Part shown: piece after piece, positions 1 through 64,000 of the stretch
How the letters are laid out: every line of letters begins with the position of its first letter
How positions within the stretch are numbered: the first letter of the stretch is position 1
Assembly (NCBI GenBank): GCA_017528045.1
Contig: JAFXPG010000005.1
Span: 1,370-65,369, forward strand
Length of the DNA: 64,000 bases
Origin: Alphaproteobacteria bacterium
Lineage (GTDB): Bacteria > Pseudomonadota > Alphaproteobacteria > Rs-D84
Reading direction: 5' to 3'
The notes under the pieces: generated by a model
What the model saw: the letters and a program-made list of their open reading frames with translations, nothing else
What the model was told of the DNA's origin: nothing
Databases searched by the model: none
Program-made: the position numbers and the translations under genes

Positions 1-50
1 CCATAATTTTTTGATAAATGTTCAACTTTTAATACAGATTTTTTTATCAT
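1..50 (-). CDS. lptB: 5' end of LPS export ABC transporter ATP-binding protein (runs off window)
   Basis: ATG at 50 overlaps the lptC TGA (ATGA). Reads MIKKSVLKVEHLSKNYG, a typical ABC ATPase N-terminus; position follows lptC. Confidence 0.6.
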   Translation of the reverse strand, partial: MIKKSVLKVEHLSKNY

Positions 51-526
51 AATCTTATCACCATTTCTTTTGTTCTTATTTTGTCACCGTTGCTGGAATC
101 AACTTTTACATTACCTTTTAAAAACAAGGTGCGTTCTTTGCGATTATATTTACCAGAAATAGCCTTTATATTATCTGTGATTTTTTCTGTTGCGGTATTA
201 CGAACGAATGTTCCAGATGGATTTTCCAGAAATATTATATCAGGTTTGTCATATTCTTGTCTTCCAATATCTGCTTTTATTGTAAAAGGGTTTTCTTCTT
301 TATCAATGCCATAAAAAACAGCGTTTGTCATTTTGAATTGGTTGTTAACAACGTCTTTTAAATTTATTGCCGATATCGGTGTCCATAAAATTTGTTTTGT
401 GAACAAAGAAGCAGCAACCAATACTGCAACCATAACCAATCCCCAACCGGTAAAGAAAAATTGCCATAAACGTGTTAATCTTTTATGTTTGGATATTATT
501 ATAAAATTACGATGATTGTATTTCAT
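47..526 (-). CDS. lptC: LPS export ABC transporter periplasmic protein LptC
   Basis: Single N-terminal TM, then G-x-D-x-x-x-x-PF-x-I-x-A and LFLKGNVKV jellyroll motifs. ATG 526 chosen from promoter position. Confidence 0.75.
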   Translation of the reverse strand: MKYNHRNFIIISKHKRLTRLWQFFFTGWGLVMVAVLVAASLFTKQILWTPISAINLKDVVNNQFKMTNAVFYGIDKEENPFTIKADIGRQEYDKPDIIFLENPSGTFVRNTATEKITDNIKAISGKYNRKERTLFLKGNVKVDSSNGDKIRTKEMVIRL

Positions 527-533
527 GATGCTA

Positions 534-562
534 AGTTTAATATTTTGTAAATAAAAATGCAA
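534..562 (-). promoter_or_regulatory. sigma70 promoter of lptC (probably leaderless mRNA)
   Basis: TTGCAT-17 bp-TAAACT on the minus strand; ATG 7 nt after the -10. Confidence 0.5.
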
Positions 563-613
563 TTTTTATATTTATATAATATTTTTTTTGTGATATAATG
601 ACACAAAGAGAGA

Positions 614-1405
614 ATGAAAAAAATATTCGCTTTTTTTATAATATGTACTTTTTCTGCGATAAATTTGTCGTGGGGTGCTGTTAGTGTAAAAAAAGCATCT
701 CCAATCCAAGTAAAAAAAGAATCTGTTATGGATTCTACAACAAGTTTTTTACCAGCTGTTATAGGATTGGTTGAAAATGTTAAAAATTTGAAAACTCAAC
801 AACAACAAGTAACAGCAGAATGTGAACCAAGCGGTGATGAAATAGAAACAGTTAATGATTTAGTTCGTGAATGGGCGAAAATAGGTGATACTGATAGTGA
901 TAAAATAACAAGTGGACTTACTTTGTGTTATGGCACCACATATGAAAGTTATATGAATGATTTTGCCGAAGGTTATAACGATACTTGTTATGAAGTGTTA
1001 CCAGATTGTAAAGATTGTATTTGGAAAGGTTATCCAAAAGCTTCTTCTGCTAGAAGTAGGGATTGTTCAAATCCAAACAGTATAAATTGCAAAAAATATT
1101 CAAATATATATGAAGTGTTTGCGAAAATACCTTTTTCTGAAGAAGATTATACTGAACGCGAAGCTAAAAAAATTGCTAAATTGAAAGAAAAATATGAAAG
1201 ATGTGCACCAGCTAAGGTCAAAGCTGCACAGCGTGAATTATACGGTAATTTCTTGAATCAAACATTAAGTGGTGTTGGAAAAACGACTGGTGCAGCAGGA
1301 ACAGAAGATGTTATAAAAGCGGTTTCTGGATTAGGTGGATCTGGCAGTCTTGGTTCTTTGTTGCCTTCTTTAAGTGGTGTTGCAACACAAATGTTGGATA
1401 AATAA
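614..1405 (+). CDS. secreted Cys-rich hypothetical protein
   Basis: 263-aa ORF with signal peptide, several Cys and a Gly/Ser-rich C-terminus. Confidence 0.8.
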   Translation: MKKIFAFFIICTFSAINLSWGAVSVKKASPIQVKKESVMDSTTSFLPAVIGLVENVKNLKTQQQQVTAECEPSGDEIETVNDLVREWAKIGDTDSDKITSGLTLCYGTTYESYMNDFAEGYNDTCYEVLPDCKDCIWKGYPKASSARSRDCSNPNSINCKKYSNIYEVFAKIPFSEEDYTEREAKKIAKLKEKYERCAPAKVKAAQRELYGNFLNQTLSGVGKTTGAAGTEDVIKAVSGLGGSGSLGSLLPSLSGVATQMLDK

Positions 1406-1486
1406 ACAAATCTGTGTTTTTTATGCTTTACTAGATTTTCAAAAACATATATAATTAGTGTATTAATAAACAAGGAAGGGCTTATT

Positions 1487-2872
1487 ATGACTAAAAAATG
1501 TTCTGTTTTTTCTTTAATTGGATGTATTGCATTGGTTGGGTGCGCAGGTACAAATAATTATGATGATGGTATGGAATATAACACACCAACTGTTGATTAT
1601 ATAGAACGTTTGGATGTTAATGATGCTCCTCATAAAGATTCTTTCTTGAATCAATTGGCTTTGAATTATCGTTCTTATGCTATTTATAATGCAAAGACCA
1701 GTGGGTATCCAGATATTGGTGAATTGTTTGCTCAAAAAGCGGTAAGTGCTTTTTCTGGAGAAACTCCTTTCCCTGAAAATTTAGATTCTTGGCAAATTGA
1801 AGATGATGCAGAAAGATATAAAATTTATACAGCTTATAATGATTTAATGGGTGAATTAAAAGATGATGCTGCGTATGAAAATCCTCAATTAGCAGCTGAA
1901 GCACAAGCTAAATTTGATTGTTGGATTTCTGCTGCTGCCAGTGGTCAAAATGCTACAGCACAAGAATGTAAATATCGTTTTAACAGTGCGTTAAAAACTT
2001 TATCTGATTGTTCAAATGGCAAAATCGTTGCACCTACGCATGTTAAATCGGAAAATGTTGCACCTGTTGAAAAAACAGAACAATATTATCCTGAAACACA
2101 TCGTTTAAATGCTATGTCTGGATCAACCAGAACACGTGAAGGTGTGATAATTGTTAATAATGTAAATGTACCTGCTAATTTAATAAATCCTGTTCCTGTA
2201 CCACAACAACCAATGGTGTTTAACCAAAATATTTATGGTGGAACAGAAAATATAGAAGGTGATGAAGTAGCGGAAGAAGTAAAAGATGATTATGTAACCA
2301 GGGAAGAATTTATTAATATGATGATGACAATGCGTTCTGAATTAGCTGCTATTAATAAACGTTTGGATGATTTAAGTGGACAACCTGCTAAATCTGATAC
2401 AACTGTTATAAAAGTTCAACAAATCCCACTAGAACCAAAACAACATATTATGGAAGAAATATTTGAAATCAGATTTGATTTTGATAAATCAAATATAAAA
2501 CCAGAATATGAAGAATTAATCAGAAAATTAGCAGCAACAACACAAGCTAATAAGAATGTAAAAGTATCTGTTGTTGGTCACACTGATACCAGTGGTTCAA
2601 GCAATTATAATTATGCTTTGGGTGGACGCAGAGCAGAAGCTGTTCAAAAAATGTTAATAGAATATGGCATCCCTTCTTCTCAGATAGTTGCTGTTTCTGC
2701 AGGTGAAGAAGATTTAAAAGTTCAAACACCAAATAATACACCAAATGCTGAAAATCGTCGTGTGCGTGTTGTAAAAGAAGTTCATTACACAGAACAACCT
2801 AAACCTGCACCAATAGTTGTTGAAGAATATTCTGAAACAGATGAATGTTCTGATTGTGAAGAAGAAATATAA
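1487..2872 (+). CDS. OmpA-family peptidoglycan-binding lipoprotein
   Basis: Lipobox LVGC; alphaproteobacterial AQAKFDCW motif; OmpA_C motifs FDFDKS, VVGHTD, RRAEAV, NRRV. Confidence 0.9.
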   Translation: MTKKCSVFSLIGCIALVGCAGTNNYDDGMEYNTPTVDYIERLDVNDAPHKDSFLNQLALNYRSYAIYNAKTSGYPDIGELFAQKAVSAFSGETPFPENLDSWQIEDDAERYKIYTAYNDLMGELKDDAAYENPQLAAEAQAKFDCWISAAASGQNATAQECKYRFNSALKTLSDCSNGKIVAPTHVKSENVAPVEKTEQYYPETHRLNAMSGSTRTREGVIIVNNVNVPANLINPVPVPQQPMVFNQNIYGGTENIEGDEVAEEVKDDYVTREEFINMMMTMRSELAAINKRLDDLSGQPAKSDTTVIKVQQIPLEPKQHIMEEIFEIRFDFDKSNIKPEYEELIRKLAATTQANKNVKVSVVGHTDTSGSSNYNYALGGRRAEAVQKMLIEYGIPSSQIVAVSAGEEDLKVQTPNNTPNAENRRVRVVKEVHYTEQPKPAPIVVEEYSETDECSDCEEEI

Positions 2873-2887
2873 TTAATAAAAATAGGC

Positions 2888-2916
2888 TTGACAAAAAAAT
2901 AAATTTGTTATATTAT
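2888..2916 (+). promoter_or_regulatory. near-consensus sigma70 promoter
   Basis: TTGACA(2888-93)-17 bp-TATTAT(2911-16). Confidence 0.7.
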
Positions 2917-2954
2917 TGTCAATAACAGAGAGATGGTATTGAAAAGGTGATAGT

Positions 2955-3146
2955 ATGAATACAACATTAAATTCTTTTCAAGAAGGCAAGAAAAAACTAG
3001 AAGCATCTTCTGCAAATAGTAAGGCTGCCAGATTAAATAGTGTTGCCAAAGAATTGGGCGAAAGGGTTGATATGGCTGCTAAATGGAAAGCACGTAACTT
3101 GAATCTTTCTGTACTTATGGAAAACAGTACTGAAAAGGCGGCTTAA
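2955..3146 (+). CDS. small hypothetical protein (63 aa)
   Basis: Own promoter, SD AAAGGTG and terminator at 3159-3182. Confidence 0.7.
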   Translation: MNTTLNSFQEGKKKLEASSANSKAARLNSVAKELGERVDMAAKWKARNLNLSVLMENSTEKAA

Positions 3147-3158
3147 CAACAAAAATTT

Positions 3159-3182
3159 AAGTGGTCTTTTGACCACTTTTTT
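3159..3182 (+). terminator. intrinsic terminator
   Basis: AAGTGGTC-TTTT-GACCACTT followed by a T tract. Confidence 0.75.
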
Positions 3183-3273
3183 GTTAAAACTTGACTTTTT
3201 TTTATATCTCTAATACAATTACAAATGACAAAGCAACAGAATTCTCTGATTGCATTTTCCAAAAGGTTTTTTT

Positions 3274-4542
3274 ATGCATGTAAATGAATTAAAGACAAAG
3301 TCACCTCAACAATTGTTGAAGATGGCAGAAGATATGGGGATTGAAAATCCTTCCCAATTAAATGTTCAACAATTACGTTTTGCAGTTATGCGTGTTTATG
3401 CTGCAGATGAAAAAATAGTGTTGATTGGTGATGGTGTTTTAGAACGTATGCCAGATGGTTTTGGTTTCTTGCGTGCACCAGAAAGTAATTATTTAGCAGG
3501 TCCAGATGATTTGTATGTTTCACCAAATTTAATTAAAAAATATGGTTTGAAAACAGGTGATTATATTGAAGGACAAATTCAGGCGCCCCAAAATGAATCT
3601 GAACGTTATTTTGCTTTAGAAACAATAGAACGTGTTAATGGTGATGATCCTGAAAAATTACGTCATCGTATATCTTTTGATGATATGACACCTTTGTATC
3701 CAGATGAACAATTAAAAATGGAAGTTGCTGATGACACAGATAAAGGTCGTAATTTATCTGCACGTGTGATTGATTTGATTTCTCCGACTGGTAAAGGTCA
3801 ACGTTCTTTGATAGTTGCACCTCCAAGAACTGGTAAAACAGTCATGTTGCAAAATATAGCACATTCGATTGCAACAAATTATCCTGATGTAAAATTGATA
3901 GTATTATTAATCGATGAACGACCAGAAGAAGTTACAGATATGCAACGCAGTGTTCGTGGTGAGGTTATTTCTTCAACATTTGATGAACCTGCAACGCGTC
4001 ATATTCAAGTTGCTGAAATGGTTATAGAAAAAGCAAAACGTTTGGTTGAAGCAGGACAAGATGTTGTTATTTTATTAGATTCTATTACCAGATTAGGTCG
4101 TGCTTATAATACTGTCGTTCCATCAAGTGGTAAAGTATTAACAGGTGGTGTGGATGCGTATGCATTACAAAGACCAAAGCGTTTCTTTGGTGCTGCACGT
4201 AATATTGAAGGTGGCGGTTCTTTGACAATTATTGCAACGGCTTTAATTGATACAGGCTCTAAAATGGATGAGGTTGTTTTTGAAGAATTCAAAGGAACAG
4301 GTAACAGTGAAATTATCTTGGATAGAAAATTGTCAGATAAACGCGTCTATCCTGCAATAGATATTAACAAATCTGGAACAAGAAAAGAAGATTTGTTGGT
4401 GTCAAAAGATACTTTATCTAAAATGTATGTTTTGCGTAGAATTATAAATCCGATGGGAACATTAGAAGCAATGGAATTCTTGTTAGATAAATTGCGTTTA
4501 ACAAAAACTAATGATGATTTCTTTTCTTCGATGAATCAATAA
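3274..4542 (+). CDS. rho: transcription termination factor Rho
   Basis: [24 protein letters not shown] and FEEFKGTGN motifs. Confidence 0.98.
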
Positions 4543-4544
4543 AT

Positions 4545-4569
4545 AAAACCGCCAATTTGGCGTTTTTTT
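4545..4569 (+). terminator. intrinsic terminator after rho
   Basis: CGCCA-ATT-TGGCG followed by a T tract. Confidence 0.65.
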
Positions 4570-4587
4570 AATAAAAAGGTTTTTATT

Positions 4588-4815
4588 GTGAATAAAATAT
4601 ATATCTTTTGTTTGATTGGTGCTTTATGCACCATTTTTTATTTTTATGGGTTAAATGTTGGTAATTCAAAATGTGAAATAAAAAATTTTAAACAACAAAT
4701 ATTTGTAACAGAACAAACCAAAAAACAAGAAAGGATTTTAAATGATAAAGTTTATAAAACCAGTACTGATGATATTCGTCGCATCCTGCACGATGAATAC
4801 ACAATCACAGAATAG
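4588..4815 (+). CDS. Rz-like inner-membrane spanin candidate
   Basis: N-terminal TM, helical periplasmic segment, C-terminal STDDIRRILHDEY; overlapped by a lipoprotein gene. Confidence 0.6.
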   Translation: MNKIYIFCLIGALCTIFYFYGLNVGNSKCEIKNFKQQIFVTEQTKKQERILNDKVYKTSTDDIRRILHDEYTITE

Positions 4816-4924
4816 TGTGCTTTGTGATTGTGATATAATATATGGTCACGAATCAGATTGGGTACAAATAAGTGATGATTTAGCACGTAATATTTATAAG
4901 CATAATTTAAAATGCAAACAATAA
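4742..4924 (+). CDS. Rz1-like outer-membrane lipoprotein spanin candidate
   Basis: Lipobox FVAS-C16; C..IY...D..ISDDLARNIYKHN..C pattern; starts inside the upstream gene in the +1 frame. Confidence 0.6.
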   Translation: MIKFIKPVLMIFVASCTMNTQSQNSVLCDCDIIYGHESDWVQISDDLARNIYKHNLKCKQ

Positions 4925-4926
4925 TA

Positions 4927-4954
4927 TTGACATATGTTATTGTTTGTCTATAAT
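4927..4954 (+). promoter_or_regulatory. sigma70 promoter, probable leaderless start at ATG 4962
   Basis: TTGACA-16 bp-TATAAT, with ATG 7 nt downstream. Confidence 0.6.
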
Positions 4955-4961
4955 GACAAAC

Positions 4962-5969
4962 ATGTCAGATAAAATAATATATCATTTTGAAAATATTTAT
5001 AAACCTGTAAAACACAGTTCTTTGACTAAGTTTATAAAAAAGCGTGGTTTTGTTAAACATGCTGGAACCATAAAATGCATATTTAAACAATGTGATGATG
5101 TAAATGATCATATTGGATCTTTGCCTCCAGAATTATTAAATTTGGTTCGTGATGATAAAAACATATCCTTAATTACATTAACTTTTTATGAAATATTGGA
5201 TGATTTTATACTGAATAATAATTGGGGGTTACGCAGAAGAAAACAACAGTTTTATAATATTCCTGAATTAGAAAATTTATTTAGTACTGATTGTTTTTTG
5301 CAGACATATGAAGAATGTGATGGTGAAAAAATAGAATGGTCTGGTGTTTTTTCTGATGTTTATAAACTATGTTTCCCGACAATAAAAGTAAATTATGCTT
5401 TAAAATTATTTAAAAAATGTGTTTTTGCTTTAGATTCTTTATATGGACATGGTCCAATATATGAAATAACAACTAATTTTTGTGCATGTAAATCAGAACC
5501 AAAATTGAATAATACTGTTTATATGGCCAGATTAAGAAAAAATGAATATGTTGTAAGTAAATGGTTGGATAAAAAATCAGATTGTATAATTCCAGAAGAT
5601 GGTCCGTTTGCAATATATTTAACTTCTGATAGAGAAAAAAGACAATCTAATTATATAAATTCTTTGCGTATAGATTTTGGTGAAACAAGAAAAAGTGATT
5701 ATGGAAATTTATCGTATAATGCCAGAAAGATATACAGACAATTATTTTATAAAGATTATAATGCTGTAATATACGCTTTCTTTACATTAAAAGATAATTT
5801 TCAAAAAAGAGATTTTCAACAAGCTTTAGAATTATACATTGAACAATGTATATATGGTAAAAAAACAAAATTATCTGACGAACAAAAATATGAAATACGG
5901 AAGATGATTACTGATAAAAACAGTTTAGTTTTACATGAAATTTTAAGTCAAAATTTAAATACCAGATAA
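4962..5969 (+). CDS. hypothetical protein, kinase-like fold (paralog A)
   Basis: WSGVFSDVYKL, YALKLF, SNY...RIDFG; clear paralog of the next gene. Confidence 0.65.
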   Translation: MSDKIIYHFENIYKPVKHSSLTKFIKKRGFVKHAGTIKCIFKQCDDVNDHIGSLPPELLNLVRDDKNISLITLTFYEILDDFILNNNWGLRRRKQQFYNIPELENLFSTDCFLQTYEECDGEKIEWSGVFSDVYKLCFPTIKVNYALKLFKKCVFALDSLYGHGPIYEITTNFCACKSEPKLNNTVYMARLRKNEYVVSKWLDKKSDCIIPEDGPFAIYLTSDREKRQSNYINSLRIDFGETRKSDYGNLSYNARKIYRQLFYKDYNAVIYAFFTLKDNFQKRDFQQALELYIEQCIYGKKTKLSDEQKYEIRKMITDKNSLVLHEILSQNLNTR

Positions 5970-5972
5970 TAT

Positions 5973-6890
5973 ATGAAAAATACACAACAATCTTTATCAG
6001 ATATAATACATGTGAAAACAAAACATTCTTCTTTTAAGAAGTTTTTGCTTAAGCATGATTTAAGACATGCTTATAATATAGAACAAATTATTACAGATTG
6101 TGATGTAAAACCAATTGTTGGATGTTTACCAATTCAATTGCGTGCTTTGATTGAAAAAAAAGATTTATCTGATGTTACGTTAAGATTTTTTGATATTTTA
6201 AGTTTTTTTATTGCTAATAATTATGATGAATTATTATTCAAGACAAAAAAAGAATATGAATTAAAAAATTTGTCAGATTTATTTAAAACAAAATGTATAT
6301 TGTTTACAAGTGAACTTGTCAGAACTGATATAATAAATGGTGAAAAAATAGATTTTTACAAAGAATGGGCTGGGGCGGTAAGTGATGTTTATAAATTGTC
6401 TTTCCCAGAAATAGGTATTGATTATGCATTAAAGATATTTAAGAAAAACATTATTCCAACCGTTGGCATGGGACCTTTTTATGAAATTCCGACTGCATTT
6501 AAAGCAAATAAATGTGAACCAAAATTGAATAACCCCATATATATGGCAAATTTATCAGAATATCAATGGACTCTGAATAAATGGGTTAATCATACTGATA
6601 ATGAAAAAGTTCCTGATGAAAGAGAGCATGCTATATATATAACATCAGAAGAAGAAAATAAACCAAGAAATTATTGTAATGGGAAACGTATAGATTTTGG
6701 AAAAACACGAAAAACCGTTTATGGTGGTTGTTCATATCCTGTTCGTAAATTATATCGACAAATGCAAAATATGACATATGAACAATTGCAAACACTGGAA
6801 TCAAAAAAGAAAAACAATTTTGATTTAGAAAATTATAGACGTGCACAAGATACAATATATATTGAATATATCAGTGAAAAGTATCGCTAA
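5973..6890 (+). CDS. hypothetical protein, kinase-like fold (paralog B)
   Basis: WAGAVSDVYKL, YALKIF, NKPRNY...RIDFG. Confidence 0.65.
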   Translation: MKNTQQSLSDIIHVKTKHSSFKKFLLKHDLRHAYNIEQIITDCDVKPIVGCLPIQLRALIEKKDLSDVTLRFFDILSFFIANNYDELLFKTKKEYELKNLSDLFKTKCILFTSELVRTDIINGEKIDFYKEWAGAVSDVYKLSFPEIGIDYALKIFKKNIIPTVGMGPFYEIPTAFKANKCEPKLNNPIYMANLSEYQWTLNKWVNHTDNEKVPDEREHAIYITSEEENKPRNYCNGKRIDFGKTRKTVYGGCSYPVRKLYRQMQNMTYEQLQTLESKKKNNFDLENYRRAQDTIYIEYISEKYR

Positions 6891-7713
6891 CTATTTTTAT
6901 TAAATCATATGCATTTTTTTCACATGTTTTATCATCAGAAGGTGCATATTCAACAAATTCAAAATTAATCGCATCTTTGAATTCATTAACAAAAGCTTTT
7001 GCACAATCTAAAGATAAACCGTTTGGTTCTGGAACCCAAACATCTTTAAAGTCTTTTGGATCAATTCCATCAAAATCAAAAGATACAACAAATTTTTTAT
7101 TTCCAATACGTTCACGTATTTCTTTGAACACATTATTCCAATCAGATTCTGTTTGTAATTGTGATGGTATTTTATGAAAAATATTGTTTTCTTTTACATA
7201 TTTTATTTCAGCAGGTTCAAAAGAACGTGATCCCAAATAAAATAAATTTTCTGGTTTTAAACAAGGTTTCTTTTTACATAAAGATAACCAGCGTTCATCA
7301 CCTTCACCTAGTAAATGTCTGACGTTTGTTCCATGTGGTGAACCTGTTGCTTCACGTTTTGAAGATTCTGGCGAATGTATATCAAAATGTGCATCAAAAT
7401 AAACCAAACATATATCTTCGTTAGGATACTTATCAGAAATTGCTGCAAAATGTGAAAAATTTACGGAATGATCACCGCCGATAAAAATGTGTCTTTCTGT
7501 AGGTGTATTTGGATATATTTGTTTGTGAACATTAAAAGCATCGCCGAATCTGTCTTTCATACAATCTTCCGCACTGACAGAATCTGCTGTTAAAATTTTC
7601 CAATCAGCATTTGGAAACATTTTTTGTACTTTTTTAGGGGCAAAAGCAGGACCGCCATCAATAACTTTGGCAGTAGCCCCACGACTGTATTCTATACCCA
7701 TAAATTTAATCAT
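6871..7713 (-). CDS. arginase / ureohydrolase family protein
   Basis: GGDHS, DAHFD, SPHGT and SFDFDG metal-binding motifs. Confidence 0.92.
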   Translation of the reverse strand: MIKFMGIEYSRGATAKVIDGGPAFAPKKVQKMFPNADWKILTADSVSAEDCMKDRFGDAFNVHKQIYPNTPTERHIFIGGDHSVNFSHFAAISDKYPNEDICLVYFDAHFDIHSPESSKREATGSPHGTNVRHLLGEGDERWLSLCKKKPCLKPENLFYLGSRSFEPAEIKYVKENNIFHKIPSQLQTESDWNNVFKEIRERIGNKKFVVSFDFDGIDPKDFKDVWVPEPNGLSLDCAKAFVNEFKDAINFEFVEYAPSDDKTCEKNAYDLIKIVSDTFH

Positions 7714-8653
7714 CGTAATTCTCTATAACACTTTCTGCTGCAGATTGAATTCTTTGCAGACTTTTTTCATATACTTCACAATCACGTGCTATTTCAGATT
7801 TATAAGCATCACGCATATTAGAAGCCATTGAATAACATGCTTTTAAATGGTTAACACAATATTTATGTCCGGTTACAAAAGCATTTTGACCCCGAACACG
7901 ACTTTCTGTGGTTGACCAATCTATGTTTAAAGCATTGTCAATATTAACCCAAGGATTATCACCAGTATAAGAACCGATTGTTTCATCCCAATATTCTTTG
8001 ATTTCTTCATCGGTTGCATCAACGTTGTATTTCAGTTTGATAATTTGTTGCATCAAATTATCAATTTTATTTTGATATTTGGAATCTATTTGTGCCAATT
8101 TAGCACTGCAATAACAACGATTATAAGGCGCATCTTCGCGTTCACAAAATGATTCCATACATTCTTTATAATCAGAAAAACAGCGTTGTGATGATATTGC
8201 GGTTTTTGAAGAAGAAGTTTTGTTTGTATCAGAAGATGTATATCTTGATCCCGTTTTTGTTACACCACGTGCAACAACATTTGAAGCAGAAGATTTTCTG
8301 CCGATGTTACGTGCGCCACTTACGCCACTGCGTGCAATGTTTGAACGTGGAACAACTGTGCGATTAGTGTTCATATTTGCGGCATTCGTTGCAGAACGAG
8401 CCTTGGTATTTCTTTTAATAACACGACGTTTACCAAAACTGGATGTAGAAGAATTGTTACTGGTTTTCATCTGGTTTTGAAAATTTATACCAGTAGTCAT
8501 ATTTGTTGTATCTTGTCTTGTGTTGTTTAATGTATAAGGGTACACATTTTCATACAAAGATTTATTTATAAAACGGTTTGGAACTTTGCTGGCTGCAATT
8601 GCAGAACCGGCAAACAAAACGGTTAATAAAAAAACAAAAAATTTCCTTCTCAT
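7706..8653 (-). CDS. secreted Cys-rich hypothetical protein
   Basis: Signal peptide, R/S/A-rich low-complexity region, then C..DYKECM..FC...RCYCS domain. Confidence 0.8.
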   Translation of the reverse strand: MRRKFFVFLLTVLFAGSAIAASKVPNRFINKSLYENVYPYTLNNTRQDTTNMTTGINFQNQMKTSNNSSTSSFGKRRVIKRNTKARSATNAANMNTNRTVVPRSNIARSGVSGARNIGRKSSASNVVARGVTKTGSRYTSSDTNKTSSSKTAISSQRCFSDYKECMESFCEREDAPYNRCYCSAKLAQIDSKYQNKIDNLMQQIIKLKYNVDATDEEIKEYWDETIGSYTGDNPWVNIDNALNIDWSTTESRVRGQNAFVTGHKYCVNHLKACYSMASNMRDAYKSEIARDCEVYEKSLQRIQSAAESVIENYDD

Positions 8654-8697
8654 GATTGAACATTGTAGAAGTTTTATAAAAAATAAACAAGCATAAA

Positions 8698-8901
8698 TTA
8701 TTGTCTTTGATTTTCAATAGATTTTTTATAATAAAACACAGAATCTGTTTTTATTGAATCGTTAACACTTTTATTTACAACGGTGTATTTTGTATCTTTC
8801 TTAAAACTACGAAAAGCGGAAATAAAAGGCAAAGATAAACAACCAAACAATAAGGTTGTCAAAATATATGTTTGAATATCTTCTTTATTTATTTTGGACA
8901 T
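8698..8901 (-). CDS. small membrane hypothetical protein
   Basis: 67 aa with one TM; begins 3 bp after the deaminase stop. Confidence 0.55.
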   Translation of the reverse strand: MSKINKEDIQTYILTTLLFGCLSLPFISAFRSFKKDTKYTVVNKSVNDSIKTDSVFYYKKSIENQRQ

Positions 8902-8904
8902 TGT

Positions 8905-9660
8905 TTAAAAACCTTGTTGTTTTTGATTGTCTTCTAATTTTTTCTTTATTAAAGGTTGTATTTGTTCTATTAATTGCAAAGACACAGATAAAATATCATT
9001 TTCTGTTTGAAGATCGTTGTTTTTATCTTCTAATTGTTTCATTTTTTTTGTCAATAAAGCAAATAAGTTTCGCATAAGTTTTATAATATCGCTGTTTATC
9101 AGGAAATGATTTTCTCTTATTAACTGTAAAACGATGATAGAAAACATTTTTTGTTTGAATAATTTTGAAAAATCTTTAAATACCTTATTGTGATCTAAAG
9201 CAATATATTCAATGGAAGCTTCTTTGAACATTTCTTGAGTATAGGGCAGAGAATCACGCCAATTTCCATTTTTGCCTTTTCTGATTTTATCACCATAAGG
9301 TTCCAAATAATATACTCTTTTTATTCCTGAATTTATAATAGCTCTGGCACAATCTGCACAAGGAGGCATTGTTACATATAAAGTACAACCTTTTAAAGAT
9401 ACACCGCATAAGCTAGCATTGTATATGGCATTTCTTTCTGAATGTTCGTAAAATAAATATTTAAGTGGTCTTATATTACGTTCAGGAACGTCATCGTTAA
9501 CACCACGTGGCATACCATTATATCCTGTTGATCTGATTTCTTTATCTGGACCAACAACGATACATCCTACCTGAGTATTTGGATCTTTTGATAAATTGGC
9601 AATAAAAAGTGCAAATTCAATAAAATAATAATTCCATTTATCTGAAAAGACAGGTGTCAT
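8905..9660 (-). CDS. dCMP deaminase family protein with C-terminal coiled coil
   Basis: SKDP..QVGC, TGYNG, HSE.NAI and PPCADC zinc motifs. Confidence 0.9.
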   Translation of the reverse strand: MTPVFSDKWNYYFIEFALFIANLSKDPNTQVGCIVVGPDKEIRSTGYNGMPRGVNDDVPERNIRPLKYLFYEHSERNAIYNASLCGVSLKGCTLYVTMPPCADCARAIINSGIKRVYYLEPYGDKIRKGKNGNWRDSLPYTQEMFKEASIEYIALDHNKVFKDFSKLFKQKMFSIIVLQLIRENHFLINSDIIKLMRNLFALLTKKMKQLEDKNNDLQTENDILSVSLQLIEQIQPLIKKKLEDNQKQQGF

Positions 9661-9765
9661 ATTTGATCCTTATGTTTGTCCTCTCTCAGTTCAAATTGTA
9701 ATATAAATAGTTGACTTTGCAAGATTTTTGTTAACTTTTGAAAAAAGTATGATATTCTTTGTTGT

Positions 9766-10656
9766 ATGAGTAAGACATATTCAGGTTTTATTGCTATTAT
9801 TGGACCGACTAATGCCGGTAAATCTACACTTATTAACCAAATTATGGGGCGTAAGGTATCTATTGTTTCTCATAAAGTTCAAACAACCAGAACGCGTTTG
9901 CGTGCTATAAAAATGGTTGGGGATAGGCAATTGATTTTTGTTGATACACCTGGGGTATTTAAGCCGTCACGTCGTCTGGACAGGGCTATGGTTGGTGCTG
10001 CTATGTCTGCGCTGGATGATGCGGATGCTGTTTTGTTGGTAGTTGATGCTCAAAAAGGGATAACACAAACAATAACAGATTTAATTTTTAAAATAAAAGA
10101 CCATAAAAATTTATTTGTTGCACTTAATAAAGTTGATGCTGTTTCAAAATTAGATTTGTTACCAATAGTGGATCAGATTTCAAAAATGGCTGATTTCAAA
10201 GAAATATTTATGATATCGGCTTTGAAAAATGATGGAATTCAACAAATGTTAGTATCTTTAAGTGAAGTTATGCCACAATCGCCATATTTATTTGAAGCAA
10301 AAGATGATGTTGATGTTCCAGATATGTTATATTTATCAGAATTAACACGTGAAAAAGTTTATAAATATATTCATCAAGAATTACCATATCATATTAACGT
10401 AGTGACTGAAAAAGTTGAAACAGATGAAGAAGGGGTTTTGGAAATATACCAAAAGATAGTTGTTGCAAATGAAGCACATAAAAAAATAGTTGTTGGTCGT
10501 GGTGGTGAACAGTTAAAGAAAATTGGAACTGCTGCAAGACATGATATACAAGATCAATGGGGTGTAAATGCTAGGTTGCATTTATTCGTCCGTGTTGAAG
10601 AAAATTGGGAAAATGTTGCTGAAAATTATACTGACCAAGGATTAGAGTTTAAGTAA
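9766..10656 (+). CDS. era: GTPase Era
   Basis: GPTNAGKS, SHKVQTTR, DTPG, NKVD and a KH domain. Confidence 0.97.
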   Translation: MSKTYSGFIAIIGPTNAGKSTLINQIMGRKVSIVSHKVQTTRTRLRAIKMVGDRQLIFVDTPGVFKPSRRLDRAMVGAAMSALDDADAVLLVVDAQKGITQTITDLIFKIKDHKNLFVALNKVDAVSKLDLLPIVDQISKMADFKEIFMISALKNDGIQQMLVSLSEVMPQSPYLFEAKDDVDVPDMLYLSELTREKVYKYIHQELPYHINVVTEKVETDEEGVLEIYQKIVVANEAHKKIVVGRGGEQLKKIGTAARHDIQDQWGVNARLHLFVRVEENWENVAENYTDQGLEFK

Positions 10657-11676
10657 ATGTTACACACATCTGATTTTGATTTTGAATTACCGCCTGAATT
10701 GATTGCGTCGCATCCGTTGCATGAAAGGGATGCTTCGCGTATGTTGGTTGTTGATGGTAAAGAAATAGCTGATAAACATATTCGTGATTTTATATCGTTC
10801 TTGCAACCAGGTGATGTTGTTGTGTTTAATAATTCGCGTGTTATCCCGGCACGTTTTGAAGCGGACGGCCACGAAATAACCTTGCATACATCTGTGAACG
10901 ATAAAGATTGGTGGGGGCTTTGTAAAAAATTCAATAAAATCAATGTTGATGATACATTAACTATGATTGATGGCACAACATTAAATGTATTAGATAAAGA
11001 CGATGACAGTGGTTTGTTATTGCATTTTAATTGTGATAATGTTTTCGATTTATTGAATAAATACGGAAAAATGCCTTTACCGCCATATATGAAACGTGAA
11101 GAAGAAACCGAAGACCGCGAACGTTATCAAACCGTATATGCGCAACCTTTGGGATCTATGGCGGCACCAACGGCAGGCCTGCATTTTACCAATGAATTAC
11201 TTCAAGAAATAGAAAAAGCTGGTGCAAAAATTGTAAAAGTAACTTTACATGTCGGGGCAGGGACATGGATGCCTGTAAAAACAGAAAATTTATCTGAACA
11301 TAAAATGCACAGTGAATGGTGTTGCATTACACAAGAGCAGGCAGATATTATAAATAATGCAAAACGTATTATTGCTGTTGGGACAACTTCTATGCGAACA
11401 TTGGAAAGTGCATCAAAATTAGCTAAAGAAAATGGTTTTAATGGACGCGTTCATCCTATATGTCAAACAACAGATATTTTTATTACACCAGGATATAAAT
11501 TTGGTGCAGTTGATGTTTTGTTAACAAATTTTCATTTGCCAAAATCAACTTTGTTTATGTTGGTTTCAGCTTTTGCTGGATTGGAAGAAATGAAAAATGC
11601 TTATAAACATGCTGTTTCAGAACAATACAGATTTTTTAGTTATGGTGATTGTTGTTTATTATTCAAAAAGGATTAA
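10657..11676 (+). CDS. queA: S-adenosylmethionine:tRNA ribosyltransferase-isomerase
   Basis: PLPPY, YQTVYA, AAPTAGLHF, TNFHLP and YRFFSYGD motifs. Confidence 0.97.
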   Translation: MLHTSDFDFELPPELIASHPLHERDASRMLVVDGKEIADKHIRDFISFLQPGDVVVFNNSRVIPARFEADGHEITLHTSVNDKDWWGLCKKFNKINVDDTLTMIDGTTLNVLDKDDDSGLLLHFNCDNVFDLLNKYGKMPLPPYMKREEETEDRERYQTVYAQPLGSMAAPTAGLHFTNELLQEIEKAGAKIVKVTLHVGAGTWMPVKTENLSEHKMHSEWCCITQEQADIINNAKRIIAVGTTSMRTLESASKLAKENGFNGRVHPICQTTDIFITPGYKFGAVDVLLTNFHLPKSTLFMLVSAFAGLEEMKNAYKHAVSEQYRFFSYGDCCLLFKKD

Positions 11677-11681
11677 TAAAT

Positions 11682-12956
11682 ATGAATTTTGAACCAAAAC
11701 TTTATCGTCTTTCAAATGGAATCCCTGTTATATTAGATAATATGGATATAGAAACAGCAACTGTAAATGTTGCTTTTGATACAGGGGCACGTGATGAAAG
11801 ACCAAATGAATACGGAATAACACATTTTTGTGAACATGTTTTTTGTTTGGGTTCTAAACGTTTTTTTACAAAAAAAGAAAGAAGAGATTTTTTGGAGAAT
11901 CATGGTGGAATACGTAATGCTGCAACAGGTTTAACCAATATAACTTTTTCTGGACGAATAATAGCAGAAAATTTGAATGTTTTATTGAATGTGATAGCAG
12001 ATATGTTACATAATGCTTTATTTGATTGTGAACAAATAGATCTGGAACGTGGTGTTGTTATTGATGAATTACACAGAAATATGGATAAGCCTGGTCGTGA
12101 ATTTTATAATTTTATAATGAAAAATACGTATAATTCTTTTGTACCAAATGGTTTATTAGTTTTAGGAAACGAAGAAAATATAAAATCTTTTACACCAAAA
12201 CAATTAAAAGAATACATTTCAAATCATTTATCTGCAAGAAATTGTGTTATAGTCATATCTGGGCGAATTTTAGATACAGATGCGGTTATAAAACATTTAG
12301 ATAATTTGTTTTCTTTCTTGCCAAATAAAGAAGTAGTTAAAGATACTTCAAAAGTTTATACACCATTTATAGGCAATAATAAAGTTAACAGTAATAATGT
12401 AAAATTAAATATTTTATGGCCTGTATTATGCAAAGATACTTATGAAAATAGATATAAAAATAAGTGTATCAGTGTTTTTGATTCTTTTTTTCGTCGAGAA
12501 TTAATGGAAATTTTACGTAATCAAAATGGTTTGGTCTATGGGGTTGATAATTCTTCTTGTGGATATCCTCATGATGAGATTTTTGGAATAGGAACAGAAG
12601 TTTCTGTTGAAAATATTGAACGTCTTATGGCTTTGATTGCTAAAACAGCATACAGAATTTATAACGAAAATCCCATAACTCAACAAGAAATAGATAAAAT
12701 GTTTAATGTGGGTCGTTTAGGAGATGCAGATTTTCTGGAAAGTTCAACATACAGATGTGATCAATTAAGTTTCTTTTATCGTTTTTATGGTCGTGTATAT
12801 GATTTTAACGAAAATATAAAGCAGAAAAAAGCGGTAAATTCAGAAGATGTTATAAAATATACCCGTGGATATTTTGATGGCGATATGTCAATAATTACCC
12901 AAGGTTCAGATTTTAATTGTGATTTAAAACAAATATGGCAAGATAATTTTAAATAA
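11682..12956 (+). CDS. M16 (insulinase/pitrilysin) family zinc peptidase
   Basis: L.NG start, G..HFCEH inverted zincin motif, NAATG, ERGVVIDE. Confidence 0.9.
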   Translation: MNFEPKLYRLSNGIPVILDNMDIETATVNVAFDTGARDERPNEYGITHFCEHVFCLGSKRFFTKKERRDFLENHGGIRNAATGLTNITFSGRIIAENLNVLLNVIADMLHNALFDCEQIDLERGVVIDELHRNMDKPGREFYNFIMKNTYNSFVPNGLLVLGNEENIKSFTPKQLKEYISNHLSARNCVIVISGRILDTDAVIKHLDNLFSFLPNKEVVKDTSKVYTPFIGNNKVNSNNVKLNILWPVLCKDTYENRYKNKCISVFDSFFRRELMEILRNQNGLVYGVDNSSCGYPHDEIFGIGTEVSVENIERLMALIAKTAYRIYNENPITQQEIDKMFNVGRLGDADFLESSTYRCDQLSFFYRFYGRVYDFNENIKQKKAVNSEDVIKYTRGYFDGDMSIITQGSDFNCDLKQIWQDNFK

Positions 12957-12963
12957 GGAATAA

Positions 12964-14085
<1,122 letters not shown>

Positions 14086-14086
14086 T

Positions 14087-14392
14087 ATGAGAATAAATGT
14101 TTCCCCAAGAAAATGTTACACAGAATATGAAACAGAAAAAATCAATGATAATCAATACAAAATAACAGCAGTTTATTTTATGTATTCAGGAAACGTTTTG
14201 AATGATATATATGCTAAGCGTATAAAGACATTCAATTGTGATGTTTCTAAATTGCAAAGACACAAAGTTTTATTACACAACAATATTGTAAGGACATATA
14301 GTATGTTATATGCAGAATTAAAAAGAATAGGTTCTTCTAAAATTGCTGCAGAAGTAGAAGTTGAAAAAAGGATGAGATCTATTCTACGTTAA
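14087..14392 (+). CDS. hypothetical protein
   Basis: ATG immediately after the tgt stop, with SD AAGGTG. Confidence 0.55.
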   Translation: MRINVSPRKCYTEYETEKINDNQYKITAVYFMYSGNVLNDIYAKRIKTFNCDVSKLQRHKVLLHNNIVRTYSMLYAELKRIGSSKIAAEVEVEKRMRSILR

Positions 14393-14475
14393 AGGAATAA
14401 TTACAAGTAAAAAATATAAATAAAATTACTTGAAAAAGTAAAAGTATTTTTAATTCCCGTGGAAAGGATATTTTA

Positions 14476-14862
14476 ATGTTGAATAAACAAATTATACAGA
14501 AACCAAATAAAGCAAAATATTTTTATGCTGTTTTATCTGCTTTTATAACATATATTTTTTCTTGTTTATTGTTTTCTTATATTTATCAAATCTTTGATTT
14601 TGACATAAATGCAGGTATAGCATGTTTAATGTGTTATGGATGTTCGTGTCCATCTGGAATTATATGGTTTGTTAGTTGGCCTGCTTTTATATTAAGTTCT
14701 TTGGTTTTTTCTTTAATGTTTCCAAAACGAAATAAATATTATAAATTGGTGATTTGGGGTATTTTTTGTGTTATAATAATATGCTGTATATTTTATACAA
14801 TAGAACATATAAATTTGATAAAAAATATTATTAAAGCAAATATTGAATACAGGAGAATGTAA
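14476..14862 (+). CDS. 3-TM membrane hypothetical protein
   Basis: Hydrophobic segments; SD AAAGGA. Confidence 0.6.
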   Translation: MLNKQIIQKPNKAKYFYAVLSAFITYIFSCLLFSYIYQIFDFDINAGIACLMCYGCSCPSGIIWFVSWPAFILSSLVFSLMFPKRNKYYKLVIWGIFCVIIICCIFYTIEHINLIKNIIKANIEYRRM

Positions 14863-14864
14863 AA

Positions 14865-15851
14865 ATGCCAAAGAAAAAAGAAATAGAAGTTATTGATATG
14901 GGTGGCAAAAAAACTGTCGCTAAGAAAGCATCTCTTATTACAACAACAAAAAGAACGTTTGCAATTATTACTGTTGTGTGGTTGGTATTTGTTGCATGGT
15001 TTCCTTTGTATGTAAAGAATACTTATTCTAGTCCAATCAAAAAATCTATGGTTGTGTCAATGTTTTTTGATGTACAAAGAAATATACAAAAACAATATGA
15101 AAGCTTGTTGGCTGGTATTAAAAAATCTATTAATTTAGAAAAACCAATAGGTATTGCCATTGATAAAGTAAAAATTGTAGAAGGCGGTGTTAATAAAGTA
15201 ACAGATACGACAGCAAAAGTAAAACAACAAACAAATAAAGTTAAACAAGAAACAGGAAAAGTTTCTGCTTTGACTGGTTTGGCAAATAAGTTTGGTGTAA
15301 AAACTGATGGTATTGATAAAGCTGTTAAAGAAACTAATAAAGCTGTTGCAACTGCTGATAAAAATATCAACAAAGTTGATGCTGTAGCTGAACAGGTTAA
15401 TAAAAAATTAGATTCTGTAAAAACTGAATTAGTAAAAGTTTCTCAAACAGAAGTTGATAAAATGATTGATGAAGCAATCAAACATCAATTAGATAAGAAT
15501 TCTGGTGGTTTGGGAACAACTTTATTAACCAATTATGGTATAAAACATGTATATCCTTGGCGTCCATCATCTTGGCCTGTTGCGGTAAAAATATACAACG
15601 ATCTAGAAAAATCTAATCTTGGTGTTGTTCAGATATTAACTAATACTGTAAATAAATATTTTAATTATGTAGCATGGGGATTGGTAATTGCAGCTTGGGC
15701 AATAGGTTTTGTAATATGGTTGATGGTTGCAAAAAGGGTAAAATTATTCTTGAAACCGTTCATAGTTTGTCCAAGATGTGGACATACTTTTGGTGATAAA
15801 CGTACGGCGTTGGGGATTATAAAAGCGTTTCAGCCGTGGAAATGGTTTTAG
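14865..15851 (+). CDS. 2-TM coiled-coil hypothetical protein
   Basis: TM, K/V/T-rich helical repeats, TM, then CPRCG; terminator at 15861-15889. Confidence 0.8.
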   Translation: MPKKKEIEVIDMGGKKTVAKKASLITTTKRTFAIITVVWLVFVAWFPLYVKNTYSSPIKKSMVVSMFFDVQRNIQKQYESLLAGIKKSINLEKPIGIAIDKVKIVEGGVNKVTDTTAKVKQQTNKVKQETGKVSALTGLANKFGVKTDGIDKAVKETNKAVATADKNINKVDAVAEQVNKKLDSVKTELVKVSQTEVDKMIDEAIKHQLDKNSGGLGTTLLTNYGIKHVYPWRPSSWPVAVKIYNDLEKSNLGVVQILTNTVNKYFNYVAWGLVIAAWAIGFVIWLMVAKRVKLFLKPFIVCPRCGHTFGDKRTALGIIKAFQPWKWF

Positions 15852-15965
15852 TTTTTTATAGCCGCCCAAAATCTGGGCGGTATTTTTTTGTGTTTTTAAA
15901 AGTTGACAATTAGTGTTTTTGTGTTAAAATATTTTTCGTCCAATATAAATAGGTGTTTTTGAAAA

Positions 15966-16343
15966 ATGCGTGATAAATATAATGCTTTTGCTAATAAAGT
16001 TTTGTTTTGGCCATTGTTGGCTAGTGGTAATAATAGTCTTGGTATATCACAAGATAAGTTTATAGAAACAATTTATAAAGAAGCATTTAATTTGTTATAT
16101 TATTCGTCAATAAATAAACATTTTTCAACTTTTAATATGGTCTGTATAAGATTAAAAGAAATACGTTTTTATGAAAGTATCAAAATAAAATCACCAGATA
16201 TGTATAAAAATATGTTGAAAACAAAAGATGTTTTTTACAAAGATATTGAAAAAAGACGTAAAGAAAACAAAGATTTTAATGAATGTTGGAATGTTTATAT
16301 GTTGGGTTTTGAATCTGCATATAAAAAAAGCTTGCAAAGATAA
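15966..16343 (+). CDS. hypothetical protein
   Basis: 125-aa ORF with an upstream TTGACA...TAAAAT promoter. Confidence 0.6.
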   Translation: MRDKYNAFANKVLFWPLLASGNNSLGISQDKFIETIYKEAFNLLYYSSINKHFSTFNMVCIRLKEIRFYESIKIKSPDMYKNMLKTKDVFYKDIEKRRKENKDFNECWNVYMLGFESAYKKSLQR

Positions 16344-16372
16344 AAAAAGTATGTAAGAATAGATCCTGCAAT

Positions 16373-16449
16373 GCGAGCGTAGCTCAGTTGGCTAGAGCGC
16401 AACCTTGCCAAGGTTGAGGTCGAGGGTTCGAGCCCCTTTGCTCGCACCA
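16373..16449 (+). tRNA. tRNA-Gly (GCC)
   Basis: GCGAGCG acceptor stem, CAACC-TTGCCAA-GGTTG anticodon arm, GGTTCGAG T arm, encoded CCA; terminator ACACCC-GAAA-GGGTGT follows. Confidence 0.97.
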
Positions 16450-16592
16450 AAGTTTTAACACCCGAAAGGGTGTTTTTTATTTGAGTAAATAAGTGGGTAG
16501 ATAATAGGTATAAAATAAATATTGACAAATAGTATTTTTTGTGCAATATTATGTTTTGGAAATTAAGTTTTTATAGAGGGTGGGTTTTTAAA

Positions 16593-17885
16593 ATGAAAAA
16601 TAAAGATTTTAAAACTTTTTTTATGTGTATATCTGCTTTGATGGGCAGTGCATTGATCTCTTGTGGGCGCGTTAGTACTTTGACGTCTACTGAAAAAGAT
16701 GATCACACAAAGTTGCCAAAACAAGAACAAAAATATGATTTAGAACAAAATCAAAGAATCTGCCAAAAGTATGAAAAAATGTATGCAGATTCTATTCGTT
16801 TTGCAAATGGTTATGACAGTATTTGTAACAAAAGTAATATGTTATGGGAAAAAACGGCAGAGCTTGAATCTCGTGCAGATTCTTTGGCTATGGAAAATTC
16901 TTTAGGGGCTGTAATGCAAAGAGAAGTTGAAGGTGCTGCTAATAAAATTCTTAAAGTTTTTTTAAATAATGTTTCTGATATTTTAAAAACATATCAAATA
17001 TCTTTAAAGGATTATATAACAGAAGACAATGATTTTTTATGGCGTTTTAATACTAATACACAAGAAGATAATTATGATGCTATGGATTATGTTTTAAAAC
17101 AACCATTAATTTATTTTGGTGTTAATACGTGTGGTTTTTCTGATATATCTGGTAAGGAATTTGACGAATTTATGGTTGTTATCAATCAAATTATTAATGA
17201 ATCAAATTATGCTAAAACACATAAAAAAGAAATTATTAATAAAATCAATGTGTTGATTAAAAAAACAACCCAAAAATTGATTGCAAGCAGAAAATCAATA
17301 GAACGTAAATATTCTGATTATTATGTAGTAATTGACGGACAAGATGCTGCTTTTATATCTTATGGAGCAGATGATTGGAATTATGGTTATACAGATACAG
17401 AATATCCAGAAAGACAGGCTGTAATAAAAGTTACAACTTTAAGTGTATATGGAAAGAATTTGCCTGTAGAATTTTTTGGTGATAAAAAAGCAAAATATGA
17501 ATTAGTTCGTTTAGAAAATAACAGATGGCAAGTGAAAAAGACTTCACGTAGAGGCATAATTGAAAATACCGATGTATTTACAGATAAAGGCGAAACATCT
17601 ATTCAAGAATATTATGCAGGATTCAATACTCGCAATTATTCTGAATTTCGTTTTGACCCGGGACATGATTGTGGTGTGCATATTGAAGTAGAAGATGGTG
17701 TGGTTGTAAAAAAAGCAAAACATCAATGGTGGCCATCAAGAAATATTATAAATCAAATTGATTCATTAGAAGATGAATCTAGAAAATATGCAAGTCAAGC
17801 AGCAAAATTAGAAGAGCAAAAGAAAATAATAAATCAATATGCTGATTCTGTTGCACGTGTAATGGTTAATCAACGTTGTAAATAA
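16593..17885 (+). CDS. hypothetical lipoprotein
   Basis: Lipobox-like LISC after a hydrophobic stretch; long ORF. Confidence 0.7.
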   Translation: MKNKDFKTFFMCISALMGSALISCGRVSTLTSTEKDDHTKLPKQEQKYDLEQNQRICQKYEKMYADSIRFANGYDSICNKSNMLWEKTAELESRADSLAMENSLGAVMQREVEGAANKILKVFLNNVSDILKTYQISLKDYITEDNDFLWRFNTNTQEDNYDAMDYVLKQPLIYFGVNTCGFSDISGKEFDEFMVVINQIINESNYAKTHKKEIINKINVLIKKTTQKLIASRKSIERKYSDYYVVIDGQDAAFISYGADDWNYGYTDTEYPERQAVIKVTTLSVYGKNLPVEFFGDKKAKYELVRLENNRWQVKKTSRRGIIENTDVFTDKGETSIQEYYAGFNTRNYSEFRFDPGHDCGVHIEVEDGVVVKKAKHQWWPSRNIINQIDSLEDESRKYASQAAKLEEQKKIINQYADSVARVMVNQRCK

Positions 17886-17895
17886 TTATTTAAAC

Positions 17896-17921
17896 AAAAA
17901 CCGCCATTAATGGCGGTTTTT
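17896..17921. terminator. bidirectional terminator
   Basis: AAAACCGCCA-TTAA-TGGCGGTTTT between convergent genes; identical core at 32999-33022. Confidence 0.8.
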
Positions 17922-17926
17922 ATAAT

Positions 17927-18199
17927 TTATTTATGTTTGAAACGTGATTTTATAATCATAAATAATATTATTGAACTGAACAATAATGTTATTGTATCAG
18001 ATATAATCATTTGTAATGATTGTAAATAAATCCCGTACAATATCCAAAACACTAATCCTGAACAATATATAATATACATTGTTAAAGAAAGTCCAGATAC
18101 ATTTTTTGTGATAATAGATTTTATTGCTTGTGGTAAAAATGCCAAAGTTGTACAAGTACAACAAATAATACCTATTATTTCACCTATCATACTGTTCAT
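17927..18199 (-). CDS. SemiSWEET / PQ-loop transporter
   Basis: TTLAFLPQ PQ-loop, S..M, W..YG, 3 TM. Confidence 0.9.
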   Translation of the reverse strand: MNSMIGEIIGIICCTCTTLAFLPQAIKSIITKNVSGLSLTMYIIYCSGLVFWILYGIYLQSLQMIISDTITLLFSSIILFMIIKSRFKHK

Positions 18200-18210
18200 A
18201 TTATAAACCT

Positions 18211-19290
18211 TTATTCTGTTGCAAAATTATCAAAATAACCTTGAATGTAAACAATTGGAGTACCTTTGTCTCCACTTCCACTGACTAAATCGCAAAGGCT
18301 GCCCAATAAATCTGTTATACGACGGGGTGTTGTCCCTTGTGTAACCATCTGACCTTTCAAAGCAGAATCTTTTTCTTTAATATCATTTTTTATAGCTTCT
18401 TGTAATTCAGTACCAGATAAATTATTAAATTTATTATCTGCCAAGTATTTTAATTTTAATTCATTTGGTGTTCCTTTTAATCCATCTGTAAAAGCAGGGC
18501 TGACCACAGGATCTGCGAATTCCCAAATTCCACCAACAGGATCTTTGAAGCAACCATCGCCATAAACCATGACTTCAACGTGTTTACCTGTTTTTTTGAA
18601 AATATTTTCTTGAATAGTATTTATTATTGGCATGCAGTATTCGCGTGTTGGAAATAATTTTACTTTTTCTTCGGTTGCTTTATTAGAACCTAATAAACCG
18701 TATTCGCTTTTATTATGTAAAATATCTGTTAAATCAATGACATTATCAGATATTTGCTGTAATTTTGGTTTTGTTTCATCTTTAGTATGAATATCGGCAG
18801 CAATAAAAGCATCAATATTTTTATCTTTTAAAATGTTTGTATCATTGCTGATATATATTTCGGCAATTTTTCCTTCTTCTTCTATAATACTTTTATAATA
18901 TTCATCATAATTCATGCCAGTAAAAGGGTGGTTTTTACAAACATTACCGACTTCGTCTGTTGGTTCTGATAATAATACGGTTATTTTATCTGCACTGCGT
19001 GCTATACCACGTAATAAAATTGCGAATCTATTACGACTGAATATAGGAAAAACAACAGCTATAGATTTAGCGTTTTTAGTTAATTCTTGTATACTGGTTG
19101 CAATTTCATCTACGGTTGCATAATTGCCTTGTGTACGACCCATGACAGCTTCTGTAATCGCAACAATGTCACGATCTTTGATTTGAATGCCAGAATTTAA
19201 TACTAAATCAGTGACAATATTTGCTACATCATCACCAGTTTTGAAAATAGGTGCACGCAATCCGAATGCTGCTGTTCCGATGGTTCTCAT
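18211..19290 (-). CDS. coenzyme F420-0:L-glutamate ligase (CofE)-like protein
   Basis: GLRAPI..GDD, ITEA, YGDG.FKDP, GSLCDL.SGSGDKGTP.V.IQGY. Confidence 0.85.
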   Translation of the reverse strand: MRTIGTAAFGLRAPIFKTGDDVANIVTDLVLNSGIQIKDRDIVAITEAVMGRTQGNYATVDEIATSIQELTKNAKSIAVVFPIFSRNRFAILLRGIARSADKITVLLSEPTDEVGNVCKNHPFTGMNYDEYYKSIIEEEGKIAEIYISNDTNILKDKNIDAFIAADIHTKDETKPKLQQISDNVIDLTDILHNKSEYGLLGSNKATEEKVKLFPTREYCMPIINTIQENIFKKTGKHVEVMVYGDGCFKDPVGGIWEFADPVVSPAFTDGLKGTPNELKLKYLADNKFNNLSGTELQEAIKNDIKEKDSALKGQMVTQGTTPRRITDLLGSLCDLVSGSGDKGTPIVYIQGYFDNFATE

Positions 19291-19419
19291 TTCTTTCCCT
19301 TTTGTTTTAATGGTTTTTGATATAGGAATTTAATAAAATTTGCACAAAATTTTCAAGATATTTATTGTGTTGAAATTATATTTTATATTTGTCTATAATT
19401 CTTCCGGAAAGGAGCAAAC

Positions 19420-20529
19420 ATGACCCAATTATTATCAGAAACTTATTTAGATTATTCAGATATTTTAATTAAACCAAAAATGGGAATAAATCTGAATTCC
19501 AGAAAAGAAGTTGTTTTAGAAAGAGTTTTTAAGTTTAAACATGGTCAAACAAGAACAGGTTTGGGTGTTTTTAATGCTAATATGTCAACAGTTGGTAATT
19601 TTGCAGTTGCTAAAAAATTATTAGCCAAAGGTATGTTTGCTACAATTCATAAACATTATTCTGTAAATGAAATTGGTAATTTTTTAAATCAATGTAAATC
19701 AGAAAATGTTTCTGTAGAAAATTTGTTTATAACGATTGGTTTAAGAAATTTTGAAGAACAAATACAAAAATTAAAAGATTTAGAATCTAAATATAATTGG
19801 AATAGTTCTCAAAATATTTGTATAGATGCACCGAATTTTTATATACCTAAGGCTTTAGATGTATTAGTAAAAGTTCGTCATGAATTTCCAGATTCTGTTA
19901 TTATGGTTGGAAATATTGCCAGTGGAGATATTTGTTTAAAATTGCTAGATTATGCAGATATTATAAAATGTGGCATAGGCAGCGGTTCTGCATGTTTAAC
20001 CAGAAAACAAACCGGATGTGGAACACCAATGGTAACTTTGATATTAGAATGTGCAGATATAGCTCATTCTGTAAACGGTCATATTTGTGCAGATGGGGGT
20101 ATTGTTGATATTGGGGATATTTGTAAGGCTTTCTGTTTAAACGCAGATTTTGTTATGGCTGGTGGGATGTTTGCTGGAACAGATGAAGCAGATGGCGAAA
20201 TTGTAGAAAAACAATATCAAACAAATGAATTAATTGATGGAAGAGCCGTTGTTCAAATAAAACGTTTTAAACAATATTATGGTATGTCTTCTGAATATGC
20301 TAATAACAAGTTTGCTGGGGGTATGTGTAATTATAAGACTTCAGAAGGTCGTGAATTGCAAATACCTTATACCGGTTCTTTGGATAAAGTATTGCAAGAT
20401 ATAAATGGTGGAATTGCTTCTTGTTGTACATATATTGGTGCATCTTCTGTAAAACATATGGCCAAATGTGCTACTTTAATTCAAGTACACAATCAATTAA
20501 ACAAGGTTTTTGAAAAATATTCTGTGTAA
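19420..20529 (+). CDS. guaC: GMP reductase
   Basis: LDYSDILIKP, ANM.TVG, GIGSGSACLTR, ADGG, YGMSS and SEG motifs. Confidence 0.9.
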   Translation: MTQLLSETYLDYSDILIKPKMGINLNSRKEVVLERVFKFKHGQTRTGLGVFNANMSTVGNFAVAKKLLAKGMFATIHKHYSVNEIGNFLNQCKSENVSVENLFITIGLRNFEEQIQKLKDLESKYNWNSSQNICIDAPNFYIPKALDVLVKVRHEFPDSVIMVGNIASGDICLKLLDYADIIKCGIGSGSACLTRKQTGCGTPMVTLILECADIAHSVNGHICADGGIVDIGDICKAFCLNADFVMAGGMFAGTDEADGEIVEKQYQTNELIDGRAVVQIKRFKQYYGMSSEYANNKFAGGMCNYKTSEGRELQIPYTGSLDKVLQDINGGIASCCTYIGASSVKHMAKCATLIQVHNQLNKVFEKYSV

Positions 20530-20557
20530 TATATAAATAATAAAGGTTTTATTTAAT

Positions 20558-21376
20558 ATGCGTAAAGTATCAAGTTTTGATCAGGCATCTCAAAGAACTC
20601 GGTCTGGTTTTATTAACGTTTCCAAAAGCGAAATTATGATGGCTATACAAAAATGGGAACAAAACCATGTTGATAAATCAAATATAGATTTATTGGATAG
20701 AGAATCTTGTTCTTTGCGCAGATTATTAAGTTCTTACATATCAGAAGATATGATAAATTCCGTAGCACAAAGATATAATGTTTTATACATAAATGCTGTA
20801 AAAGAATATATGAACAAAAATGGTCTGAAATCTGTTGAAGATCTGTTAGCTTTTTTTGGCGACAAGTCATATGGAGCAGAATTTTTTCCAGATTTTATTT
20901 CTTTTATATCAAATTATATTATGGGTGCCGTTTCTATAGCACAAAGACCAAAAATACAATTTGTTAAATCTGGTGAAAAATTTATAAAATATGTAAAAAA
21001 CCCATATAACGAAGATTTAAGTTATTTAGATGATGATAAAATGATAGCTTTTTATGATCGTGATGAAAATACAATATTTTTCAAGGAAGATAAATTAACA
21101 AATTTTGATAATTTTATGACCCAGTTATCACATGAAATATCACATGCAATAGATAATTTGGACATTTCAAAAGGTGTTTTTCAAGATACTGTTGTTTATA
21201 ATTGTTGCAGAAAGTTGTATGTTACAAATTCTTCTGAAAATAAATTTAATGCCGAAGAAAAATCTGCAACCAGAATAGGTATTGTTATAGGTAAAAATTT
21301 TACTAAACGTTTATCTGAATCTTTACACCAAGAAAATATAAATAAATATATTGTGTCAAATCAGCCGGTTCGATAA
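20558..21376 (+). CDS. hypothetical zincin-like metalloprotein
   Basis: AFYD...NTI, then HEISH and a downstream EE..A. Confidence 0.65.
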   Translation: MRKVSSFDQASQRTRSGFINVSKSEIMMAIQKWEQNHVDKSNIDLLDRESCSLRRLLSSYISEDMINSVAQRYNVLYINAVKEYMNKNGLKSVEDLLAFFGDKSYGAEFFPDFISFISNYIMGAVSIAQRPKIQFVKSGEKFIKYVKNPYNEDLSYLDDDKMIAFYDRDENTIFFKEDKLTNFDNFMTQLSHEISHAIDNLDISKGVFQDTVVYNCCRKLYVTNSSENKFNAEEKSATRIGIVIGKNFTKRLSESLHQENINKYIVSNQPVR

Positions 21377-21446
21377 TTTTATTATTTTCTAGTTGAAAAA
21401 TAACAAGAATCATGTTATAAATTTATGCATTGAAGTGGTTAAAACA

Positions 21447-21533
21447 ATGAAATTAAATATAAAACGTTTTTTTAATTAAAAGTGCGACCATCCAAAAGTT
21501 TGTGACGGGCGCACTTTGATGCACCCGTTTTTT
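21447..21533 (+). promoter_or_regulatory. leader peptide and attenuator upstream of lysS
   Basis: ORF MKLNIKRFFN* (21447-21479), then overlapping alternative hairpins, the second with a T tract. Confidence 0.55.
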
Positions 21534-21554
21534 AATGTAAAAAAGGAAAAAATT

Positions 21555-23021
21555 ATGTCAGAAAATACAAATATATCTACAAATGAATTAGAAGCACGTA
21601 TGCAAAAGGTTGAAAATATTAAACAACGTGACGGTGTCGTTTGGAAAGATAAATTTGATCGTTCTCATAAAATCAGCGAAGCTCGTGAATTGGCAGACGA
21701 TACACCTGTGAAATTAGCTGGTCGTGTAACCGCTTTGCGTTGGTTGGGTAAATTGATGTTTGGTCGTATTTATGACATAGAAGGCGAAATTCAATTTTCA
21801 ATGTCTCGCGAAGAATTGGGTGAAGAAAATTATAAGTTTATGAAAGCTAATGTTGATTTAGGTGATTTTATAGGTATCTATGGAACTTTGTACCATACTA
21901 CTGCTGGTGAATTAACAGTTCGTGTTTCAAAATATGAAATTTTGGCCAAAGCATTGCGTCCTTTGCCAGAAAAATATCATGGTTTAACCGATACAGAAAC
22001 ACGTTATCGCCAAAGATATTTGGATATAATTTCTAATCCAGAAGCACGTAATGCTTTATTAGGTCGTTTTAAAATGACACAATATTGGCGTGATTTTATG
22101 AATGAAAATGGATTTTTAGAAATAGAAACCCCAGTAATGCAGAATATTGCTTCTGGTGCAGCTGCAAAACCATTTACAACTCATCACAATGCTTTAGATG
22201 CTGATTTTCAGTTGCGTATTTCGCCTGAATTATTTTTAAAACAAGCAATCGGTGCTGGATTTGATCGTGTTTACGAAGTTGCAAAGGATTTCCGTAACGA
22301 AGGTATGGATGCAATGCATTTACAAGAATTTACTATGGTTGAATGGTATGCGGCATATTGGGATTACAAAAAGAATATGCAATTTACATGGGATTTGATT
22401 CAAAATTTAATTAAAAAATGTCGTGGAACCTTGCAAATAGAATACCAAGGCACACCATTAGATTTTTCTTCTTATGAAACCATGGATTATACCGCGAAAA
22501 TGAATGAATTGTTTGGGTGCAATATATTGGATTTTGATGATGTTGATAAATTACGTCAACAAATCGTAGATAATGGTATGTTCCCTGCAGGTGAATTAGA
22601 TGATTTGAAATCAATACCAACGTTGGTGGATTATGTTTATAAACGTAAAATTCGTGGTGATATAATTAAGCCAACTTTCTTGTATAATTATCCAACTTAT
22701 ATGGTTCCTTTGGCACGTCACAGTGATGCAGACGATAGATGTTTGGATATGTTCCAATTGTTGGTTTGTGGTGCTGAAATTTGCAAAGGTTATTCTGAAT
22801 TAGTAAATCCAATTCAACAATTGGCGGCCTTTGAAGAACAAGCAAAAAATATAGCTGGTGGAGATGAAGAAGCCTTTAATCCGGATAATGATTTTGTTCG
22901 TTCAATGGAACATGGTTTTCCACCAATTTCAGGTGTGGGTATGGGGGTTGACAGATTAGCTTCTATTATCTTTGATCAACCAACATTGCGTGATGTAATA
23001 TTGTTCCCAATAATGAAATAA
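21555..23021 (+). CDS. lysS: lysine--tRNA ligase (class II)
   Basis: OB fold, RPLPEK.HG, RYRQRYLD, FRNEG and GMGVDRL motifs. Confidence 0.97.
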   Translation: MSENTNISTNELEARMQKVENIKQRDGVVWKDKFDRSHKISEARELADDTPVKLAGRVTALRWLGKLMFGRIYDIEGEIQFSMSREELGEENYKFMKANVDLGDFIGIYGTLYHTTAGELTVRVSKYEILAKALRPLPEKYHGLTDTETRYRQRYLDIISNPEARNALLGRFKMTQYWRDFMNENGFLEIETPVMQNIASGAAAKPFTTHHNALDADFQLRISPELFLKQAIGAGFDRVYEVAKDFRNEGMDAMHLQEFTMVEWYAAYWDYKKNMQFTWDLIQNLIKKCRGTLQIEYQGTPLDFSSYETMDYTAKMNELFGCNILDFDDVDKLRQQIVDNGMFPAGELDDLKSIPTLVDYVYKRKIRGDIIKPTFLYNYPTYMVPLARHSDADDRCLDMFQLLVCGAEICKGYSELVNPIQQLAAFEEQAKNIAGGDEEAFNPDNDFVRSMEHGFPPISGVGMGVDRLASIIFDQPTLRDVILFPIMK

Positions 23022-23031
23022 AGGATATTTT

Positions 23032-24429
23032 ATGTCTGGTAATATAAATACCAAAGATGTTTTTTTGGAAACAAAATTACATGATGAAAAAAATCTTGAA
23101 ATCATAGATGATGCTTTCCAATCTGGTCGTATAGATGAAGCAACACATGATTATTTGACAAATCTGTATACAAATTCTATGGATTTGTTCAGAGAGGTTT
23201 TTTTGACAATTGGTAAATGTTTTGGTGCACCAAAAGCAGCTGTTCGTAAATATGATTATGAATCAGATACGGCAATAGATGAACCTATAACAATATCTTA
23301 TATTCATCCGTTGGAACCATATCTGGTGAACCATCGTTTAGATGCTGATCCTATGCGTAACCAATTTTTTGTATCAACCAAAGGACATCAAATAGATTTG
23401 GCAGTATCGTCTATAGTTACTGTTATTGTTGCTGCTCAGAAAAATATAAACCGTGCATTAGATAAAATCACAGGTAAATATTATTCTAGTTATGTAAAAG
23501 AAGTAGCAAAGGTTGCTTATGATGTAATTGTTGAAAAAACAGGACGTGTTGCATCGGCACAGGCTATATCTGACAAAATATATGAAACATTTTCTAAATC
23601 ATTTATTACAGATGCTTCCAGTACTGTATTAGGAATAATAGGTTCTGTTCATCAAGAAATATCTGCACAAATGGTTCGTGAATTAGATAAAATAGAAACA
23701 CCATATGAAAGATTAAAGGATGTTTGGCGTATAAAATGTTTGTTTGACATGGTGCCTCAAGCTCGTACCTTTATTGAACGTGTTTCAAAGATGTGGCCAG
23801 AAAAAATACTAGATATCAAAGATGCTTTTTGTGACATCACAAATCCTCGTGGGTACAGAGACGCAAAATTGGTTATAAATATTGGTGATGATGAAAATGT
23901 TGTTCCAATGGAAATTATTTGCCAAGTAAGAACATTTTTTGAATTTGAACATCAAACACATTTGGCTTATGAAAAATCTCGTAAAGGTGTCAAAGGTGCA
24001 GATAATATAGAAGCTCAGACAGAAATTTTGCATCTGGAAGGTGTAAAAAAATATAATGCGATGATTTGTGATTGTGTTGAAGATTTATTTGATAGAATAG
24101 GGTGGAATATTTTATACAGTGCGGGAAATGAAGATATGTTGTTTGATGGGTTCCCTGTGTTAACAACAATGTATTATCCACAAAAAATCTCGGATCTTAT
24201 ATTAGAAAAAGTTGATAATGCAGTAGAAAACGAAGTTTTCTTTGTTGAAAATGCACCTGCAAAATTGACGAAAGATCAAGAAATAAGAATTTTCCGTTGG
24301 ATGGCAAAATTTATATTGATAGCTGCAATGCCTTATTCTTATGCTGATTGGACTGTTCAAACAGATACGATGGCTGGGAAATTCTTTAATTTTATAATGA
24401 AAGAATTACAACGTTATTATAAAAAATAA
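23032..24429 (+). CDS. RelA/SpoT-like nucleotidyltransferase-fold protein
   Basis: K...RA..K..GKY, LKDVWR, NPRGYRD, EIICQVRT. Confidence 0.55.
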   Translation: MSGNINTKDVFLETKLHDEKNLEIIDDAFQSGRIDEATHDYLTNLYTNSMDLFREVFLTIGKCFGAPKAAVRKYDYESDTAIDEPITISYIHPLEPYLVNHRLDADPMRNQFFVSTKGHQIDLAVSSIVTVIVAAQKNINRALDKITGKYYSSYVKEVAKVAYDVIVEKTGRVASAQAISDKIYETFSKSFITDASSTVLGIIGSVHQEISAQMVRELDKIETPYERLKDVWRIKCLFDMVPQARTFIERVSKMWPEKILDIKDAFCDITNPRGYRDAKLVINIGDDENVVPMEIICQVRTFFEFEHQTHLAYEKSRKGVKGADNIEAQTEILHLEGVKKYNAMICDCVEDLFDRIGWNILYSAGNEDMLFDGFPVLTTMYYPQKISDLILEKVDNAVENEVFFVENAPAKLTKDQEIRIFRWMAKFILIAAMPYSYADWTVQTDTMAGKFFNFIMKELQRYYKK

Positions 24430-24433
24430 AAAT

Positions 24434-24471
24434 ATAACAAGGGATGTATAAGATTACATCCCTTTGTTATT
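24434..24471. terminator. long hairpin terminator
   Basis: ATAACAAGGGATGTA...TACATCCCTTTGTTAT. Confidence 0.7.
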
Positions 24472-24564
24472 TACTTGCGTTTTATTTTTGATTTGATGTA
24501 AAATATATACAGGTTGTTGATGATACGGCGACAACCATTAACAAAAGCATAAAAAGGATCTATT

Positions 24565-24906
24565 ATGCGTCAAGGAAAGGTAAAATGGTACAACGGTAAA
24601 AAATGCTATGGCTTTATTACCCCAGATACACCAAACGAAAATGGAAACACAGATGATGTATTTGTTCACTCATCTGCATTGAAAGCAGCAGATATACGTT
24701 TCTTAAATGAAAACGATATTGTAGAATTTGAAGAAGAAATTCGCAATGATAAGTTATCTGTTACAACATTGAAATTGATTCAAAGAGATGAAGAATCTGC
24801 AAAAAGATTTCAAGAACGTCGTGCAGAACGTCGTCGTGCTCGTGAAAATCATAAACAACACGAAGAACATAAGGAAAAACGTGGTTTTGCGTTTTGGAAA
24901 AAATAA
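24565..24906 (+). CDS. cold-shock domain protein with charged C-terminal tail
   Basis: GKVKWYN..K.YGFI and DVFVH RNP motifs. Confidence 0.92.
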   Translation: MRQGKVKWYNGKKCYGFITPDTPNENGNTDDVFVHSSALKAADIRFLNENDIVEFEEEIRNDKLSVTTLKLIQRDEESAKRFQERRAERRRARENHKQHEEHKEKRGFAFWKK

Positions 24907-24957
24907 TTTATTACATAAAAAAATAACCACCAGTTTTTGGTGGTTATTTTTTTGTTT

Positions 24958-25530
24958 TTATTCGTATTCTCTAAGGTTAACTTTTTTCATAAAGTCCCCT
25001 AAGCATGGCGCGTTTTTATCTTTTTCTGATAGAATAGCTTTACTTGCGGGGATTTTCCAATCAACGTTTATTGTTTTATCAAAACAATTCAAACCAAATT
25101 CAGCAGGTTTATAATAACCATTATCACATTTATAAGCAAAAATAGCATAATCTGACAAAACAGAAAAACCATGTGCTAAATAACGTGGTATAAATAATTG
25201 TCTTTGATTTTCCGCAGACAACTCAACTGCAACATATTGTCCAAATGTTGGTGAACCTCTGCGTACATCAACTGCAACATCTAATACGGTTCCTGACAAA
25301 GCACGAACAAGTTTTGCTTGGCTGTATTTTCCCAATTGAACGTGCAAACCACGAATTGTTCCATATGCGGACATAGATTGGTTATCTTGAACAAATTTGT
25401 TTGTTATACCAATTTCTTTAAATGCTTTTTCGTTATAAGTTTCCATAAAATAACCACGATCATCACGAAATACATCTGGTTCAATGATAAAAACGCCGTC
25501 AATTTTTGTTTGGATTTTTCTAAAAGCCAT
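24958..25530 (-). CDS. rfbC: dTDP-4-dehydrorhamnose 3,5-epimerase
   Basis: DDRGYF.E, FVQDN.S, RGLH.Q, DVAVD.R.GSPTFG, AHGF. Confidence 0.96.
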   Translation of the reverse strand: MAFRKIQTKIDGVFIIEPDVFRDDRGYFMETYNEKAFKEIGITNKFVQDNQSMSAYGTIRGLHVQLGKYSQAKLVRALSGTVLDVAVDVRRGSPTFGQYVAVELSAENQRQLFIPRYLAHGFSVLSDYAIFAYKCDNGYYKPAEFGLNCFDKTINVDWKIPASKAILSEKDKNAPCLGDFMKKVNLREYE

Positions 25531-25633
25531 GATAAACTCCTTGTTTTTTCTGGAATTTTAGCTTTTTTATTTGGAAAATCAATATAAAAAACGCACACTA
25601 ATTTCAGTGTGCGTTTTCAAAATAAATGTTTTT

Positions 25634-26068
25634 TTATTTTGTTTTTCCTGCCATTTTTACAGCAGCCATACGAGCAGCTTGTTCTGAAAAATATTGCTGT
25701 TCGGCTTTTGTTAATTCAAAACCACCATAAGCAAGCAAGTTATTCAAAGCAGCCATACGAATAAATTTATCATGCAAATCACTAATAGCTTTCTTTTGTT
25801 TAGAATATTGATAATCTAAAATAAATGCATGACCAACGGCTTTAGAACCAGTCATATCTGTATGCTTGTGAATTATTTCGGTTATACCGATAGTTGCTAA
25901 TTTTTGTTGGATTGCTGTGTCATCTGCTACTAAACCTGTATCAAAATACAATTTGACATAGTTACCATCAAATTCAAAATTCTTTATATGCGCACCCAAT
26001 TCCGCCATAGTAAATTCTTTAGCGGCTTGTACGTATGGTGCAACAGCTTCATTTGTTTTTTCTGCCAT
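25634..26068 (-). CDS. hypothetical protein
   Basis: 144-aa ORF, SD AAAGGA, terminator ACGCACACT...AGTGTGCGT downstream. Confidence 0.7.
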   Translation of the reverse strand: MAEKTNEAVAPYVQAAKEFTMAELGAHIKNFEFDGNYVKLYFDTGLVADDTAIQQKLATIGITEIIHKHTDMTGSKAVGHAFILDYQYSKQKKAISDLHDKFIRMAALNNLLAYGGFELTKAEQQYFSEQAARMAAVKMAGKTK

Positions 26069-26101
26069 TTGTAAAATCCTTTTTTGTATGCGTGTATTTT
26101 A

Positions 26102-26290
26102 TCATAAAAATAGGCTTTTTTCAATATAAATATAGCCTGTGCATAAAAAACACAGGCTGTTTAATTTTAAATATAATAGGACGATGTTCGGCATATCTAA
26201 TAAAACAGCATCACGAATTATACGAGCAAAAGCTTCACCGTTTTGCTTTTTTAATTGTTTATAAACTTGGGTTGTATCTATTTCTGTCAT
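26102..26290 (-). pseudogene. probable 5' fragment of a longer gene
   Basis: Coding-like first ~38 codons (MTEIDTTQVYKQLKKQNGEAFARII...) run into the hairpin AGCCTGTG...CACAGGCT. Confidence 0.3.
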
Positions 26291-26432
26291 GTTCGTTTAA
26301 ATCATATCACAAAAGATTTTGTGTTTATATTGTTTTTTATAAAAATTAGCAATGCAGGGCAACATACATAAGCAATTTTAAAACATTATAATATTGACAA
26401 ATATGTATTTTTGTGTTATAAATATAGCAGCT

Positions 26433-27275
26433 ATGAGACAAGAACTTGCAATCAGTTTTAAAATAACAAATTGGTGTAATTTAAATTGCGCCCACTGTTG
26501 TGAATGCAGTAATTGTCATTGTGCGCCAAATTTTATGCCGTTGGAAAAATTTGATAATTATTTGTCAGAATCCAGAACTTTGCCATTTATTCCAAATGAA
26601 TTGTTTTGTATAGGTGGTGGTGAAGCAATGGCACCGTATATGCATAAAAATCCAAACTATATTCCATGTGCATTGGATTTGGTTTATTCTTATAAATATG
26701 TGCCAACTATAAAAACCAATGGCACATGGGGCCAAGATGAAACGTTGCGAAAGAAGATTTTATCTGATATTAGCGCAAAGGCATATAAATATGAAAAATT
26801 GGTAACATTGGATATTTCGGTAGATGAATTTCATAATAACTTGGATGGTGTTGCAAAGATTATTCGTGATATAATGGGATCATCAGAATTATGCTATGCA
26901 ATAAGATTTTGTTTGGTTGGTTTTAATACATCTGGATCTATAAAAGCATTAAATTGTTTACAGCAGAAATTACAAGAATCAGGTTTTAATATTCAGAAAA
27001 CACTTGCCAATGATTGGATGATAGATGCACCAAATGCTGATTGTGGTATATATGTATGTAATGATTACACATCGAATATATATGATCTGGGTCGTGCAAA
27101 ACAAACCAAGGTTTATAATTGTGAATATGGGACAGGTCTTATAAAAACAACAGATTGTTTACAGATAGACAACGAAGATAACGCGATTTTAAATTATCTT
27201 TATCGGGAAAAAATCAATAAAAGACCATTAAACGAAGTTTTTAATTCTTTGATGCAACAACAAGAACACAGATAA
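26433..27275 (+). CDS. radical SAM protein
   Basis: ITNWCNLNCAHC (CxxxCxxC), GGGEA, TNG and ISVD motifs. Confidence 0.88.
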   Translation: MRQELAISFKITNWCNLNCAHCCECSNCHCAPNFMPLEKFDNYLSESRTLPFIPNELFCIGGGEAMAPYMHKNPNYIPCALDLVYSYKYVPTIKTNGTWGQDETLRKKILSDISAKAYKYEKLVTLDISVDEFHNNLDGVAKIIRDIMGSSELCYAIRFCLVGFNTSGSIKALNCLQQKLQESGFNIQKTLANDWMIDAPNADCGIYVCNDYTSNIYDLGRAKQTKVYNCEYGTGLIKTTDCLQIDNEDNAILNYLYREKINKRPLNEVFNSLMQQQEHR

Positions 27276-28510
27276 TGAATGAATTTGAAGAAATTTTTTA
27301 TGAATGCGAAGATATAAGTACACAAGATATGTGCTATTATTTATCGACAGAAGAATCAGAAATACATATTGGATGGCGTCCAACAATCGATTGTGAAATT
27401 GGACGAATTTCAAAATTATCAGAAGTCTTTCTTGAATGGTATTTGTTTGAATCTGATACAGAAAAAAACATCAAAACCTTTCTTGAATCCGAAGGTTTAT
27501 CTGACGTGTTTACCGAAACACAATTTATGGATTTAATGTGTGGCAAAGCATATCTTGACAATGTTTTATTACAATTTGTTGCATTAAAATTACCGTTTTT
27601 TTTGACAGTGGGCAGATTGTGTCGTTTAAATTCGTGTGTAAAAAATGGATATTTAATCAAAGGCGACTATCAAACTGTAATTGCTAAAATACAAAAATTA
27701 AGAATAGAACAAGCACAACAAGAAAAAGAAAGAGAAAAAGAGTCTTACAGACAATATCGTGAAACACATCATGACCAAATAATAGAGTATGATAGACAAA
27801 GATATAAAAGACGTCGCCAACAAGTGCTGGCTCAGAAAAAAATATATTATGCGGCAAACAGGGAAATAATCGCAGAAAAAACTAAAATATATCGAGAAGC
27901 ACATCAAGATGAAATTAAAAAAAGAAAAAAACAATATGAAATTGCGCATAAAGAAGAAATAAGAGAACAACGCAAAAAATATCGTGCAGCCAGAAAAGCG
28001 GAAATTCGTGAAAAAAATAAAAAATGGCGTGCAGAACATCCTGAATATGACAAACAACGCGCACAAAGACCGCAACGAAAAAAATATATGAAAGAATATC
28101 ATAAAAGATATACTGAGAAAAATCTTGAAGCTGTACAAAAACGAAAAAGGGCTTGGTACGAAGCAAACAAAGAACGTCTTGTTGAACAAGACAAACAACG
28201 TCGTCAAAAATTAAAACAACAAACAGAAATGGCTCAAAAGATTTGTGCGGCATATGTGTTTTTATTACAGCTTAGAAAAACAGATAAAGCACAATATCAA
28301 ATGCTTTACAGACCACAACAAAATCCTTTGATTGAAATGTTGCGTCTTTGTCCAGCATTACAGAACATGGATGCGTCTTTGTGTCCGTTATGTAATTCTG
28401 AAAGTTGGCAGTCTGTTGATACATGTTGTAATCCGAAAGTGTTGGCATTGCCAGGGGCAGCTGATAAGCTGAAATACATTGCAAACGAATTAAAACAAAA
28501 CAAACGCTAA
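27275..28510 (+). CDS. hypothetical protein with ~15-aa charged helical repeats and Cys-rich C-terminus
   Basis: YRETHHDQI / YREAHQDEI / YEIAHKEEI repeats; CPAL..CPLC..CC; TAATG coupling to the upstream gene. Confidence 0.7.
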   Translation: MNEFEEIFYECEDISTQDMCYYLSTEESEIHIGWRPTIDCEIGRISKLSEVFLEWYLFESDTEKNIKTFLESEGLSDVFTETQFMDLMCGKAYLDNVLLQFVALKLPFFLTVGRLCRLNSCVKNGYLIKGDYQTVIAKIQKLRIEQAQQEKEREKESYRQYRETHHDQIIEYDRQRYKRRRQQVLAQKKIYYAANREIIAEKTKIYREAHQDEIKKRKKQYEIAHKEEIREQRKKYRAARKAEIREKNKKWRAEHPEYDKQRAQRPQRKKYMKEYHKRYTEKNLEAVQKRKRAWYEANKERLVEQDKQRRQKLKQQTEMAQKICAAYVFLLQLRKTDKAQYQMLYRPQQNPLIEMLRLCPALQNMDASLCPLCNSESWQSVDTCCNPKVLALPGAADKLKYIANELKQNKR

Positions 28511-28642
28511 ATAGTTGGTTCTATTTTTATTTAAGTGGAATATTTATCTGTGGCGTTCTGTCCATAAAATAGATTCTGGAATTATATATTGTTGTAAGAT
28601 TTTTTTGATATGATACAATTCTCACTATGAAAGGAGTTTTTT

Positions 28643-29197
28643 ATGACCACAAAAAATATTACTGATATTGATACAGAATTAAACATTGCGTGGTTAAATT
28701 GGCGCCAAGAAATACAAATATATTGGCAACGAGCTCTATATTTTTTTGGTTTCATAAGTATTATTGGAGCAGGGTATTTAAAAATAAAAACTATGACCCC
28801 AAGTAATCCGATAATTTCGTTATTATTTAGTATGTTGTTTACATTTTTGGCTTTTTGTTGGTATTTATCAAATCGTGGTTCTAAATTTTGGCAAGAAAAT
28901 TGGGAACTGCATATAAAAGAATTAGAGTCTTTAAGAAAATATTCTTTAACGGATGTATTAAGCAAAAAAATAGATAATAAAAAAATATTAAGTTCTTATC
29001 CTTTTTCACCATATAAAACTAATACTTTAATAAGTTTAACAGTATTCGTTTTCAGTTTGGTGTGTATGATTTGCGAAGTATTATCATTATTTGATCTTGG
29101 TAAAGATACAAATAAATGGATTTTGTTGATTACTGTGTTGTTCTTGTTGTTTATTATAAGAATACCGAATATGGTTAAATTTAGAAAATTTAAATAA
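28643..29197 (+). CDS. 4-TM membrane protein, putative pore-forming defence protein
   Basis: R..EI..YWQRA.YF and RGSKFWQENWE motifs; very low GC. Confidence 0.6.
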   Translation: MTTKNITDIDTELNIAWLNWRQEIQIYWQRALYFFGFISIIGAGYLKIKTMTPSNPIISLLFSMLFTFLAFCWYLSNRGSKFWQENWELHIKELESLRKYSLTDVLSKKIDNKKILSSYPFSPYKTNTLISLTVFVFSLVCMICEVLSLFDLGKDTNKWILLITVLFLLFIIRIPNMVKFRKFK

Positions 29198-29231
29198 AAA
29201 AAACCGCTCTTAGTGGCGGTTTTAAATTTTG

Positions 29232-29339
29232 TGGTCGTGCAGGGATGTCGGTTTTCGAACTGATATTATTAAGATTGGACGGGATATTGAAGGTGTAAAA
29301 CGAATATTAAATGTTGAAATTTTTGAAACCATTTTTTAA
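29232..29339 (+). repeat. att-like junction 1 with coding-like tail
   Basis: TGGTCGTGC-N15-CGAACT; reads WSCRDVGFRTDIIKIGRDIEGVKRILNVEIFETIF*. Confidence 0.7.
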
Positions 29340-29419
29340 AATAAGAATATAGTCAAAAAGGGAGTAAATATGAAAAAAATAATGATATTGTGCCTTGGAA
29401 TTGGTTTGTTTATTGAAAA
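29255..29419 (+). repeat. 165-bp direct repeat, copy 1 (copy 2 at 33612-33776)
   Basis: Identical except for 2 substitutions, by eye. Confidence 0.9.
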
Positions 29420-29423
29420 ATAA
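29370..29423 (+). pseudogene. truncated copy of the 33727 gene
   Basis: MKKIMILCLGIGLFIEK* versus MKKIMILCLGIGLFIENADAAY... Confidence 0.85.
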
Positions 29424-29621
29424 CAGCTAACATCTTTTCCAGTGTTTTTCCTGCACAAATAATATACGATATCATAAAATAAAACAATATTTTTATAAAT
29501 GTAAATATTTGTGTGTGCTTGAGAAATTATAGAGATTTGTAATTAGATTGATTTCTTTTTAACAGTTTGAACAGCACTTAAAAATATGATATAATTCAAC
29601 AGTGCTGGAGGGAATTTAACC

Positions 29622-30371
29622 ATGAAAAAAATTATTTTTTGTATGTTTGTATCGTTTTTGTGTTTATGTAATGCTGGTGCAGCAACCCAGATAAAATGTC
29701 CAGCAGGATTTTTTTGTGCTTCCAATGGAGTATACACTCCTTATGGAGGAGGTATACAATCATACCAAAAAGGGGCTGCAGAACAGGTTACTCCTAGTTG
29801 GGGTGATTGGAGTGAAGAACTATTTTGTTCGTCTTGTAAAAAAAGTAGGTCTGGCTGTTCTTATTGTGCAGATGATTATGACGAAGCATGGGTTTCAACG
29901 TGGTTTGGTTTTTACTTAATAAAAAATGGTGAAGTTACACATCATACATCTGGAAATTCTCCAGCTAGAGGGGCTTTCCCTTGTCCTGGTACGTATCCTT
30001 CTTCTGCTGAGGGGGCAACTTCTGTATTTGAATGCTATAAAGTTGTTGGTAATGGTCAAAAAGAATATTATAAAGCACCAGTAAATACACAAACAAATTA
30101 TTCTGGAAGTTGTGATATTGCTGATTTACAGGCTTTATTTGAAAATTTACAATCAGCATTGAATAATGCAAATAAATTAGCACAAGATTTACAAAATGCA
30201 TTGAATAAAGCGCAATCTCAATCTTTGGTAAAATCTTCTAAGTTAGAATTGACAAAAAATATTTCAGAAGATAAAAAATCTTTTCAATCAGGTAAAAATT
30301 TGCGTTCAGGTTCCGCACGTTTAAATAATGATATAGAAACGGCAAAAGCAATGATAAAAGCGGGTATATAA
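29622..30371 (+). CDS. secreted Cys-rich protein
   Basis: Signal peptide, CPAGFFC, CPGTYPSS..GATS..ECY, coiled-coil tail. Confidence 0.8.
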   Translation: MKKIIFCMFVSFLCLCNAGAATQIKCPAGFFCASNGVYTPYGGGIQSYQKGAAEQVTPSWGDWSEELFCSSCKKSRSGCSYCADDYDEAWVSTWFGFYLIKNGEVTHHTSGNSPARGAFPCPGTYPSSAEGATSVFECYKVVGNGQKEYYKAPVNTQTNYSGSCDIADLQALFENLQSALNNANKLAQDLQNALNKAQSQSLVKSSKLELTKNISEDKKSFQSGKNLRSGSARLNNDIETAKAMIKAGI

Positions 30372-30498
30372 AAAAACGCCATTTAGTGGCGTTTTTTATG
30401 TTTATTGATAAAAAGCCTGTTTTTCGTGTTTTGTATGATTTATATTGCAAAGTTATATGCATGTATTAGAATTTGCGTAAAAAGTAAAAGGATTTTTT

Positions 30499-30861
30499 AT
30501 GGCAAAAACGTTAAACCAGACACCTTTTAATATATCTATTAAAAAATCTATAATAAGTGCTGTTAAGAAAGGTTTAGTAATTCAAACCCTGGATGGGCCG
30601 GCTGTTGAAGATTATGTTCTATTTGATGTAAAGACAAAAAAACAAGTTCTAAGATTGCGTGAAAATTATGCAACAGTATTTTCTTCTATAGTTTTTAGCG
30701 AAGATAATTATTATATGACAAAAGATGCATATAGTATGGTTAATGGTGTTCTTAATCTACAGAAAAACGCACAATCTCCGGATGATGCTCATTATATTCC
30801 TGAATTAGATTTTAAAGATATTTATACTTTAATGAAAAGTGTTGCAGTAAAGGTAAGATAA
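30499..30861 (+). CDS. hypothetical protein
   Basis: 120 aa; SD AAAGGA. Confidence 0.65.
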   Translation: MAKTLNQTPFNISIKKSIISAVKKGLVIQTLDGPAVEDYVLFDVKTKKQVLRLRENYATVFSSIVFSEDNYYMTKDAYSMVNGVLNLQKNAQSPDDAHYIPELDFKDIYTLMKSVAVKVR

Positions 30862-30871
30862 AACAAAAAAC

Positions 30872-31438
30872 ATGCAAGCTGTAATAGATTTTTTTAAACA
30901 ATTATTTACAAAAGATTTTAATTCTGAATATAACCATTCAAATTACATAGATGTTGTTGATGGTAAAGAATTTTTTCATTTTGATTGCAGCGGCTTTGTA
31001 TATTGGTGTTTATTACAAATGGGTTATAAACGTTCTTTGGTTGAATTAAGAAGTTTTCTGAAAGAACATAACTTTATAAAGATAAACAGATTCTTTTGTA
31101 AAGATTTTAAATTTATTCATGAACATAAAAACAGTTTTAAATATTGGAATTTTGTAGATAAACCAATAGCTGGATGTGTTATGGTGGTTGTTTTTCCTGA
31201 TGAAAACGGGCATTGTATGTTTGTTGATAAACTTATAAATATAGATAAAGATAAAATGTGTTTGCATATAATTGATTCCACTCGTTATTTACATAAAAAC
31301 GATACCAGAAGAAACTCAGGAATAGGGTTGGGAGAGATAGAAATTATTCATAAAAATAATGAATGGTTTTACAATTCAAATAATAAAGAATTACCTGTCA
31401 GAAAAGCAGAAATATATTTTGTTTGTCCAATAAAATAA
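30872..31438 (+). CDS. NlpC/P60-like papain-fold hydrolase
   Basis: FDCSGFV catalytic Cys motif, GHCM His, IIDST. Confidence 0.65.
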   Translation: MQAVIDFFKQLFTKDFNSEYNHSNYIDVVDGKEFFHFDCSGFVYWCLLQMGYKRSLVELRSFLKEHNFIKINRFFCKDFKFIHEHKNSFKYWNFVDKPIAGCVMVVVFPDENGHCMFVDKLINIDKDKMCLHIIDSTRYLHKNDTRRNSGIGLGEIEIIHKNNEWFYNSNNKELPVRKAEIYFVCPIK

Positions 31439-31492
31439 ATAGACATAATAAAAATACAAAACCGCCCCTTAATGTAACAGTTTTGAATTTTG

Positions 31493-31561
31493 TGGTCGTG
31501 CTGGGATGACGGTTTGCGAACTGAAATTATACAGATTGGAAGAGAGATTAAGAACGATTGA
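31493..31561 (+). repeat. att-like junction 2 with coding-like tail
   Basis: TTTGAATTTTG-TGGTCGTGC-N15-CGAACT; reads WSCWDDGLRTEIIQIGREIKND*. Confidence 0.7.
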
Positions 31562-31623
31562 ATAAGTAAATTTTTGATAAATTCATACTTTTGTGCTATA
31601 ATTTACAATCAAAGGGGTGTTTT

Positions 31624-32994
31624 ATGAGCAAAAAAGAACAATTAAAAAACGGACAAAGAAAATTGATTTCTATGTATCAAGAAACACAAAAAGACAAAAC
31701 AACAAAAATGTCTGGTTGGGTTTGTGTCCATGCAACGAAATATATGCCTCAAAAAAATAAAGACGGAAATTATTTTATACAAACTACTGCGATGGCCACA
31801 GATTATGAAATACCGCGTTCAACAGTTCATGTCGCGTTAAACCATATTGTGTATTCTCATATGTCTGGTAATTGGGATGAAATGCCATTTATCATATTGG
31901 CCCCATATGTAGAAACCGTAGAATTTAACGGCAATCCGACAATGGTTCAAACACAAGATACTTATTTTACACCAAATCCGGACACAGGTTTAGTTTTACC
32001 AAAAAATACTTTTATTGTAAAAGCAGATAAAAACGCCAAAGAACTTTTTAATATTGGCGACCATGTTTCGACATATAAAGTTGGAAATTATACACCAGAA
32101 GAAACCGAAGAAATTTTACAAATCGCCGCCCATAACAATGAATTCGAATATGAACTTTATAATTATAACAGGTATTCTCGTGGGGAATTAAAAAATGGAC
32201 CTGAAAAGGCCAACATCCCCGAATTCAACGAAGAAAAAGACAAAGATGCCTATGTGCATGATTATTGTGAAAAACAAAAAAACGCGATTTTAACGCAAAT
32301 TTTACGCCGATCGGTTGTCGCTATAACCATGAATAAAATGGGATACAATTATGGCACAGTAAACGATTTCGGCGCTGCTGAAATTGCAACGGCATCCGGC
32401 TTGCAATCTAATAGCGGCAAATTAGCACACAGTTGTTCATTGGAAAAAACGATAGAATCAAACGGTTTTTTGTTAAGTCAATTACCACATTTATTAAGAT
32501 CTAATAATTTTGAAAATATATACAGTTGGTTAATACACGACAAACAAGGAGTACCTTTTGGCGAAGACACTATGCATCCGGAAATTGTGAAAAAATTCAT
32601 AATAAACCATATATTACAAGACAAGATGCCAGATTTTTATGATATGTATACGGAATTATTTGAAGATTATAAAGAAAGATTAAAAGGACACGCCAAAGCT
32701 ATGCAGTTATCGAAACCAGGATACGAAATTAAAATATATGGTTCTTTGAAAGAATACAATCCTTATTTGGATACGGTTGTACGTCGCAGTGCCGACAGAA
32801 TGAACCAAGAATATAAAACGGCATTTGAAAAATTAAAACAAAACCCAGAATTTAATAAATTCAAAGAACATTTAAGTAAATTTAATTCGGGTTTAATCTG
32901 TGAGATAGGAAGGGGTTTAGAAATCGATCTAAGCGACCTTACCCCAGAAGCAATGGCGTTGTTAGGATTGACTAACAACCAAAATGGTTTATAA
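31624..32994 (+). CDS. hypothetical protein
   Basis: Long ORF with motifs CVHAT and RSTVH.ALNH.V.SH..GNW; terminator at 32999. Confidence 0.75.
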   Translation: MSKKEQLKNGQRKLISMYQETQKDKTTKMSGWVCVHATKYMPQKNKDGNYFIQTTAMATDYEIPRSTVHVALNHIVYSHMSGNWDEMPFIILAPYVETVEFNGNPTMVQTQDTYFTPNPDTGLVLPKNTFIVKADKNAKELFNIGDHVSTYKVGNYTPEETEEILQIAAHNNEFEYELYNYNRYSRGELKNGPEKANIPEFNEEKDKDAYVHDYCEKQKNAILTQILRRSVVAITMNKMGYNYGTVNDFGAAEIATASGLQSNSGKLAHSCSLEKTIESNGFLLSQLPHLLRSNNFENIYSWLIHDKQGVPFGEDTMHPEIVKKFIINHILQDKMPDFYDMYTELFEDYKERLKGHAKAMQLSKPGYEIKIYGSLKEYNPYLDTVVRRSADRMNQEYKTAFEKLKQNPEFNKFKEHLSKFNSGLICEIGRGLEIDLSDLTPEAMALLGLTNNQNGL

Positions 32995-33025
32995 AAACAA
33001 AACCGCCATTAATGGCGGTTTTATT

Positions 33026-33499
33026 TTATCTTATAAATTCTGGGGTTTTGTTCAGTTTTTGAATTTTTGCTAATAATTCTGGCAAATATTTATCATAAGA
33101 ACGTGACCAAACTAACAATTTAAACAAAGTGACGACGTTTTCTTTGTGTGTTTTTTGTTCTATATGTAACATTCTGCGACAAGAACGTTTAATAATTCGC
33201 CATTGACGCACCGTTGTTGAAGGTTTCAAAATTATGATACGATCTGCTTGTTCCAGTATTGGTATAATCCAATCTTTCGTATATATTCCTTCTATGACCC
33301 AGTTGTCGTTTTCTGATAAAATTTTATCACGTAATTTAAGACGATCTTCTTTTGGACGTTCAACATTAAAATTGTTTTTCTGGTTTATCCATTTTATATC
33401 ATCTAAATCAAAGTGGGGTATATTATTTTCGGCAGCAAGTTTTTTTGCATAAGTTGTTTTACCACTGCCTGGACCACCAGAAATAAATATTTTTGCCAT
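33026..33499 (-). CDS. adenylate-kinase-like P-loop protein (FlaR type)
   Basis: KIFISGGPGSGKTT, DLDD, WVIEG. Confidence 0.85.
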   Translation of the reverse strand: MAKIFISGGPGSGKTTYAKKLAAENNIPHFDLDDIKWINQKNNFNVERPKEDRLKLRDKILSENDNWVIEGIYTKDWIIPILEQADRIIILKPSTTVRQWRIIKRSCRRMLHIEQKTHKENVVTLFKLLVWSRSYDKYLPELLAKIQKLNKTPEFIR

Positions 33500-33588
33500 G
33501 AATATAACCTTATTTTCACAGTATTGTATTAGAACAATTTTATTTTTGTATAAAGAACACCGCACATGGCGGTCTTTTTTATTTAATC

Positions 33589-33696
33589 TGGTCGTGCTTG
33601 GTGAACAATTCTCGAACTGATATTATTAAGATTGGACGGGATATTGAAGGTGTAAAACGAATATTAAATGTTGAAATTTTTGAAACAATTTTTTAA
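33589..33696 (+). repeat. att-like junction 3 with coding-like tail
   Basis: TGGTCGTGC-N15-CGAACT; reads WSCLVNNSRTDIIKIGRDIEGVKRILNVE... Confidence 0.7.
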
Positions 33697-33726
33697 AATA
33701 AAAATATAGTCAAAAAGGGAGTAAAT

Positions 33727-33948
33727 ATGAAAAAAATAATGATATTGTGCCTTGGAATTGGTTTGTTTATTGAAAATGCAGATGCAGCATATACGCGTGG
33801 TCATATGCGTCGTAATGGTACTTATGTATCAGGGTACCACCATACAAAAGCCGATAAGACCAGAATAAACAACTATTCAACACGTGGTAATTATAATCCA
33901 TATACAGGAAAAACAGGGACAAAACCACTTACTAAATACGGGTATTAA
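33727..33948 (+). CDS. small secreted protein of a mobile-element-associated family
   Basis: Signal peptide; G..RRNGTYV.G...NNYST.GN.NPYTG..GT. Confidence 0.8.
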   Translation: MKKIMILCLGIGLFIENADAAYTRGHMRRNGTYVSGYHHTKADKTRINNYSTRGNYNPYTGKTGTKPLTKYGY

Positions 33949-33970
33949 AAAACAAAAGGGGACATAAAAA

Positions 33971-34240
33971 ATGAAAAAAATTATATTTGCTTTTTGTGGG
34001 ATACTTTTAACGGTTAATGCTTGGGCAACTATGCGATATGAAATACAGGTCGCGCATAATGATGAATTTTTTATAATAAATGATGAAAAGTTTTCTGCTA
34101 AAACTTTTTGTTATTCGTGGGATGGTTTTGATCAAGGCGACTATGTTGTGTTTCTAGATGGTTCACCATTAGGTGTGTGTGCTACAGCTGTTATTGCGAA
34201 TCCTTCAACAGGTAAAACATGCGAATTATGGTGTGAATAA
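33971..34240 (+). CDS. small secreted beta protein
   Basis: Signal peptide; HNDE.FIIN.EKF.AKT.C...C..WCE. Confidence 0.8.
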   Translation: MKKIIFAFCGILLTVNAWATMRYEIQVAHNDEFFIINDEKFSAKTFCYSWDGFDQGDYVVFLDGSPLGVCATAVIANPSTGKTCELWCE

Positions 34241-34297
34241 ATAAAAGTAGGGTGGGAGATTGAAGATATGAAACGAATATTAAATGTTGAAAAATAA
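34241..34297 (+). repeat. partial fourth junction tail
   Basis: Reads IKVGWEIEDMKRILNVEK*, homologous to IKIGRDIEGVKRILNVE. Confidence 0.6.
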
Positions 34298-34340
34298 AAT
34301 GTATTGGAATACAGTCATAATATATAAGAAAGGAATCAAA

Positions 34341-34868
34341 ATGAAAATTATATCTAAACTGTATTTTAATGTTTTTAAAAATCTGGGAAATTTGCGTTTA
34401 ATGTTTGTGATTAGTTGTATATCTGCTGTGTTATGTTTCCTTGTTATAAATTCTCAAAACAGTAATATCTATTTTCATACTTATAATGACAAAACAGACA
34501 TTTCTTCTTTGTATTCTGATATAAATGGCCATTCTTATTTTAGTCCGGTACGGAAATATTCAGCGAAAGATTTACAAAAATTAAAGTCTTTTTATATTTA
34601 TCGTTTGTGTCAGACAAATCAAAAACAAGCATTTAATGTAGCAGAACAATGGTTTAGCAATGTTGGAAAAGGGAAAGAATTTAAGACTGAAAAAGAAATA
34701 TGTGAGATAGTTCCTAAAAAAACAGGATATTCGATACATATTTATTCTTTTTCTTACTTATGGAATTATCTTTGGATCATTTTTTGGTTTTATTTTCCTT
34801 TTCTATTAGTTTTACCAATAAGATTCATAATGGATGGTTATAAACAGGATAAAAAGAGCAAAAAATGA
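34341..34868 (+). CDS. 2-TM hypothetical protein
   Basis: SD AAAGGA; TM at both ends; RFIMDGY tail. Confidence 0.7.
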   Translation: MKIISKLYFNVFKNLGNLRLMFVISCISAVLCFLVINSQNSNIYFHTYNDKTDISSLYSDINGHSYFSPVRKYSAKDLQKLKSFYIYRLCQTNQKQAFNVAEQWFSNVGKGKEFKTEKEICEIVPKKTGYSIHIYSFSYLWNYLWIIFWFYFPFLLVLPIRFIMDGYKQDKKSKK

Positions 34869-35539
34869 AAGATAAAGTTATAAATATTTTTATATTGGCT
34901 ACTTTGGTTATGTCGGTTGTTTGTCTGCGACCTTTATATGGCCTTCATATTAGTGCTGATATTTGTTTCTTTATTGGTTCAGTTGTATTCTTTATTAAAG
35001 GGTATTTAAATTTTTGCACAGGCAAACATAAAAGTTTAAGTGCATATATAGGACATTTAAATCATAAACTTGAAGATTTTATTGGCAAACAAGCACATAA
35101 TTACAAAACAAAAGTATGGTATAAACAACCAAAATATTGGCTTTTGATATGGTTTTTCGGTGTTGTTTTACTGTATATGCTTAGATATTGGGAATTGCGT
35201 TATTCGAATTATTTTATAAGACATTTGTTATATATAATTCCTTTTTTACCATTTGTTATTCGTGGTTATGCCTTTCCTTTTGTTTGGTTGTTCTTTGCTG
35301 TACCAGTTTTTGGTCTTTTAAGAATTATAAGAGTATTTATGTCTGGTTGGTGGCATCCTGAATTATTGCCATTGATTTCCTTGATATGGGTATTACTTGC
35401 CGAAGGTTTTTTGATATATGTGTGCTATCGTATTGAACGCACAAGAAAGGATAAAAAATATACTTGGAAACAAATTGTTTTTGATGTGATTTTAAGTTTA
35501 ATACTGTTCGGTTTTTGTGTTTTTATGATAATGAGATAA
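34865..35539 (+). CDS. polytopic membrane hypothetical protein
   Basis: About 6-7 hydrophobic segments; ATGA overlap with the upstream gene. Confidence 0.7.
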   Translation: MKDKVINIFILATLVMSVVCLRPLYGLHISADICFFIGSVVFFIKGYLNFCTGKHKSLSAYIGHLNHKLEDFIGKQAHNYKTKVWYKQPKYWLLIWFFGVVLLYMLRYWELRYSNYFIRHLLYIIPFLPFVIRGYAFPFVWLFFAVPVFGLLRIIRVFMSGWWHPELLPLISLIWVLLAEGFLIYVCYRIERTRKDKKYTWKQIVFDVILSLILFGFCVFMIMR

Positions 35540-35690
35540 ATACCATAGCGGATTCGAACTCATAAAAAATGTTAGTTTTCTAACCTTTTTTCTTAAAAAG
35601 TTCGAAAATAGGGTAAAAATTGGTCGGGCCGGTTCCTGCCTCAATACACAATAAATAAAATTAAAAAAATCTCGTGTTAGAAAATATGTA

Positions 35691-35874
35691 GGGCGAAAGG
35701 ATTCGCTCGGTCGGCTTTGCCGACACTGCGCGGCAATCGTGACGATTTCGCTGCGCTGGCGCTTGCAAAATCTACTGCTTGTCGAACCTGACAACTTCGT
35801 TGTGATGTATCAAATCCAAATTTCGCAACGATCACAAAATTAAAACCACCACAAAAGTGGTGGTTTGAATTTCG
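35691..35874 (-). repeat. GC-rich tRNA-derived structured repeat downstream of tRNA-Pro
   Basis: 15-bp duplicate of tRNA sequence (35691-705 = 35881-895), nested hairpins, then TCGAACCT. Confidence 0.6.
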
Positions 35875-35951
35875 TGGTCGGGGCGAAAGGATTCGAACCT
35901 TCGACACCTTGGTCCCAAACCAAGTACTCTACCAGACTGAGCTACACCCCG
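35875..35951 (-). tRNA. tRNA-Pro (TGG)
   Basis: Reverse complement CGGGGTG...CTTGG-TTTGGGA-CCAAG...GGTTCGAATCC...CGACCA. Confidence 0.97.
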
Positions 35952-36093
35952 AAAACGAAAGTTATTATATACTTATTTTTATAAAAAGCAAATATATTTT
36001 TACATTTTTATGTTTTTATTTTCATAAGTTGACAAAAATAATTTATTGTTTAATAATTGTAGTGCAATATATTAAAACAGGACAGAATATAAT

Positions 36094-36936
36094 ATGGCAG
36101 ATTTGAAATATACTCTTCATACTCATACAATTCGTTTTGATGGGCAAAACACACCTGCTGAAATGGTTGCTCACGCAAAAGATTTGGGGTTTAATACAAT
36201 AGGTTTTTCAAACCATTTTATTGTAAACCCAGCAATAAGAAATTCTAAACTGTATTATTATTCTGAATTGGGTGGCTATCATAATATTTATTCTGGTTCT
36301 TTCAAAGAAGCTGTTTATAAATTTAAAATACATTATGCTGAAATTGAAAAAATACGTAAATTATATCCTGAAATGAATATATTGCGTGGAATGGAAGTGG
36401 ATTTTTTTGATAATGATAAATGGAAAGAAGGATTCCAAGAAGCAATCAGATTATTAAAACCTGATTATACTATTGGTTCAGCTCATTTTATAGAACATGA
36501 TGGTGTGTTATTAAATACTCATGATTGGCAATCCGCTGATCCAGAATTACAAAAAGAATTATTAAAACAATATTGGTCAAATGTTGAAAAAGCCGCCGGA
36601 TCAGGGTTGTTTACATGGATGGCGCATCTTGATTTGCCTAAAAAAGCTGGATTGGGTTTTGGTGATGAATGGATGGTTTTAGAAAATAAGGCAGTAAGAG
36701 CAGCAGCCAAATCAAATACTGCAATTGAAATCAATACAGGTTTTTATCGTAATTATTGTTATGAACCATATCCTTCTAATCGTGTTTTAAAAATGATAAA
36801 AAGAAGTAAAGTTCCTGTGTTATTATCTGATGATGCCCATTCTATGGAAGCCATAGGTCGTCATTTCGATGAAGCACAAAATTTGATAGAGTTTTTTAAA
36901 TTAAAAACTTTTGATGTAAATTCTTTGATAAAATAA
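36094..36936 (+). CDS. PHP-domain phosphatase (histidinol-phosphatase HisJ family)
   Basis: HTHT, GMEVD, IGSAH, AHLD, EINT and SDDAH motifs. Confidence 0.9.
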   Translation: MADLKYTLHTHTIRFDGQNTPAEMVAHAKDLGFNTIGFSNHFIVNPAIRNSKLYYYSELGGYHNIYSGSFKEAVYKFKIHYAEIEKIRKLYPEMNILRGMEVDFFDNDKWKEGFQEAIRLLKPDYTIGSAHFIEHDGVLLNTHDWQSADPELQKELLKQYWSNVEKAAGSGLFTWMAHLDLPKKAGLGFGDEWMVLENKAVRAAAKSNTAIEINTGFYRNYCYEPYPSNRVLKMIKRSKVPVLLSDDAHSMEAIGRHFDEAQNLIEFFKLKTFDVNSLIK

Positions 36937-36959
36937 AAAATCCCCAAAACGGGGATTTT

Positions 36960-38042
36960 TTATTTGTTTGTTAATTGTAATTCTATACGACGATTTTTTT
37001 GTAAACTTTCCTTGTCGTTACCCAACACAACAGGGTGTAATTCCCCAAATCCAGTTGGAACTAATCTGCGTTTTGAAACACCGTTTTTAACCAATTCGTC
37101 TATGACGGCTGTTGCACGTAACAAAGATAATTGCATATTATTTCTGTATCCATGTGTTCCTGGTAATACCGCTTTGTTATCTGTATGTCCGTCAACACGA
37201 ATTATCCAATCTATATCGCTTGGGATCTTATCTTCGAAATCGGTAATTACATTAGCTAAAGCTTTCAATTGAGATTTTCCGTTTTTAGACACTTTATATG
37301 AACCACTTGGGAATAAAATATCACTGGATATAATGAATCTGTCCCCATCTTGTTGTATAACTGTGCGATCACCCAAAGCATTTTTTACTTGTTTATAGAA
37401 TTCCGATTGATATTCAGATAAACTGTTTAATTCTGCAACTTTATCTGCCAAAGCTTTGTTTAAACGATTAGACATTTCTACATATTCTATATCTTGTTGT
37501 TTTGCACGTTCTTCTGCTTGCTTTAATTGTTGTTGTAATTCTTCTATGTTGGCTTGCAAAGAAGATATTTCAGAACTTGCTTGATTCAAAATTTCATTTG
37601 TTTGTTCTTGTTCAATTTTAGCCAATGCTTCTTTTTCTTCGTCAGCTTTACGTAATCTGGAAGTTAATTCAGCAATTTCATTAGCTAATTTCACTTGTTC
37701 TTCATTTAAAACAGCGATTTGTTGTTCATAGTTTTCGCTTTGTATTTGTTGATTTGCAATTTCGTTTTCTTGTATTTCTAATACATCACGTGCAGCAACC
37801 AACAATTGTTCTGCTTGTTCGTTATCAGCCGCCATTTGAACAATTTTTTCAGCTTGTTCTTGTTGAATTTGTTGTAATTCTGCAAATTTTGTATCTTCTG
37901 CTTTTTTGCTAGAAACACTGGTTATTTTCCACAAGAATAAAAACACAATCATCAAGAAGATTAATATAATGACCAAATTTGAAAATAAATCTACGAACCC
38001 TGGCCATGCATTTGTTCTTTCACGAAAGCGTACATTTAACAT
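36960..38042 (-). CDS. MotB/OmpA-like peptidoglycan-binding membrane protein
   Basis: WPGFVD TM with conserved Asp, coiled coil, DILF.SGS, VDGHTD, LS..RA, NRRIE. Confidence 0.88.
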   Translation of the reverse strand: MLNVRFRERTNAWPGFVDLFSNLVIILIFLMIVFLFLWKITSVSSKKAEDTKFAELQQIQQEQAEKIVQMAADNEQAEQLLVAARDVLEIQENEIANQQIQSENYEQQIAVLNEEQVKLANEIAELTSRLRKADEEKEALAKIEQEQTNEILNQASSEISSLQANIEELQQQLKQAEERAKQQDIEYVEMSNRLNKALADKVAELNSLSEYQSEFYKQVKNALGDRTVIQQDGDRFIISSDILFPSGSYKVSKNGKSQLKALANVITDFEDKIPSDIDWIIRVDGHTDNKAVLPGTHGYRNNMQLSLLRATAVIDELVKNGVSKRRLVPTGFGELHPVVLGNDKESLQKNRRIELQLTNK

Positions 38043-38062
38043 TTTTCTCTCTCCATATTTTT

Positions 38063-39205
38063 TTAATTAAAAAGATAATCTAATACTGCGTTAATATATT
38101 CGCAATATGCATCAAAATCGTCCCATTCTTCCTTTGTTTTTGGTTTGGTATTAGGATTTTTTTCCAAATACTTATGTAAAGAATTTGTAGAAGCAAATCT
38201 TATAATACCATCAGATTCAATAATATTTTTATCAGAAACGCACAAAAACTTTGTGTTTATATTTATGGCTTCCAATGTATCAGAAAAACATAATTCCAAG
38301 CGTTTTTGAACATTTTTTAAATCTTCATATTCCATATTATATGTTCCGATAAACAATCTTTCATTTGTACCTGTTGCAATAACCACAGGGTACTTTTTGT
38401 TAATTCTAATTAAATCTTGTACAACATAACCGGCGTCTGTAAATGCATCATAAATTTCAGATATTTTATTATATATTTGTTCATTCACAGGTGCACTTTT
38501 AACCAGCTTTTTATCAGATTCTTCATCTGCATCTTTTATTTTTAATACATATTTTGTCATAAAATCGGATAAATCTTGGAAAATGGTATTTTGTGCAAAT
38601 TGTAGTTGTAATCCCAAAAATCCAACAATTAAACTGCCCGCCAGACCAAGTAAAGAACTGGTAAATGCTGTTGCCATACCAGACAAAGGTCCGGCCATTC
38701 CATGTTGCATTTTTACCAACACATCAGGATCTTCAAAATCTATATTTAACAATAATTCTGCAAAACCACCAACTGTGATAATTAAACCCCAGAAAGTTCC
38801 TAACAAGCCTAAAAATATCAAAGTATTTGTTATATAACGTACAGAATCTCGTTTGTCTTCTATTTTAATAGATACCAAATCCAATAATTCTGTTAAAGTA
38901 GAAGTGGTTATTTGTGTGTGTTTATTATGTACAGCTAAAGACACAGGACGTAACAATTTAGGTGCAATACCTGTTGCTGTTTTACCTTCAAAATAAGCAT
39001 GTAGCCATGTATATTCTGGTAATAATTCAAATATATTTACAAAACACAAACCAATTCCAAAAACAGTTGTACCAATAATGATTCCATTTAACAAAACATT
39101 AGATATCGCAATATTGAAAATTGTTTGCCAAAAAAGTAGGGCACCAACCAGCAAAACCGCTGTAAAAACGGACATAATGTTAAGATTTCTATGAAATTTT
39201 TTCAT
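38063..39205 (-). CDS. MotA/TolQ/ExbB proton-channel family protein with extra C-terminal domain
   Basis: LGLLGTFWGL and PL.GM.TAF.SSL.GL motifs. Confidence 0.88.
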   Translation of the reverse strand: MKKFHRNLNIMSVFTAVLLVGALLFWQTIFNIAISNVLLNGIIIGTTVFGIGLCFVNIFELLPEYTWLHAYFEGKTATGIAPKLLRPVSLAVHNKHTQITTSTLTELLDLVSIKIEDKRDSVRYITNTLIFLGLLGTFWGLIITVGGFAELLLNIDFEDPDVLVKMQHGMAGPLSGMATAFTSSLLGLAGSLIVGFLGLQLQFAQNTIFQDLSDFMTKYVLKIKDADEESDKKLVKSAPVNEQIYNKISEIYDAFTDAGYVVQDLIRINKKYPVVIATGTNERLFIGTYNMEYEDLKNVQKRLELCFSDTLEAININTKFLCVSDKNIIESDGIIRFASTNSLHKYLEKNPNTKPKTKEEWDDFDAYCEYINAVLDYLFN

Positions 39206-39330
39206 GATACTAATCTCTCTTTTCTCCAATGATAATAAATTTTGCAAAGGTATGTCAATAGAGATTTAATTCAAAATAATGTTAATATCATAAAAATACT
39301 TGCTTTTTTTGAAAAAATCTTCATAATTGG

Positions 39331-39381
39331 TTTGTTCCTGCTGACAAGATGGGCTTGTTAGCTGTATAAACCAAAGGAAAT
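39331..39381 (+). promoter_or_regulatory. putative S6:S18 autoregulatory leader
   Basis: TTCCT precedes hairpin GCTGACAAG/CTTGTTAGC and is complementary to the rpsF SD AGGAA. Confidence 0.5.
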
Positions 39382-39384
39382 AAA

Positions 39385-39726
39385 ATGGCTTATTATGAAA
39401 GCGTCCTGGTTTTCCGTCAGGACTTGACTGAACCGCAAGTAAAAGAAAAAGCGGCTAAATTCACAGAAATAATCAAAGAATTGGGTGGGGATGTAAAATC
39501 CACTGAATTTTGGGGTTTGAAAAATTTGGCATACATCATTCGTAAAAACCGCAAGGCTCATTATGTAATGTTGAATATTGAATTGCCAGGTGAACAAATC
39601 GCAGAATTGGAACGTCGTTCTCGTATTGATGAAGATGTTATACGTTTCTTGAACGTTCGCGTTGAAGAATTGTCTAAAACTCCTTCTATCATGATGAAGA
39701 AAAATACAGAAGAGGAGGTAGCATAA
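39385..39726 (+). CDS. rpsF: 30S ribosomal protein S6
   Basis: YE...RQDL, E.WG.K.LAY.I, VIRFL. Confidence 0.97.
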
Positions 39727-39953
39727 TGGCAGTACGTGCAGCAATTTATCGTAAAAAATCAAACCCATTGAAAGGTAAAGTGATTGATTACAAAGATGTG
39801 AAATTGTTATCACATTACATCACAGAACGTGGAAAAATTGTTCCATCTCGTATTTCTGGGGTTTCTCAAAAAGATCAACGTGCTTTGGCAAAAGCCATTA
39901 AACGCGCACGTCATTTGGGATTGATGCCATTTGTTCGTAACAATTTGGGTTAA
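39726..39953 (+). CDS. rpsR: 30S ribosomal protein S18 (Cys-less form)
   Basis: IDYKD..LL, ERGKI.PSR, QR.LA.AIKRAR. Confidence 0.97.
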
Positions 39954-39985
39954 TCTCTAACTTTATTAAATAAAGGACAGATAAA

Positions 39986-40573
39986 ATGAAAGTTATTTTA
40001 ACAGAAAAAATTACAAAATTGGGTAATATCGGTGAAACTGTTGAAGTTAAAACTGGTTACGCAAGAAATTATTTGTTACCAAACAAAAAAGCAATGCGTT
40101 TCACAAAAGAAAACGTTGCTTTGTTTGAAGCACAAAAAGCAGAATTGGTTGCAAGACACGAAAATGCTAAAAAAGCAGCTGAATCAAAAGTTGAAGCGGT
40201 TAAAAATGCTAAATTACACATGATTCGTCAAGCCGGTGATACAGGTCAATTATATGGTTCTGTATCTTCTCGTGATATTGCACGTGCTTTGAAAGAAGTT
40301 GCAAACGTCAATGTAGAATCTGCACAAGTTATGTTGGGTTCACCAATTAAATCTGTTGGTGCATTTGATACAAAAATCGCATTACATCCAGACGTTATCG
40401 TTGATGTAAAGGTTTATGTTGCACAAACACAAGATGAAATTGATGCATTGGTTGCTGGTAAAACATTAACTTTCGGTTCTAAGAAAGTAGAAGAAGTTGC
40501 TGAAGAAGCACCTGCAGCAGAAAAAGCAGAAGCAACAGAAACAGAAGAAAAATCAGAAGAAGTTGCAGAATAG
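39986..40573 (+). CDS. rplI: 50S ribosomal protein L9
   Basis: MKVIL, VK.GYARNYLLP, LYGSV. Confidence 0.97.
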   Translation: MKVILTEKITKLGNIGETVEVKTGYARNYLLPNKKAMRFTKENVALFEAQKAELVARHENAKKAAESKVEAVKNAKLHMIRQAGDTGQLYGSVSSRDIARALKEVANVNVESAQVMLGSPIKSVGAFDTKIALHPDVIVDVKVYVAQTQDEIDALVAGKTLTFGSKKVEEVAEEAPAAEKAEATETEEKSEEVAE

Positions 40574-40621
40574 TTTCTGTTAAAAAAAAATAAAAACACC
40601 GTCAAACGACGGTGTTTTTTA

Positions 40622-42172
40622 TTATTGAATCAAACCAGACAAGGAACTTACATCAAACCCAGCCGCTGCATCTGAAGCACCACCGCCACCTTTTACTTTA
40701 TTCATTAATCCAGTGGCTACACTAGACAACGTTCCATTCATATCGTCTGTTTCTTCATTGCTGGTAGTTTTATTATCTTTTTCTACGGCTTCTTCAAGAC
40801 GTTTTTGTATTGTTTTTATAGCTGTTTCTATTGCTGTTTTTGCTCTTGCTTTTTGTGTTGATGTTGGATCTTCATCCATTGTTACACCAATCATTTGACC
40901 TGTGACTTTGCCACCAAAATGATCTATTAAGTTATCCAAAAATTTATCAACATCTTCTGCATCAAAATCTGCAAATAATTCTGTTGCATCTTTACCTTTT
41001 ACTTTTTCATTTTTTGCTAGATCTTTACATTTTACATTCTTTACAGATATTATACTTGGCATGAAAGTATCTATTGTTAATTTATCTGTGTTATTGACAC
41101 CGGCCGTTTTTAAACATTTTTGCAAATCTTTTAAAGCATCTTCTTCTATCTTAGCAGCAGCTTTAACAGCATCGCCTTCTTTTTTATCTTTCTTAAGATT
41201 TTTTAAAGCTTCACCCAATTTACCGTTAATCAAACTGTTACCCAAAATACCAACACCGGCACCAACACCTACCGCTATGGCACCACCTTTGACTCGTTTA
41301 GAAGAAGCCGATTTTTCTGCATCTAATTTAGCTTGGTCTTCTTCGCTGTTTAATGCGTTCGCTCTGTATAATGATGCATAATTTCCACTTGTTATACCCA
41401 CATTTTCATCATCATACAGCCCCATATCTGCTTTATCTAATATCTCTTCGCTTTCTATACCTGGTTTCATTCCTAATGCTTCTTTGCGTTCTTTCAAATC
41501 TTTTGCTAATGCAATATATTCACTTTTTAAAGATTGCAATTTTTCATCATTACCACCCGGTAATTCTATTGGATCGGGGCCACCTTTGAATGATTTACCG
41601 TCTGTATATTTACAACGGAATGTGGACAGGTATGCTTTCATATCTGCTTCGGCATCTTTATCTGCTTTTTGTTCAGATAATCCCATTGCTAATTCCATAC
41701 CACCAATTCCCATAGCCGCAGTAGTTGCAGCAGTCAAAGTTCTGTTTGCCAATGATTGTTCGTTTTCTTTTGCTGCTTTGTATTTATCTTCTGCTTCTTT
41801 TATTTTCTTTTCTTGGGCTGCTTTTTCTGCTGCTAGTTGTTCTGGTGTTTTTTGTTCTGATTTTGTTTTATCATCACCTTTTTTATCAGCAGCAGTATCT
41901 GTTTTGCAAGTTTTAGCGTCTTTTGCAAGATCTTTAATTTTTTGTTCTTGTTCTTGTCTTGTTTCAGCAGAAATATCTTTGTATTTATCTGCTTGTGATA
42001 TTTCATTAAAACCAGTTTTTAATCCAATGACGGCAGAATCAATACTGTCAGCATGTGTTATTTGTTCTTCTATGACATTATCTATATTGAATTGATTTTC
42101 TGCATCATCAGCAAACACAGCCAAAGGCATACATAATAACAAGGCCAATAAAAATTTACGGTTCATAATCAC
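40622..42172 (-). CDS. secreted hypothetical protein with glycine-zipper segments
   Basis: Signal peptide; TAATTAAMGIGG and GGAIAVGVGAGVGILG segments. Confidence 0.8.
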   Translation of the reverse strand: MIMNRKFLLALLLCMPLAVFADDAENQFNIDNVIEEQITHADSIDSAVIGLKTGFNEISQADKYKDISAETRQEQEQKIKDLAKDAKTCKTDTAADKKGDDKTKSEQKTPEQLAAEKAAQEKKIKEAEDKYKAAKENEQSLANRTLTAATTAAMGIGGMELAMGLSEQKADKDAEADMKAYLSTFRCKYTDGKSFKGGPDPIELPGGNDEKLQSLKSEYIALAKDLKERKEALGMKPGIESEEILDKADMGLYDDENVGITSGNYASLYRANALNSEEDQAKLDAEKSASSKRVKGGAIAVGVGAGVGILGNSLINGKLGEALKNLKKDKKEGDAVKAAAKIEEDALKDLQKCLKTAGVNNTDKLTIDTFMPSIISVKNVKCKDLAKNEKVKGKDATELFADFDAEDVDKFLDNLIDHFGGKVTGQMIGVTMDEDPTSTQKARAKTAIETAIKTIQKRLEEAVEKDNKTTSNEETDDMNGTLSSVATGLMNKVKGGGGASDAAAGFDVSSLSGLIQ

Positions 42173-43926
42173 TACGATTGTCCTTCGTTATCTGATGTGC
42201 TGCATTCAGGTTTATATTTTTCAGCAACTGTATTAAATGCAGATATCAATTTATTAACATCGGCAATAAAATCTTTTTCTGCGGCCATTTGCAATTTTTG
42301 TTGTTCACGTTCTATTTTATTTTTTGATAAACATTTACCTTCTACAACTTCATATTTATCTGGATTTTTACATTCAGCAGATTCACATTGTTTAGTTTCA
42401 GAATTAAATTTTCCTTTGGATGCACGTTTATCTTTCGGGGTGCATTCAGAACCTGGTACAGTATCGCAAGTTTTTGTTTCTTCATTATATTTTGTGTTTG
42501 CCGGACAATTTTCATCACTGTCGATAATACATTTTTTTAATTCTTTATCAAAGAAATAACCATCAACAGTTTTTGGACAAATACAAGTGGAAGTTTCTCC
42601 ACGAATTACCCATTTACCTTTTTCTTTTTTTTCGCAAGCTTCTTTTAATGATTTTTCATCATCATTCAATTCATTATCATTTATAACACAAGATTTATTA
42701 TCTTTGCTTTTTGTATATTTAGGTAAACAATTGTATATAATACATGTTATTTTCTTTTTACCATTGATAGATTTTTCGTCTGTTGTTGTACTGGAAATAT
42801 TATCTGTTTTTATGCTATCACATTTTTGTTCCCATTCGCTGATGGCAGTATTAATTTTATCGTTAACACTAAGTAAGTTTTCTGGAATAGAAATAGAAGC
42901 ACCGATTTTCATATTTTGTTTACTAGTGTTTATTTCATCAATAATTTTCTTAGAACCATCATCCTTGACAGAGTATTTTTTTCCATCTGAACTAAGGCAT
43001 TCTGTTTCTCCTTTTGGCATTTTTTTGCCATTACATAAACATCCTTTTTTTTCATCCCATGTTCCGTTTCTGCCACCACACCTGTCTTTTTCGTTTTCGC
43101 GTTCTTGTTCTTTTTGGCGTTGTTTTTCTTCTTCTGTCGGCTCACAAGATTTACGGTTGTTTGAAACTTGTAAATCATCACGACCACAGGATCTTATATA
43201 ACATGTTATTTTAGACTTTCCTTTACCAGCAGGTACTGCTTCTGGATCTGACACCGCATTTGAGAATGTTTTTTTTACAACACTTGCACAAGCATTTTTC
43301 CATTGATCAATAAGTGGTTTTAATTCATTATAATCTGAATCATTATATGTTATGCTGTCACCAACACTGATATTGTCTTTACTGCTGATAATTTCTGCTT
43401 TTGTTTCTTTTAAATTATCTTCTTGTTTTTGTTGCTGTTTTTCTTCTTTCTTTTGTTCTTTTGCTGCACGATCCAATTGTCTTTCATATTCTTTTGTCAT
43501 TTCACACATTGAACCATCTTTTGATACTTTATACTTTGAAGGATCTTTGCAATCTGCTATTACACAAGAAAAAATAGTATTAGAACCTTTTTCTATTTCT
43601 CTTGTTGTATAAGATTTTGCTGCACTTGAAGATACTAGTACAGCTGACTTACATTGTTCTTTCCAATATTTAACAGCGTCACTTATTGCAACGTGATTTC
43701 GTATTTTATTTGTGTCAACAGAAAGAGGGTGTAAAACAAATATTGCTGCATCATCATGTGTGCCCCATATAAAACGATTTGCTTCCTTTTTTATACGTTC
43801 TGCTTCTTCTAATATTTCTGGGGAATCTGGTTGTAATAAATTGTTTGCCATACCAGCAAATACATCAAAAGGCATTGATGTCAATGCCAGGAATATTGTT
43901 GATAAAAATAAAAACTTTTTTTGCAT
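42172..43926 (-). CDS. secreted Cys-rich repeat protein
   Basis: Three W...C...C.I..C....VS.D..SC repeats plus EGF-like C.C modules. Confidence 0.8.
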   Translation of the reverse strand: MQKKFLFLSTIFLALTSMPFDVFAGMANNLLQPDSPEILEEAERIKKEANRFIWGTHDDAAIFVLHPLSVDTNKIRNHVAISDAVKYWKEQCKSAVLVSSSAAKSYTTREIEKGSNTIFSCVIADCKDPSKYKVSKDGSMCEMTKEYERQLDRAAKEQKKEEKQQQKQEDNLKETKAEIISSKDNISVGDSITYNDSDYNELKPLIDQWKNACASVVKKTFSNAVSDPEAVPAGKGKSKITCYIRSCGRDDLQVSNNRKSCEPTEEEKQRQKEQERENEKDRCGGRNGTWDEKKGCLCNGKKMPKGETECLSSDGKKYSVKDDGSKKIIDEINTSKQNMKIGASISIPENLLSVNDKINTAISEWEQKCDSIKTDNISSTTTDEKSINGKKKITCIIYNCLPKYTKSKDNKSCVINDNELNDDEKSLKEACEKKEKGKWVIRGETSTCICPKTVDGYFFDKELKKCIIDSDENCPANTKYNEETKTCDTVPGSECTPKDKRASKGKFNSETKQCESAECKNPDKYEVVEGKCLSKNKIEREQQKLQMAAEKDFIADVNKLISAFNTVAEKYKPECSTSDNEGQS

Positions 43927-44037
43927 ACTCTTGTAATACCAATCGCTCTTTCTTAGAAAGGTAATTTTATATTTGTTGGAGGTGTTAATCCACTTGAACC
44001 AAATCCCGCACCTTGCATCAATTTTTAGTTATGTTTC

Positions 44038-45753
44038 TTAGTTAGTCACAGAAGACACAACTGCACTAGCACCCCCAGTTTCAATGGCTGCTACTCCATC
44101 TACTCCATTTTTAATTAAATTTCCTGCACCATCAAGTAAGTTTCCTGCGGAGTCAACTAAGCCTCCTGCGGAGTCAACAACGTCAGTTGCGACGTGAACT
44201 ACTTCTTGTGCGCCTTTGCCAACTTTTCCAACGTTTTCGCCAAGATTACCAACAGTATTACCCGCTTGATCCACTACTTCAAAAACAGTTCCAGTAGCAT
44301 CTGTTACCATGCCTTCGGTTGTTTGTATAGCTTGTCTGCCTTGTTTCAAGGTTTCATTACCTTCTTTTAATATTTCATTACCTGTATGCAGGTCTTCTTT
44401 TAAATTCTTTCCTGCTGCTTGAATTTGTTCATGGGCTTCTTTTTGAGCTTGTTTCAAATCCTCTTTTCCTTGTCTTACAGCTTTACCAACAGATTCACAT
44501 TCGCCATCAACAACAATACCGCCATCTTTCAGACATTCTTTCTTTAATGCTTTCTTGGCTTTTTGGGTATCTAATGCACGACCAATTGCACCAGATGTTA
44601 CTAAACCGGCCGCTGTTCCAAGACCCGAACCCAACATAGCAGAGCTGGCCGCCGTTTGTGCACGTGTTTCACGATATGCATTTTCTTTATATGTTGTTGC
44701 ATTTATACCAAAGAATTCTTGCATACATACAAATGTATCACCGGCATACATATTACGTGATGCCATTGGGACAATTTGTTCATCACCTGCAAAGAATTGT
44801 ACATTATATACACAATCAAAACTGCGTTCATCAAATGATGCACCCAGATGTTCACATTGTTTACGCATTAAATCACGTAATTCGTACATATGTTCTTCAT
44901 CTTTTTTGACTTCTATTTCTGCAACTTCACGTAATTTACCAATTACTGTTCCAAAACGTGATGCCAACCCAGAATCTTGTTCAACACATTCTTTTGCAAC
45001 AGATGCACAATTTTGAATTGCACGGTCTGCGTTTTGTTTACCCAAACATTTATTAAATGTTGTTCCACATTCAGAAACTATACATTTATTATAAGCATTA
45101 CCGCAATCTATGACATTTGAATAAGATGATAATTTTACATTTAAATCACGATCTGCTTTGATTTCATTTGTAAATAATTTAAATTCTTCACCTGTGCATT
45201 CTAAATCACGTCTACATTTGTTAAATTTATCACCCATAATGGTGTCGCCATCTAATGCACATTTTGTGAAATCTTTACCACATTCAGCCTGCATACATTT
45301 ACGCAAGCCTGTATCACATGGGTTTTTACCAGTAGCCGCCGCAACATTTTGTCTGGCTTGATAAGCAGATGTGTTTTCTTTGGCTTGTAATGCTGCATTT
45401 TGTTGACGTATTTGGTCTGCCAAATTATCAAAACCACCATCAAAAGACGAATCGGATGAAGATGATAACATACTGCCAAATTTATCTGATTTATCTGCTA
45501 TTTCTGGTTCTTCATATGTTGTTGATGGTGCCGATGATGTTGTTGACGTTGTGTTTATTTCTGACGTTGAAGTTGCTGTTTCAGAAACCGTTGGTATTGA
45601 TGATGTAACAGTCTTTCTGGCTGCTGCAACAGGTGTTCCACGTGAAATAGATGCACGTGCCGCGTTTGCATCATTTGACATTAATAACACAGAAGCAATC
45701 ACCATACATAATGGTGAAAACGCTATAAAAAATTTACTGTTACTTCTTTTCAT
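44038..45753 (-). CDS. secreted Cys-rich protein with glycine zipper
   Basis: Signal peptide, S/T-rich linker, many paired Cys, MLGSGLGTAAG, DSAGNL repeats. Confidence 0.8.
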   Translation of the reverse strand: MKRSNSKFFIAFSPLCMVIASVLLMSNDANAARASISRGTPVAAARKTVTSSIPTVSETATSTSEINTTSTTSSAPSTTYEEPEIADKSDKFGSMLSSSSDSSFDGGFDNLADQIRQQNAALQAKENTSAYQARQNVAAATGKNPCDTGLRKCMQAECGKDFTKCALDGDTIMGDKFNKCRRDLECTGEEFKLFTNEIKADRDLNVKLSSYSNVIDCGNAYNKCIVSECGTTFNKCLGKQNADRAIQNCASVAKECVEQDSGLASRFGTVIGKLREVAEIEVKKDEEHMYELRDLMRKQCEHLGASFDERSFDCVYNVQFFAGDEQIVPMASRNMYAGDTFVCMQEFFGINATTYKENAYRETRAQTAASSAMLGSGLGTAAGLVTSGAIGRALDTQKAKKALKKECLKDGGIVVDGECESVGKAVRQGKEDLKQAQKEAHEQIQAAGKNLKEDLHTGNEILKEGNETLKQGRQAIQTTEGMVTDATGTVFEVVDQAGNTVGNLGENVGKVGKGAQEVVHVATDVVDSAGGLVDSAGNLLDGAGNLIKNGVDGVAAIETGGASAVVSSVTN

Positions 45754-45768
45754 TTTTTATTCATTCTT

Positions 45769-46638
45769 TTATTGTAAACGACTGCATGCTATGTCATGGA
45801 ATTTACATAATTCACCAGCAACAACTTGTTCGTATTCATACCCAACTTCACATTTATTGCGCATGTTATTACGGCATACAGAATTTATACAATTTTCTTT
45901 TGCTGAATTATCACGACAAGATTCTATTGTTGATTCTAATGTTTGTTGACGTGCATTTTGATAAGCCAATACAATCTTTTGTAATATTTCATCAGCACTC
46001 TTTACCGCTTTATCACGTGCAGCAATCAAAGTTGAACGTATTTCAGATAAATATTCATCGCATCCAACATGAATAATTCCACAATCAGAAAATTGTTTAT
46101 CAAAATCTTCATCCGATTCGCAATTTCTGTAACCTGTAAGACAATGTTTTTCATTTATAATACATGCACTGATTTCTGTTGAACATGTGCTTTTTGTTTT
46201 TGCAGTGTTAACGTCTTTTGCCAATCTTGAAAAATCTGCAGCAATCCCAGCCGCTTTACAAGATTGTTCAATCAAAGAATCATAGTTATCTTCAACATCT
46301 TCAGATGTACAATCGGGCATTTTTTCCAGACATTTTTTTATTGTCCAAACATATCTTTCGCCAGGATCTTCCGGTGCTTTCTTTAATTCTTTGTCAGATA
46401 TAGAATATTTTGCAGCGGACCCAGCAGATACACTTTTCATTGCCATTGATTTTTCTGGTTCACCAGCACTGCTTGAACCACAATACTGACAACGTGCAGC
46501 AGGGTTAGCACCAATATTTATAGCACACGAAGAATCTAAACATCTGATTAAATTGGCGGTTGAACATCCAGCACCGTACACAAAACCAGGTACAAATGCC
46601 AATAATGGTATAACAAAAAATAATATTTTACGTTTCAT
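45769..46638 (-). CDS. secreted Cys-rich hypothetical protein
   Basis: Signal peptide; about 20 Cys. Confidence 0.8.
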   Translation of the reverse strand: MKRKILFFVIPLLAFVPGFVYGAGCSTANLIRCLDSSCAINIGANPAARCQYCGSSSAGEPEKSMAMKSVSAGSAAKYSISDKELKKAPEDPGERYVWTIKKCLEKMPDCTSEDVEDNYDSLIEQSCKAAGIAADFSRLAKDVNTAKTKSTCSTEISACIINEKHCLTGYRNCESDEDFDKQFSDCGIIHVGCDEYLSEIRSTLIAARDKAVKSADEILQKIVLAYQNARQQTLESTIESCRDNSAKENCINSVCRNNMRNKCEVGYEYEQVVAGELCKFHDIACSRLQ

Positions 46639-46773
46639 TTTCTCTCTTGAGTTCCATTATAACAAATTTTATAAATCTATGCAAAGAAAAAAACACTTAT
46701 ATATATGAAGTAAAAAGTCTGGACATAACATTAATTTTTGTATTATAGTTTATCAAAAAGAGAGAATGCTTTT

Positions 46774-49700
46774 ATGAAATTTATAAGAATTTTTGCAGTT
46801 TTATGCTGTTTCTGCCCAGTTGTTTCTTTTGGGGCAGGTTCTGGTGATTTTCAAAATGCATCTCAATTATTAATGGCTGCACGTCGTGGAGATGTTCAAA
46901 CTGTTCAATTTTTAATTAATTCAGGTGCAGATATAAACTATACAGATTCTACCGGTTTGTCTTTGGTATGTACTGCAATGATGAATAATGATAAACGTGC
47001 AATTCAAATATTACAAATGTATGGGGCCGATGCTTCAAAATGCGATAAACAAATAAAACAATACAGACAAAAATCAAAAGTTGCAGCAAAAGGTGAAGAA
47101 TATAATTTCTTTAGTGGTTTATCTTCTTCTCATATAATTGCTTTGTCTGCTGTTGCTGTGGCTGGTGTTATTGGTGGGGTTGCTTTATTAACCGATGGAT
47201 TTAAAGCGAAAAACAGTAATTCACACAGTTCTTCTGGTGGATCACATTCTGGTGGTGGTGGCGAAAGTGGTGGTGGCGACAGTGTCACAAAAGAATTTAC
47301 AGTTCCTTATGGACCGGCATATTTGACAACGGATGGAACAATAGATACGAATTTTGATTTGTCTCAGAATTTGAATACTTGGGGTTCTGATTCTGCGTCT
47401 GATTTAAGAAAGGCAGATTTTAATTATTTAAGAAACACTGTTGTTTTAGAAAATACAAAAATTTCTCCAGCAACAGCTGAAGGGTTAAACCCAATGTTGC
47501 AAAATTATTTACTGGTTATGCGTGGATATTATCCTTTGGCCAGTGGTTATATGGGACAAAGTATTTTCAGAAATTCAAATAAAGAACCAGAATTACCAAA
47601 ATCAAAAGATAAAGATGGAAATCCTTTAAATGGGATGCCTGTGCGTGTAGCTTTAATTACAGGAAACAGTATAAATCCTGCTGGGTCTGCTGATTCTGCA
47701 CAAGGAATTATGTATGCTGTAAATAATACAGAAACTTCTGCTACACCAATTGTTGATAAATATATAAATAATGATTTAAAATTCACAGATTCAACATTAA
47801 CAGAATATACCGAAACAGAAAATTCTGGATACGATTTTTCTGGTTCTGGTTCTGCATTTAATCCTTTTGCTGATGTTAATGATTCTGCGCTGGCAAAAAT
47901 AGTTGCTGGTTGGGAAGGTAATGACAGAACTTATGCTGACTTATATGGTTTTGTTCCAAATGCTCAATTAGCAATTTACAGAACTGGTAACGGTAAATCA
48001 TGGAAAACAATAGATTCTTGGGATACTAAAGACGGAGTAGGTGTCTTTACTGATAATAACGGTGATGGGGTTTTATCTTTCATAGAAAACAAGACAAAAG
48101 ATAAAATCTCTATAAATGGTAAAGAATATGAAATAGTATCTGCATTAAGTAATACAACAATAACAAATCCGACTTTGACTTTACAAAACAGTGCCTCACA
48201 AGATGTTGTATACAGATTGTCTTCCAATTCAAAAGTATTCATTGGTAAATGTGTAGATACTACAAATTGTAGAGATATTGCTTTGTATGTTGGAACAGAT
48301 GGTGCGTGGTATGTTAATTCATTGGGTGGTGACGATATAGATTCTGTTTATATGTTATCAGAAAAAAATCCAGATACAGGAAATAATATATATAGTTATA
48401 AGAGCCTACCAAGTTCTTCAGACTCAATTATATATAATAATTTTGATGCTATAGTTGCTGCTGTTGGTAACTCTTCTACTCCAGATGTCATTGCAAATAC
48501 AAATGTTATACCAACATCAAGAAATGGTGATTATATTAATGTAAAAACTTTCACAAAAGCTGCAGCCATTTCAGGAGCAAAAATTTTAACAGATTTTTAT
48601 TCTGCTTCTATCAATAATTATTATGGGGGTAATCAAGGCAGCACAACGAATAATTTATTTAATAATTATAATATAAAAAAACCAATGTTGATTATGCCTG
48701 CAGGAGATTATATTTTTGTTGATAAAACAGGCAGTATCGTTAATTATGATACATTAGATGCTACTTTTGAAAATTATGCACCTATGCTTTATGGAAATAA
48801 TTTAAAGCATAATTTTATGACAGTGGTTGCGGTTAATTATTCAAGTGGAACAAGTGATGTTACTTCTGCTTCTGGGGTTATATCTGGTAAAGTAGGTTTG
48901 TCTGAATGGTTAAATACAGATAATAATAGATATGTATCTCGTAAGTGTGGTATAGCCGGTGTTGGAAATGTTGCGTCTGGAATAGATCCATGGTGTTTTG
49001 CTGCATCTGGTCCAACTGCCGAAATGGCTACTGCATCAGCAGCTGGTGCTGTTGCTGCTGTAAAATCTGCCTTTGATTATATGTCGAATGATCAGATATT
49101 TACTCTATTAGCTTTGACTGCAGACGGTCCATGGTTGCATGCTGATACAAGTGGAACAGTGTTTTCAACAGATTCTTTGGTGTCTTATTTACAGTCTATG
49201 TATAATTTGCCTTTGGAATATGATATTTCAAATGTCAGCAGTTCAGAATATTTGGATATGTTCAAAGATGTATATGGATATGGTTTAATTAATTTGGAAC
49301 GTGCTATTAAACCTGGATATTCTGTATATTATTATAATGGAAATACTGGAAGTATTGTTTCAACAACAGGTGATGCAAATAAAGTTTGGGGGGATATCAG
49401 TTCTTCATCATCATCTTCTTCTGGGCGTTCATCGCGTGCTTTGTCTTTATCTGGTCGCAATTCTATAACAATTTCTTACTATGATATTATTGAAAGTGCA
49501 GATGGTAATTTATCTTTACCTCGTGTTTGGACAAATACCATTTCTTTAAAAGATAATACTTCAAAACATGGATTGTATATGGGGGATGTATTGGGTGAGT
49601 TTGAAATAGATTCAACAAATAAGCATACAAACCAAATTGGAAATTTAAGATTTGATATGTCCATGTCAGATCGTGCATATAATGATAATTTAAATGGTTT

Positions 49701-50574
49701 AGATAATTTAAGTATAACATTTACAAATGATAAATTTGATTTTAATGCAAATTATCAACATTATTTAACTGATGGTCAATCCAGATTTAATGGTCGTGCA
49801 AATAGTTTGTTATCTTTGGCTTCTAATACTGTTTCTTCTGGTGCTGTATATAAGTTCGGTAATTTTGGTTTTGGTTCACGTGCTTTCTTTGGAAATATTA
49901 CAGATGAATCTTTATTGGAATCGGACCCTGCCATTTCCAGTCAATTTGAACCTGGACGTTTAGGGTTTGTAAATGGTGTATCTTTTGATACCAGATATAA
50001 TAATGATAAAATTGGTTTAGATTTATCTTTTGGAACAATGCATGAAAACAATACTGTATTGGGGGCAATTTCTTCTGGTTTATTATCTTTGAATGGTGCA
50101 GATACTCAATATATGGATGCGGTTGCGGTATATAACCCAACAGAAAATGTAAAATTGTCTTTGCGTGGAACTTTTGCAAATACCAAAGCAAATGTTGATG
50201 GCGGAATAATTTCTGAATTTTCAAGTATTAAATCAAATGCTTTTGCTTTTGGGGTTGATGTTGGTGGATTCAGTTTTACTGCCGCTATGCCTTTGGCAAC
50301 AGTAAGTGGGCGTATGGGATATGGTTATGCAGATTTCAATGTTGTTGAAAATAATGGAAAATATTCTGTTGTTATGGGAAATGCACATACAGAATACATA
50401 GATTTATCACAAAATAAACGTGAATTAAGATTCACAACGAATTATAAAAAATCTGTTGGTAAATTTACTGATGCTGGCTTAGGTTTCATATATAGAATTA
50501 ATCCAAATAATACAGATACTTTTGGAAATGAGTCTGTATTTATGTTTAAAATCCATCACAGAATGGGAATATAA
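46774..50574 (+). CDS. large exported protein: ankyrin repeats + degenerate subtilase + beta-barrel
   Basis: AARRGD.QTV.FLI.SGADIN ankyrin; S8-like remnants; YGYGLINL; alternating beta strands at the C-terminus. Confidence 0.75.
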   Translation: MKFIRIFAVLCCFCPVVSFGAGSGDFQNASQLLMAARRGDVQTVQFLINSGADINYTDSTGLSLVCTAMMNNDKRAIQILQMYGADASKCDKQIKQYRQKSKVAAKGEEYNFFSGLSSSHIIALSAVAVAGVIGGVALLTDGFKAKNSNSHSSSGGSHSGGGGESGGGDSVTKEFTVPYGPAYLTTDGTIDTNFDLSQNLNTWGSDSASDLRKADFNYLRNTVVLENTKISPATAEGLNPMLQNYLLVMRGYYPLASGYMGQSIFRNSNKEPELPKSKDKDGNPLNGMPVRVALITGNSINPAGSADSAQGIMYAVNNTETSATPIVDKYINNDLKFTDSTLTEYTETENSGYDFSGSGSAFNPFADVNDSALAKIVAGWEGNDRTYADLYGFVPNAQLAIYRTGNGKSWKTIDSWDTKDGVGVFTDNNGDGVLSFIENKTKDKISINGKEYEIVSALSNTTITNPTLTLQNSASQDVVYRLSSNSKVFIGKCVDTTNCRDIALYVGTDGAWYVNSLGGDDIDSVYMLSEKNPDTGNNIYSYKSLPSSSDSIIYNNFDAIVAAVGNSSTPDVIANTNVIPTSRNGDYINVKTFTKAAAISGAKILTDFYSASINNYYGGNQGSTTNNLFNNYNIKKPMLIMPAGDYIFVDKTGSIVNYDTLDATFENYAPMLYGNNLKHNFMTVVAVNYSSGTSDVTSASGVISGKVGLSEWLNTDNNRYVSRKCGIAGVGNVASGIDPWCFAASGPTAEMATASAAGAVAAVKSAFDYMSNDQIFTLLALTADGPWLHADTSGTVFSTDSLVSYLQSMYNLPLEYDISNVSSSEYLDMFKDVYGYGLINLERAIKPGYSVYYYNGNTGSIVSTTGDANKVWGDISSSSSSSSGRSSRALSLSGRNSITISYYDIIESADGNLSLPRVWTNTISLKDNTSKHGLYMGDVLGEFEIDSTNKHTNQIGNLRFDMSMSDRAYNDNLNGLDNLSITFTNDKFDFNANYQHYLTDGQSRFNGRANSLLSLASNTVSSGAVYKFGNFGFGSRAFFGNITDESLLESDPAISSQFEPGRLGFVNGVSFDTRYNNDKIGLDLSFGTMHENNTVLGAISSGLLSLNGADTQYMDAVAVYNPTENVKLSLRGTFANTKANVDGGIISEFSSIKSNAFAFGVDVGGFSFTAAMPLATVSGRMGYGYADFNVVENNGKYSVVMGNAHTEYIDLSQNKRELRFTTNYKKSVGKFTDAGLGFIYRINPNNTDTFGNESVFMFKIHHRMGI

Positions 50575-50633
50575 TTAATCTTGACTTGTTTATAATTTAT
50601 TTTAGAATATTTCCCCGCTATTAAGGAAATATA

Positions 50634-51077
50634 ATGGAAATAGTTGAATATTTAAGAAAACATTTAATAAACAGATTACCTAAATTAAATCTGCAAGAAA
50701 TTAAACCCTTATCAGAAGAAGACGTTGCTTTATTGGCATACATAAGTATTATGTGTGAAGCGCAAGTTAGTAAACAGAGTGTATTTACCACCAGTTATGC
50801 TTATTATATTCCAGGATATGATTCTGATTTAGATATTGTAAAGAATTTATTTAGTAAAAGTGGTATAAGATTCCAAGAACATTATACTCATATAACTGGT
50901 ATTAAACAAAAAGCATTAAGGGTAAATTATTCTTTATGTCTTGATAAAGATGGTGTATTCAAGCAAATGTGGAAAATAAGACAGAAATATAAGGATATAT
51001 ATGCCGAAGGTAAACAAAAAGAAAGAATTTTATTGCAACAACGTATTACAAAATTAAGACAAAACCAAAGACATTAA
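50634..51077 (+). CDS. hypothetical protein
   Basis: SD TAAGGA; terminator AAACCGCTG-AAAT-CAGCGGTTT. Confidence 0.7.
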   Translation: MEIVEYLRKHLINRLPKLNLQEIKPLSEEDVALLAYISIMCEAQVSKQSVFTTSYAYYIPGYDSDLDIVKNLFSKSGIRFQEHYTHITGIKQKALRVNYSLCLDKDGVFKQMWKIRQKYKDIYAEGKQKERILLQQRITKLRQNQRH

Positions 51078-51155
51078 AAAACCGCTGAAATCAGCGGTTT
51101 TTATGTGGAATACGTTCTTATGGTATTTAAATTTGTCATGTGTAAAATTATTGGT

Positions 51156-52235
51156 ATGACAACGAAAAAAACTTTTACTTTTTTGATGATACTGGCGATT
51201 GTTGGAATTCATCACACAGCCGATTCTTGTACAGGAATCACATTGAAATCTAATGATGGTGCAAATATTGTTGCACGAACAGTTGAATGGGCAAACGGAG
51301 AATCTCCAAGTGACTATTTGATAGTTCCACGTGGATACACAAAACAATCTATGTTACCAGACGGAACCAGAACAGGTATGAAATACAGTGCCTTTTTTGG
51401 TTATGTTGGTTTAGCATCTGAAGATTATGTCATAGAAGGTTTAAATGAAGCAGGGCTTTCTGCAGGATTGTTTTATTTTCCTGGATATGGATCTTATCCA
51501 AAATATGATCCGGAAGAAAAAGATATTACAATTTCTGATACAGAATTTGTCGCATGGATTTTAGGTAATTTTGAAGTCGTAGATGATGTTGTTGCTGCTT
51601 TATCAAATGTTCGTGTTGTTTCTACAGATCCAAGAGCAGAAACTTTGCATTGGCGTGTTGCTGATAAAAATGGTCGTCAAATTGTTATAGAATATATAAA
51701 TGGTATCCCAATGGTTCATGATAATAAATTGGGTGTTTTAACAAATCAGCCTACATATGATTGGCACATAACAAATTTAAATAATTATATAAATTTACAT
51801 GCAGGCACAACAGATGCACATGAATTCGGAAATATTACATTAAATCCATTGGGACACGGCAGCAATTTATTGGGGTTACCAGGAGATGTTACACCACCAT
51901 CTCGTTTTATTAGAGTTGCGATGTATCAAACCAGTGCACCTGTATTAAATACTGCAGCAGATGCAGTAAATCAAGCGTTCACAATTTTAGAAGCAATGAC
52001 AATCCCAATAGGTATTCAATTTGCAGATAAAACAAAAATTCCAAATATACCATCTGCAACACAATGGACATCTGTTACAGATATGACAAATGGAAATTTA
52101 TATTATACAACGATGTATAATCCGATTATTCGTAAATTTGATTTAAATAATATAGATTTTTCAAAAGTTTTGTATCAACAACATCCATTGGATACAATTA
52201 AATCTAGACCAATGGTTGACATAAAGGTAAATTAA
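51156..52235 (+). CDS. choloylglycine hydrolase / penicillin V acylase family (Ntn hydrolase), exported
   Basis: Signal peptide then N-terminal nucleophile CTG; GLNEAGL, LTNQP, GLPGD.TPPSRF. Confidence 0.93.
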   Translation: MTTKKTFTFLMILAIVGIHHTADSCTGITLKSNDGANIVARTVEWANGESPSDYLIVPRGYTKQSMLPDGTRTGMKYSAFFGYVGLASEDYVIEGLNEAGLSAGLFYFPGYGSYPKYDPEEKDITISDTEFVAWILGNFEVVDDVVAALSNVRVVSTDPRAETLHWRVADKNGRQIVIEYINGIPMVHDNKLGVLTNQPTYDWHITNLNNYINLHAGTTDAHEFGNITLNPLGHGSNLLGLPGDVTPPSRFIRVAMYQTSAPVLNTAADAVNQAFTILEAMTIPIGIQFADKTKIPNIPSATQWTSVTDMTNGNLYYTTMYNPIIRKFDLNNIDFSKVLYQQHPLDTIKSRPMVDIKVN

Positions 52236-52307
52236 TTTATATGTGTTTTATTTAGGATAATATTCACATATTAATATTGACTTTATTTAAGGCTTGTGAT
52301 TCAATTT

Positions 52308-52484
52308 GACCCGATGACAGGAATTCTGTCATCGGGTCTTACTAACCCAGGGTATAGAAGTCAGGGATGACTGAAAAAATCTCCAACTGGTAACGGTTGG
52401 AGTGTGTGAATATATTGAATAAGCACGACAATATCTATACATTGTTAGTAAGCTCCAACCACCAAATTTCTTTGGTGGTGTTTT
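52308..52484 (+). ncRNA. candidate structured RNA / cis-regulatory leader
   Basis: 13-bp hairpin, multibranch domain with two GNRA-capped stems, terminal terminator. Confidence 0.5.
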
Positions 52485-52507
52485 GTTTTAAAACATGGGG
52501 TTTAACA

Positions 52508-53053
52508 ATGCAAAAGACATTAAAAATCATAATTTTATCTGTATGTATTTTATTCGGTATTTTTAATCAAGCAAAAGCCGAAAAAAATGATGATATAGAA
52601 AGATTGGGTGATTTAATGATGGTTATGAGTCCTGCATATGCTTGGGGTATGACTGTTAATGAAAAAGATTTTGATGGTACTGTTCAATTTGCAGAATTAA
52701 TGTTAAGTACACAATTAGCTGTAGAAGGTATTAAAGCTTTTAATTTAGAAGAACGACCAAATCATAATAACAAAAGATCTTTTCCAAGTGGACATTCTGC
52801 AGCCGCTTTTTCTGGTGCTATGTTTGTTCATAAAAGATATGGTTGGAAACCAGCTTTGGTGCCTTATGCCATGGGATTAATAACAGCTTGGTCCAGAGTA
52901 GAAACAAAAGCTCATTATATACATGATACCATTGCAGGGGCTGCGATTTCTGCTTTATTTACTTGGGTTTTAGTCGATAAATATGTGCCTGAAAACGTTT
53001 GCATAAATGCAGATACGACTGGTGCAAGTATAACGATTAAAACAAAATTTTAA
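52508..53053 (+). CDS. PAP2-family phosphatase
   Basis: K......RP, SFPSGH and SR....AH...D motifs. Confidence 0.92.
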   Translation: MQKTLKIIILSVCILFGIFNQAKAEKNDDIERLGDLMMVMSPAYAWGMTVNEKDFDGTVQFAELMLSTQLAVEGIKAFNLEERPNHNNKRSFPSGHSAAAFSGAMFVHKRYGWKPALVPYAMGLITAWSRVETKAHYIHDTIAGAAISALFTWVLVDKYVPENVCINADTTGASITIKTKF

Positions 53054-53054
53054 A

Positions 53055-53567
53055 TTACTTTGAAACAATAACCATTGCTGTTCTTAAAACGGAATCTCCA
53101 AACATATATCCAGATTGTAATTCTTCGATAACTGTATTTGTTTTTGTTTCTGGTGTTGGTTTATCTGTCATTTGAATTGCATTATGGAATTGTGGATTTA
53201 ATATTTCACCAACAGATTCTATTTTTGTAATACCGATTTGAGCAAACGCATTCTGTAATGCACGTTGCATAGTTTGAATTCCTTCATCATTTGGATTATG
53301 TTTTAATGCCGCATCAACTGCATCCATCACAGGTAAAATTTTTTCTGCAATTTCCATTGCACGATTACGTGATACTGATTCAATATCTAAATTTGCACGA
53401 CGACGAGTATTTTCTAATTCTGCTGCTATACGTAAATATTTATCATTTAATTCTGCTATTTTAGAATTTAATTGTTCTATAATTTCTGTTTGTTTGTTTT
53501 CTGAATCTTTTATTTCTTCTTTTTTAACAGATACAGATTCTATTTCTACTTCTTTCTTGTCTTCCAT
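53055..53567 (-). CDS. grpE: nucleotide exchange factor GrpE
   Basis: LR..AE.EN.RRR, P..H.A, GY.....LR.AMV.V. Confidence 0.96.
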   Translation of the reverse strand: MEDKKEVEIESVSVKKEEIKDSENKQTEIIEQLNSKIAELNDKYLRIAAELENTRRRANLDIESVSRNRAMEIAEKILPVMDAVDAALKHNPNDEGIQTMQRALQNAFAQIGITKIESVGEILNPQFHNAIQMTDKPTPETKTNTVIEELQSGYMFGDSVLRTAMVIVSK

Positions 53568-53599
53568 GATATATTCCTGTGTTTTAATTTATTATAAAT

Positions 53600-54298
53600 T
53601 TATTTAACTGAATTTATTATAGGTAAAAATGTTTCTGGTTTCAAGGAGGCGCCGCCAATTAATAATCCGTCAACATGTGGTAATTCAGATATTTCAGATG
53701 CATTATCTGATTTTACACTGCCACCGTATAAAATAGGTGTTTTTTCTTTATGAATGCTGTGCAGTGTTTTAAATATAGTTTCATGAACTGCGGTAATTTC
53801 TTCTGGTGTTGGTGTAATTCCTTTGCCAATGGCCCAGCGTGGTTCATAAGCAATGATGTATTCACCGTCATCAGGTACACTTTCTAAAACCATCTTTTTT
53901 ACAACAGACATAGTACGGCCAGCATGATGTTCTTCATCTGTTTCACCAACGCATATGATTGGAATCAAATTGTTTTTGATAGCAACAACTGCTTTTGCTT
54001 TAACAATATCATTTGTTTCATTATGATAAAAACGTCTTTCACTGTGTCCAACGATAACATATTCTGCACCGGCATCTTTTAACATTTCACCAGAAATATC
54101 ACCAGTATAAGCACCATTTGAATATTGGCTTATATCTTGTGCTCCAATTATTGTTTTATATTTATTGTCATATAATAAGGTAAAAGGTAAGCAAATAATA
54201 ACTTTATTATTGGTTTTTACATTTTTTAATGCTTTGAACATAGCTTCTTTTTCAGCCAAATTACCATTCATTTTCCAGTTACCAATAATAAATTTCAT
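53600..54298 (-). CDS. tpiA: triosephosphate isomerase
   Basis: GNWKMN, GHSERR, AYEP.WAIG, LYGGSV, GGASL. Confidence 0.98.
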   Translation of the reverse strand: MKFIIGNWKMNGNLAEKEAMFKALKNVKTNNKVIICLPFTLLYDNKYKTIIGAQDISQYSNGAYTGDISGEMLKDAGAEYVIVGHSERRFYHNETNDIVKAKAVVAIKNNLIPIICVGETDEEHHAGRTMSVVKKMVLESVPDDGEYIIAYEPRWAIGKGITPTPEEITAVHETIFKTLHSIHKEKTPILYGGSVKSDNASEISELPHVDGLLIGGASLKPETFLPIINSVK

Positions 54299-54362
54299 GT
54301 TGTATCCTTTTTTATTGATTTTTTATCATCTTTTTTGCTATGGTATCGCAAAAGGTGGAAAA

Positions 54363-55775
54363 ATGCTAGAATATTTACGTAATGCTGCTGACAAACCGTT
54401 AGCAAAAGTTTTAATGTATGTTTTAATCTTCAGTTTTGTTGGTTGGGGGGCTGCTGAATGGATTTTTGGTGGTGCTGTGCAAAACACGACATTAGTGCAT
54501 GTTGGAAATGCAGATATTTCTGTGCAACAATTTAATAATGAGCGTTCACGTCAATTATCTGTTATGTCAAAAGAAGATCAGAGATCTGCTTATACTGATC
54601 CTGTTAAATCTGCTGAATTAACAAATTCCGTAATGGCTACTTTGACAATGAATCAATTGGCTTTAAATCGTGCAGAAGACATGGGATATGTTGTATCGGA
54701 TAAACGAATCGCTGAAGAAATTCGTAATCACCCAAATTTCCAAGTAAATGGTAAATTTGTTCCTTGGATGTTTGATATGGTTTTACAAAATTCTGGTATG
54801 ACAGAACGTGATATAGCAGACTCTTTGCGTGGTGATATTTTACGTCAAATGGCTGTTGGAATGACAAGTGTTCCTGTAAAGGTACCCCAATTTGCTGTTG
54901 ATGCTGCATATAATGCACGTTATTCAAAACGAGATATAAATTATGTTCCTGTTAAATTTGCAGATATTAAAATATCTGAGCCAACAGAAGAAAATTTGAA
55001 AAATTATTATGCTCAAAATCCAGTAATTGTTCCTGAAAAAAGGGCCGTTTCTTACGTTTTTGTTGCTGCTGATATGAATAAACCTGATGTTTATGACGAA
55101 GGTTTCAAAAAATCACAACAAATAGAAGATATGATTATCTCTGGTTCTTCTATGAAAGAAGCCGCAGATAAATATAAAGCAAAATATGTAGAAATACCTG
55201 CGTTTGCTCGTGGTGAAAAAATATCAGATAAAATATTAAATAATGACTTAATCGCTAAAGTGTTCTCTATGGATGCAGGAATGGAAAGTGAATTGTTAGA
55301 ATTGAAAGAAGGTTTTGCGATTTTGCGTGTTAATAATATACAAGAACAACATAATGCTGAATACAAAGATGTTAAAAAATCTTTAGTTGCTGATTGGAAA
55401 AAATCAGAACAAAGAAAACAAGCTTATGTGAAAGCTAATGAAAAATTGGTTGATTTAAATAAAAATGGTTCTTTGAAAGATGCTAAATCTGTGTCAGTAT
55501 CCAGAACAGAAGGTGCACCATTAGTTGTTTTGAATTCTGCTTACGCTGGTAAAGTTGGAGATAACAATATTGTAGAAGATAAAGATGCTTTCTATGTTTT
55601 ACATATAGATAAGGTTACAACACCAAAAGTAGATGCAAAACAAAAAGAAAATTTACGTAAAGAATTAGAAAAATCTTCTGCTCGTTATGTACAAGATGAT
55701 TACAGCCAATTCTTGAAACGCCATTATCGTGTCAAAGTAAATCAAAAAACTTTTGACAGATTCATAGCGAAATAA
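54363..55775 (+). CDS. ppiD: PpiD/SurA-type periplasmic chaperone
   Basis: MLEYLR...SFVGWG N-terminus, SurA_N domain, PE.R motif; divergent from tpiA as is common in Alphaproteobacteria. Confidence 0.8.
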   Translation: MLEYLRNAADKPLAKVLMYVLIFSFVGWGAAEWIFGGAVQNTTLVHVGNADISVQQFNNERSRQLSVMSKEDQRSAYTDPVKSAELTNSVMATLTMNQLALNRAEDMGYVVSDKRIAEEIRNHPNFQVNGKFVPWMFDMVLQNSGMTERDIADSLRGDILRQMAVGMTSVPVKVPQFAVDAAYNARYSKRDINYVPVKFADIKISEPTEENLKNYYAQNPVIVPEKRAVSYVFVAADMNKPDVYDEGFKKSQQIEDMIISGSSMKEAADKYKAKYVEIPAFARGEKISDKILNNDLIAKVFSMDAGMESELLELKEGFAILRVNNIQEQHNAEYKDVKKSLVADWKKSEQRKQAYVKANEKLVDLNKNGSLKDAKSVSVSRTEGAPLVVLNSAYAGKVGDNNIVEDKDAFYVLHIDKVTTPKVDAKQKENLRKELEKSSARYVQDDYSQFLKRHYRVKVNQKTFDRFIAK

Positions 55776-55788
55776 AAAGGAGCAAAAG

Positions 55789-55860
55789 ATGAAAATAAGA
55801 ATGAATATAAAAAAAGCAACTGAAACAGATATGGACCCAGATATAGATGATGATGAATAA
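55789..55860 (+). CDS. candidate 23-aa small protein
   Basis: SD AAAGGAG; MKIRMNIKKATETDMDPDIDDDE*; terminator ATCGCCCG..CGGGCGAT follows. Confidence 0.45.
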   Translation: MKIRMNIKKATETDMDPDIDDDE

Positions 55861-55896
55861 ATAAATCGCCCGGTCGGGCGATTTATAAATTAAAAA

Positions 55897-56550
55897 ATGC
55901 AAATTGAAACATCTGGTATTTTAATAAACATGAAACCGTTTTCAGAACGTGATGCGGTTGCTTATATTTTTACACAAAATAATGGTGTATTGGTTGGAAT
56001 GTTGCGTGGTGCAATGTCATCAAAGAAAAATCGACCATTAATAGGACAGGTTGGAAACGTGTCTTGGAATGCAAGACTGGATTCTCAGTTAGGTGTTTTT
56101 CATTGGGAACCTGAAAAAAATTTATCTGCACTTTTATTATTAAATTCTGATTTGTTAACACTTATGAATTCTGCATTTGCTTTGATATACACTTTAATCC
56201 CAGAACGTGAATCATATGAACATCTGTATTCAGATACAATACAATTATTACAAAATTTACCAAATGCGCAAAATCCATACGATACTTATTTGAAATGGGA
56301 AATATCTTTATTAAAAGATTTGGGGTATGCATTGGATTTAACAAAATGTTCTGGATGTGGTAAAAGTGAAAATTTATATTATTTATCGCCAAAAACGGGC
56401 AGGGCTGTTTGCATTGATTGTGGTAAACCTTATATGGATAAATTGTACAAATTACCAATAAATTTAAATATCACAGAACGTTTTATTCGTAATATTTGTG
56501 ATATGCAAGGAACAGATTTTCCAACGGTCAGAAAATATTTAAAAATATAG
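55897..56550 (+). CDS. recO: DNA repair protein RecO
   Basis: W.ARL..QLG, E..LL..LGY.LDL..C, Y.SPKTGRAV, C4 zinc finger. Confidence 0.93.
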   Translation: MQIETSGILINMKPFSERDAVAYIFTQNNGVLVGMLRGAMSSKKNRPLIGQVGNVSWNARLDSQLGVFHWEPEKNLSALLLLNSDLLTLMNSAFALIYTLIPERESYEHLYSDTIQLLQNLPNAQNPYDTYLKWEISLLKDLGYALDLTKCSGCGKSENLYYLSPKTGRAVCIDCGKPYMDKLYKLPINLNITERFIRNICDMQGTDFPTVRKYLKI

Positions 56551-56614
56551 TTTTTTTTGTTGCGTTAATATGTTTTTTTTTCTAACATCAAATTGTTCAA
56601 CAAAGGAGAAAAAT

Positions 56615-57436
56615 ATGATTTGGACACTGTTAATCCTGGTTTTAGCAATCGTATTGTATGTGTTTGGTGGTAAATTCATCAAATCTGGCAATAAGAAAGC
56701 TTCTGCTTTGGATATCGTAATGCACAAAGGTATTAATGTAATCGCAATTATGTTGATTGCTGGTTCTGTATGCCGTTTGTGGACACCTGTATATTTAACA
56801 CATACAAATCCTGCAATTTTGCAAGAAATGGTTAGTGCTATGCAGGCTCAACAAGAAGAAGAAAAGAATAAAGTTGTTCGCGACTATGTTGCAAAACATA
56901 TGGACGATATGATTGGTGATGCACCAATCGCAGGAAATGTAGATGCAAAGAAAACTATTTTCTTGTGGTCTGATTATTCTTGCCCATATTGCCGTCGTGT
57001 ACATAGCGAATTGGCACGTGTTTTATCAGAACGTGATGATGTTCGTGTAGTTTTGAAAAACTTCTCTATCCATGGCGCATTATCTGATGCCCCAGCACAA
57101 GCAGTTATCGCTGCTAAAATCCAAGACAATGCAAAAGCAGCTGCTTTGGATAAATTGTTAATGGATAAAGAATATTTCACACGTGATGATATGAAAGATC
57201 AAGCAAAATTGCCTGATATTATCCATGCTAATGTTATGAAATTGGCTAAAGAAGCTGGTTTGGATACTAAAAAATTAGCAGAAGATATGAAAGGTGAAGT
57301 TGTAAGAAATGAATTGAGAAATGTTCGTGAATTGGCACAACGTTTTGAAATCAGTGGAACACCTTATTTAATCATTGGTAATAAAGCATTCCCTGGTGCT
57401 ATTTCTTACTCTGCAATTATTGATGCTTTGAAATAA
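56615..57436 (+). CDS. DsbA-family thioredoxin-fold oxidoreductase
   Basis: DYSCPYCR and ISGTP (cis-Pro) motifs; N-terminal TMs. Confidence 0.9.
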   Translation: MIWTLLILVLAIVLYVFGGKFIKSGNKKASALDIVMHKGINVIAIMLIAGSVCRLWTPVYLTHTNPAILQEMVSAMQAQQEEEKNKVVRDYVAKHMDDMIGDAPIAGNVDAKKTIFLWSDYSCPYCRRVHSELARVLSERDDVRVVLKNFSIHGALSDAPAQAVIAAKIQDNAKAAALDKLLMDKEYFTRDDMKDQAKLPDIIHANVMKLAKEAGLDTKKLAEDMKGEVVRNELRNVRELAQRFEISGTPYLIIGNKAFPGAISYSAIIDALK

Positions 57437-57483
57437 TCGCACATTAAGTATAAAAACACCCACGATTGTGGGTGTTTTTTTTA

Positions 57484-57921
57484 TTATATGCTTTCTTTTA
57501 TTATTTTATCAAAATATAAGTCAAAGTTTATGTGTGGTAATTTTGTTTTTTTTAACATGTTTTTTTGAATTGTTATATGTGGTCTGATTTCATCATATTT
57601 AGTTGAGAATTTGTATTTTTCTTTAAGATATTTAAACAAATCTTTTACAATAAAACTGTCGAATTCTATAACTAATACAATACCATCATCGTGCGTGTCA
57701 AAAAATTCAAAATGTGCGTTTTTTCCAATAATAGGTAATTCTATTTCTGGTAATACAACGTCATTAATATTTATAATATCTGGACTGTAAATAATGGTGC
57801 AATGTGAATCTTTTTGAAAATCAATACATGGAATATTATGTCGATTTAACAGGTTATAAATTTTTTTAATAGTATTTTCGTCCGGTAATGTTTTTATATT
57901 TGTTCTGTGTGTATTTATCAT
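57484..57921 (-). CDS. 2H phosphoesterase, Acb1 (T4 gp57B)-like
   Basis: HCTIIYS and PHITI HxT motifs; 145 aa. Confidence 0.75.
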   Translation of the reverse strand: MINTHRTNIKTLPDENTIKKIYNLLNRHNIPCIDFQKDSHCTIIYSPDIININDVVLPEIELPIIGKNAHFEFFDTHDDGIVLVIEFDSFIVKDLFKYLKEKYKFSTKYDEIRPHITIQKNMLKKTKLPHINFDLYFDKIIKESI

Positions 57922-57923
57922 AT

Positions 57924-60695
57924 TTATTTATCCCAAATTGTAGAAATAACAGCTTCGGCTAATAATGGTACAGATAATTTTGTGACATTTTCCATTTCGT
58001 ATTTTATTAAATCGGCAAAATGTTGTGCTTCGTTTTCCACACATTCAAATATGATTTCATCATGAACTTGTAAAATCATTTTAATTTTATCACTGTTTGG
58101 TGCGACGATTTTATTATATATGTTCACCATAGCACGACGGACAATATCTGCTTCGAAACCTTGAATAGGAGCGTTTATTGCTGCACGGGCCACATAACCA
58201 CGCATACGTGGATTAGACGCTTCAGGGATTTCTATACGACGATGCCATGGTGTATAAACACAATGATTATCAAATACAAATTTGGTTATATAATCTATAT
58301 AATCTTTTATTTCTGGTAATTCAGACATATAAGAATCAATAATTTTTTTAGCTTCTTCACGTGAAATATTCAATTGATTAGCTAACCCAAACGCAGAAAT
58401 TCCATATATAATTGAAAAATTTATTGTTTTTGCAGCGCGTCTTAAATCTTTTGGTACGGATTGTTCTTGTGGAATATTGAATATTTTACGGGCTGTTTGT
58501 TCATGTATATCTAGCCCGGCATTAAATGTTTCTTTGAACATATCTACATTTGCAACATCAGCCAACAATCTTAATTGAATTTGTGAATAATCTATGGCTA
58601 TCAAAGTTTTACCTGTTTCAGCAACAAAACATTTACGTATTTCTTCACCCAGTTCAGTCTTTACAGGTATGTTTTGTAAATTTGGATTACGACTGGATAA
58701 ACGACCTGTATTTGTACTGGTTTGTAAATAAGTTGTATGAATACGACCATCTTGCGCTATTTGGTTTGGTAAAGCATCGGCATATGTGCTGGCCAATTTA
58801 GCAACAGAACGCCAATTTAATATTTTTTCTATGATTGGATGTGTTTCAATTAAATCATTTAAAGTAGATGCATCTGTTGATTGTTTTTTTCCAGATGGTA
58901 ATTTTAATTCTTCAAACAATACAGTTGCCAGTTGTTTTGGGCTGGCAACATTAAATTCATGACCTGACAATTCAAAAATTTCTGATTCTAAAGCACTTAA
59001 TTGTTTATGAAAAACATTTGATAATTGTTTTAATCTGTCACGATTTACAGCAACACCATTTTTTTCCATCAAACATAAAATAGGGCACAAAGGTAAATCA
59101 CAACTTTCATATAATTTACGCAATTTTTCATCTGTGTTTAATTGTGGCCGCATCAAATTATATAAATTCATACAAACCACAGAATCTTCGCCGGAATATT
59201 TTGAAGCCACTTCTATTGATAAAGTTTCAAAATGTTTATCTGTGTCTTTTGTTTTTGCATCAAATAAATCTTCAAATTTTATATCATTGTGGTTCAGATA
59301 TTTTATTGCTAATTCATCCAAACTGTGTCCATGTAAAGATCCATGCAAAGCATACGATAATAACATTGTATCATCAACAGGTGATATTTGGGTTATGTCC
59401 CATCCTTCATTAGATAAAATATGTAAATCGTATTTTAAATTATGTGCAATTTTTACAATGTTTTTATTAGTAAATATTGGCCATAATTTTTTATAAACAA
59501 TTTCCATTGGTAATTGATTTTCTGCTAATTTATCAACACCAAATAAATCCATAGATTTTGTTATATGACGAATCGGTATATAAGCCCCATGTATATCATC
59601 ATAAGCCAATGATATGCCAACAATTTTATCTGTTATTTGATTTAAACCGGTTGTTTCTGTGTCAAAAGCAATAACATTTGTTATGTGTGATAAAAATTCA
59701 TCCAGTTGAGATTCTGTTGAAATAGTTAATATATCCATTTCAAATGGTTTTGTATTTTGTGGAATCTGTTCTGGAATTTCAACAACCGGACAAATAGATT
59801 TTTCATATTCTGTTATTTGTGAAGAGCATTGTTGAATATCGCCTGGAAATAGTTTTTCTATTTTTGCGACCAAAGATTTGCTTTCTATTTTATTAGTCAC
59901 AAAATCTAACGCAGATTTTTTATTAAAACAAAACGGTTGTATAATCAATCCTTCTAAATCAACATCACGTTTTAATGTTACCAGTTGTTTAGAAATATAT
60001 GCTTTTTCTTGGTTTTCTTTTAATAAATTGCGAATTCTTTCGTTTTTAACAGAATCTAAATTTGCGTATAAATTATCTAAAGATTTAAATTCATTTATTA
60101 ATTCTGCGGCTTTTTTTGGACCAATTCCAGGAACCCCAGGAACATTGTCAGATGTGTCCCCCATCAAAGATTGAACATCTATAACTTGATCAGGGTGGAC
60201 CCCAAATTTTTCAAAAACTTGTGGTTCGTGAATTTCTTTTTGTTTCATACCATCGTACAAAAATGTACAAGACGAAACCAATTGCATTAAATCTTTATCA
60301 CTGCTGATTATTCGTGTACCACCATCATTATTACAATTGGCAGAGGCTATCGTTGCGATAACATCATCTGCTTCCACCCCAGGAATACATAATACAGGCA
60401 TTCCCATTTCGTGAACACCGATTCGAATTAATTCACTTTGTTGTAATAAATCGGCGGGTGTTTCACCACGATTCGCTTTATATTCGGGATATATATCTTG
60501 ACGGAAAGAGATTCTTGATGCATCAAAAATGCACACAAAAGAATCATTTTCTTTGGCTTCTGCCAGTAATGGTAAAATCATATTAAAGAATCCATATACT
60601 GCACCCACAGGCATACCGTCTGAACGTGTCAAATTACCATGTACTCCGTAATATGCTCGAAATACCAAAGAATTTCCGTCAATTAAAGTCAGCAT
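57924..60695 (-). CDS. polA: DNA polymerase I
   Basis: LIDG 5'-3' exonuclease, DTETTGL 3'-5' exonuclease, DYSQI, K..NF..IYG, QVHDE. Confidence 0.98.
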   Translation of the reverse strand: MLTLIDGNSLVFRAYYGVHGNLTRSDGMPVGAVYGFFNMILPLLAEAKENDSFVCIFDASRISFRQDIYPEYKANRGETPADLLQQSELIRIGVHEMGMPVLCIPGVEADDVIATIASANCNNDGGTRIISSDKDLMQLVSSCTFLYDGMKQKEIHEPQVFEKFGVHPDQVIDVQSLMGDTSDNVPGVPGIGPKKAAELINEFKSLDNLYANLDSVKNERIRNLLKENQEKAYISKQLVTLKRDVDLEGLIIQPFCFNKKSALDFVTNKIESKSLVAKIEKLFPGDIQQCSSQITEYEKSICPVVEIPEQIPQNTKPFEMDILTISTESQLDEFLSHITNVIAFDTETTGLNQITDKIVGISLAYDDIHGAYIPIRHITKSMDLFGVDKLAENQLPMEIVYKKLWPIFTNKNIVKIAHNLKYDLHILSNEGWDITQISPVDDTMLLSYALHGSLHGHSLDELAIKYLNHNDIKFEDLFDAKTKDTDKHFETLSIEVASKYSGEDSVVCMNLYNLMRPQLNTDEKLRKLYESCDLPLCPILCLMEKNGVAVNRDRLKQLSNVFHKQLSALESEIFELSGHEFNVASPKQLATVLFEELKLPSGKKQSTDASTLNDLIETHPIIEKILNWRSVAKLASTYADALPNQIAQDGRIHTTYLQTSTNTGRLSSRNPNLQNIPVKTELGEEIRKCFVAETGKTLIAIDYSQIQLRLLADVANVDMFKETFNAGLDIHEQTARKIFNIPQEQSVPKDLRRAAKTINFSIIYGISAFGLANQLNISREEAKKIIDSYMSELPEIKDYIDYITKFVFDNHCVYTPWHRRIEIPEASNPRMRGYVARAAINAPIQGFEADIVRRAMVNIYNKIVAPNSDKIKMILQVHDEIIFECVENEAQHFADLIKYEMENVTKLSVPLLAEAVISTIWDK

Positions 60696-60704
60696 TTATA
60701 AACC

Positions 60705-61268
60705 TTAGAATATATAACGCATTTTTACGCGAACATTGTATTCCAATAAATCTGGTGTTGTGCTAGTTCCTGAAATTTTATAAATATCAGGCGCATATAA
60801 AGCACGACCTTCAATATCAAATTTTAAAGGGACTGCCAAGATATCAACAGTTGCACCCAACATAGCTTGATAAGCTGTTGTTGAATCTATATCAAATTTG
60901 TATTCTGTGCCTTTTTCATCATATTTATGTTCGCCACCAAATACCATACCAAAACCGGCACCTATATAAGGCATAATAAGTGTAGATGGCATCTTAGCAT
61001 AAATGTTTAACATAGCCGCATTTGTGCTTAATTCAGAAGAATCTAAATAGTTATATTCTAATTCTGCACGAACAACAGGAATATCCACACCAGCAACCGC
61101 ACCAATTAATCTGGAAGGTGCGCTTTCATGAGAATCTTTTGTAAATAAAGTATGGCCACCAGCACCAACCATACCACCAATATAAAAATCTGCTATAACA
61201 CCTGCATTAGCAGAAGCACATGTTAATACAGAAAACAAAGAAATTAAAGATAACGATGTTTTTTTCAT
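60705..61268 (-). CDS. 8-stranded outer-membrane beta-barrel protein
   Basis: Signal peptide; RAELEY, PYIGAGFG, AYQ..LG; terminal RYIF. Confidence 0.85.
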   Translation of the reverse strand: MKKTSLSLISLFSVLTCASANAGVIADFYIGGMVGAGGHTLFTKDSHESAPSRLIGAVAGVDIPVVRAELEYNYLDSSELSTNAAMLNIYAKMPSTLIMPYIGAGFGMVFGGEHKYDEKGTEYKFDIDSTTAYQAMLGATVDILAVPLKFDIEGRALYAPDIYKISGTSTTPDLLEYNVRVKMRYIF

Positions 61269-61316
61269 ACTTTTTCTCCTTTATATGATATTATAGTATA
61301 AAACAAAGGGCTAAAC

Positions 61317-61838
61317 ATGCAAGAAAATAAACCTGTTTTAATAGTTGGTTTGGGTAATCCAGGAAAAGAATATGAATTAACACGTCATAATGTTGGTTTT
61401 ATGGCAATAGATAATTTTGCTTCTGATGGTGTTTGGAAAAAAGAAAAAAACGCATTAACGTTACATGATGAACAAAATGGCCAAAAGATAATTTATGTAA
61501 AACCACAAACATTCATGAATAACAGTGGTGATGCCGTTGCTCAATTAATGGCATTTTATAAAATACCGTTGGAAAATTTAATTGTAATTCATGATGATAT
61601 GGATTTAAAAATCGGTGATGTCCGCCAAAAAATTGGAGGTTCCAGTGCAGGGCATAACGGAATAAAATCTATAGATAAAATGGTTGGACCAGATTATAAA
61701 CGTATTCGTATTGGAATCGGACATCCACGTGATTTTGATTTGCCAATTAATCCTGCAGATTGGGTATTGGGTAAATTTACAACAGAACAATTACATAAAA
61801 TTAAAGAAGTTATAAAAGATTTAATAATATTATCTTAA
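61317..61838 (+). CDS. pth: peptidyl-tRNA hydrolase
   Basis: VGLGNPG, TRHNVGF, KPQTFMN.SG, HDD.D, GHNG.KS. Confidence 0.98.
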   Translation: MQENKPVLIVGLGNPGKEYELTRHNVGFMAIDNFASDGVWKKEKNALTLHDEQNGQKIIYVKPQTFMNNSGDAVAQLMAFYKIPLENLIVIHDDMDLKIGDVRQKIGGSSAGHNGIKSIDKMVGPDYKRIRIGIGHPRDFDLPINPADWVLGKFTTEQLHKIKEVIKDLIILS

Positions 61839-64000
61839 TGTGCATCTTCATAAGATATTAAATAATTGTATGGTGAATTAAGAGGAATTCGACTTGCTTG
61901 ATATCCCCAGTATCTTCCTTGTGCCCATGAATACTCCGCATTAACACCATTACCATTATTATAAGTCATTTTAACATTTTTTTGTAAATTTTGTGAATAT
62001 GAATTTAAATATGGATTTATATAATTACCATAAGAATCTATAATAATCCAAAATCCGCTGCATGATAATACACCTTCATTGTATTCCACATACTCATCAG
62101 ATGATGTAATACAAAAAGCAATCAATGTACTATTTTGGTTATTACACAGGAAATTATCTGTTCCTTGACATGTTGCTGTTTGAACAGCCAAAGCTTTTTT
62201 GTTTTCTGGAACACAAACCGGAAAACTAGTATTGGCATAAGAAACTGTATAATATTGACCAGATGTACAACAATTACCCCAATAATCTTTTACGGCTGAT
62301 GCACAATAGTTTTTACCACCTGGGGTATTTATAACATATTCTTCAAAATATACATCTACACCGTCTGGGGTACCTTTAACATCTTCTTGTTTTTCAATCA
62401 AAGAGCAATTACTACCAACTTTTGCATAATTTACAGGACAAGAAGAAACATTACAACTGTCAAAATTATTTTGTGTTCCTGTATTTGTTGCAAACCAAGA
62501 TAATAAACTGGAACCTGTTGTATTTGATAATATTTTGTTAGTGTCTTTAAAACTGTATGTTTGTTCGCCAACAGAAATAGTTTTGCCTGTTATGCTTGAA
62601 TTTGTTACCAATGTAAAACTGTCGTCATATTGGCAATTACCCCAAATTTTTTCTGCCAATAGACAAGCTTTATCTGTTGATGAACATAATTTAGGTATAT
62701 ACTCCATAGTTGTTTCATCTATATCTTCCGTGTTATTTATATAGTAAGTAGATTTATAAAAATTATTACGATCTTTAATTATATCTGTTGATATATCGTC
62801 TAGATTAGCAGCTTGTTTAACACATGCCACAACTTCGTCCCAACAAGCTTTACGTTGTAATATTGCACGACGTGGGCTGGATGCAGAATCTTCACATAAA
62901 GAAAAATTCCCAGCAGATCCATTACATTGTTGTATAATACAATTTTGACCAACTGTTGTGCATGTTTCAATGATTTTTTCATAAGATATATCTGCTGCAA
63001 CTTTTACCATACCTTCTTTCCATTCATTATTCACATCGCCCAGATTGTTTAACAAACTTACACAAGAAGATTCTACGTTTTTACATACTGCATTTACAGT
63101 CGTATCTGCTATAACACTGAATGTCGAAAGGGCACGATTATCAAAATCAGCCAATGTTTCTTGTTTACCGGTTTTACATTCTGCAACTAATTTAGTACAA
63201 CTTTGTCTGACTTCTTCTAATTTTGCGTTTTGTGCCAATTTTATTTGAGCCAAAGCATCACCAATAAATTCTTTCCATATTGTATCTGCCATGTCTTGGC
63301 ATTGTTCCATTGCAGGTTCCAAAAATTTTTTCTTGGTTGTTAAAAATGAAACAAATTTATCGTTTTGGCCAACTTTTGCCCAAGTTTCATTTTCCCCAGG
63401 TGTTGTTAGTAAATTTGTTAAATTATATAAATTTTCTGATAAGAAAGCTTCCCCCGTAGAAGGGTTAATATATTGACCTGTTGTATCAAGACATTTGTAT
63501 AGATTTTTACCACATACAGATTCATCCGATAATTGTTCCAACATTTTCTTTTTACAAGTCAACACATCATCAGAATTTCTTTGTTGGTACGCATTTAATC
63601 TGGCCATATCTAACAAAGCACTGCTTTCATGAATTTTATTCATAGCATTGTTATATTGAGAATTATAAGATTTGGCAACAGTATTACAATCTTGTTGTAT
63701 TGTTAATTTATAACCACTTTGTGCAATATCTAATTCTTCATCAGAACATATTTCTTTTGCCATATCTATACATACAGGCAAAGCAGCATTATATAAATCA
63801 ATACCATTTTTGGACGTTGTGGCAATACCAGATGTTGAATCAACAGAATCCCATGCAGAATCCATATCCAAAGATAAAGATGATAAATTGTTATTTATTT
63901 TTGAATCACCAGAAGTATTTAATGCATCTGTAATCTTTTTCAACAGTTTTTCGGATTCAGAAGAATCTTTTTTTGCGAAAGCCAATTCTCCTTCACTGGC
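61835..64000 (-). CDS. large Cys-rich hypothetical protein (5' end outside window)
   Basis: Frame is open to the window edge; many paired Cys, same style as the 7706 and 44038 proteins. Confidence 0.8.
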   Translation of the reverse strand, partial: ASEGELAFAKKDSSESEKLLKKITDALNTSGDSKINNNLSSLSLDMDSAWDSVDSTSGIATTSKNGIDLYNAALPVCIDMAKEICSDEELDIAQSGYKLTIQQDCNTVAKSYNSQYNNAMNKIHESSALLDMARLNAYQQRNSDDVLTCKKKMLEQLSDESVCGKNLYKCLDTTGQYINPSTGEAFLSENLYNLTNLLTTPGENETWAKVGQNDKFVSFLTTKKKFLEPAMEQCQDMADTIWKEFIGDALAQIKLAQNAKLEEVRQSCTKLVAECKTGKQETLADFDNRALSTFSVIADTTVNAVCKNVESSCVSLLNNLGDVNNEWKEGMVKVAADISYEKIIETCTTVGQNCIIQQCNGSAGNFSLCEDSASSPRRAILQRKACWDEVVACVKQAANLDDISTDIIKDRNNFYKSTYYINNTEDIDETTMEYIPKLCSSTDKACLLAEKIWGNCQYDDSFTLVTNSSITGKTISVGEQTYSFKDTNKILSNTTGSSLLSWFATNTGTQNNFDSCNVSSCPVNYAKVGSNCSLIEKQEDVKGTPDGVDVYFEEYVINTPGGKNYCASAVKDYWGNCCTSGQYYTVSYANTSFPVCVPENKKALAVQTATCQGTDNFLCNNQNSTLIAFCITSSDEYVEYNEGVLSCSGFWIIIDSYGNYINPYLNSYSQNLQKNVKMTYNNGNGVNAEYSWAQGRYWGYQASRIPLNSPYNYLISYEDAH

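Follow-up and report, generated by a model that had tools for sequence, protein, structure and literature searches.

How did a row of small genes, interrupted by recurring junctions, come to lie behind a single tRNA gene? The window analysed here is a 64,000-nucleotide stretch of an alphaproteobacterial genome (G000; 891-kb assembly, 92.6% complete), in which the initial annotation had described an integron-like, recombinase-free gene-capture platform of a new kind beside tRNA-Pro(UGG). Comparison with relatives suggests another origin: with a probability of roughly 0.85, the islet at 29196-35951 would have arisen as element after element inserted site-specifically at the extreme 3′ terminus of tRNA-Pro(UGG) and then decayed, the inserted elements being tRNA-targeting serine-integrase islands.

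The repeat unit behind tRNA-Pro

A window scan recovered TGGTCGTGC-N15-CGAACT at 29232, 31493 and 33589, each on the + strand, confirming the annotated TGGTCG architecture and its fixed CGAACT spacing (3 copies versus 0.03 expected; 3 reached in 0 of 100 shuffles). Genome-wide, the only further match was an unrelated one with two mismatches on contig C16, and a profile of the unit likewise found three full copies, all inside this array; the motif is thus not scattered over the genome apart from tRNA-Pro. Each motif copy is a portion of a ~120-150 nt unit downstream of the tRNA gene, and the similarity exceeds the annotated motif, spanning 70 nt in the three copies (79-86% alike). A 200-nt duplication (29220-29419 and 33577-33776, 92% alike) takes in the start of a small secreted-protein gene, a partial fourth copy (family D3) is 81% identical to 29268-29319, and the initial 30 nt of scar 3 are identical to a scar in a relative, G001. 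Intrinsic-terminator-like scoring gave 14 sites in 28500-36100 against 3.3 expected, the array hairpins among them, and no Rfam family matched the unit. One hairpin-less copy, beginning with ATG, was also seen on contig C3.

The tRNA-Pro end itself reads hairpin-GAATTTCG-TGGTCG on the + strand, as annotated, and ORF calls bore out the one to four small genes after each unit (Table 1). Descriptions of this cargo fared unevenly: the signal-peptide-like starts and the P-loop kinase-like gene G stood, the membrane character of J and K is a judgement by eye, and the NlpC/P60 likeness of E is weak and below cut-off. In agreement with the annotation, no tyrosine or serine recombinase match (PF00589, PF00239) fell on the window contig, all matches sitting on contigs C16, C9, C4 and C7.

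Table 1. Features of the islet at 29196-35951 (window coordinates).
Feature	Position	Strand	Description
Junction 1, left half	29196-29231		Terminator-like hairpin and spacer AAATTTTG, former tRNA trailer; read directly; terminator-like on both strands, 29200-29223
Scar 1 (attL)	29232-29339	+	Core TGGTCG, 35 open codons, stop (WSCRDVGFRTDIIKIGRDIEGVKRILNVEIFETIF); read as displaced 3′ tail of serine integrase gene, frame and family matching whole elements of relatives
Truncated gene copy	29371-29424	+	5′ end copy of the small secreted-protein gene at 33727; inside duplication 29220-29419
Gene C	29622-30371	+	249 aa, Cys-rich, signal-peptide-like start; no family match
Gene D	30499-30861	+	120 aa; separate gene-sized unit with upstream hairpin 30371-30397; homologue stands alone in G111
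Gene E	30872-31438	+	188 aa; CHAP and NlpC/P60 likeness under Pfam cut-offs; 68% identical homologue adjoins tRNA-Pro in G004
Junction 2, left half	31458-31492		Degenerate hairpin and spacer GTTTTGAATTTTG
Scar 2 (attL)	31493-31561	+	TGGTCG, 22 codons, stop (WSCWDDGLRTEIIQIGREIKND)
Gene F	31624-32994	+	456 aa; no family match; homologue in G104
Hairpins and spacer	32996-33069		Hairpin, degenerate hairpin, spacer ending GAATTTTTG; scar absent after spacer
Gene G	33026-33499	-	157 aa, P-loop kinase-like; with own hairpin and spacer fills 33068-33588; homologues in arrays at tRNA-Gln and tRNA-Met (G081 and G155)
Junction 3, left half	33555-33588		Hairpin and spacer; terminator-like 33559-33573
Scar 3 (attL)	33589-33696	+	TGGTCG, 35 codons, stop
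Genes H and I	33727-34240	+	73 and 89 aa; signal-peptide-like starts in both
Partial fourth scar	34241-34292	+	3′ part of tail only, without TGGTCG
Genes J and K	34284-35539	+	194 and 224 aa; membrane-protein look; no family match above cut-off
Broken tRNA-Pro 3′ end copy	35691-35800		GGGCGAAAGGATTCG ... TCGAACC, split by ~80-nt G+C-rich insert
Current tRNA trailer	35838-35874	-	Spacer CGAAATTC and terminator hairpin; terminator-like on - strand, 35866-35843; with the tRNA end, the site a next element would probably use
tRNA-Pro(UGG)	35875-35951	-	Last six bases CGACCA (TGGTCG on + strand), the shared core

A different kind of small insertion at this tRNA end is represented by the G+C-rich insert. 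Its sequence (35726-35789) turns up in numerous genomes of the genus as well as beside a tRNA-Met on contig C9 of G000, and the split tRNA-end layout with the insert is found at tRNA-Gln in relatives.

Distribution, tRNA link and the integrase of relatives

Profile searching detected the repeat unit in 116 of the 151 genus genomes; a second profile comparison found it in 63 of 107 genus genomes, whereas none of 43 genomes representing 21 further genera of the order had it. Its association with tRNA genes was assessed on 44 loci hand-picked, non-randomly, from the best matches, long copies being present in 42. Here 65 of 71 unit copies pointed toward an opposite-strand tRNA (median distance 1.7 kb, maximum 7.4 kb), namely Gln(CUG) for 34, Pro(UGG) for 20, Gln(UUG) for 6, Met for 4 and Pro(GGG) for 1; five of the remaining six point off a contig end, and the other lies in a 15.6-kb element whose tRNA was located later. 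Among the genomes compared the unit is restricted to the genus; it is tRNA-linked, as the initial annotation had proposed, but at Gln and Met tRNAs as well as Pro. The layout of tandem accretion, in which an intact tRNA bounds one end, a displaced tRNA-end copy lies at the far end and orientation is uniform, was found for 65 of the 71 copies. The core equals the last six letters of the tRNA in 40 of the 42 copies where the search pattern located it, reading TGGTCG at Pro and TGGTTG at Gln and Met, and the stretch copied from the tRNA is 6 nt long (13 nt in one tRNA-Glu case). This match and the tRNA link support the earlier view of the repeats as att junctions at the tRNA CCA end: the unit is an attL scar, composed of the previous tRNA trailer (hairpin and spacer), a 6-bp core and ~30 conserved codons. 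Cargo behind it lies on either strand and is very diverse, with 69 clusters among 81 ORFs (all-against-all BLASTP of mapped arrays; the family scan covered the window ORFs). The window units retain att sites without integration genes, and no PF00589 match lay near an array on the array contigs of five other genomes searched.

The enzyme, which the annotation had placed outside the array, came to light in complete elements carried by relatives. The unit nearest the tRNA in G223 encodes a protein of 501 aa whose domains are Resolvase, Recombinase and Zn_ribbon_recom; Pfam gives serine-recombinase domains only, with no tyrosine recombinase fold, and the ORF terminates ...NGCQS-W-LGQLDSNQH within tRNA-Gln. 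The cognate enzyme of the supposedly recombinase-free platform is an ordinary-looking large serine recombinase, situated at the tRNA-proximal end of complete elements in relatives. Homologues occur in 61 of 151 genus genomes, with integrase lengths of 500-535 aa in relatives; many matches comprise the last 50-66 residues only, for example beside the tRNA-Gln on contig C11 of G155. At all 14 loci fetched, the integrase ORF ends inside an opposite-strand tRNA, antisense into its CCA end (Gln(CUG) 8, Pro 3, Gln(UUG) 1, Met 1, Asn 1), which would place attP inside the integrase gene. Five whole elements, running from scar to integrase and tRNA, measure 5.9, 6.7, 7.5, 10.2 and 15.6 kb and carry TGGTYG at both scar and tRNA junctions. 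A three-domain enzyme at one end thus characterizes the elements of relatives, whereas G000 and the window hold remnants only. Within the 92.6% complete G000 assembly, where the annotation had proposed to look for the recombinase, tblastn revealed no cognate integrase, matching only fragments antisense to tRNAs and, at 24-26%, an unrelated serine recombinase of contig C4; the integrase remnant at G000 junctions is at most hairpin and spacer. Among the 118 genomes without a full-length integrase, 88 still have scars (hand tally).

The stretch after TGGTCG, previously taken for a dedicated cassette site, appears instead to derive from a large serine recombinase gene whose 3′ end was displaced. 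The stretch is open for at least 22 codons from TGG in 38 of 40 scar copies, none of the other five frames is as conservative as the TGG-led one, and column entropy per codon position is 1.22, 0.95 and 1.49 bits; an alignment fold of the unit gave 17 pairs with zero compensatory changes. No conserved start codon or ribosome-binding site was found among array copies. A profile search of 1.84 billion proteins gave 74 matches, 71 of them short ORFs of 30-127 aa ending in the tail motif, and found no long parent protein ending in the tail. One metagenome contig carries ~55 integrase-like codons in frame through W into the tail; among 50 metagenome tail copies the longest upstream open frame was 83 codons, and no attP-form integrase gene (body plus tail) was present. 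Nor was a joined attP form, an empty site or the excised circle foreseen by the annotation seen in strain-run contigs, viral contigs (which gave no true match) or metagenome copies.

The observed anatomy, distribution, tRNA link, reading-frame continuity and integrase of relatives suggest how such arrays may arise. The mobile elements would form a genus-wide family of 6-16 kb islands, each with a large serine recombinase of 500-535 aa whose gene would lie at the tRNA-proximal end and run antisense through the crossover site, so that TGG, complementary to CCA, is read as a Trp codon. With attP within this gene and the crossover probably within TGGTYG, integration would fuse the gene body with the tRNA, so that the protein ends in a short tail read from the tRNA, and the ~30 codons that had closed the gene would be stranded at the element's far end, after the old tRNA trailer; this far junction (hairpin, spacer, TGGTYG, ~30 conserved codons) would be the annotated repeat. 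The 3′ end of the integrase gene would also encode a trailer-like hairpin and spacer, so that an occupied tRNA would resemble an empty site again and a further element could insert on the tRNA side of the one before. Loss of the integrase gene and much more would presumably follow in the older elements. That an occupied tRNA could be used again is suggested by the likeness between trailer sequences; attR is normally not accepted as attB by serine integrases, which counts against it. At least four remnants without integrase are stacked in the G000 array; judging from relatives, they probably descend from integrase-bearing elements, and they look like decayed elements of the cis-mobilizable (CIME) kind.

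Strain differences and competing readings

Variation between relatives had been predicted to break at TGGTCG, and part of it does. The strain of run X6 lacks 33068-33588, with the break at the boundary of spacer and TGGTCG: after 33067 its contig reads GTGGTCGTGCAGGGATAGCAA and then scar sequence, that is, TGGTCGTGC plus scar exactly where the reference spacer has none. Other breaks do not follow the core. The X6 contig diverges left of 29410, at the end of the 200-nt duplication, and in run X9 a contig passes directly from 30374 to 30867, so that 492 nt (gene D) are missing with a scar at neither edge; contigs of other strains break at repeats. Between species, a cargo unit of ~800 aa adjoins the tRNA in G001 and G111, two further units intervening in G009, and a 946-nt shared block stops precisely at the end of TGGTTG, beyond which one genome continues with the tRNA and the other with the next scar. 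Integrase-less units are 92.6% identical over 528 nt between tRNA-Gln(UUG) of G060 and tRNA-Gln(CUG) of G084, and 90.4% identical over 1363 nt between tRNA-Gln of G153 and tRNA-Met of G155, flanking core proteins being only 57-79% identical; the G153/G155 block begins and ends within scars, not at TGGTTG. The off-core differences (gene D, 29410, the G153/G155 block) indicate that homologous recombination and plain deletion also shape the array.

Such near-identical integrase-less units at different tRNA genes of different species could mean that they are live non-autonomous cassettes, their scars (attP-like) and the tRNA junction (attB-like) serving as substrates for integrase in trans and the tRNA end as a gene-capture platform. 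This is the annotation's own idea with the enzyme now named, and it supplements accretion and decay rather than replacing them. Conservation of both unit ends and the persistence of scars in genomes without full-length integrase agree with it, and cis-mobilizable elements of such logic are described for tyrosine systems in PMC5704250. Live cassettes nonetheless seem possible rather than probable: circles and empty sites were absent from the strain-run, viral and metagenome contigs, gene-sized differences occur without scars, the integrase remnant kept varies widely between units, as expected of decay rather than of a defined cassette, and the common blocks are not core-bounded on both sides, so homologous exchange fits them equally. 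Exchange of this kind might even account for most of the array, as a flexible island in which scars and tRNA provide portable homology and have no current site-specific role; the block boundaries inside scars, the 92% identical duplication at whose end the X6 contig breaks, and the other contigs breaking at repeats all fit. We consider this improbable, because it leaves unexplained the restriction to tRNA 3′ ends in one orientation, the match of the core to each tRNA and the whole elements ending in a tRNA-overlapping integrase gene, and breaks exactly after TGGTTG or before TGGTCG speak against it.

Protein-like constraint on the frame, the ATG of the hairpin-less C3 copy and a promoter-like TTGAAA-17-TAAAAT within copies 1 and 3 would suit a host cis element (a promoter or leader for secreted proteins) or a ~30-aa peptide gene, spread by segmental duplication. 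That origin is very improbable: array copies are missing a conserved start codon or ribosome-binding site, cargo follows the unit on either strand, promoter-like sites are at chance level (44 versus 44.1 expected), Rfam gives no match, and the tail continues the integrase frame.

Relation to known systems

Accretion and decay by tRNA-targeting serine-integrase elements has a close parallel in CIMEs and ICESt1/ICESt3-type elements, for which PMC5704250 describes integration and decay to an att-flanked remnant without integration genes; these too accrete at tRNA or gene ends and leave att-flanked, integrase-less remnants. ICESt1/ICESt3-type elements use tyrosine integrases and longer target-gene repeats, whereas here a large serine recombinase goes with a 6-bp core and a scar containing a piece of the integrase gene. 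Integrases with attP in their coding sequence, in which integration gives a new 3′ end, are described for myxophage Mx8 IntP and SSV-type elements in PMC6070905 and PMC4383910. The present ORF likewise crosses the crossover and changes its 3′ end, 14 of 14 ORFs ending in a tRNA and the scar tail being in frame; Mx8 IntP and SSV-type enzymes are tyrosine integrases, whereas this one is a serine recombinase (Resolvase, Recombinase, Zn ribbon) with the swap confined to the last ~10-36 residues. It shares the three-domain architecture, size, short crossover identity and gene position at the element end with phiC31/Bxb1-type large serine integrases; the latter are described as inserting into protein-coding genes or between genes, whereas here at least five tRNA species are targeted at their CCA ends. 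The word "tRNA" is absent from the main text of a large survey of large serine recombinases (PMC10083194).

The integron-like reading was right in part, tandem accretion and decay by a serine integrase taking the place of an integron. In integron arrays, too, most units have a single gene and each has a conserved ~100-nt site, growth takes place at one fixed end, and cargo is very diverse. Integrons have IntI next to the array, whereas here none adjoins (the G000 PF00589 matches are two Xer-sized genes on C16 and C9; five other genomes were also searched); attC folds as a single-strand imperfect inverted repeat, whereas the unit, as judged from its sequence and alignment fold, has a terminator-like perfect hairpin and a coding remnant; and, unlike integron cargo, the cargo here lies on either strand with its own promoter-like sites, anchored by a tRNA gene. 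With neither IntI/attI nor attC found, integron identity was rejected. Xer-dependent elements (IMEX, dif modules) were also rejected: the only dif-like site in G000 is at C11:102654, and the junctions are unlike it by eye. Tycheposons of Prochlorococcus (bioRxiv 10.1101/2020.12.28.424599) are also tRNA-anchored islands with arrays of elements and cargo-only remnants. Their recombinases are reportedly of the tyrosine type, and their repeats are partial tRNA copies some tens of bases long.

What is unusual here is the tRNA-targeting serine integrase that would lie behind tandem accretion and decay. A further proposal, tentative and in our view rather unlikely, is that these serine integrases are specialised on the tRNA CCA end with attP in their own gene, that the C-terminal ~30-residue swap acts as a built-in switch of activity or direction, that the gene's 3′ end serves as new trailer and terminator so that each insertion re-creates a usable site, and that remnants with attP-like scars are moved in trans. 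If such a CCA-specialised integrase and trans-moved remnants exist, the tRNA end would be an open-ended, integron-like platform for gene accretion in a gut bacterium of ~0.9 Mb.

A repeat with a coding tail beside tRNA-Pro

The motif TGGTCGTGC-N15-CGAACT occurred three times in the window against 0.03 expected, and a scan of the whole 891-kb, 16-contig assembly (G000) returned those three array sites plus one unrelated two-mismatch match, rather than a motif scattered genome-wide. With tRNA-Pro adjoining, the initial annotation had described the repeat correctly. Likeness among copies extended beyond this core over about 150 nt, comprising a terminator-like hairpin, an A+T-rich spacer (GAATTTYG), TGGTCG, a variable 15 nt, and CGAAC followed by ~70 further conserved bases; copies 1 and 3 were 92% identical over 200 nt, and intrinsic-terminator scoring of the hairpins found 14 where 3.3 were expected. 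One to four ORFs separated the copies. The three full copies (hereafter scars), together with a partial scar and a junction that lacks one, imply at least four or five units, which by their ORFs read C-D-E, F, G, H-I and J-K. Their cargo comprised small secreted-looking proteins, a weak CHAP/NlpC-P60-like protein, a P-loop kinase-like protein, two membrane-looking proteins and several ORFs without a family; a search of the window cargo for defence families yielded only weak P-loop matches. A conserved stretch near the tRNA, with two TTCGAA motifs and TGGTCGGG at 35620, was 93% identical to the same place in the related genome G009, was present in further genomes too, and may be a further decayed junction.

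Positions of array features and related sites (window coordinates unless a contig or locus is named)
Feature	Position	Strand
Scar copy 1, motif site	29232	+
Scar copy 2, motif site	31493	+
Scar copy 3, motif site	33589	+
Partial fourth copy	34241-34292	
Start of cargo gene C (signal-peptide region)	29644-29776	
Unit G	33068-33588	
Conserved stretch near the tRNA	35545-35640	
Miniature insert	35691-35875	
tRNA-Pro(UGG), array anchor	35875-35951	-
Miniature insert, second site	G000:C9:28347-28408	
tmRNA gene	G000:C9:23127-23456	
199-aa serine recombinase gene	G000:C4:46671-47270	
199-aa serine recombinase gene	G000:C7:9982-10578	
Tail copy without hairpin or TGGTYG	G000:C3, about 2252-2422 of reversed contig	reverse
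Three hairpin and tRNA-Pro 3' end copies	L018 (G002:C7), about 5889-6321 of locus	
Scar-like unit behind tRNA-Glu(CUC)	L060 (G003:C2), about 10004-11151	

The conserved stretch behind the core is coding. Read from TGG, 38 of 40 copies were open for 22 or more codons and reached a stop within about 36, giving the peptide W-(S/L)-C-x-x-(C)-N-S-R-(A/T)-(E/D)-(L/I)-(L/I)-(E/K)-I-G-(R/Q)-E-I-(D/E)-x-x-K-(D/E)-K-L-... Column variation was lowest at the second codon position (0.95 bits) and highest at the third (1.49 bits); this entropy is an unfiltered view of the copies, unlike a six-frame test in which the same frame was the most conservative of six but the copies had been pre-filtered for an open + frame, biasing stop counts. 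No conserved start codon or ribosome-binding site was found for this tail in the array copies, because the hairpin lies directly upstream. A tail profile run against 1.84 billion proteins gave 74 matches, 71 of them ORFs of 30-127 aa with the motif at the end, and no long parent protein; three long proteins (709-2783 aa) matched only through short repeated stretches and were taken as spurious. The tail is coding sequence without being an independent gene, so the constraint must originate outside the array. In public protein sets, gene callers have made 'proteins' of these scars: at least 71 clusters, 30-127 aa in length and ending in the tail, are spurious annotation artefacts.

Scars at tRNA 3' ends across the genus

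A scar model built from eight copies matched 116 of the 151 genus genomes, where 1-16 copies apiece were present and clustering was frequent; among genomes drawn from the order, matches came from 63 of 107 in the genus and none of 43 in 21 other genera. Forty loci from the upper parts of the match lists were fetched and combined with the window and three syntenic relatives. Long copies were present in 42 of these 44 loci, and 65 of the 71 long copies had an opposite-strand tRNA gene on the side to which the copy points (median distance 1.7 kb, maximum 7.4 kb), in a sample chosen from best matches among related, hence not independent, genomes; the other six pointed off a contig end or were part of a 15.6-kb element. 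Arithmetic on 43 tRNA genes in 0.9 Mb suggests that by chance about one copy in ten would have a tRNA in the right orientation at most a few kb away. The profile scan of relatives that the initial annotation had proposed thus tied the repeat to tRNA 3' ends. The tRNAs concerned were Pro(UGG), Pro(GGG), Gln(CUG), Gln(UUG) and Met(CAU) with gene end CAACCA, and the first six letters of the copy matched the tRNA (TGGTCG at Pro, TGGTTG at Gln and Met) in 40 of 42 copies whose start was located by pattern.

Two observations extend the target range of the family beyond Pro, Gln and Met: in one relative, a scar-like unit behind tRNA-Glu(CUC) had 13 nt (TGGCAGTCCCAAC) in common with the tRNA end, and at locus L076 a homologue of the integrase described below ended in tRNA-Asn. 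Contig C3 of G000 (3.2 kb, no tRNA nearby) held a tail copy with an ATG start and 29 codons, preceded by a GNAT-like gene and by sequence resembling an integrase remnant. This copy may be what is left of an element at a non-tRNA site, or a fragment of the assembly.

Comparisons among relatives bear on how the arrays grow. A unit with ~800-aa cargo lay directly at tRNA-Pro in genomes G001 and G111, and in G009 the same unit was separated from the tRNA by two extra units, each with its own scar. A 946-nt block common to two genomes stopped exactly after TGGTTG, followed by the tRNA body in one and by the next scar in the other, and in G223 an integrase-bearing unit adjoined the tRNA with two older scars behind it. 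To our knowledge, serine integrases usually do not treat attR as attB, and such repeated use of an occupied tRNA site would run against that rule; it may be explained by the element's own end, which resembles a tRNA trailer and would make an occupied site look empty.

Contigs of related strains, from runs recorded as animal gut metagenomes (one of those compared being bovine), showed the window array itself in flux, with marks of site-specific insertion, deletion and homologous exchange. The initial annotation had expected strain differences to break at TGGTCG, and this was borne out in part. In run X6, gene F was followed by its hairpin and spacer (up to 33067), and the sequence continued as GTGGTCGTGC into a scar, so that unit G is absent with a break between spacer and TGGTCG. 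Gene D with its hairpin (492 nt) was absent from X9 with no scar at the edges, and the X6 contig departed from the window sequence to the left of 29410, where the 200-nt duplication ends; uncovered parts in X5, X6 and X9 were not counted as absence. In the X4 and X5 runs, contigs broke at the repeats and told nothing further about the array. At the start of cargo gene C, 131 nt were replaced by 125 other letters in the X6 strain, the rest of the gene being about 95% identical.

A second, miniature kind of tRNA-end insert lies directly behind the window tRNA. The first part of this ~190-nt non-coding insert repeats 15-25 nt of the tRNA 3' end and is interrupted, in the T-loop, by a ~80-nt G+C-rich core; a hairpin and spacer of its own close the insert. 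The core was found on many contigs of many genus genomes, and behind tRNA-Gln and tRNA-Met in relatives. At locus L018, a hairpin with the tRNA-Pro 3' end occurs three times at intervals of ~192 nt directly behind the tRNA, which looks like the miniature insert in tandem copies. The tmRNA gene of G000 (tag AANDNVRFAMAA) carried the ARAGORN asterisk, which we take to mark a permuted, two-piece gene that would point to an alphaproteobacterium-like organism.

A large serine recombinase that ends inside the tRNA gene

Several candidate movers were set aside. The junctions bore no likeness to Xer/dif sites, and G000 gave no PF01797 match that would indicate an IS200-type HUH transposase. Small serine recombinases of 199 aa were present in 113 of 151 genomes without tracking the scars: they occurred in 18 of 20 listed scar-less genomes and were missing from at least 16 scar-bearing ones by hand comparison. 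G000 carries two such genes; across the genus, a contig end is often no more than 30 nt away from them, as might be expected of part of a repeated mobile or invertible segment, and in G083 one lies directly beside a scar. Tyrosine integrases of G154 and G009 were at tRNA-Asn and tRNA-Ser rather than Pro, Gln or Met; these enzymes, of 408 and about 561-566 aa, adjoin tRNA-Asn and tRNA-Ser(GCU) at loci L061, L063 and L064, accompanied by small phage-like genes, and mark ordinary genus islands that sit at other tRNAs.

The probable mover emerged from relatives. In G223, a 6.7-kb unit adjoining tRNA-Gln closed with an ORF of 501 aa whose Resolvase, Recombinase and zinc-ribbon domains mark a large serine recombinase. 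Reading towards the tRNA, this ORF stops within that gene, on its opposite strand (...N-G-C-Q-S-W-L-G-Q-L-D-S-N-Q-H-stop), its W being the TGG that complements the tRNA's CCA. Homologues were found in 61 of 151 genomes, about 33 of them near full length (like the other comparisons of scar, 199-aa recombinase and integrase lists, a hand tally), and the ORF ended inside an opposite-strand tRNA in 14 of 14 loci: Gln(CUG) in eight, Pro(UGG) in three, and Gln(UUG), Met and Asn in one each. A probable counterpart of the recombinase that the initial annotation had placed elsewhere in the genome exists in relatives, at a tRNA, and is missing from G000 as assembled (92.6% complete): tblastn gave no homologue there, its only returns being the tRNA-antisense pieces and an unrelated serine recombinase of 542 aa near tRNA-Ser that matched at 24-26%. 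Five whole elements (5.9, 6.7, 7.5, 10.2 and 15.6 kb) could be traced from a far-end scar to a near-end integrase and tRNA, with cargo that included a type III restriction-modification pair, a HigB-like toxin, an Mrr-like nuclease, an ADP-ribosyltransferase domain protein and an AAA_15/AAA_21 ATPase.

The scar tail shares the frame of the integrase's W codon, so that on an excised circle the gene would continue through TGGTYG into the ~30 tail codons. We propose that attP lies inside the integrase gene and that integration would swap the gene's 3' end for a tRNA-encoded tail. The hairpin lies within the integrase frame (AAA CCG TTC ... GAA CGG TT, K-P-F ... N-G) and reads as a terminator on the tRNA strand. 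A supposed separate module upstream of many junctions (TTCGAA palindromes, a leftward extended -10) proved to be mostly what remains of the final ~55 integrase codons, AGTTCGAAAGT and CTTTCGAAC giving K-S-S-K-V and L-L-S-N-C; many integrase matches in the genus likewise covered residues ~436-501 only. One metagenome contig carried an integrase remnant in frame through W into the tail, and a full integrase upstream of the tail was found in none of 50 copies at 46 metagenome-contig loci. Viral contigs gave no match to the Gln-type motif and one to the Pro-type motif, a chance hit in coding sequence on a phage contig of 45% G+C.

Alternatives, precedents and meaning

A purely homologous-recombination island does not explain the array, leaving the tRNA link, the orientation, the core and the integrase unaccounted for. 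Nor is a host regulatory element or small gene supported: the tail has no conserved start codon, promoter-like sites were at chance level, and Rfam searches, at gathering thresholds and at E up to 5, assigned no family to the repeat, returning only the two tRNAs and terminator look-alikes. A tRNA-like reading was likewise rejected: judged by eye, a tRNA 3' half would be 3-5 nt shorter than the stretch after TGGTCG. Serine-recombinase insertion at tRNA ends leaves room for units that lack an integrase to be still mobile in trans. The same unit occurred at different tRNA genes in different species with 90-93% identity, against 57-79% for neighbouring core proteins; however, the shared blocks do not end at the core on both sides, and no circles were seen among strain, metagenome or viral contigs. 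We regard such mobility as conceivable but somewhat improbable.

Transfer RNA genes are classic targets of tyrosine integrases. Tandem accretion and decay to att-flanked remnants are known for tyrosine-integrase elements, in the part of that work consulted (PMC5704250), and the tRNA arrays follow the same logic. The Mx8 and SSV integrases are described, in the portions consulted, with attP inside the gene and a new 3' end upon integration (PMC6070905, PMC4383910), a layout like that of the present serine family although both are tyrosine recombinases. The integron-like reading of the initial annotation held only in part: unlike integrons, the array has no IntI and no attC fold, carries cargo on either strand and is anchored by a tRNA. 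According to the consulted part of a 2014 reference work, serine recombinases were not known to use tRNA genes as targets, and the main text of a large survey of large serine recombinases does not mention tRNA (PMC10083194). The literature excerpts searched described no serine integrase with tRNA 3' ends as its target or with a gene spanning attP, and later work may hold one; as far as those excerpts go, the combination of large serine recombinase, attP-spanning gene and CCA end of tRNA genes is the new part.

These elements widen the target range of serine integrases to the CCA end of at least five tRNA species, across over a hundred species of one gut genus, and might supply tools in the form of integrases with natural, highly conserved attB sites in many bacteria. 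An integrase gene lying across attP suggests a testable idea, control by two alternative C-terminal tails. For the organism, the mechanism accounts for how a reduced ~0.9-Mb genome retains a pocket that turns over quickly, with genes for secreted and membrane proteins and, in relatives, for defence, and it accounts for the differences among strains at this pocket as well.
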